Part shown: positions 1-7,008 of the stretch, piece after piece
Position numbering within the stretch: the stretch's first letter is position 1
Layout: each line of letters opens with the position of its first letter
DNA from: Nitrososphaerota archaeon
Lineage (GTDB): Archaea; Thermoproteota; Nitrososphaeria; Nitrososphaerales; UBA57
Length of the DNA stretch: 7,008 nucleotides
NCBI GenBank assembly: GCA_002713205.1
Contig: PAVW01000002.1
Coordinates: 1 to 7,008, forward strand
Reading direction: 5' to 3'
Notes under the pieces: generated by a model
What the model saw: the letters and a program-made list of their open reading frames with translations, nothing else
What the model was told of the DNA's origin: nothing
Databases searched by the model: none
Position numbers and translations under genes: made by a program

Positions 1-14
1 TTAAAGAGTTGAGC

Positions 15-1664
15 ATGAAAGTACTTCTCATAGTTCCTGAAATTCGTCTAGACATGTCTCCACAACATGTTCCATTTTGGGCAGGAATCTTAGGCGCCAT
101 TGTTGAAAAAAAAGGCGGAGATGTAGGTATTTTAGATCTAAATGCATTACGAATGAATTATGATGGTAACACAGTACCATCAAATGTTATAGTTGAAGAA
201 ATTAGTTCAGAAAAATGGGATATTGTTGGAATTGGAGGTCTAACTACAACATACAAAAGAATAAAACAACTTGCTCCATTGATTCGTAAATGTTGTCCTG
301 ATTCATTGTTTATTGGTGGGGGCGGTTGGAGCACATACAATCCAGATGAGATACTTGAACTTATTCCAGAATTGGATTTAATTGTAATAGGTGAAGGAGA
401 AGAGACCTTTTCAGAATTATATGATAATGTCAGTGATAATCAGACTGATTTTCGTGGAATTGCAGGATTATGTCTACGAGAGACTAACGAATTGTATTTT
501 ACAGCACCAAGAGCTCTAATTCCTGATCTAAATACAATCCCCTATCCATCATACGATCTATTTGAAAATGAAATTTATTTCAAATATTCATCGATTCCAA
601 TGTCAGTTGAATCTTATAATGCACAAAGACGATTTTCGGTGGTTTGGGAAAGAGGATGTCCACGGGGATGTACATTTTGTTCACATAACGGAATGTCCAG
701 GATAGACTTACAGAATATTTATGGTTCAGGAGACAGATTAAAAGGAGAAAAACGTGTTAGGAAAATAGATGAAGAAGAGGGAACATTTCAATTACCAGCA
801 AGATGGCCATCACCTCAGTATGCAGTTGATAACATAAAATTATTAGTTGACAAATATGATTGCGACTTTATTTCTATAATGGATGAAAATATGACTAGTA
901 ATTTGAAATGGACTAAAGAGTTCTGTACATTATACATGGATGAAGGTTTGGATAAAATTTTAAAATGGGGAACCCTAGGAGATGCACCTAGCGTAGCAAC
1001 AAAACCTTCAATTATTAAAACGATGCAAGATGCAGGTTGTGCTTACATTTCATTTGGATTTGAATCTGCATCAGATAGAGTTCTAAATGAGGATATACAA
1101 AAAGGACAGTTAAGATCTCATTTACAAACTACTATTAATACATTAAAAGAAGTAGGTATGACGCCAATTACTACATTCATGATTGGCAATCCAAATGAAG
1201 ACATTAACGACTTGATGGAAACGGTTGATTTTTGGATTAAAAATGGAGCAGAAGTAGATCCTTTCATTTGCACACCATATGTTGGAAGTCCTTTATTTTA
1301 CAATAATAGAGATTATGTTTTAGAACAATATGATGAAAGAATTCTATTAGTAAATCAAGGAAAGTTTTCAGTAGAAAATAGGATTCTAAAAAAAATGTAT
1401 TTAGAAGCATTGGATAAATTTATGGAAGATTGTGGCGATGCAACACAGTATACTGCAACTGTTAGTAAAAATTTTACAATTCCAGAATTAATTGCATTAA
1501 AACAATTCATGTATAATCATGATGTTCGAAGAATGCTTCAAATGGCAAACCAGAAGTATGAAGAAACAAAACTTCCACAATGGAAAGTAAGTGAAAAATG
1601 GAAAAAATATGATCCAAATCATAAAGCAAAAAAAGAATTAACTAAAATAATAGAATCTTTATGA
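15..1664 (+). CDS. B12-binding-domain radical SAM enzyme (class B radical SAM; possible cobalamin-dependent methyltransferase or rearrangement enzyme)
   Basis: Long ORF. The track starts at TTG 9, but the first ATG at 15 gives MKVLLIVPE, a typical N-terminus for this family. The frame is open to the window edge, so the start is not fully certain. The N-terminal ~140 aa follow the B12-binding domain pattern (KVLLIVPE...WDIVGIGGLTT...LFIGGGG...DLIVIGEGEETF). The radical SAM cluster motif C-PRG-C-TF-C (CX3CX2C) is encoded at 657-680, and downstream barrel-like motifs are present (ISFGFESASDRVL, FMIGNPNE). The stop overlaps the next start as ATGA at 1661-1664. Confidence 0.85.
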   Translation: MKVLLIVPEIRLDMSPQHVPFWAGILGAIVEKKGGDVGILDLNALRMNYDGNTVPSNVIVEEISSEKWDIVGIGGLTTTYKRIKQLAPLIRKCCPDSLFIGGGGWSTYNPDEILELIPELDLIVIGEGEETFSELYDNVSDNQTDFRGIAGLCLRETNELYFTAPRALIPDLNTIPYPSYDLFENEIYFKYSSIPMSVESYNAQRRFSVVWERGCPRGCTFCSHNGMSRIDLQNIYGSGDRLKGEKRVRKIDEEEGTFQLPARWPSPQYAVDNIKLLVDKYDCDFISIMDENMTSNLKWTKEFCTLYMDEGLDKILKWGTLGDAPSVATKPSIIKTMQDAGCAYISFGFESASDRVLNEDIQKGQLRSHLQTTINTLKEVGMTPITTFMIGNPNEDINDLMETVDFWIKNGAEVDPFICTPYVGSPLFYNNRDYVLEQYDERILLVNQGKFSVENRILKKMYLEALDKFMEDCGDATQYTATVSKNFTIPELIALKQFMYNHDVRRMLQMANQKYEETKLPQWKVSEKWKKYDPNHKAKKELTKIIESL

Positions 1665-2659
1665 GTACTCAAAGTAAAGAGCAACAACAAATAGGTTTTC
1701 TCTCATTATGCTATCATTACATTCGTCCAGATAATGATGATCCATTTTCAAGACTTATGGGTACAAAAATAACAGAATTTAAAAATCAAATTAAAATGTT
1801 AAAAGAGAAATTTGAAATGATTTCTTTAGATGATGTGTTAGAATTTATTAATGCTAAAATTTTTGAAAATAATAAATATAAAATGTTATTGACATTTGAT
1901 GATGGATTATCAGAGCATTACAATGCAGCGAAGATTTTAAAACAATTTGATATTAAAGCGACATTTTTTATTCCAACATGTATTCTGAAAGAAAGATTAC
2001 CAGCAAATCCTATGATAATTCATTACGTAATAGCAAAATATGGAATAGAAAAATTTTTAGAAGAATTTAGATATGCTTTAAAAAAACTTGGGCTGGAAAT
2101 AAAAAAATATGATATAACATATGTACGTGAAGATAATGACGTATGGAAAAAAATTGCTGAAATAAAATATAATTTCAAATACAAATTAGGATATAAAATA
2201 TCACGAGAAATACTTCTACATATTTATCAAAATTCTCTTCTAATAGAATACCCAAATATTTTAGAGATAATACATCTCAATAAAGAACAAATACATGAAA
2301 TGTTAGAGATGGGTCACAGAATTGGAGTTCATACACATACACATATTTCTGTAGCCGCAACAAGTTTATCAGATTCTGATTTTTTTAATGAAATTGTCTT
2401 TCCAAAAAAATATCTGGAAGATGAATTCAACGTTCCAATTAAATCATTTAGCTATCCATTTGGTGAAAGAAAGGATTATCTTTCATCTATGCGATTCTTA
2501 AATAAAACAAAAGAATATGATCTTGCTTTTACTGTAGAAGAAATAGTAAATTTTGGAAATACTCCATTGGAAATAGGAAGGTATCAGCCTATGAGTCATG
2601 ACAATGTAAGAACTTTAGAGAACAATTTATCTAACATAATTAAAAAAAATATTTTGTAA
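1661..2659 (+). CDS. Polysaccharide deacetylase family protein (NodB homology / CE4 fold; de-N-acetylase or deformylase)
   Basis: 332-aa ORF. NodB motif 1, LLTFDDGLSEHY, has TFDDG at 1892-1906 and is followed by ATFFIPT. The His-rich metal motif GVHTHTH (HxxxH) is at 2330-2344, and an FSYPFGE motif follows. About 90 aa of helical-looking insertion lie between motifs 1 and 2. The start overlaps the upstream stop (ATGA), and the stop overlaps the next start (TAATG at 2657-2661). Confidence 0.8.
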   Translation: MSTQSKEQQQIGFLSLCYHYIRPDNDDPFSRLMGTKITEFKNQIKMLKEKFEMISLDDVLEFINAKIFENNKYKMLLTFDDGLSEHYNAAKILKQFDIKATFFIPTCILKERLPANPMIIHYVIAKYGIEKFLEEFRYALKKLGLEIKKYDITYVREDNDVWKKIAEIKYNFKYKLGYKISREILLHIYQNSLLIEYPNILEIIHLNKEQIHEMLEMGHRIGVHTHTHISVAATSLSDSDFFNEIVFPKKYLEDEFNVPIKSFSYPFGERKDYLSSMRFLNKTKEYDLAFTVEEIVNFGNTPLEIGRYQPMSHDNVRTLENNLSNIIKKNIL

Positions 2660-3468
2660 TGAAGTTAGTTATTTTCACTAGTAATGGGATACGTCACAAA
2701 TACGTTGCAAACACACTTGCAAAATTTGTTGACGATATTTTGATTGTATCTGAATGTAGACAAAATGATGCTTCAGACAAAGAAACAGAAGGAAATCTTT
2801 CTCCAATAGATGAGCATTTTAGAAAACGATATTTGACTGAAAAAGTCATGTTTGCAGGAAATGATGTTTTCAAGGGAAATGTCCTACCTCTAGTTTACAA
2901 AGAAGCAAATTTGGAATATACATATCAAGTTGTAAAAGAGTTTGATCCGGATTTGATGATTGTGTTTGGTTCATCGATCATTAAAGAACCTCTTCTTTCA
3001 TTGAAACCTAATCGATTCATCAATCTTCATTTAGGATTATCTCCCTATTATCGAGGAAGCGGTACAAATTTTTGGCCTTTTGTTAATAAAGAATTGGAAT
3101 ATGTAGGTTCAACGATTTTACATTTAGATTCTGGTATTGACACGGGAGATATTCTTACTCACGTAAAACCTAATTTTGAAATTAATGATGATGTTCACAC
3201 AGTGGGATGCAAAGTAATTCAAGAAAGTGTGAATGTATTAAAAAAAATAATCGAGATGGTAAAGAAAAATACTGAATTAAATAGAATTAAGCAATGGGAA
3301 TTATCAGATTCAAAATATTATAAAAATAGTGATTTTAATGAAGAGATATTGAATTTATATAAAAAAAATTTGTCAGAAGGCTTGATAAAAAATTTTCTAG
3401 AAAAATCTGAAAATAAAATTAGAATCATCAACATAGATAATGATAAAAATGAGACAGACAGAAATTAA
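2659..3468 (+). CDS. Formyltransferase family protein (Formyl_trans_N fold; probable N10-formyl-tetrahydrofolate-dependent sugar N-formyltransferase)
   Basis: 269-aa ORF. The motif INLHLGLSPYYRGSG matches the canonical HxSLLPxYRG folate/catalytic loop, with the N-x-H codons at 3022-3030. The motif LDSGIDTGDIL supplies the catalytic Asp (codon at 3139-3141). The Asn-to-Asp spacing of 39 residues is close to that in Fmt/PurN-type enzymes. There is no obvious Fmt-type C-terminal tRNA-binding domain. Confidence 0.8.
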   Translation: MKLVIFTSNGIRHKYVANTLAKFVDDILIVSECRQNDASDKETEGNLSPIDEHFRKRYLTEKVMFAGNDVFKGNVLPLVYKEANLEYTYQVVKEFDPDLMIVFGSSIIKEPLLSLKPNRFINLHLGLSPYYRGSGTNFWPFVNKELEYVGSTILHLDSGIDTGDILTHVKPNFEINDDVHTVGCKVIQESVNVLKKIIEMVKKNTELNRIKQWELSDSKYYKNSDFNEEILNLYKKNLSEGLIKNFLEKSENKIRIINIDNDKNETDRN

Positions 3469-4225
3469 AGAAGCTGTAATAATTACTGCAAGAATTAGTT
3501 CAAAACGTCTTCCAAACAAGACTATAATGGAAGTAAAAGGTCTGAAATCAATTGAGATTACAATTGAAAGAGCTAAAAAAATTGGTCATCAAGTAATTTT
3601 AGCAACAAGTAATGATAAATTAGATGATGTCTTAGTTGATATCACAAAGAAATGTGGAATAGAAATTTTTAGAGGTTCACTTTCAAATAAAATTAAAAGA
3701 TGTCATGATTGTTTCAAAAAATTCAAGATTGATAATGCATTATTGATAGAAGGTGCTGACATTTGTTATGATTTTAATATTGGAATTAGAGCGTTAACTG
3801 AATTAAGAGAAACAGATTCAGAGATTATTTGGTGTCCAAAGGAGATAATTACAGGTCTTTTTACTTTGGCTATGAGTAAATCCGCAATAGAAGAATTGTA
3901 TGAGCTTGTTCCTTCAGAAAATTTTGATACTGATGTATTTACTCACTTATTTGATAAGATGAAGGCAAAAGTCTCATTTGTTAAATTAAATAAAAATGAA
4001 AAAAATAAAGAGATTAGATTAACTATAGATTATCAAGAAGATTTAGATTTTTTTAGGAAAGTTTATCAGAATTTTTCAATTACGGAAGATAGTTCAGTCA
4101 TAATCAAATATTTGTTAGAAAATCCATCAATATGTAAAATGAATTATTTTAGAGAAAAAGATTATCTTGAAAATAAAGAGAACATGATGAAAGATTTCAA
4201 CAATAATAAAAAAAATAGTGAGTAA
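3440..4225 (+). CDS. Cytidylyltransferase family protein (SpsF/NeuA-like; probable CMP-nonulosonate synthetase)
   Basis: 261-aa ORF. The N-terminal motif AVIITARISSKRLPNK matches the ARxxSxRLPxK signature of the CTP_transf_3 / SpsF (COG1861) group. The C-terminal motif RLTIDYQEDLDFFRKVY matches the conserved TxDxxEDxxxxR motif of the same group. The start is ambiguous: ATG at 3440 or ATG at 3449. Either one overlaps the 3' end of the formyltransferase gene, by 29 or 20 nt. Confidence 0.75.
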   Translation: MIKMRQTEIKEAVIITARISSKRLPNKTIMEVKGLKSIEITIERAKKIGHQVILATSNDKLDDVLVDITKKCGIEIFRGSLSNKIKRCHDCFKKFKIDNALLIEGADICYDFNIGIRALTELRETDSEIIWCPKEIITGLFTLAMSKSAIEELYELVPSENFDTDVFTHLFDKMKAKVSFVKLNKNEKNKEIRLTIDYQEDLDFFRKVYQNFSITEDSSVIIKYLLENPSICKMNYFREKDYLENKENMMKDFNNNKKNSE

Positions 4226-4267
4226 TTCGTATTAATAATATGTTTAAGTGGAAGTAATTATATTCAA
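4226..4267 (+). promoter_or_regulatory. Possible internal promoter in the only intergenic gap of the operon (TATA-like boxes)
   Basis: A 42-nt AT-rich gap lies between the cytidylyltransferase stop (4223-4225) and the first neuB ATG (4268). TAATAATA at 4233-4240 lies about 30 nt upstream of ATG 4268. TTATAT at 4258-4263 lies about 25 nt upstream of ATG 4286. That is the spacing expected for an archaeal TATA box driving a leaderless mRNA. TATA-like strings are frequent in DNA this AT-rich, so this is weak evidence. Confidence 0.25.
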
Positions 4268-5326
4268 ATGCTTAATTGTGTTTTTATGGATGAACCAGAA
4301 ATAGTTCTTGATTCTAAGAGAATTGGAAGAAAACATAGACCACTTGTGATAGCTGAAATTGGAATTAATCATGAGGGAAAAATTGAGAAAGCAAAAAAAA
4401 TGATACAAGATGTCTATGATGCAGGTGCAGAATGTGTAAAATTTCAATCACATATTATAGATGATGAAATGATTCCAACTGATGTGATTCCTGGAAATTC
4501 AGATGAGACAATCTGGGAGATTGTTAAGAGATGTTCGTTTTCAGAAAAGGATGAGATGTCATTAAAAAAATTTGTTGATAGTTTAGGAATGATTTATCTT
4601 TCAACACCATTTTCTCGTGAATCAGCTGACAGATTAGAAAGAATGAATGTTATCGGATATAAAATTGGTTCAGGAGAATGTAATAATTATCCATTAATTG
4701 AACATATTGCTGAATTTGGAAAACCCGTAATTATTAGTACTGGAATGAACGATATAGAAAGCATATCAAAAAGTGTTAAGATTTGTAGAGAATCAAATAT
4801 TCCATTTGCGTTGATGCATGTAACATCAATGTATCCAACTCCATACGAACATGTACGTCTTGGTGCCATGACACACATTGCAGAAGAATTTCCTGATGCA
4901 GTAATAGGTTTGAGCGACCATTCAATTGGTAATTACACATGTTTTGCAGGAGTTGCTTTAGGTGCATCAATTCTAGAAAAACATTTTACATCAGACAAGT
5001 CATGGAGTGGACCAGATGTTCCAATCTCAATTGATCCTAGTGAATTAAAAAATTTAATCAACGGAGTAGATTCCATTTATAAATCACTGGGAGGAAAAAA
5101 AGAAATTCTCTCAGAAGAGCAACCAACAATTAATTTTGCATATTCATGTGTTGTAGCAATCAGAGACATTGAGATTGGTGAAAATCTATCAAAAGAAAAT
5201 GTATGGGTCAAACGTCCAGGTACCGGAGAGATACTTGCAAAAGATTTTCAGAAAGTATTAGAATATAAAGCAAAAATGAAAATTTCTAAAAATACTCAGA
5301 TAAAGTGGAATATGATTGAAAAATAA
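4268..5326 (+). CDS. neuB: Nonulosonic acid synthase, NeuB family (N-acetylneuraminate / legionaminate synthase) with C-terminal SAF domain
   Basis: 352-aa ORF with the full set of NeuB family motifs: PLVIAEIGINHEG, AGAECVKFQSH, LSTPFS, YKIGSGE, VIISTGM, ALMHVTSMYP, GLSDHSIG, LEKHFT. A SAF-like C-terminus follows (VVAIRDIEIGENLSKENVWVKRPGTG). An alternative start at ATG 4286 (MDEPEIVL...) is equally plausible. The neuB symbol denotes the family only; the Neu versus Leg type is unresolved. Confidence 0.92.
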   Translation: MLNCVFMDEPEIVLDSKRIGRKHRPLVIAEIGINHEGKIEKAKKMIQDVYDAGAECVKFQSHIIDDEMIPTDVIPGNSDETIWEIVKRCSFSEKDEMSLKKFVDSLGMIYLSTPFSRESADRLERMNVIGYKIGSGECNNYPLIEHIAEFGKPVIISTGMNDIESISKSVKICRESNIPFALMHVTSMYPTPYEHVRLGAMTHIAEEFPDAVIGLSDHSIGNYTCFAGVALGASILEKHFTSDKSWSGPDVPISIDPSELKNLINGVDSIYKSLGGKKEILSEEQPTINFAYSCVVAIRDIEIGENLSKENVWVKRPGTGEILAKDFQKVLEYKAKMKISKNTQIKWNMIEK

Positions 5327-6446
5327 AAAATTAGTTTTCATTACAGGGACAAGAGCGGATTTTGGTAAATTAAAACCATTAATTGATGTTGTGGAAAATT
5401 CAGATTTGTTTGATTGTTACATTTTTGCAACAGGTATGCATACATTAAAGAGATATGGTCATACATATTCTGAAATTAAAAAACAAAAATACAAAAATTT
5501 GATTGTATATAAAAATCAGAAAAATTCTGATCATGATTTGATTTTGGCTGATACAATTAAGGGTTTTTCAAAATTTGTTAAAGAAATCAAACCAGATATG
5601 ATAATTGTTCATGGAGATAGATTAGAACCACTTGCAGGTGCGATTGTAGGATTATTCAGTGGAGTACTAGTAGGGCACATAGAAGGGGGAGAAATATCAG
5701 GCACAGTGGATGAGATAATTAGACATGGTATAACCAAATTATCACACATTCATTTTGTATCAAATTTAGAAGCAAAAAAAAGAATTATGCAGATGGGTGA
5801 AAATACAAAATCATCTTTCATCATAGGTTCTCCAGAAATTGAAATAATGAAAGAAAGTATACTACCAAAAATACAAGATACAAAAATGAGATATAATATT
5901 CCATACGAGTCTTACGCAATTTTTATTTTTCATCCAGTTGTTACAGAATTTCATAGTACTAGAAAACAGATAAAACAAATTATTTTGGGATTAAAAGAAT
6001 CTAAGAGGAAATTTATTATAATTTATCCAAATAATGATAAAGGTTCAGATATTATAATTGAAGAGATTAAGAAATTAAGAGGAAATAAAAATTTTAGAAT
6101 TTTTCCATCATTAAGATTCAAATATTTTTTGTCATTATTGAAAAATGCTGATTTTGTGATAGGAAATTCTAGTACAGTAGTTAGAGAAGCTGAGGTTTAT
6201 GGTACTCCTGCTATCAATATAGGAACAAGACAAAATAATAGAAATAAAAATAAAGAAATAATTAATATTTTTCCAAATAGAAATGAAATACTTAAAGTAA
6301 TACAAAAAATTAATGGAAAAAGATTCAAACCAAAATCATATTTTTATCCTGTTAAGAGTTGTTCTGCTGAATTTTATAAAATTTTATTAAAAGATGAGAT
6401 ATGGAAAATTAATTTACAAAAACAGTTTAAGGATATTAAAATTTAA
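5316..6446 (+). CDS. neuC: UDP-N-acetylglucosamine 2-epimerase, hydrolysing type (NeuC/LegG family)
   Basis: 376-aa ORF. The N-terminus KKLVFITGTRADFGKLKPL, the HGDRLEPLAGA motif, and HIEGGEISGTVDEIIRHGITKLSHIHF match the NeuC-type GGE..G..DE..RH..TK.SH.HF signature rather than the non-hydrolysing WecB-type signature. The start must be TTG at 5316, because an in-frame TGA sits at 5313-5315 and the next ATG is codon 41. The gene overlaps the neuB 3' end by 11 nt. Confidence 0.9.
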   Translation: MKNKKLVFITGTRADFGKLKPLIDVVENSDLFDCYIFATGMHTLKRYGHTYSEIKKQKYKNLIVYKNQKNSDHDLILADTIKGFSKFVKEIKPDMIIVHGDRLEPLAGAIVGLFSGVLVGHIEGGEISGTVDEIIRHGITKLSHIHFVSNLEAKKRIMQMGENTKSSFIIGSPEIEIMKESILPKIQDTKMRYNIPYESYAIFIFHPVVTEFHSTRKQIKQIILGLKESKRKFIIIYPNNDKGSDIIIEEIKKLRGNKNFRIFPSLRFKYFLSLLKNADFVIGNSSTVVREAEVYGTPAINIGTRQNNRNKNKEIINIFPNRNEILKVIQKINGKRFKPKSYFYPVKSCSAEFYKILLKDEIWKINLQKQFKDIKI

Positions 6447-6463
6447 TATTTTAAAATTTTTTT
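6436..6463. terminator. Possible shared terminator between convergent genes (weak AT-only hairpin plus T7 run)
   Basis: TTAAAAT (6436-6442) and ATTTTAA (6448-6454) form a 7-bp inverted repeat around a 5-nt loop (TTAAT). A T7 run follows at 6457-6463 on the + strand. The stem is all A-T and overlaps both stop codons, so its stability is low. The oligo-T run alone could act as an archaeal-type terminator. Confidence 0.2.
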
Positions 6464-7008
6464 ATTAGATAAAAAGTGGTTTTTGCTGTTGTGGCAATAA
6501 CTAAACTCCATGCTACTCCAGTTATTCCAAACCAACTTCCTAAAACAATCATTCCTATAGTTAGAAAAACTAACGAGATGCCAGTACCGATAATTACAAT
6601 TTTACTTTTCTCTTTCCCTAAAAACTGTGCTTCGAGAATTAATGCAATACTACCAGGTATTACTACTAAACTCATTATCTTAATTGCATCAATAGCTTCG
6701 ATGAATTTAGGAAAGAAGTTTTCAACTAACATTGGCGCAATAAATATACCTAAAATAGATATGAAAATTGAAAAAATTATAAGAAAAATCTTCACTTGTT
6801 TGTTGCTAGTTCCTGTTGATTCTTCAGGAAGTAAATATTTGTAAAGAATACTTGGAAATATCATCATTACATTAATTATTTGAAGAGCAAGACTGTAATT
6901 GCCTAAAATCGCAAAACCTAGAAGTGGTGCTACAATAATTTTATCAACTTGGCCTCCTCCAATTGCACCCGTTAAGATGAATGTAAAATAATTATTTGTG
7001 ATAAATCC
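6451..7008 (-). CDS. Polysaccharide/oligosaccharide flippase, Wzx-like (MOP superfamily), C-terminal part; 5' end lies beyond the window
   Basis: The stop TAA is the reverse complement of 6451-6453. The track lists only 6451-6867 from an internal Met. My hand translation of the reverse complement of 6868-7008 in the same frame has no stop (GFITNNYFTFILTGAIGGGQVDKIIVAPLLGFAILGNYSLALQIINV-MMIFPSILYKYLLPE...). The protein is a series of hydrophobic helices, and the G.Y..A..I......P pattern is typical of Polysacc_synt family flippases. Confidence 0.75.
   Translation of the reverse strand, partial: GFITNNYFTFILTGAIGGGQVDKIIVAPLLGFAILGNYSLALQIINVMMIFPSILYKYLLPEESTGTSNKQVKIFLIIFSIFISILGIFIAPMLVENFFPKFIEAIDAIKIMSLVVIPGSIALILEAQFLGKEKSKIVIIGTGISLVFLTIGMIVLGSWFGITGVAWSLVIATTAKTTFYLIKKF

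Follow-up and report, generated by a model that had tools for sequence, protein, structure and literature searches.

The 7,008-nucleotide stretch of DNA analysed here (the window), which comes from an ammonia-oxidising marine archaeon of the Nitrosopumilaceae type, probably carries two separate modules, lying side by side within a variable surface-glycan island, a reading that we hold with somewhat better than even confidence. Genes 2 to 6 (g2–g6, module A) would form a self-contained route to a CMP-activated nonulosonic acid (NulO) of the neuraminic/legionaminic (Neu/Leg) type in which the N5 substituent is edited to formyl. Gene 1 (g1), which encodes a B12 radical SAM enzyme, would close a second module (module B), a conserved trio whose other members specify a protein of ~60 aa and a Maf-like putative NulO transferase. 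The reading draws on gene content, motif integrity, and linkage statistics, from which substrates, step order, and product are proposed.

In module A, the cytoplasmic g2 would deacetylate the nitrogen that derives from GlcNAc and becomes N5, most likely at the hexosamine (nucleotide-sugar) stage, and g3 would re-acylate the freed amine with N10-formyl-tetrahydrofolate as the formyl donor. NeuC (g6) would release the 2-epimerised N-formyl-hexosamine, NeuB (g5) would condense it with PEP, and the SpsF-type g4 would activate the NulO with CMP. Against the scheme, NeuC and NeuB would have to take N-formyl substrates, and no CE4 enzyme is known to us to act on a nucleotide sugar or free NulO, or in NulO biosynthesis. 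Provided that neither a 4,6-dehydratase nor an aminotransferase modifies the sugar, the product would be CMP-5-N-formyl-neuraminic acid; related loci that carry genes for these two enzymes would yield a 5-N-formyl legionaminic-type sugar. A product whose N-substituent is formyl instead of acetyl is the most economical one, in line with the non-standard N-substituent proposed in the preliminary description.

Operon layout and core pathway genes

Six intact open reading frames run along the + strand from position 9(15) to 6446, separated by junctions of −4 (g1/g2), −1 (g2/g3), −29 (g3/g4), +42 (g4/g5), and −11 nt (g5/g6), four of the five being overlaps. These junctions agree with the preliminary description, which had read six co-directional genes joined by overlapping or near-abutting stop and start codons. 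The Pfam families it expected (PF02310 + PF04055, PF01522, PF00551, PF02348, PF03102 + PF08666, and PF02350) each scored above the gathering threshold when profiles were searched against the window, and the five motif positions it gave (listed with their genes below) match the translations exactly.

The core of the pathway lies in the last three genes. Gene 4 (3440..4225, 261 aa) encodes an SpsF/PF02348-type cytidylyltransferase (54.7 bits), presumed to be a CMP-NulO synthetase, which matches cytidylyltransferase 6oew over its full length. In B. subtilis, spsF (a putative cytidylyltransferase gene) is genetically required for Leg transfer onto the spore surface and has been assigned the final step of the CMP-Leg pathway (PMC7439481). 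Gene 5 (4268..5326, 352 aa) encodes a NeuB/LegI-type NulO synthase with a SAF domain (PF03102 236 bits, PF08666 35.5 bits); it reached 349 bits against TIGR03569, below the equivalog cutoff of 400, and aligned to N. meningitidis NeuB with 399 bits versus 142 for PseI. Gene 6 (5316..6446, 376 aa) encodes a NeuC/LegG-type hydrolysing NDP-HexNAc 2-epimerase (385 bits to TIGR03568, whose cutoff is 236), with LegG 5zlr (163.5 bits) and human GNE (161.7 bits) as its closest solved structures.

Downstream, on the − strand, positions 6451..7008 encode the C-terminal part of a multi-pass membrane protein, probably a Wzx-like flippase, whose translation contains at least seven TM-like segments (the protein is 377 aa long in related locus L003). 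At the same relative position, another related locus carries a 365-aa gene with a faint PF01943 match, equivalent by position alone. A pair formed by this membrane protein and a PF05159 (Capsule_synth) glycosyltransferase recurs in five loci (L029, L036, L038, L040, and L077).

The deacetylase–formyltransferase pair

Gene 2 (1661..2659, + strand, 332 aa; PF01522 61.2 bits) is predicted to encode a cytoplasmic, metal-dependent de-N-acetylase of the CE4/NodB family. CE4 motif 1 (TFDDG, 1892..1906) supplies the catalytic base Asp and a metal-ligand Asp, and motif 2 (HTHTH, 2330..2344) supplies the H-x3-H metal ligands H224 and H228. These residues (D80, D81, H224, and H228), together with H19, are invariant among 45 deacetylase homologues, and in an NCBIfam profile search the N-terminal half of g2 aligned to PgaB, His19 included. 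We found no TM or signal-like segment in the 332-aa sequence. Gene 3 (2659..3468, + strand, 269 aa; PF00551 44.8 bits) is predicted to encode a sugar N-formyltransferase (FT) of the N10-formyl-tetrahydrofolate type and consists of the N-terminal catalytic domain and nothing further. Its N-x-H motif (NLH with N122 and H124, 3022..3030) and catalytic Asp (D161, 3139..3141) are conserved in at least 95% of 62 formyltransferases, down to 47% identity, and among solved structures g3 is closest to QdtF and WlaRD (E 1e-10) and to PseJ (6ci2/6ci4, E 1.6e-8), all of them NDP-sugar N-formyltransferases. The catalytic motifs of g2 and g3, like that of g1 (see below), are under selection.

Linkage was surveyed in 80 metagenomic loci found by deacetylase alignment (43–99% identity). 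An FT gene lay directly downstream of the deacetylase and co-directional with it in 64 of 73 loci, and was adjacent in 3 others; after de-replication (clusters at 70% identity), FT adjoined the deacetylase in 32 of 38 lineages. The two genes are a tight pair. A long NeuB gene and an Epimerase_2 gene occurred within 5 kb of the deacetylase in 15 of the 19 loci with at least 5 kb of flank on both sides (long NeuB was missing from the other 4), and NeuB was found in 20 of the 25 deacetylase lineages with at least 8 kb of context, against a chance expectation, roughly inferred, of ~1–2% per random 11-kb window. Gene order and strand around the pair vary widely between loci, indicating that linkage of g2, g3, and NeuB has been kept by selection and does not reflect one inherited arrangement. 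The survey thus bears out the suggestion that g2 and g3 homologues co-occur with neuB and neuC above chance, across ~39 lineages and many gene orders. Since no DegT aminotransferase was found within 5 kb of the deacetylase in 12 of the 19 loci, or anywhere across the 17.6 kb available for the lineage of the window itself, only the deacetylase is left to supply the amine. A second formyltransferase type (338 aa, N- and C-terminal domains) recurs beside CTP-transferase/DegT genes, not beside the deacetylase.

The neighbour of the deacetylase is not constant. In six deacetylase loci without FT, the neighbour was a sulfotransferase (L077 and L080), a carbamoyltransferase (L042), or a methyltransferase (L079 and L083), or the deacetylase directly abutted a CTP-transferase–NeuB–NeuC array (L065). 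A bacterial EPS locus (L066) contains the deacetylase–FT pair and lacks NeuB and NeuC; the pair is therefore not NulO-specific, and this locus suggests a hexosamine-level substrate.

A different order of reactions, which seems unlikely to us though not far-fetched, has g2 and g3 acting late, on Neu5Ac, CMP-Neu5Ac, or the assembled glycan, and leads to the same N5-formyl NulO. The majority of CE4 enzymes act on assembled glycans. Late action would spare NeuC and NeuB from accepting N-formyl substrates, and gene order in the window (deacetylase, FT, CTP-transferase, NeuB, NeuC) sets no reaction order. However, g2 is cytoplasmic and its signal peptide is absent, the nearest solved relatives of g3 all use NDP-sugars, and the occurrence of the pair in L066, where NulO genes are absent, suggests that its substrate is a common hexosamine.

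The B12 radical SAM gene and its trio

Gene 1 (15..1664, + strand, 549 aa) encodes a radical SAM enzyme of the cobalamin type (class B architecture; PF02310 51.6 bits, PF04055 57.1 bits). The ATG at 15 is its most probable start, given that homologues sharing up to 100% identity have a length of 549 aa; translation might alternatively begin at a TTG at 9. The cysteines of its CX3CX2C [4Fe-4S]/SAM-binding motif (CPRGCTFC, 657..680) are invariant or at least 90% conserved among 27 radical SAM homologues. No NCBIfam model was reached or approached (BchE, 126 bits versus a cutoff of 481). An AF2 model (pLDDT 73) matched TsrM, MgmA, AprD4, TokK, CysS, and OxsB, although identity to any solved enzyme was 13–17%.

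The constant companions of g1 are a Maf-like gene, within 800 bp in 28 of 28 loci, and a conserved small ORF of ~60 aa. The trio runs small ORF, Maf-like gene, g1, and its first two members precede the window by a short distance. The gene that flanks g1 on its opposite side differs across 13 species genomes. Wherever the flank was adequate, a NeuB-family gene lay no more than 10 kb from g1, and the trio stands beside NulO clusters of many differing compositions, typically at the border of variable NulO islands. The Maf-like partner (PF01973 domain, about 325–370 aa) is a putative NulO transferase.

The preliminary description had treated g1, g2, and g3 as one tailoring unit on a single NulO, combining deacetylation and formylation with a radical methylation or rearrangement that depends on cobalamin. 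We regard this as distinctly unlikely. Overlapping stop and start codons do chain g1–g3 in the window and in L029, L030, and L034 (the 4-nt g1/g2 overlap persists down to 75% deacetylase identity, in L034), g1 is always located within NulO-gene islands, and genes for B12 radical SAM enzymes from further subfamilies often adjoin the deacetylase–FT pair (7 loci have a 683-aa KedN5-like type, and the L090 operon includes one of 462 aa), so that radical chemistry on sugars of this class is possible. But g1 lies immediately upstream of g2 only among the window's close relatives (those same three loci, deacetylase identity at least 75%); a different gene already precedes the deacetylase in L031 (87% identity). 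In other lineages with both genes, g1 is 2–5 genes away from the deacetylase, divergent or convergent. Moreover, g1 is present in only 8 of the 25 deacetylase lineages with at least 8 kb of context, and most g1 loci have no g2 or g3 nearby (both are absent in L001/L002 and L109). Identity of 66–72% across genera, versus ~50% for g2, fits a constant substrate for g1 rather than a variable tailoring role. The 4-nt overlap appears to be a lineage-specific juxtaposition, indicating that g1 is no dedicated partner of g2 and g3. In the window lineage, g1 is probably co-transcribed with g2–g6 and could act on the same sugar.

It is more doubtful still that g1 and its partner serve a non-glycan function, for example as an MptE-type pyrophosphokinase and a radical SAM methylase for a pterin cofactor, or as housekeeping genes, and sit beside the island solely because their synteny with core genes (IF-2B, FeS-assembly/PqqD) has been conserved. 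Conservation of g1 (~1.7 bits per residue) resembles that of the flanking core gene IF-2B (1.8), next to which the trio often lies, and the sole match of the partner in a PDB sequence-profile search was the M. jannaschii pterin kinase MptE (E 9.5e-5, 74 residues). Yet the trio stays together while shifting relative to core genes, lying between IF-2B and FeS_asm-PqqD in L098/L106 and amid NulO genes in L109. The best structural match of the partner is Maf 5mu5 (E 2.7e-7, 276 of 329 residues) versus 1e-4 for MptE, the PseD model aligns to its residues 5–316, and a distant actinobacterial g1 relative adjoins GT2 genes and a flippase. We conclude with moderate confidence that the partner is Maf-like, not an MptE-type kinase.

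Within module B, g1 probably carries out a cobalamin-dependent radical reaction, as its associations suggest, on a target common to all the islands. Candidates are the NulO donor, the small protein, and whatever acceptor the Maf-like enzyme uses. Most often, the structural relatives of g1 catalyse methylation. A literature search found no characterised cobalamin-dependent radical step in NulO biosynthesis, in agreement with the preliminary description, which was aware of none.

Comparison with known systems

PseJ formylates the amine installed by the PseC aminotransferase, leading to N7 in a Pse-type pathway. As is proposed for g3, this Pse5Ac7Fo branch of pseudaminic acid biosynthesis places a folate-type N-formyltransferase inside a NulO pathway, acting on a nucleotide-linked amino sugar. 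The window differs in that its core is Neu/Leg-type, as the NeuB alignment indicates, aminotransferase genes are missing from its surroundings, and the deacetylase is proposed as the source of an amine that would become N5, not N7. An archaeal parallel is Halorubrum sp. [quoted passage not shown] The window shares with it an archaeal NulO cluster, a predicted formyltransferase, and (as a prediction) an N5-formyl product; the Halorubrum cluster has LegB, LegC, and LegH, and since no deacetylase is mentioned in that report, the freeing of N5 is unexplained there. The earlier claim that none of the three enzyme classes occurs in canonical NulO routes is contradicted by the predicted Halorubrum formyltransferase and by PseJ, which is a characterised enzyme of the Pse pathway (PMC11040635).

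The proposed action of g2 and g3 resembles that of LpxC/LpxD and heparan sulfate NDST, in that a GlcNAc-derived acetamido group would be hydrolysed and the amine given another group. Both of these systems deacetylate and then re-derivatise, and the g2 homologues paired with a sulfotransferase recall NDST in particular. Unlike LpxC, g2 has a CE4-type fold, and unlike PgaB, which acts on exported polymer, it is cytoplasmic and stand-alone. A logic like that of ArnA/ArnD, with a transient formyl group by which g3 pulls an unfavourable step and g2 as a deformylase restoring the free amine, is very improbable: ArnD is a PF01522-family deformylase partnered with the ArnA formyltransferase domain, and ArnA is the top NCBIfam match of g3 (E 3.4e-12), but the amine-supplying aminotransferase is absent as described above, the six FT-less loci pair the deacetylase with other transferases or none, and g2 lacks the membrane association of a lipid-linked-sugar deformylase.

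For module B, the partner of g1 resembles the Maf (motility accessory factor) NulO transferases of Campylobacter, Aeromonas, Clostridium, and Magnetospirillum in its best fold match (Maf 5mu5), its PseD profile match, and its location in NulO gene islands, though it occurs in an archaeal host and is half the size of the bacterial Mafs (~600 aa). Its two steady companions, the B12 radical SAM enzyme and the protein of ~60 aa, were not described for bacterial Maf loci in our literature search. The two-domain architecture of g1 is that of GenK, GenD1, Fom3, and AprD4-type cobalamin radical SAM enzymes, whose substrates are sugars or cytidylylated compounds. Fom3 methylates a CMP-linked substrate, which by analogy would make CMP-NulO a candidate substrate of g1, and AprD4, which dehydrates sugar 1,2-diols, ranks among the structures that g1 matches best.

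The NulO operon and its island

Six intact ORFs occupy the + strand of the window, encoding a B12 radical SAM protein (g1, 9–1664 or 15–1664), a CE4/NodB deacetylase (g2, 1661–2659), a formyltransferase (g3, 2659–3468), an SpsF-type cytidylyltransferase (g4, 3440–4225), a NeuB-type synthase (g5, 4268–5326) and a NeuC-type 2-epimerase (g6, 5316–6446). With successive junctions of −4, −1, −29, +42 and −11 nt, these coordinates bear out the co-directional six-gene operon proposed in the preliminary description. The start of g1 is likely the ATG at 15, since its homologues, some of them 100% identical, have a length of 549 aa. The families expected for the six products (B12-binding plus Radical_SAM, Polysacc_deac_1, Formyl_trans_N, CTP_transf_3, NeuB plus SAF, and Epimerase_2, respectively) all scored above their Pfam gathering thresholds in HMM searches, and the translations agreed exactly with the five motif positions that had been read from the nucleotide sequence. 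At the 3′ end of the window, the − strand encodes the C-terminal part of a multi-pass membrane protein. G+C content within the window was 21–35%, and Rfam found no RNA families in it. Proteins 100% identical to g1 and to g2 are annotated as belonging to a marine Thaumarchaeota MAG; look-ups by exact sequence gave no record for the window's g2 and g5 or for the 100%-identical P0001.

The scores of the core enzymes indicate a Neu/Leg-type rather than a Pse-type nonulosonic acid (NulO) pathway. The epimerase g6 passed TIGR03568 at equivalog level (385 bits, cutoff 236), and its best solved relatives are LegG and human GNE, to which it is equally similar. The synthase g5 fell just under the cutoff of TIGR03569 (348.6 versus 399.65 bits) and scored 399 bits against Neisseria meningitidis NeuB and 142 against PseI, scores by which NeuB and LegI are not separable. 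Genetic work in Bacillus subtilis placed SpsF, the type to which g4 belongs, as the final enzyme of the CMP-Leg pathway (PMC7439481). NeuA and NeuB genes in some marine ammonia-oxidising archaea were already on record in the literature (PMC8397731, citing Kandiba & Eichler 2013).

The wider context of the window was taken from the contigs closest to it (L003–L005), which span 17.6 kb and carry a g1 that is 99% identical. From left to right they encode a core IF-2B gene, a phosphoglucose/phosphomannose isomerase, a GT2 protein, a 683-aa B12 radical SAM protein, a 59-aa ORF, a 329-aa PF01973 ("MptE-like") gene and g1 to g6, followed on the − strand by the membrane protein, a PF05159 Capsule_synth protein, a hexapeptide acetyltransferase and a second Epimerase_2. 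No 4,6-dehydratase or DegT aminotransferase gene lies within these 17.6 kb of the window lineage; dehydratase and aminotransferase genes are present in related loci. PF05159 is the family of KpsS1. KpsS1 itself is described as a Pse-specific glycosyltransferase (PMC11040635). The locus sits in a hypervariable island, and the surface glycans of marine ammonia-oxidising archaea probably govern their recognition by viruses and grazers.

Deacetylase, formyltransferase and the proposed editing of N5

The deacetylase g2 and the formyltransferase g3 are a genuine pair, a portable cassette for predicted N-editing that is linked to NeuB/NeuC. A metagenome scan anchored on the deacetylase (query, a 45-sequence g2 alignment) yielded 80 loci at 43–99% identity, which were annotated with a 47-protein reference library. 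A formyltransferase of ~260 aa was the next co-directional gene after the deacetylase in 64 of 73 loci and adjoined it in three more. When the loci were clustered at 70% identity, the two genes adjoined in 32 of 38 lineages. A long NeuB gene and an Epimerase_2 gene both lay within 5 kb of the deacetylase at 15 of the 19 loci with at least 5 kb on both sides, and NeuB was found in 20/25 de-replicated lineages with at least 8 kb of context. Gene order and orientation differ widely among these loci, and the association of g2 and g3 with NeuB/NeuC is therefore maintained, not merely inherited. Confidence in these linkages is high. The preliminary description had read g1, g2 and g3 as a single NulO tailoring module; the linkage of g2 and g3 to NeuB/NeuC upholds part of that reading, and against the membership of g1 speak the presence of g1-type genes in only 8 of the 25 deacetylase lineages with at least 8 kb of context and its constant association with a Maf-like gene instead.

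Both enzymes carry the residues expected of their families. The deacetylase matched PF01522 (61.2 bits, cutoff 23.1), with motif 1 (TFDDG, catalytic and metal Asp) at 1892–1906 and motif 2 (HTHTH, the H-x3-H metal ligands) at 2330–2344; D80, D81, H224, H228 and an N-terminal His19 were invariant in the alignment (n = 45). His19, a candidate for the catalytic acid histidine, belongs to a CYHY motif inside an N-terminal region (residues 13–109) alignable to PgaB, a position that is consistent with the permuted PgaB-type arrangement. The formyltransferase matched PF00551 (44.8 bits, cutoff 26.1), and its Asn-x-His ... Asp triad (N122, H124 and D161) was at least 95% conserved across 62 sequences, down to 47% identity. 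Its nearest solved relatives are the NDP-sugar N-formyltransferases QdtF and WlaRD (E = 1e-10) and PseJ (1.6e-8), to which it is closer, by a modest margin, than to Fmt (2e-7) or PurN (5e-5).

NulOs take their N5 from the 2-acetamido nitrogen of the hexosamine precursor. Where a Neu/Leg-type pathway has no aminotransferase, a formyltransferase is left with no free amine to act on. DegT was missing within 5 kb of the deacetylase in 12/19 loci, as it is in the window lineage. A separate, 338-aa type of formyltransferase recurs next to CTP-transferase and DegT genes, so each formyltransferase seems to be paired with its own amine-generating enzyme. In the six loci where no formyltransferase adjoins the deacetylase, its place is taken by a Sulfotransfer_1 protein (L077:3828–4691 and L080:1495–2364), by a 742-aa NodU/CmcH-type carbamoyltransferase (L042:10995–13226) or by methyltransferases (L079, L083), or else the deacetylase directly abuts CTP-transferase, NeuB and NeuC (L065). 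This variable-partner pattern fits g2 as an enzyme that frees an amine, on which its partner then places a new group. Together with the absence of DegT, the separate formyltransferase type and the lack of any signal peptide or transmembrane segment in g2, it argues that the deacetylase is the amine source. By analogy with the logic of NDST, the sulfotransferase and carbamoyltransferase partners hint at N-sulfo or N-carbamoyl NulO variants. Transient formylation by an ArnA/ArnD-type pair, in which g2 would be a deformylase, is rejected on the same DegT counts and on the occurrence of the deacetylase in six loci without any formyltransferase.

The pair also occurs in a bacterial EPS-type locus (L066:7721–14781; also L067) that encodes a Wzz/GNVR (Wzc-like) tyrosine kinase, the deacetylase (49% identical to g2), the formyltransferase, GT2, DegT and a PglC-like Bac_transf protein, and in L066 NeuB and NeuC are absent. 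It seems that the pair was transferred between Bacteria and Nitrososphaerota and that it is able to function outside NulO synthesis. This occurrence without NeuB/NeuC, together with the NDP-sugar relatives of g3, favours the hexosamine (nucleotide-sugar) stage as its point of action. At that stage g2 would free the GlcNAc-derived amine that becomes N5 and g3 would formylate it; NeuC (g6), NeuB (g5) and finally the SpsF-type cytidylyltransferase (g4) would follow, for a predicted end product of CMP-5-N-formyl NulO. We infer the substrates and step order, and have moderate confidence in an N5-formyl product. Provided that no dehydratase or aminotransferase is encoded elsewhere, the product in the window lineage is predicted to be Neu5Fo, and relatives carrying such genes (L006, L068, L072) are predicted to make a Leg-type derivative.

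Unusual N-acyl NulOs are known, and we know of no explanation of the route by which N5 is altered. A portable cassette of deacetylase and group-transferase would fill the missing step, and would predict that the surfaces of marine ammonia-oxidising archaea carry sialic-acid-like sugars with formyl, and possibly sulfo or carbamoyl, groups at N5. The chemistry proposed for g2–g6 plausibly extends what is known of N-formyl NulOs. An N-formyl NulO and its pathway formyltransferase are already established in the case of Pse5Ac7Fo and PseJ (PMC11040635). In the archaeon Halorubrum sp. PV6, which produces 5-N-formyl-legionaminic acid, a predicted formyltransferase gene adjoins legG, and no deacetylase was reported (PMC6137143).

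The 338-aa formyltransferase (Formyl_trans_N plus Formyl_trans_C) recurs in the arrangement FmtNC< CTP_transf_3> DegT>, as at L006:13683–14699 with 11662–13573, and likewise in L015, L042, L055, L056, L068, L072 and L088. Lineages with this enzyme may make doubly N-formylated Leg-type sugars.

The B12 radical SAM gene and its partners

The third gene of the proposed module, g1, is part of a different, conserved trio: a ~60-aa soluble ORF with the conserved C-terminal motif EEFEEFI-KSGAKGSFMVYRS-KKDEELGIDEL, a Maf-like PF01973 gene and g1 itself. In the contigs closest to the window the trio lies at L003:4715–7622, its first two genes just upstream of window position 1 and its last gene corresponding to window 15–1664. 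Neighbourhoods were compared across 13 species-level Nitrosopumilales genomes and several metagenomic architectures, a single-protein genome scan with g1 contributing 14 loci. At all 28 loci with testable flank, a PF01973 gene lay within 800 bp of the g1-type gene, and all three members were present together, in varying order and position relative to core genes. The trio adjoins IF-2B in some loci, falls between IF-2B and FeS-assembly/PqqD genes in L098 and L106, and lies amid NulO genes in L109; the other neighbour of g1 may be DegT, a short NeuB, an epimerase, a CTP-transferase, another radical SAM gene or core genes. A NeuB-family gene was found within 10 kb of g1 in every locus with adequate flank, which makes g1 a constant of NulO islands, and the trio is a near-universal feature of these islands in Nitrosopumilales.

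Within the NulO islands, g1 mostly has no g2 or g3 nearby: their orthologues were absent from most g1 loci examined. Only in L029, L030 and L034, with deacetylase identities of 99, 89 and 75%, does g1 immediately precede g2; in L031 (87%) that position is already occupied by NeuB, on the opposite strand. The g1 family is also the larger, with more than 1,000 close relatives as against 179 matches for g2.

Sequence and fold place g1 among cobalamin-type enzymes. PF02310 matched residues 19–137 (51.6 bits, cutoff 32.1) and PF04055 residues 215–408 (57.1 bits, cutoff 29.5), and the cysteines of its CX3CX2C motif (CPRGCTFC, 657–680) were each either invariant or kept in at least 90% of 27 homologues. 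No NCBIfam threshold was reached, the top match being BchE (126 bits, cutoff 481). A Foldseek search with an AF2 model of moderate quality (pLDDT 73) returned TsrM (E = 2.5e-15, TM 0.53), as well as MgmA, AprD4, TokK, CysS and OxsB (TM ~0.5). These matches to a predicted structure confirm a cobalamin-type (class B) radical SAM architecture. AprD4 lacks cobalamin, and because it is also among the top structural matches, the chemistry of g1 is not readable from the fold. An exhaustive representative search placed g1 in a compact orthologous group with Nitrososphaerota outgroups, from which no function is transferable to g1; a distant actinobacterial relative adjoins GT2 genes and a flippase.

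The PF01973 partner scored 49.7 bits, and its residues 5–316 align to positions 175–454 of the 640-position PseD (Maf-type) flagellin-modification model. Its AF2 model (pLDDT 82) matched Magnetospirillum Maf best (5mu5, E = 2.7e-7, 276 columns) and the Methanocaldococcus jannaschii pterin kinase MptE second (E = 1e-4); by sequence profile, MptE was its sole match in the PDB. At 329 aa (320–370 across loci), it compares with ~600 aa for full-length Maf, which has flanking N- and C-terminal domains, and its TM score normalised to Maf was 0.29, short of the full-length architecture. Given this half length and the MptE-only profile match, we call it Maf-like, not Maf. The profile match would also suit a pterin pathway, with g1 and its partner acting as a radical SAM methylase and MptE, a reading that we disfavour because the fold search, which ranks Maf 5mu5 above MptE, and the gene context both disagree with it. 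A lipid enzyme resembling a GDGT ring synthase was considered for g1 on account of its high conservation and is disfavoured, as the Maf-like linkage argues against it; the only lipid-type NCBIfam match was weak and partial (TIGR04072, E = 9.5e-11, residues 82–146).

By association, the target of g1 is probably something common to all islands, namely the NulO donor, the acceptor of the Maf-like enzyme or the small protein, which could be a substrate, carrier or adaptor. Confidence in any specific role for g1 is low, and we advance only tentatively, as a rather doubtful proposal, that g1 and its two partners carry out a cobalamin-dependent radical modification (e.g. C-methylation) of CMP-NulO, of the transferred sugar or of a protein acceptor. 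If true, NulO biology would gain its first B12-dependent radical step, one conserved across Nitrosopumilales. Nitrosopumilales are among the ocean's most abundant cells and are major cobalamin producers, and the trio could link their cobalamin metabolism to cell-surface glycosylation. Our literature search found no paper connecting CE4 deacetylases and formyltransferases in the making of NulOs, and none connecting radical SAM enzymes to NulO, Pse, Leg or Maf systems; by that search the trio, like a deacetylase-based route to N5 variants, is undescribed.

Phosphonate genes (PEP mutase, TPP-dependent decarboxylase, Fe-ADH, nucleotidyltransferase and sulfatase-family proteins) adjoin the trio at L006:3614–8607, and also in L072 and L079, and resemble the methylphosphonate cluster of Nitrosopumilus maritimus. 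A tie between g1 and the PEP mutase genes beside the trio in L006 and L072 was rejected, most trio loci being without them. On L021, a 700-kb contig, the Maf-like gene, g1 and Epimerase_2 are each split into two to three ORFs (8807–11659 and 18777–19759), through either frameshifts in the assembly or decay of the trio into pseudogenes. A 2.7-kb contig with a g1 orthologue of 72% identity (L009, JAJFIL010000137.1) comes from a MAG labelled Alphaproteobacteria, probably through binning contamination by a thaumarchaeal fragment.

Other radical SAM enzymes and short NeuB genes

The 683-aa B12 radical SAM protein encoded just upstream of the window (L003:2551–4602; also L057, L058, L059, L082 and L095) scored 188 bits against the KedN5 family of methylcobalamin-dependent C-methyltransferases. 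In the deacetylase-anchored scan its gene was directly upstream of, and co-directional with, the deacetylase–formyltransferase pair in seven loci and a few genes away in others. Outside that scan it occurred in the window lineage, which has the pair, and in L009, where the context is too short; wherever context could be judged, it was confined to loci with the pair. This enzyme may be a better candidate than g1 for radical tailoring of the sugar edited by the pair. A co-directional operon at L090:2139–15521 encodes, in order, an AsnB-like amidotransferase, a transglutaminase-like protein, a GFO/IDH/MocA oxidoreductase, NeuB, NeuC, a 451-aa non-B12 radical SAM protein, a TylF methyltransferase, the deacetylase, the formyltransferase, a CTP-transferase, a 462-aa B12 radical SAM protein of another subfamily and a flippase. 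A cobalamin-dependent radical step in NulO synthesis may thus be better placed on the 683-aa and 462-aa enzymes than on g1. If a radical role is true of g1, other B12 radical SAM subfamilies of the islands, such as the KedN5-like protein, would be further NulO tailoring enzymes.

A 560-aa fusion of NeuB and CTP_transf_3 is encoded at L109:6106–7788, a locus with two more short NeuB-family genes (234–244 aa, no SAF domain). Short NeuB genes together with an Epimerase_2/hexapeptide-transferase pair recur in many loci, L014 and L099 among them, and point to a second pathway for ulosonic acids.

Follow-up and report, generated by a model that had tools for sequence, protein, structure and literature searches.

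Which reaction is catalysed by a putative B12-binding radical SAM enzyme whose gene lies beside genes for nonulosonic acid (NulO) biosynthesis, and on which substrate does it act? This question is raised by a 7,008-nt stretch of DNA of a Nitrososphaerota archaeon (contig PAVW01000002.1, positions 1 to 7,008; hereafter the window). NulO sugars coat many bacteria and archaea and shape phage and host recognition, and the host is among the main vitamin B12 producers of the ocean. To our knowledge, mass spectrometry surveys keep turning up NulO variants that are unexplained by any known enzyme. The literature searched contained no paper joining class B radical SAM enzymes with NulO sugars. The function that we favour, with a confidence falling somewhat short of even, is the radical tailoring, with cobalamin, of a NulO or its precursor, C-methylation being the likeliest reaction, in concert with a Maf-like protein.

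The frame of the first gene (ORF1) spans positions 9/15 to 1664, and its start was placed at the ATG at position 15, because MKVL opens all orthologues (Table 1). The original prediction of a B12-binding domain and a CX3CX2C motif was borne out by Pfam (PF02310 and PF04055, the latter covering residues 213-406 with 57.1 bits against a cut-off of 29.5) and by Cys215, Cys219 and Cys222, the last of which is encoded exactly at the predicted positions 678-680. The approximately 130 C-terminal residues, in which no motif had been recognised, now appear as a predicted helical domain, and the best structural alignments of OxsB and TokK reach residues 542-545 of the ORF1 model. The cut-off of no curated NCBIfam class B family was reached by ORF1: all 21 matches (BchE, KedN5, PhpK, HpnR, HpnJ, BzaD, MgmA and others) were far below, the best being BchE with 125.8 bits against a cut-off of 481, and many of them were split in two, with one stretch on each side of an insert that follows the cluster motif. 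The models of BchE, KedN5 and P-methyltransferases cover residues 13-227, and the best scores for the N-terminal domain belong to these cobalamin-dependent enzymes, not to AprD4, whose family model (NF033070) matched only the C-terminal part of ORF1 (residues 333-430; 20.7 bits against a cut-off of 500). We know of no cobalamin ligand motif in class B enzymes that can be read from the sequence. Judged by its domains, cluster motif and modelled fold, ORF1 is a class B-type radical SAM enzyme, which presumably uses cobalamin. In two RNA-labelled runs, short contigs were found inside the radical SAM gene (locus L025, 7137-7785), for which DNA carry-over is possible and which cannot show transcription. 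A scan of viral contigs with one alignment (A4) returned no relative.

Table 1. Features of the window, with positions counted from its first nucleotide.
Feature	Position	Strand	Basis
Class B (B12-binding domain) radical SAM enzyme, ORF1	15..1664	+	549 aa; PF02310 and PF04055 over cut-off
Rossmann-type B12-binding domain, ORF1 residues 17-135	63..419	+	PF02310, 51.7 bits vs cut-off 32.1
CX3CX2C [4Fe-4S] cluster motif, Cys215/Cys219/Cys222	657..680	+	near-invariant in alignment A2
40-residue segment, residues 223-262, with a ~30-residue clade-specific insertion	681..800	+	linker statistics, orthologue conservation, model
Predicted C-terminal helical domain, ORF1 residues ~420-549	1272..1661	+	predicted helices 426-548
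Polysaccharide deacetylase family protein (CE4/NodB type)	1661..2659	+	PF01522, 61.2 bits
Formyltransferase-like protein	2659..3468	+	PF00551, 44.8 bits
CMP-sugar-type cytidylyltransferase	3440..4225	+	PF02348, 54.7 bits
NeuB-type nonulosonic acid synthase with SAF domain	4268..5326	+	PF03102, 236 bits
NeuC-type hydrolysing UDP-sugar 2-epimerase	5316..6446	+	TIGR03568, 385 bits, over cut-off
3' part of a 377-aa multi-pass membrane protein	6451..7008	-	extends to 7584 on contig

In ORF1, 40 residues, including a charged run (G239-G256, positions 729-782), separate Cys222 from Arg263 of the R-W-P-S-P stretch (positions 801-803). Representatives of 50%-identity clusters (111 full-length sequences) were aligned with MAFFT, and the linker was 6-11 residues long in 90 of them and 18-41 in the other 21, the query included. 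The predicted insertion of 25-30 residues within a linker of about 40 is therefore real when set against the family mode (approximately 30 extra residues), although the usual linker is nearer 8 residues than the 12-15 originally assumed. HMMER alignments with NCBIfam class B models, PDB chains and most of the representatives break at ORF1 residues 223-228. Among orthologues the insert sequence is near-invariant, and it is predicted to form two helices (229-236 and 241-255) with a pLDDT of 82-90; in the model it is thus ordered and not a floppy charged linker. Nearly all of the long-linker proteins (22/23) fall in a single clade with a support of 0.98, which also includes a 47%-identity subfamily and a 31% paralogue from the same genome. 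By these sequence comparisons, the insert sets one clade, so far uncharacterised, apart within the class B radical SAM enzymes. The doubt raised at the outset, that such a linker might be ordinary for a populated subfamily, holds for its own subfamily (>1000 homologues), which is itself uncharacterised, but not for the family as a whole. The insert probably serves as the surface on which the substrate, the Maf-like protein or the small acidic protein docks.

An alignment-based AlphaFold2 model of ORF1 (pLDDT 95.9) matched the folds of AprD4, OxsB, TsrM, CysS and TokK with Z values of 24-27. The top match was AprD4 (Z 27.2, rmsd 2.8, 411 residues), followed by OxsB (Z 26.2) and by the methylases TsrM (24.4), CysS (24.3) and TokK (24.0), and Foldseek E-values for solved class B methylases were as low as 1.9e-20. 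Methylation is not implied by this fold, because AprD4, the best match, is a cobalamin-free sugar-diol dehydratase with the same two domains. A different radical reaction on the sugar, in which cobalamin may or may not take part, would be the dehydration of a diol or a deoxygenation (as in AprD4), an epimerisation or a rearrangement (as in OxsB). It agrees with the rank of these two enzymes and with the top NCBIfam match, BchE, likewise no methylase. Methylases, however, make up most of the characterised class B enzymes, their Z values lie within about 3 of that of AprD4 and the AprD4 family model gave only a low score limited to the C-terminal part, and we regard a reaction of this kind as unlikely.

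The original prediction placed ORF1 at the head of an operon. That placement is an artefact of the assembly, in which the contig breaks off where the window starts: in a near-identical metagenome contig (99.5%), the radical SAM gene is directly preceded by a 59-aa ORF and a Maf/DUF115-like gene, and the junction of the upstream gene (c1) with the radical SAM gene is bridged with zero mismatches by a contig from an independent marine run. Across 99 related loci, which are not independent samples, the Maf-like gene is directly upstream and on the same strand in 92 and the small ORF was called in at least 65. The order is rearranged in the 47% subfamily (radical SAM gene, small ORF, Maf-like gene), where the three genes are still linked, and the same linkage was seen in the paralogous module. 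The small ORF, the Maf/DUF115-like gene and the radical SAM gene form a three-gene module. The cytidylyltransferase, which had been taken for the telling partner, gives way to these conserved upstream partners.

The Maf-like protein of locus L025 matched PF01973 (49.8 bits against a cut-off of 34.6) and aligned over about 280 residues with the model of the flagellin NulO modification protein PseD (residues 5-316, E 1.4e-8, under the full-length cut-off). A PDB profile search found no solved Maf chain with a Maf-like alignment and returned only MptE. A transferase role of the Maf-like protein is not proven, because the solved MptE pyrophosphokinase matches only over a 56-residue nucleotide-binding motif. 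The small ORF, always located beside the Maf-like gene, encodes 54-64 residues: a conserved N-terminal MK(T/A)NF is followed by a middle part that varies but stays in frame, and the C-terminal 40 residues (including G-S-F-M-V-Y-R-S) are near-invariant, a pattern of clear conservation at the protein level. In the ESM Atlas, the small protein fell in unnamed clusters only. In BLASTP, the small ORFs of the paralogous modules showed no similarity to each other, and their homology is therefore not claimed.

Some class B radical SAM enzymes (Mmp10, MgmA and PoyC) methylate residues of proteins or peptides. It is conceivable, if improbable, that the ORF1 product likewise modifies the ~60-aa protein or another protein, and not a free sugar, with the Maf-like protein then adding NulO to the same protein. 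Such a role would suit the conservation and constant position of the small ORF, the match of the protein-modifying MgmA to the ORF1 model (Z 23.9) and the fact that Maf proteins are protein O-glycosyltransferases, for which a small cis-encoded helper, GlfM, has been documented (bioRxiv 10.1101/2023.12.03.569772). However, the small protein lacks a leader/core layout, a cleavage motif and a linked transporter, conservation covers its entire C-terminal half, as for a folded partner, and the dissimilarity of the small ORFs of the two modules also speaks against a protein substrate. Moreover, the strict nesting of the gene in NulO-positive genomes suits a role in sugar modification at least equally.

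This nesting was observed among 121 Nitrosopumilaceae genomes, nine of which carry a radical SAM homologue (E ≤ 1e-20), seven of them with orthologues at 66-72% identity. All nine are NeuB-positive, compared with 40 of the 121 overall, and the Maf-like gene is present in eight of them, the ninth copy being cut by a contig end. Wherever the context was assembled, NeuB genes lie 1-20 kb from the radical SAM gene, and the predicted tie of ORF1 to NulO genes was thereby upheld. A NeuB, NeuC or CMP-transferase gene is present in 27 of the 29 long loci. With E ≤ 1e-30 as the threshold and 401 genomes of the phylum covered, homologues were confined to the Nitrosopumilaceae (10/61 genomes), and 0/14 relatives of the window's own genome carried one. 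The module is also present in the enrichment culture genome of Ca. Nitrosopumilus salarius BD31 (locus L013). The radical SAM gene is a patchy accessory, an optional add-on to NulO pathways in marine ammonia-oxidising-type archaea. Its linkage to NulO genes could in part reflect the sharing of one island by all accessory surface-glycan genes.

The genes downstream of ORF1 in the window (deacetylase, formyltransferase, cytidylyltransferase, NeuB and NeuC) differ between loci. The start of the deacetylase gene overlaps the ORF1 stop, and this gene is present in 7/29 long loci and the formyltransferase-like gene in 5/29. A CTP_transf_3 gene occurs within 8 kb in 26/29 long loci; such genes are ordinary CMP-NulO synthetase-type island genes, not fixed beside the enzyme. 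The NeuB protein of the window scored 348.6 bits with the NCBIfam model NeuB_NnaB versus 231.7 bits with PseI. A family search with the 377-aa membrane protein found none.

Cyclised GDGTs are general in ammonia-oxidising archaea. It is very improbable that ORF1 encodes a B12 radical SAM enzyme of lipid tailoring, related to the GDGT ring synthase Grs, the methylases Gmm/Cgm or the desaturase Ted, and merely adjoins a glycan island. Such a role would be in line with the cyclisation, methylation and desaturation of tetraether lipids by archaeal B12-binding radical SAM enzymes (bioRxiv 10.1101/2025.10.20.683597), with the Grs homologues reported in Thaumarchaeota (PMC8473941) and with the unusually high orthologue conservation (66-85% identity across genera). 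A core lipid gene, however, is expected to be general, and this one is patchy, confined to NeuB-positive genomes among the 121 Nitrosopumilaceae and accompanied by NeuB and the Maf-like gene instead of lipid genes; distribution and gene context thus argue against this role.

In the favoured reading, C-methylation of a NulO or its precursor, the [4Fe-4S] cluster would split SAM to yield a 5'-deoxyadenosyl radical, which would take a hydrogen from an unactivated carbon of the NulO, of a nucleotide-sugar precursor or of the CMP-activated form, and a methyl group would then be supplied by methylcobalamin in the N-terminal domain. The product would be a C-methylated, possibly chain-extended sugar, which the Maf-like partner would pass to an acceptor. 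A CMP-linked NulO is a possible substrate, singled out by no result. In Magnetospirillum, CMP-activated ten-carbon ulosonic acids with a +14.016 Da series were described, to which no enzyme was assigned (preprint 10.64898/2026.04.20.719630). The module may even supply the machinery that has been missing for ulosonic acids of this kind, with methylated carbons and an extended chain (ten carbons or more), the enzyme methylating a Leg/Pse/Neu-type sugar or its hexose precursor once or repeatedly at the terminal carbon, a bolder proposal that we consider rather doubtful. The occurrence of an insert-bearing enzyme, a Maf-like putative transferase and a small protein in NulO islands points to an undescribed radical modification of surface sugars. 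If true, this would add carbon-carbon bond chemistry to the biosynthesis of sialic-acid-like sugars and give a genetic handle, compact in its three genes, on unexplained NulO forms; carbon-methylated ulosonic acids, in particular, would be new both as a class of sugar and as a class of substrate for cobalamin radical SAM enzymes.

Several known systems may be compared with this module. GenK (the gentamicin C6' C-methyltransferase) and Fom3 (fosfomycin) are class B, cobalamin-dependent enzymes that methylate an unactivated carbon, the former on a sugar and the latter on a CMP-linked substrate, cytidylylated 2-hydroxyethylphosphonate. Their likeness to ORF1 is one of domain order and of gene context, that of ORF1 including CMP-transferase genes. 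We know of no ~30-residue helical insert after the cluster motif, and of no obligate Maf-like or small-protein partner, in either of them, and a NulO would be a new substrate class. TokK, CysS and TsrM, which act on a carbapenem, a carrier-bound benzoate and tryptophan, respectively, share the three-part fold of the ORF1 model over 415-422 aligned residues, but with an identity of only 16-18%, and the phmmer alignments of TokK and CysS stop at ORF1 residues 223-230, where the insert starts. TokK and CysS add successive methyl groups, and sequential methylation of this type would fit a +14 Da product series. AprD4, the radical SAM 1,2-diol dehydratase of the apramycin pathway, has an amino sugar as its substrate and works without cobalamin; it resembles ORF1 in structure and differs from it in the score of its family model.

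With respect to the partner genes, the Maf-2/GlfM system of flagellin sialylation in Shewanella and Kurthia likewise combines a short Maf-type protein and a small helper beside Pse/Leg genes (bioRxiv 10.1101/2023.12.03.569772). GlfM is, however, an 89-residue four-helix bundle encoded downstream, whereas the small ORF described here is shorter, lies upstream and has no detected similarity to it, and the published system has no radical SAM enzyme; the hosts of the present module are archaea. The legionaminic-acid-type cluster of Ca. Kuenenia stuttgartiensis, for which a radical SAM gene is not mentioned, contains a deacetylase and formyltransferase pair and yields a product that, at the level of the CMP-sugar, bears an N-formyl group as well as a free amine (preprint 10.64898/2026.04.20.719630). 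Its deacetylase, formyltransferase, neuB, CMP-transferase and neuC/legG-like genes correspond, as a gene set, to those at positions 1661-6446 of the window.

Since MKVL opens all orthologues, the start of the radical SAM gene (ORF1) was placed at ATG 15 and not at TTG 9. The B12-binding domain (residues 17-135) and the Radical_SAM domain (residues 213-406) were both above the Pfam cut-offs and the cluster motif is formed by Cys215, Cys219 and Cys222, which bears out the domain and Fe-S cluster assignments of the original prediction; its positions were also correct (Cys222 codon at nt 678-680; R-W-P-S-P stretch with Arg263 at nt 801-803). The protein fits no curated NCBIfam family (top match BchE, 125.8 bits; cut-off 481). 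An AlphaFold2 model based on a 121-sequence alignment (pLDDT 95.9, pTM 0.92; single-sequence model, pLDDT 39) grouped in Foldseek and VIA-align comparisons with two-domain B12-type radical SAM enzymes, i.e. AprD4 (Z 27.2), OxsB (26.2), TsrM (24.4), CysS (24.3), TokK (24.0) and MgmA (23.9), with MiaB next (19). The C-terminal ~130 residues are predicted to be helical, and the OxsB and TokK alignments reach model residues 542-545. In this region the Nitrosopumilaceae orthologues carry a C-x-x-C (Y-C-E-V-C-K; columns 530-540 of the orthologue alignment A1), which cannot be essential to the family, as the window protein and its 83-85% relatives have Y-D-P-N-H-K instead (window 1596-1611, residues 528-533).

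An insertion of about 30 residues after the cluster motif had been claimed, and it is real. Among 111 full-length representatives of 50%-identity clusters, aligned from an exhaustive phmmer search, the linker between the cluster motif and R-W-P-S-P comprises 6-11 residues in 90 and 18-41 in 21 (query included), and HMMER alignments to NCBIfam class B models, TokK, CysS and most representatives break at residues 223-230 and resume later. The claim of an unusual length stands only in part: within ORF1's own well-populated subfamily (>1000 homologues) the linker is ordinary, and that subfamily has no characterised member. In a FastTree phylogeny, from which the linker columns were left out, 22 of 23 long-linker proteins fell into a single clade (support 0.98), composed of the window's subfamily, a 47%-identity subfamily and that of a 31%-identical paralogue located on another contig of the same assembly (G000:C8). 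Orthologues of 66-85% identity are near-invariant at both ends of the stretch between Cys222 and Pro265 (C-S-H-N-G-M-S-R-x-D-L-Q-N-I-Y-G and T-F-Q-L-P-A-R-W-P) and resemble one another in its charged middle, which rules out a variable charged linker. The segment was modelled as two helices (229-236 and 241-255; pLDDT 82-90). None of the three cluster cysteines remains in a sister subgroup within the clade (representatives P0196, P0207, P0213; also P0184, P0204, P0225), three members of which retain the insert motif S-R-W-D-M ... W-G; these proteins appear to be radical SAM relatives devoid of catalytic activity.

Contrary to the original proposal, the gene does not head its operon. The window matches positions 6852-13859 of the metagenome contig L025 (99.46% identity, no gaps), whose 6.85 kb upstream of the match are missing from the G000 assembly and contain a 59-aa ORF and a Maf-like gene directly before the radical SAM gene. 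The Maf-like/radical SAM junction was spanned with zero mismatch by a contig from an independent marine run. Of the 31-letter words sampled from the stretch, 68% or more were present in each of 18 runs, two of which may be the source of this DNA; the 18 are metagenomes of seawater, marine or hydrothermal vent origin, with one labelled only "organism A". The 683-aa class B enzyme directly preceding the small ORF, seen only in this lineage, has a short linker (10 residues), and among NCBIfam models it scores highest, though below cut-off, with the KedN5 C-methyltransferase family (187.6 bits).

Features of the window and of the upstream part of contig L025
Feature	Position	Strand	Basis or remark
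eIF-2B family protein	L025 323-1357	-	
Sugar isomerase (SIS domains)	L025 1403-2470		
GT2 glycosyltransferase	L025 2505-3401		
683-aa KedN5-like class B radical SAM enzyme	L025 3444-5495		
59-aa ORF	L025 5608-5787		
329-aa PF01973 (MptE/Maf, DUF115) protein	L025 5822-6811		
Radical SAM gene (ORF1 counterpart)	L025 from 6866		spacer ~50 nt after Maf-like gene
Radical SAM gene (ORF1)	window 15-1664	+	Pfam/NCBIfam
Polysaccharide deacetylase family protein	window 1661-2659	+	Pfam/NCBIfam
Formyltransferase-like protein	window 2659-3468	+	Pfam/NCBIfam
CTP_transf_3 cytidylyltransferase	window 3440-4225	+	Pfam/NCBIfam
NeuB-type synthase with SAF domain	window 4268-5326	+	Pfam/NCBIfam
NeuC-type hydrolysing 2-epimerase	window 5316-6446	+	Pfam/NCBIfam
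377-aa multi-pass membrane protein	window 6451-7008, on to 7584 of contig	-	no Pfam or NCBIfam match

ORFs were called and clustered in 99 related loci. The Maf-like gene was found in 92 of them, on the same strand and immediately upstream of the radical SAM gene (median gap 56 nt), and a small ORF lies right before it in at least 65 (median gap 30 nt). The gene located 3' of the radical SAM gene is variable (DegT aminotransferase in 17 loci, 4,6-dehydratase on the other strand in 11, deacetylase in 2). Copies of the small ORF share an N-terminal MK(T/A)NF motif and, at the C-terminus, an acidic, near-invariant stretch of 40 residues, with a middle that varies and changes length only in frame; judged by its sequence, the small ORF is a real gene. 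Its acidic product and the basic helix of the insert could form a docking pair. The linkage also holds in the 47% subfamily, where the radical SAM gene comes first and is followed, after 0-2 intervening genes, by the small ORF and the Maf-like gene. A paralogous module consists of a different 54-aa ORF (55-60% conserved in two other genomes), a homologous Maf-like gene (E 7e-15) and the enzyme; in the window's genome it lies at G000:C8:15318-16709, with 454-618 and 590-1504 of locus L002. Its enzyme is a B12 radical SAM protein (31% identical, 31-residue insert), and the module stands at the end of a Leg/Pse-type pathway, adjoining a SPASM-type radical SAM gene on the opposite strand. About 280 residues of the Maf-like protein aligned to the middle portion of PseD, a flagellin modification protein, but a profile of the Maf-like protein matched, among solved structures, only the nucleotide-binding motif of MptE.

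Loci from named genomes belong to Nitrosopumilaceae and other Thaumarchaeota (66-72% identity). ORF1 homologues were present in 9 of 121 sampled Nitrosopumilaceae genomes, one with two copies (seven orthologues at 66-72%, one 47% homologue and two 34-36% homologues), and the 14 further genomes examined from the window's own family had none; in a set of 401 genomes from the phylum, the gene is confined to Nitrosopumilaceae (10/61). Eight of the 121 encode the Maf-like protein, all within the nine enzyme-bearing ones; the ninth copy is truncated where its contig stops. Two Maf-like/radical SAM pairs, 66% and 71% identical to the query, were found in a single Nitrosopumilaceae genome, in which 20 kb containing NeuB genes separate them (G022 (= G212):C9:170586-193188). 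A 72%-identical orthologue on a short contig (L003; JAJFIL010000137.1, 2.6 kb) was binned as an alphaproteobacterial MAG, probably in error, since every other named host is a thaumarchaeon.

NeuB-family genes were detected in 40 of the 121 genomes (a count including G089, flagged as unpublished), among them all nine enzyme-bearing ones; in every case with assembled surroundings, their distance to the enzyme gene is 1-20 kb. Among the 29 loci that span 15 kb or more, 27 contain a gene for NeuB, NeuC or a CMP-transferase. Because the relatives cannot be counted as independent, and genes for glycans tend to sit together in islands anyway, this linkage shows membership in the pathway and not a particular reaction step. 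Full-text literature searches found no paper combining nonulosonic acids (NulO), radical SAM and cobalamin, or radical SAM, flagellin glycosylation and pseudaminic acid; in a broader search, none of the 15 papers listed mentioned radical SAM.

We tentatively favour a cobalamin-dependent C-methylation of a NulO or its precursor, in which ORF1 would act together with its Maf-like partner; we hold this quite possible, at somewhat below an even chance. It is favoured by the class B architecture, by the N-terminal domain, which scores best against true cobalamin enzymes, and by CMP-activated ten-carbon ulosonic acids with a +14.016 Da series, reported in Magnetospirillum with no enzyme assigned (preprint 10.64898/2026.04.20.719630). 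That the small protein is itself the substrate, as for Mmp10, MgmA or PoyC-type enzymes, seems unlikely, and a non-methylating reaction, as in AprD4 or OxsB, is likewise doubtful. In archaea, B12 radical SAM enzymes have established roles in the cyclisation, methylation and desaturation of tetraether lipids (bioRxiv 10.1101/2025.10.20.683597), but a lipid role is highly improbable here, since cyclised lipids are general in these archaea and the gene is patchy, its presence in under a tenth of genomes excluding a core lipid-cyclisation function.

The window occupies the first 7008 bases of G000:C2, a 16.5 kb contig from a 0.92 Mb genome that is 76% complete, and its six plus-strand genes are tightly packed, with overlapping or near-abutting ends. 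The membrane protein that follows, also found in a few related islands (L022, L025, L032), could serve the glycan as a flippase or polymerase. The remainder of the contig encodes two further NeuB-family proteins, two further cytidylyltransferases, a GDSL hydrolase, a GNAT protein, a class III aminotransferase and an SDR, and thus the contig as a whole is part of a NulO glycan island. Short NeuB-family proteins without a SAF domain (233-250 aa, 84-119 bits) recur near the module (G000:C2:7679-8410, shortly beyond the window, and many related loci, e.g. L008:11774-12517), often paired with a second, shorter cytidylyltransferase. Deacetylase/formyltransferase-type neighbours are optional companions of the module (5-7 of 29 long loci). 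In the window, the set of deacetylase, formyltransferase, CMP-transferase, NeuB and NeuC-like genes matches the layout of the legionaminic-acid-type cluster of Ca. Kuenenia stuttgartiensis, an organism whose CMP-sugar carries an N-formyl group along with a free amine (preprint 10.64898/2026.04.20.719630).

Follow-up and report, generated by a model that had tools for sequence, protein, structure and literature searches.

A conserved deacetylase/formyltransferase gene pair in an archaeal nonulosonic acid operon: a possible exchange of N-acetyl for N-formyl

What would a deacetylase and a formyltransferase do side by side in a gene cluster for nonulosonic acid (NulO) synthesis? This question is raised by a stretch of 7,008 nucleotides (the window; contig PAVW01000002.1) from a Nitrososphaerota archaeon, probably a marine ammonia oxidiser; in it, ORF2 (1661..2659, plus strand, 332 amino acids) encodes a predicted CE4/NodB-fold de-N-acetylase and ORF3 (2659..3468, plus strand, 269 amino acids) a stand-alone formyltransferase-fold protein. 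Both identities had been proposed in the first-pass annotation of this DNA, and both are confirmed by Pfam (Polysacc_deac_1, 61.2 bits, cut-off 23.1; Formyl_trans_N, 44.8 bits, cut-off 26.1). Direct reading of the sequence likewise confirmed the 1-nt overlap reported between the two genes, a TAATG junction at 2657..2661 of the plus strand (TAA at 2657-2659, ATG at 2659-2661), which is consistent with translational coupling. No open reading frame of at least 60 amino acids was found on the minus strand of 1661-3468. Two further overlaps had been missed, namely an ATGA between the ORF1 stop and the ORF2 start (1661-1664) and 29 nt between ORF3 and ORF4; because of them, the pair is placed within a single tightly packed six-gene operon, in which ORF5 and ORF6 also overlap.

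Sequence and AlphaFold2 model (pLDDT 92.9) together predict that ORF2 is a cytoplasmic de-N-acetylase of the PgaB/IcaB/PplD subclass. The best Foldseek matches were PplD (6dq3, E 1.9e-13), PgaB and IcaB (E 1e-13 to 1e-10 for the three), and ORF2 shares with PgaB, IcaB, BpsB and PplD the (beta/alpha)-barrel fold (E 1e-13 to 5e-8), the Asp-His-His metal triad, the catalytic Asp and the N-terminal catalytic His. The catalytic and metal-binding motifs, earlier described as retained in both enzymes, are indeed intact: T78-F79-D80-D81, H224, H228 and H19 of ORF2 are invariant across 47 homologues. D80-D81 correspond to the catalytic base and the metal Asp (D114/D115 in the alignment to PgaB), H224 and H228 are the metal histidines of the HTxxH motif, and H19, within a YHY motif, aligns with His55 of PgaB. 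ORF2 nevertheless departs from this subclass in several respects. No hydrophobic, signal or membrane segment was found in it (maximum KD19 0.87), and the absence of a signal peptide or membrane anchor would make it cytoplasmic; it carries a family-specific, conserved, all-helical insert of ~95 residues (roughly residues 109-202) that is missing from PplD; its score against the PgaB equivalog (38.5 bits) is far under the cut-off of 321.9; and, unlike those enzymes, it has a constant formyltransferase partner. Presumably it acts on a soluble sugar or nucleotide sugar and not on a polymer.

ORF3, in turn, appears from profile comparisons to belong to a deep, distinct clade whose nearest relatives are the sugar N-formyltransferases. 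Against the PDB, the family profile scored 42-48 bits with sugar N-formyltransferases, the ArnA N-domain (46.6 bits) being among the best sequence matches, compared to 35.7 bits for Fmt and 31 for PurN; in Foldseek searches with the predicted model (pLDDT 90.6), all formyltransferase classes matched about equally. Fmt and PurN, which the first-pass annotation had named as the identities that ORF3 might turn out to have, were rejected, with 41.5 bits against a cut-off of 201.5 and 26.9 bits against 150.1, respectively. Like WlaRD, the QdtF-type enzyme 4xcz, WbkC, VioF, WbtJ, the ArnA N-domain and PseJ, ORF3 combines the Formyl_trans_N fold with an Asn-His-Asp triad (N122/H124/D161), which is invariant across 44 homologues; 40 representatives with 28-58% identity all keep H124 and D161, with N122 conserved in at least 90% of them. 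Moreover, PseJ and a predicted Halorubrum enzyme also act in NulO pathways, as proposed here for ORF3. The relationship is remote, however (~20% identity, TMq 0.5-0.6): ORF3 stays under every curated family cut-off of NCBIfam, lacks an ankyrin or Formyl_trans_C-type C-terminal domain, and displays a family signature (T7, R12, H13, H53 and E61) whose last four residues form an invariant set of its own. As with ORF2, no signal or membrane segment was found in ORF3, which presumably depends on N10-formyl-tetrahydrofolate. Its partner is a deacetylase, whereas that of the known sugar N-formyltransferases is an aminotransferase; to our knowledge, all the characterised ones act on amines made by such enzymes.

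A lone overlapping junction is weak evidence, as such junctions are frequent in compact genomes, but its conservation is not. The CE4 gene adjoins the formyltransferase gene in 67 of 78 formyltransferase clusters defined at 95% identity (61 with CE4 first, four with the formyltransferase first and two convergent), and among loci with adequate flank on both sides none lacked a CE4 gene within 1 kb of the formyltransferase. Overlap was observed at 51 of the 65 junctions measured, by 4 nt (ATGA type) in 30 cases and by 1 nt in eight, and 63 of the 65 lie within 15 nt. Pairwise-identity matrices of the formyltransferase and the CE4 protein correlate with r = 0.865, compared to 0.49 for the formyltransferase with NeuB and 0.21 with NeuC; the two proteins therefore co-evolve and are inherited as a single unit. 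Pairing is kept even in a distant, Flavobacteria-type branch with inverted gene order, where the formyltransferase is 35-39% and the CE4 protein 23-25% identical, the latter retaining YHY, TFDDG, HTxxH and the helical insert. In addition, dN/dS values of 0.13-0.18 for ORF2 and 0.08-0.12 for ORF3 (dS ~0.5-1) demonstrate that both genes are under purifying selection. The cassette is distributed over Thaumarchaeota, CPR bacteria, Planctomycetes and Flavobacteria, with more than 591 metagenome matches and 1963 protein clusters at 90% identity (397 at 50% identity, E <= 1e-30). It is thus a widespread, conserved unit, newly recognised here and frequent in environmental NulO clusters, and the earlier description of the arrangement as unusual for a NeuB/NeuC-type cluster does not hold.

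The remaining operon genes point to the kind of sugar involved. ORF5 (4268..5326, plus strand, 352 amino acids) encodes a NeuB-type NulO synthase (Pfam NeuB, 236 bits, plus SAF) which, judging by its match to N. meningitidis NeuB (1xuu; 399 bits, E 1e-118), very closely resembles a genuine Neu5Ac synthase, although it scores under the cut-off of TIGR03569 (348.6 bits against 399.65). ORF6 (5316..6446, plus strand, 376 amino acids) is a NeuC-type hydrolysing UDP-HexNAc 2-epimerase (TIGR03568, 385 bits, cut-off 235.9), equidistant from its best PDB matches, LegG (5zlr, 163.5 bits) and human GNE (161.7 bits). ORF4 (3440..4225, plus strand, 261 amino acids) is a cytidylyltransferase (Pfam CTP_transf_3, 54.7 bits; PDB 6oew, E 6e-12) with weak NCBIfam matches to KdsB and PseF, and putatively an SpsF/PseF-like CMP-NulO synthetase. 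The same functions recur elsewhere: in 36 large loci (>=9 kb), the commonest neighbours of the pair were CTP_transf_3 (29 of 36, 81%), NeuB (64%) and a NeuC-type epimerase (56%). Four operons (L010, L102, L015 and L048) hold just the pair and NulO genes, one of them (L015) in the order CE4-FT-NeuB-NeuC-rSAM-rSAM-MT-CTP with housekeeping genes on its flanks.

How, then, might the two enzymes cooperate? We give about an even chance to the reading that ORF2 removes an N-acetyl group and ORF3 formylates the same freed nitrogen of a nonulosonic sugar. The co-translated pair would act in the cytoplasm to re-tailor the N-acyl group of the operon's sugar: the metal-dependent CE4 enzyme would strip the N-acetyl group that the sugar owes to UDP-GlcNAc and that ends up as N5 of the NulO, and the formyltransferase would then formylate the freed amine from N10-formyl-tetrahydrofolate. 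Together with NeuC, NeuB and the cytidylyltransferase, this would give a 5-N-formyl nonulosonic acid activated with CMP, in the simplest case CMP-Neu5Fo; UDP-GlcNAc, ManNAc, the free NulO and CMP-NulO are candidates for the level at which the exchange occurs. A de-N-acetylase role for ORF2 is favoured because it groups structurally with PplD, PgaB, IcaB and BpsB, and the closeness of ORF5 to Neu5Ac synthases also speaks for this reading, as do the intact active sites of both enzymes, the purifying selection on their genes and their near-obligatory, co-evolving pairing. ORF2 should act before ORF3 because, with no aminotransferase in view, only the deacetylase visibly supplies a free amine. The N10-formyl donor is located in the cytoplasm, and since neither protein has signal or membrane segments, both steps should target precursors and not the exported glycan. 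The first-pass annotation had stated that N-formyl NulOs occur naturally, which is right: 5-N-formyl-legionaminic acid is found in Halorubrum (PMC6137143). The CMP-NulOs with formyl groups and free amines detected in Ca. Kuenenia, near a deacetylase and a formyltransferase gene (see below), also count in its favour. Against the proposal, the literature searched contained no natural Neu5Fo, and the characterised CE4 relatives known to us all act on polymers or lipid-linked sugars, none on soluble nucleotide sugars. If the proposal is true, an acetyl-to-formyl swap on a sialic-acid-like sugar changes the coat of the cell surface. The same deacetylate-then-reacylate logic operates in lipid A synthesis (LpxC/LpxD) and in heparan sulfate (NDST), where an N-acetyl group originating from UDP-GlcNAc is cleaved off and a coupled second activity puts a new substituent on the exposed amine, although neither the protein families nor the donors (acyl or sulfate) nor the substrates are related to those considered here.

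It was this order of events, deacetylation followed by formylation, that the first-pass annotation had offered as the first of two models, and, as a proposal, it is the best supported; the second, an Arn-like cycle, is disfavoured, as discussed below. A third had been omitted, in which the enzymes work on different nitrogens, leaving a free amine and a formamide. Here the formyltransferase would replace LegH/PseH and formylate an aminotransferase-derived amine (e.g., N7 of a 5,7-diamino NulO), while the CE4 enzyme frees N5, giving a zwitterionic NulO with one formamide and one free amine; we regard both this route and its product as less likely. CMP-NulOs of exactly such composition, formylated and with a free amine, were detected by mass spectrometry in Ca. 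Kuenenia stuttgartiensis in the 2026 SugarBase preprint (bioRxiv 10.64898/2026.04.20.719630), with genes assigned by proximity only. The cluster concerned (legB-legF-legC-deacetylase-WbqC-formyltransferase-neuB-legF-legG) resembles the present one in having deacetylase and formyltransferase genes among NulO genes, but its deacetylase is of the PIG-L/LmbE type and not CE4, so that the precedent is analogous, not homologous; in addition, WbqC separates the two, and legB and legC are present. A DegT aminotransferase gene lies near the pair in 13 of the 36 large loci (e.g., FT-CTP-DegT in L030, L031 and L037) and a second, Fmt/ArnA-like formyltransferase in seven; in such loci other amines are available, which counts against a single shared nitrogen, as does the aminotransferase dependence of the characterised formyltransferases. 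Moreover, the island of the window also encodes a NeuD/PglD-type (PglD/LegH-family) acetyltransferase fragment, a second NeuC/LegG-like gene and a WbuX amidotransferase, typical Leg pathway genes that hint at a diamino (Leg-type) sugar. On the other side, neither a DegT aminotransferase nor a gene of the extended-SDR (4,6-dehydratase) type was found in the window's genome (L021-L024) over ~7.6 kb upstream and 10 kb downstream, nor was either activity seen in compact operons such as the four above, and DegT is absent within ~10 kb from 15 of 23 NeuB-containing loci; in the window's genome, Leg-type dehydratase and aminotransferase genes could lie past the contig end. The near-obligatory adjacency and strong co-evolution of the pair are also harder to account for if each enzyme serves its own nitrogen.

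The target might instead be a hexosamine of the same glycan, for example UDP-GlcNAc converted via UDP-GlcN to UDP-GlcNFo, or a bacillosamine-type sugar, with NeuB and NeuC linked to the pair only through a shared glycosylation island. NDP-hexosamines are the substrates of known sugar N-formyltransferases, the immediate neighbours of the pair vary between loci, and NeuB is out of range in 13 of the 36 large ones. In three loci (L012-L014) the pair lies between Wzz and GT2-DegT-Bac_transf, with neither NeuB nor CTP_transf_3 within 10 kb, a context which may indicate a hexosamine nucleotide, not a NulO, as substrate and weighs against the same-nitrogen NulO reading. Nevertheless, the predominance of NulO genes among the neighbours and the operons consisting of the pair and NulO genes make this quite improbable, and with UDP-GlcNAc, ahead of NeuC, as the substrate it would merge with the favoured reading.

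The Arn-like cycle would have the formyltransferase transiently formylate an amino sugar, driving an earlier or transfer step, before the CE4 enzyme deformylates it to leave a free amine in the mature glycan. ArnA and ArnD do bring the same two superfamilies together on one amino sugar, and the ArnA N-domain ranks high among the profile matches of ORF3. However, that pair formylates and then deformylates, after transamination, and ArnD is a divergent CE4 enzyme associated with the membrane, where it acts on a lipid-linked sugar. ORF2 has a canonical TFDDG motif, the PgaB-type His and no membrane association; NCBIfam ArnD gave no match at E <= 0.01, and ArnD (8t0j) ranked only 43rd by Foldseek (E 0.069, TMq 0.31). 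Most loci, furthermore, have no aminotransferase that would call for a pull on its equilibrium, and no amine is available before deacetylation, leaving this cycle very doubtful. Least probable of all is a different chemistry of one partner, i.e., a CE4 O-acetyl esterase acting on an O-acetylated NulO, or a formyl-THF hydrolase or other acyl transfer by the formyltransferase fold: acetylxylan esterases (7fbw, 7ax7) belong to CE4 and the hydrolase domain of 10-formyl-THF dehydrogenase (4qpd) has the same Asn-His-Asp triad, but the closest structures to ORF2 are all de-N-acetylases, with the esterases ranked far below, and such roles leave the obligatory pairing of both families unexplained.

Two genes flank this machinery. 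ORF1 (9..1664, plus strand, 551 amino acids) encodes a B12-binding radical SAM protein (Pfam B12-binding, 51.6 bits; Radical_SAM, 57.1 bits) whose matches to NCBIfam B12-rSAM methylases are all sub-threshold; it is 71% identical to a Ca. Nitrosotenuis homologue (locus L003), and with a B12-rSAM gene near the pair in 16 of the 36 large loci, it is probably a cobalamin-dependent methyltransferase tailoring the same sugar. At the other end, the convergent minus-strand gene at 6451..7008 represents the C-terminal part of a multi-pass membrane protein of 377 amino acids (maximum KD19 2.79), complete at 12409-13542 of locus L021; it shows a faint Polysacc_synt match (E 0.018) and probably serves the same glycosylation island as a Wzx-like flippase.

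Gene calling placed six closely packed genes, all on the + strand, at positions 9-6446 of the window. Pfam and NCBIfam matches identified their products as a B12-binding radical SAM protein (B12-rSAM; ORF1, 9-1664), a CE4/NodB-type deacetylase of 332 aa (ORF2, hereafter CE4; 1661-2659), a formyltransferase-fold protein of 269 aa (ORF3, hereafter FT; 2659-3468), a CTP_transf_3 cytidylyltransferase (ORF4, 3440-4225; 54.7 bits), NeuB (ORF5, 4268-5326) and NeuC (ORF6, 5316-6446), and a convergent membrane-protein gene follows on the - strand from 6451. A synthase for nonulosonic acids (NulOs, sialic-acid-like sugars), a hydrolysing 2-epimerase and a CMP-transferase are all encoded in this one operon. 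The first-pass annotation had described a TAATG junction at 2657-2661 between ORF2 and ORF3, which is indeed present in the sequence. Moreover, ORF1 and ORF2 share an ATGA (1661-1664), ORF3 and ORF4 overlap by 29 nt, and ORF5 and ORF6 overlap at 5316-5326. The minus strand of 1661-3468 contains no ORF of at least 60 aa, the scan of the window for Rfam families gave zero matches, and its repeat scan revealed nothing meaningful.

ORF2 matched Pfam PF01522 with 61.2 bits (cut-off 23.1) and has an Asp-His-His metal triad and a catalytic Asp (TFDD; H-S/T-x-x-H). Y18-H19-Y20, T78-F79-D80-D81, H224 and H228 are invariant among 47 homologues of 44-89% identity, and N122, H124 and D161, the Asn-His-Asp triad of FT, are invariant among 44, so that the earlier statement that catalytic motifs are intact in both proteins was borne out. 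In a profile alignment, H19 of the YHY motif fell on the WH motif of PgaB (His55, chain position 14), and D80/D81 on PgaB D114/D115; by this alignment ORF2 has a PgaB-type arrangement, with a catalytic His contributed by the first strand. Its AlphaFold2 model (pLDDT 92.9) is a distorted (beta/alpha) barrel, matching 13 CE4 chains with a Foldseek probability of 1.00, and the closest PDB structures are the de-N-acetylases PplD, PgaB, IcaB and BpsB (E 1.9e-13 to 5e-8). ArnD (8t0j) was found at Foldseek rank 43 (E 0.069, TMq 0.31), and was absent both from the NCBIfam matches of ORF2 at E <= 0.01 and from the matches of the ORF2 profile against the PDB. As the score against the PgaB equivalog was 38.5 bits (cut-off 321.9), ORF2 is predicted to work like PgaB/IcaB/PplD-type enzymes, yet to be an orthologue of none. 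Those enzymes work outside the cytoplasm, on polymers that have been exported or on lipid-linked glycans, whereas hydropathy analysis revealed neither a signal nor a TM segment in ORF2 (maximum KD19 0.87). In addition, a confidently modelled, entirely helical insert of approximately 95 residues (ORF2 ~109-202, window 1985-2266) lies between TFDDG and HTxxH and has invariant residues of its own (P114, P117, Y122, K169, Y174 and R182). It is absent from PplD, while distant Flavobacteria-type partners keep it, and it is a candidate substrate lid. The dN/dS of CE4 was 0.13-0.18 (unsaturated dS).

ORF3 matched Pfam PF00551 (Formyl_trans_N) with 44.8 bits (cut-off 26.1), its structure was predicted with a pLDDT of 90.6, hydropathy analysis revealed no hydrophobic segment, and its dN/dS was 0.08-0.12 (unsaturated dS). 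Among 40 representatives (28-58% identity), H124 and D161 never vary and N122 shows a conservation of at least 90%, and T7, R12, H13, H53 and E61 form a family-specific signature. From the triad and the PDxxxVFG / HxGxSPxYRG scaffold we infer that N10-formyl-tetrahydrofolate is the donor. An identification as Fmt was rejected, as the score of 41.5 bits against TIGR00460 is far under the equivalog cut-off (201.5) and Pfam found no Formyl_trans_C, the C-terminal tRNA-binding domain of Fmt, in the 269-aa protein; PurN was rejected too (TIGR00639, 26.9 bits, cut-off 150.1). The firm clustering with Fmt or PurN that would have spoken against the first-pass proposal was thus not observed. The ArnA family model scored 45.6 bits (cut-off 777). 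When the FT family profile was searched against the PDB, sugar N-formyltransferases came on top with 42-48 bits (QdtF-type 4xcz, the ArnA N-domain, WlaRD, WbkC and PseJ, PDB 6ci2), a small margin over Fmt (35.7) and PurN (31). Foldseek matched the FT model to Fmt, WbkC and ArnA with E ~1e-12 and did not separate sugar formyltransferases from Fmt or PurN. Scores far below the curated cut-offs, a small profile margin and a Foldseek comparison that leaves the groups together all argue for FT being a distinct, deep clade; its family comprises 397 clusters (50% identity, E <= 1e-30) of stand-alone proteins of ~260-280 aa.

Look-ups of exact proteins, together with one scan of genomes and one of metagenomes, gave 105 homologous loci, which were annotated with seed proteins; the genome-collection scan, run with a single-protein query, returned six loci only. 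Their FTs formed 78 clusters at 95% identity. CE4 lies within 150 bp of FT in 65 clusters and overlaps the FT start in two more (L078 and L087), and the remaining 11 are at contig edges, undetermined, or have CE4 farther away; it is found 760 bp upstream of FT in L007 and downstream in L011. No locus lacking CE4 was found among those with adequate flank on both sides. The junctions are overlapping in 51 of the 65 clusters, by 4 nt in 30 and by 1 nt in eight. Named carriers include Ca. Nitrosotenuis, Nitrososphaeraceae, a Planctomycetales MAG, Ca. Yanofskybacteria, Saccharibacteria and Flavobacteriaceae; the homologues in the first two are the basis of the assignment to Thaumarchaeota. In Flavobacteriaceae and relatives the order is inverted (FT->CE4), with FT 35-39% and CE4 23-25% identical, and this branch keeps all catalytic motifs and the helical insert. 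The pairwise-identity matrices of FT and CE4 correlated with r = 0.865 (53 loci), a value somewhat inflated by a far outgroup, as compared to 0.49 for FT-NeuB, 0.21 for FT-NeuC and 0.74 for NeuB-NeuC. The contrast between FT-CE4 and the FT-NeuB and FT-NeuC comparisons stands despite that inflation, and by these matrices CE4-FT and NeuB-NeuC behave as two cassettes, reshuffled relative to one another. Neither CE4-FT nor other Rosetta-stone fusions were found in the 105 loci or the 150 best FT representatives, and one 406-aa protein has an N-terminal extension without a Pfam match. As viral contigs gave a single weak FT relative (L105, IMGVR_UViG_3300028925_012645; a partial protein, 32% identity), the cassette is essentially cellular.

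No match was obtained when FT, NeuC and NeuB of the window were looked up by exact sequence, and the wider context of the window was reached through a 99%-identical CE4, P0122. The contig so obtained (L021, with siblings L022-L024) belongs to the window's own genome and matches the window at L021 5959-12966 with 99.5% identity. On the upstream side are genes for an IF-2B/MtnA-like protein, a PGI-like protein, a GT2, a KedN5-like B12-rSAM, a 59-aa ORF and an MptE-like protein, followed by the window genes. Downstream, mostly on the opposite strand, are a flippase-like membrane protein, Capsule_synth, a truncated-looking NeuD/PglD-family acetyltransferase fragment (131 aa), a second NeuC (408 bits), a WbuX N-acetyl-sugar amidotransferase (281 bits, above cut-off), a PseF-like cytidylyltransferase and an SDR, with an adh_short gene at the right contig end. 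The genes from the acetyltransferase to the cytidylyltransferase (L021 15069-17707 and 17842-18537) look like a second NulO branch beside the formyl branch, probably an acetamidino-forming one. Neither a DegT aminotransferase nor an extended-SDR (4,6-dehydratase-type) gene was found within ~7.6 kb upstream and 10 kb downstream of the pair. The KedN5-like protein (683 aa, L021 2551-4602, 188 bits) is the second B12-rSAM of the island besides ORF1 (L021 5973-7622), which is translationally coupled to CE4 through its ATGA, and these genes hint that the same sugar may be C-methylated in a cobalamin-dependent reaction.

A survey of genes neighbouring the pair covered 36 non-redundant loci, each 9 kb or longer. 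CTP_transf_3 was present in 81%, NeuB in 64%, a NeuC-type epimerase in 56%, B12-rSAM in 44% (16/36) and Capsule_synth in 39%. The view that the pair would be unusual for NeuB/NeuC-type clusters was wrong for environmental genomes. The acceptor of characterized sugar N-formyltransferases is an aminotransferase-made NDP-amino sugar. A DegT gene accompanies the pair in no more than 13 of the 36 loci (36%), and not in the window's island; it is absent from 15 of the 23 NeuB-containing loci. The gene order CTP-FT-CE4-NeuB-NeuC is found in L010 and L102, and the compact locus L015 reads CE4-FT-NeuB-NeuC-rSAM-rSAM-O-methyltransferase-CTP, bordered by PNPase, dUTPase and FtsK. An MptE-like gene (PF01973) is present in 28% of the loci (10/36) and directly adjoins a B12-rSAM gene in all ten (L021, L003, L006, L017, L030, L037, L056, L067, L075 and L098); the one in L021 (4929-5918), next to ORF1, gave a weak match to PseD (Maf-type flagellin modification, 34 bits). 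The two genes form a second conserved unit, possibly a NulO transferase with a modifier.

As for the sugar backbone, ORF5 scored 236 bits against Pfam NeuB and 399 bits against NeuB from N. meningitidis (1xuu), and remained below the cut-off of NCBIfam NeuB_NnaB (TIGR03569; 348.6 vs 399.65). ORF6 was above the cut-off for NeuC (TIGR03568; 385 bits, cut-off 235.9) and equidistant from LegG of A. baumannii and human GNE, so that a mono-amino (Neu) and a diamino (Leg) backbone cannot be told apart from these two protein sequences. No dehydratase or aminotransferase gene lies within ~10 kb, and NeuB is near that of N. meningitidis, but PglD/WbuX-type genes are nearby.

N-formyl pseudaminic acids are found in P. 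aeruginosa, and the LpxC/LpxD and NDST systems follow a deacetylate-then-reacylate logic, which the order of reactions proposed here for the cassette would resemble. 5-N-formyl-legionaminic acid from Halorubrum was associated with a predicted formyltransferase and no deacetylase (PMC6137143). In Ca. Kuenenia stuttgartiensis, CMP-NulO deacetylation and formylation were linked to adjacent genes by proximity only, and the supplement of that SugarBase preprint lists a PIG-L deacetylase (KSMBR1_RS09835), WbqC (RS09840) and a formyltransferase (bioRxiv 10.64898/2026.04.20.719630). Homology between the Kuenenia and window pairs was rejected for the deacetylase on the basis of this PIG-L and WbqC annotation, as the window encodes a CE4 and no WbqC; the Kuenenia system is analogous to the present one, and not homologous on the deacetylase side. 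Our literature search found neither a description of a CE4/formyltransferase pair in NulO clusters nor a report of natural 5-N-formyl-neuraminic acid (Neu5Fo). By this comparison, the cassette would be a CE4/FT form of NulO N-acyl tailoring.

The formyl donor of formyltransferases is cytoplasmic and both proteins appear soluble, which suggests that both steps would take place on cytoplasmic precursors. The one nitrogen in sight, both in the island of the window and in the majority of loci, is that of the UDP-GlcNAc-derived acetamide, and FT would have no substrate unless CE4 exposed the amine first, for FT to then formylate that same nitrogen. Based on this lone nitrogen, the near-obligatory adjacency, the translational coupling and the co-evolution, deacetylation followed by formylation of the same nitrogen is the most economical reading, to which we give an even chance of being correct. 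It corresponds to one of two models put forward in the first-pass annotation, which had missed that two different nitrogens might be involved, with a free N5 amine and a formamide on an aminotransferase-derived amine. Such a product would have the composition of the CMP-NulOs reported for Ca. Kuenenia, and would be plausible where DegT is present, possibly also in the window's genome, should legB/legC be located past the contig end; overall, we consider it unlikely. In L012-L014 (6722-13782), the pair is located between a Wzz/tyrosine-kinase gene and GT2-DegT-Bac_transf, and NeuB, NeuC and CTP_transf_3 were not found within 10 kb of it; the cassette may also have substrates other than nonulosonic acids. 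That its target is a hexosamine of the same glycan, and not a NulO, is quite improbable in our judgement. The other first-pass model, an Arn-like transient formylation, is very improbable, since CE4 is neither ArnD-like nor membrane-associated and an aminotransferase is usually missing nearby. That one partner has a different chemistry altogether can hardly be credited.

Under same-nitrogen deacetylation and formylation, the product formed together with NeuC, NeuB and the cytidylyltransferase would be a CMP-5-N-formyl nonulosonic acid. The cassette could act at the level of UDP-GlcNAc, ManNAc, the free NulO or CMP-NulO: the context of L012 hints at the nucleotide-hexosamine level, and the frequent flanking by CTP_transf_3, together with the CMP-sugar data from Kuenenia, hints at the CMP level. 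Taken as a whole, we propose only tentatively, and with considerable doubt, that the cassette is a widespread, hitherto unrecognized route to Neu5Fo or another 5-N-formyl NulO. In such a route, the UDP-GlcNAc-derived acetamide would be converted into a formamide in the cytoplasm, with the helical insert of CE4 serving as substrate lid, and its users, for surface-glycan diversification, would be marine archaea that are probably thaumarchaeal, along with CPR bacteria, Planctomycetes and Flavobacteria. If true, no earlier member of the CE4 family would be known to have a soluble sugar or nucleotide sugar as its substrate.

Nonulosonic acids cap many microbial surfaces, where their N-acyl groups set charge and phage and immune recognition. 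In the known cases of N-acyl variation, either an amine made by an aminotransferase is acylated (acetyl, formyl, hydroxybutyryl, glyceroyl) or an acetamide is amidated. With a deacetylase and a formyltransferase dedicated to the task, the UDP-GlcNAc-inherited nitrogen of every NulO would become open to a further, general 'erase and rewrite' route. Its abundance in marine metagenomes and its place in the variable island of what is probably an ammonia-oxidizing archaeon make it a concrete and testable entry point to how surface glycans diversify in carriers whose glycans are essentially uncharacterized. Moreover, the two proteins are candidates for use in making sialic acids with an N-formyl group or a free amine by chemo-enzymatic synthesis. 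This is a large uncharacterized enzyme pair in ecologically important microbes, with a well-supported predicted function and a chemistry that would extend known themes.

Some further observations concern the surroundings of the cassette. The IF-2B/MtnA-like housekeeping gene at the left border of the window's island (L023 320-1357) has more than 120 metagenomic variants of 91-100% identity, which indicates a very abundant, micro-diverse marine population with the glycosylation island as its variable part. A second formyltransferase, Fmt/ArnA-like and of ~341 aa with Formyl_trans_N and Formyl_trans_C, is a neighbour in 19% of the surveyed loci (7/36) and adjoins or is convergent with the cassette, often together with DegT (L017 10768-11793, L053, L065, L069, L070, L073, L093 and L096); in such islands, a second formyl group may be added, or a second, different sugar may be formylated. 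In Nitrosotenuis-like loci, sulfatase-family genes flank the cassette (L003 2827-4212 and 10403-11515; L017 2645-5160), and the same glycan could be the target of their products, as sulfatases or as phospho-transferases.
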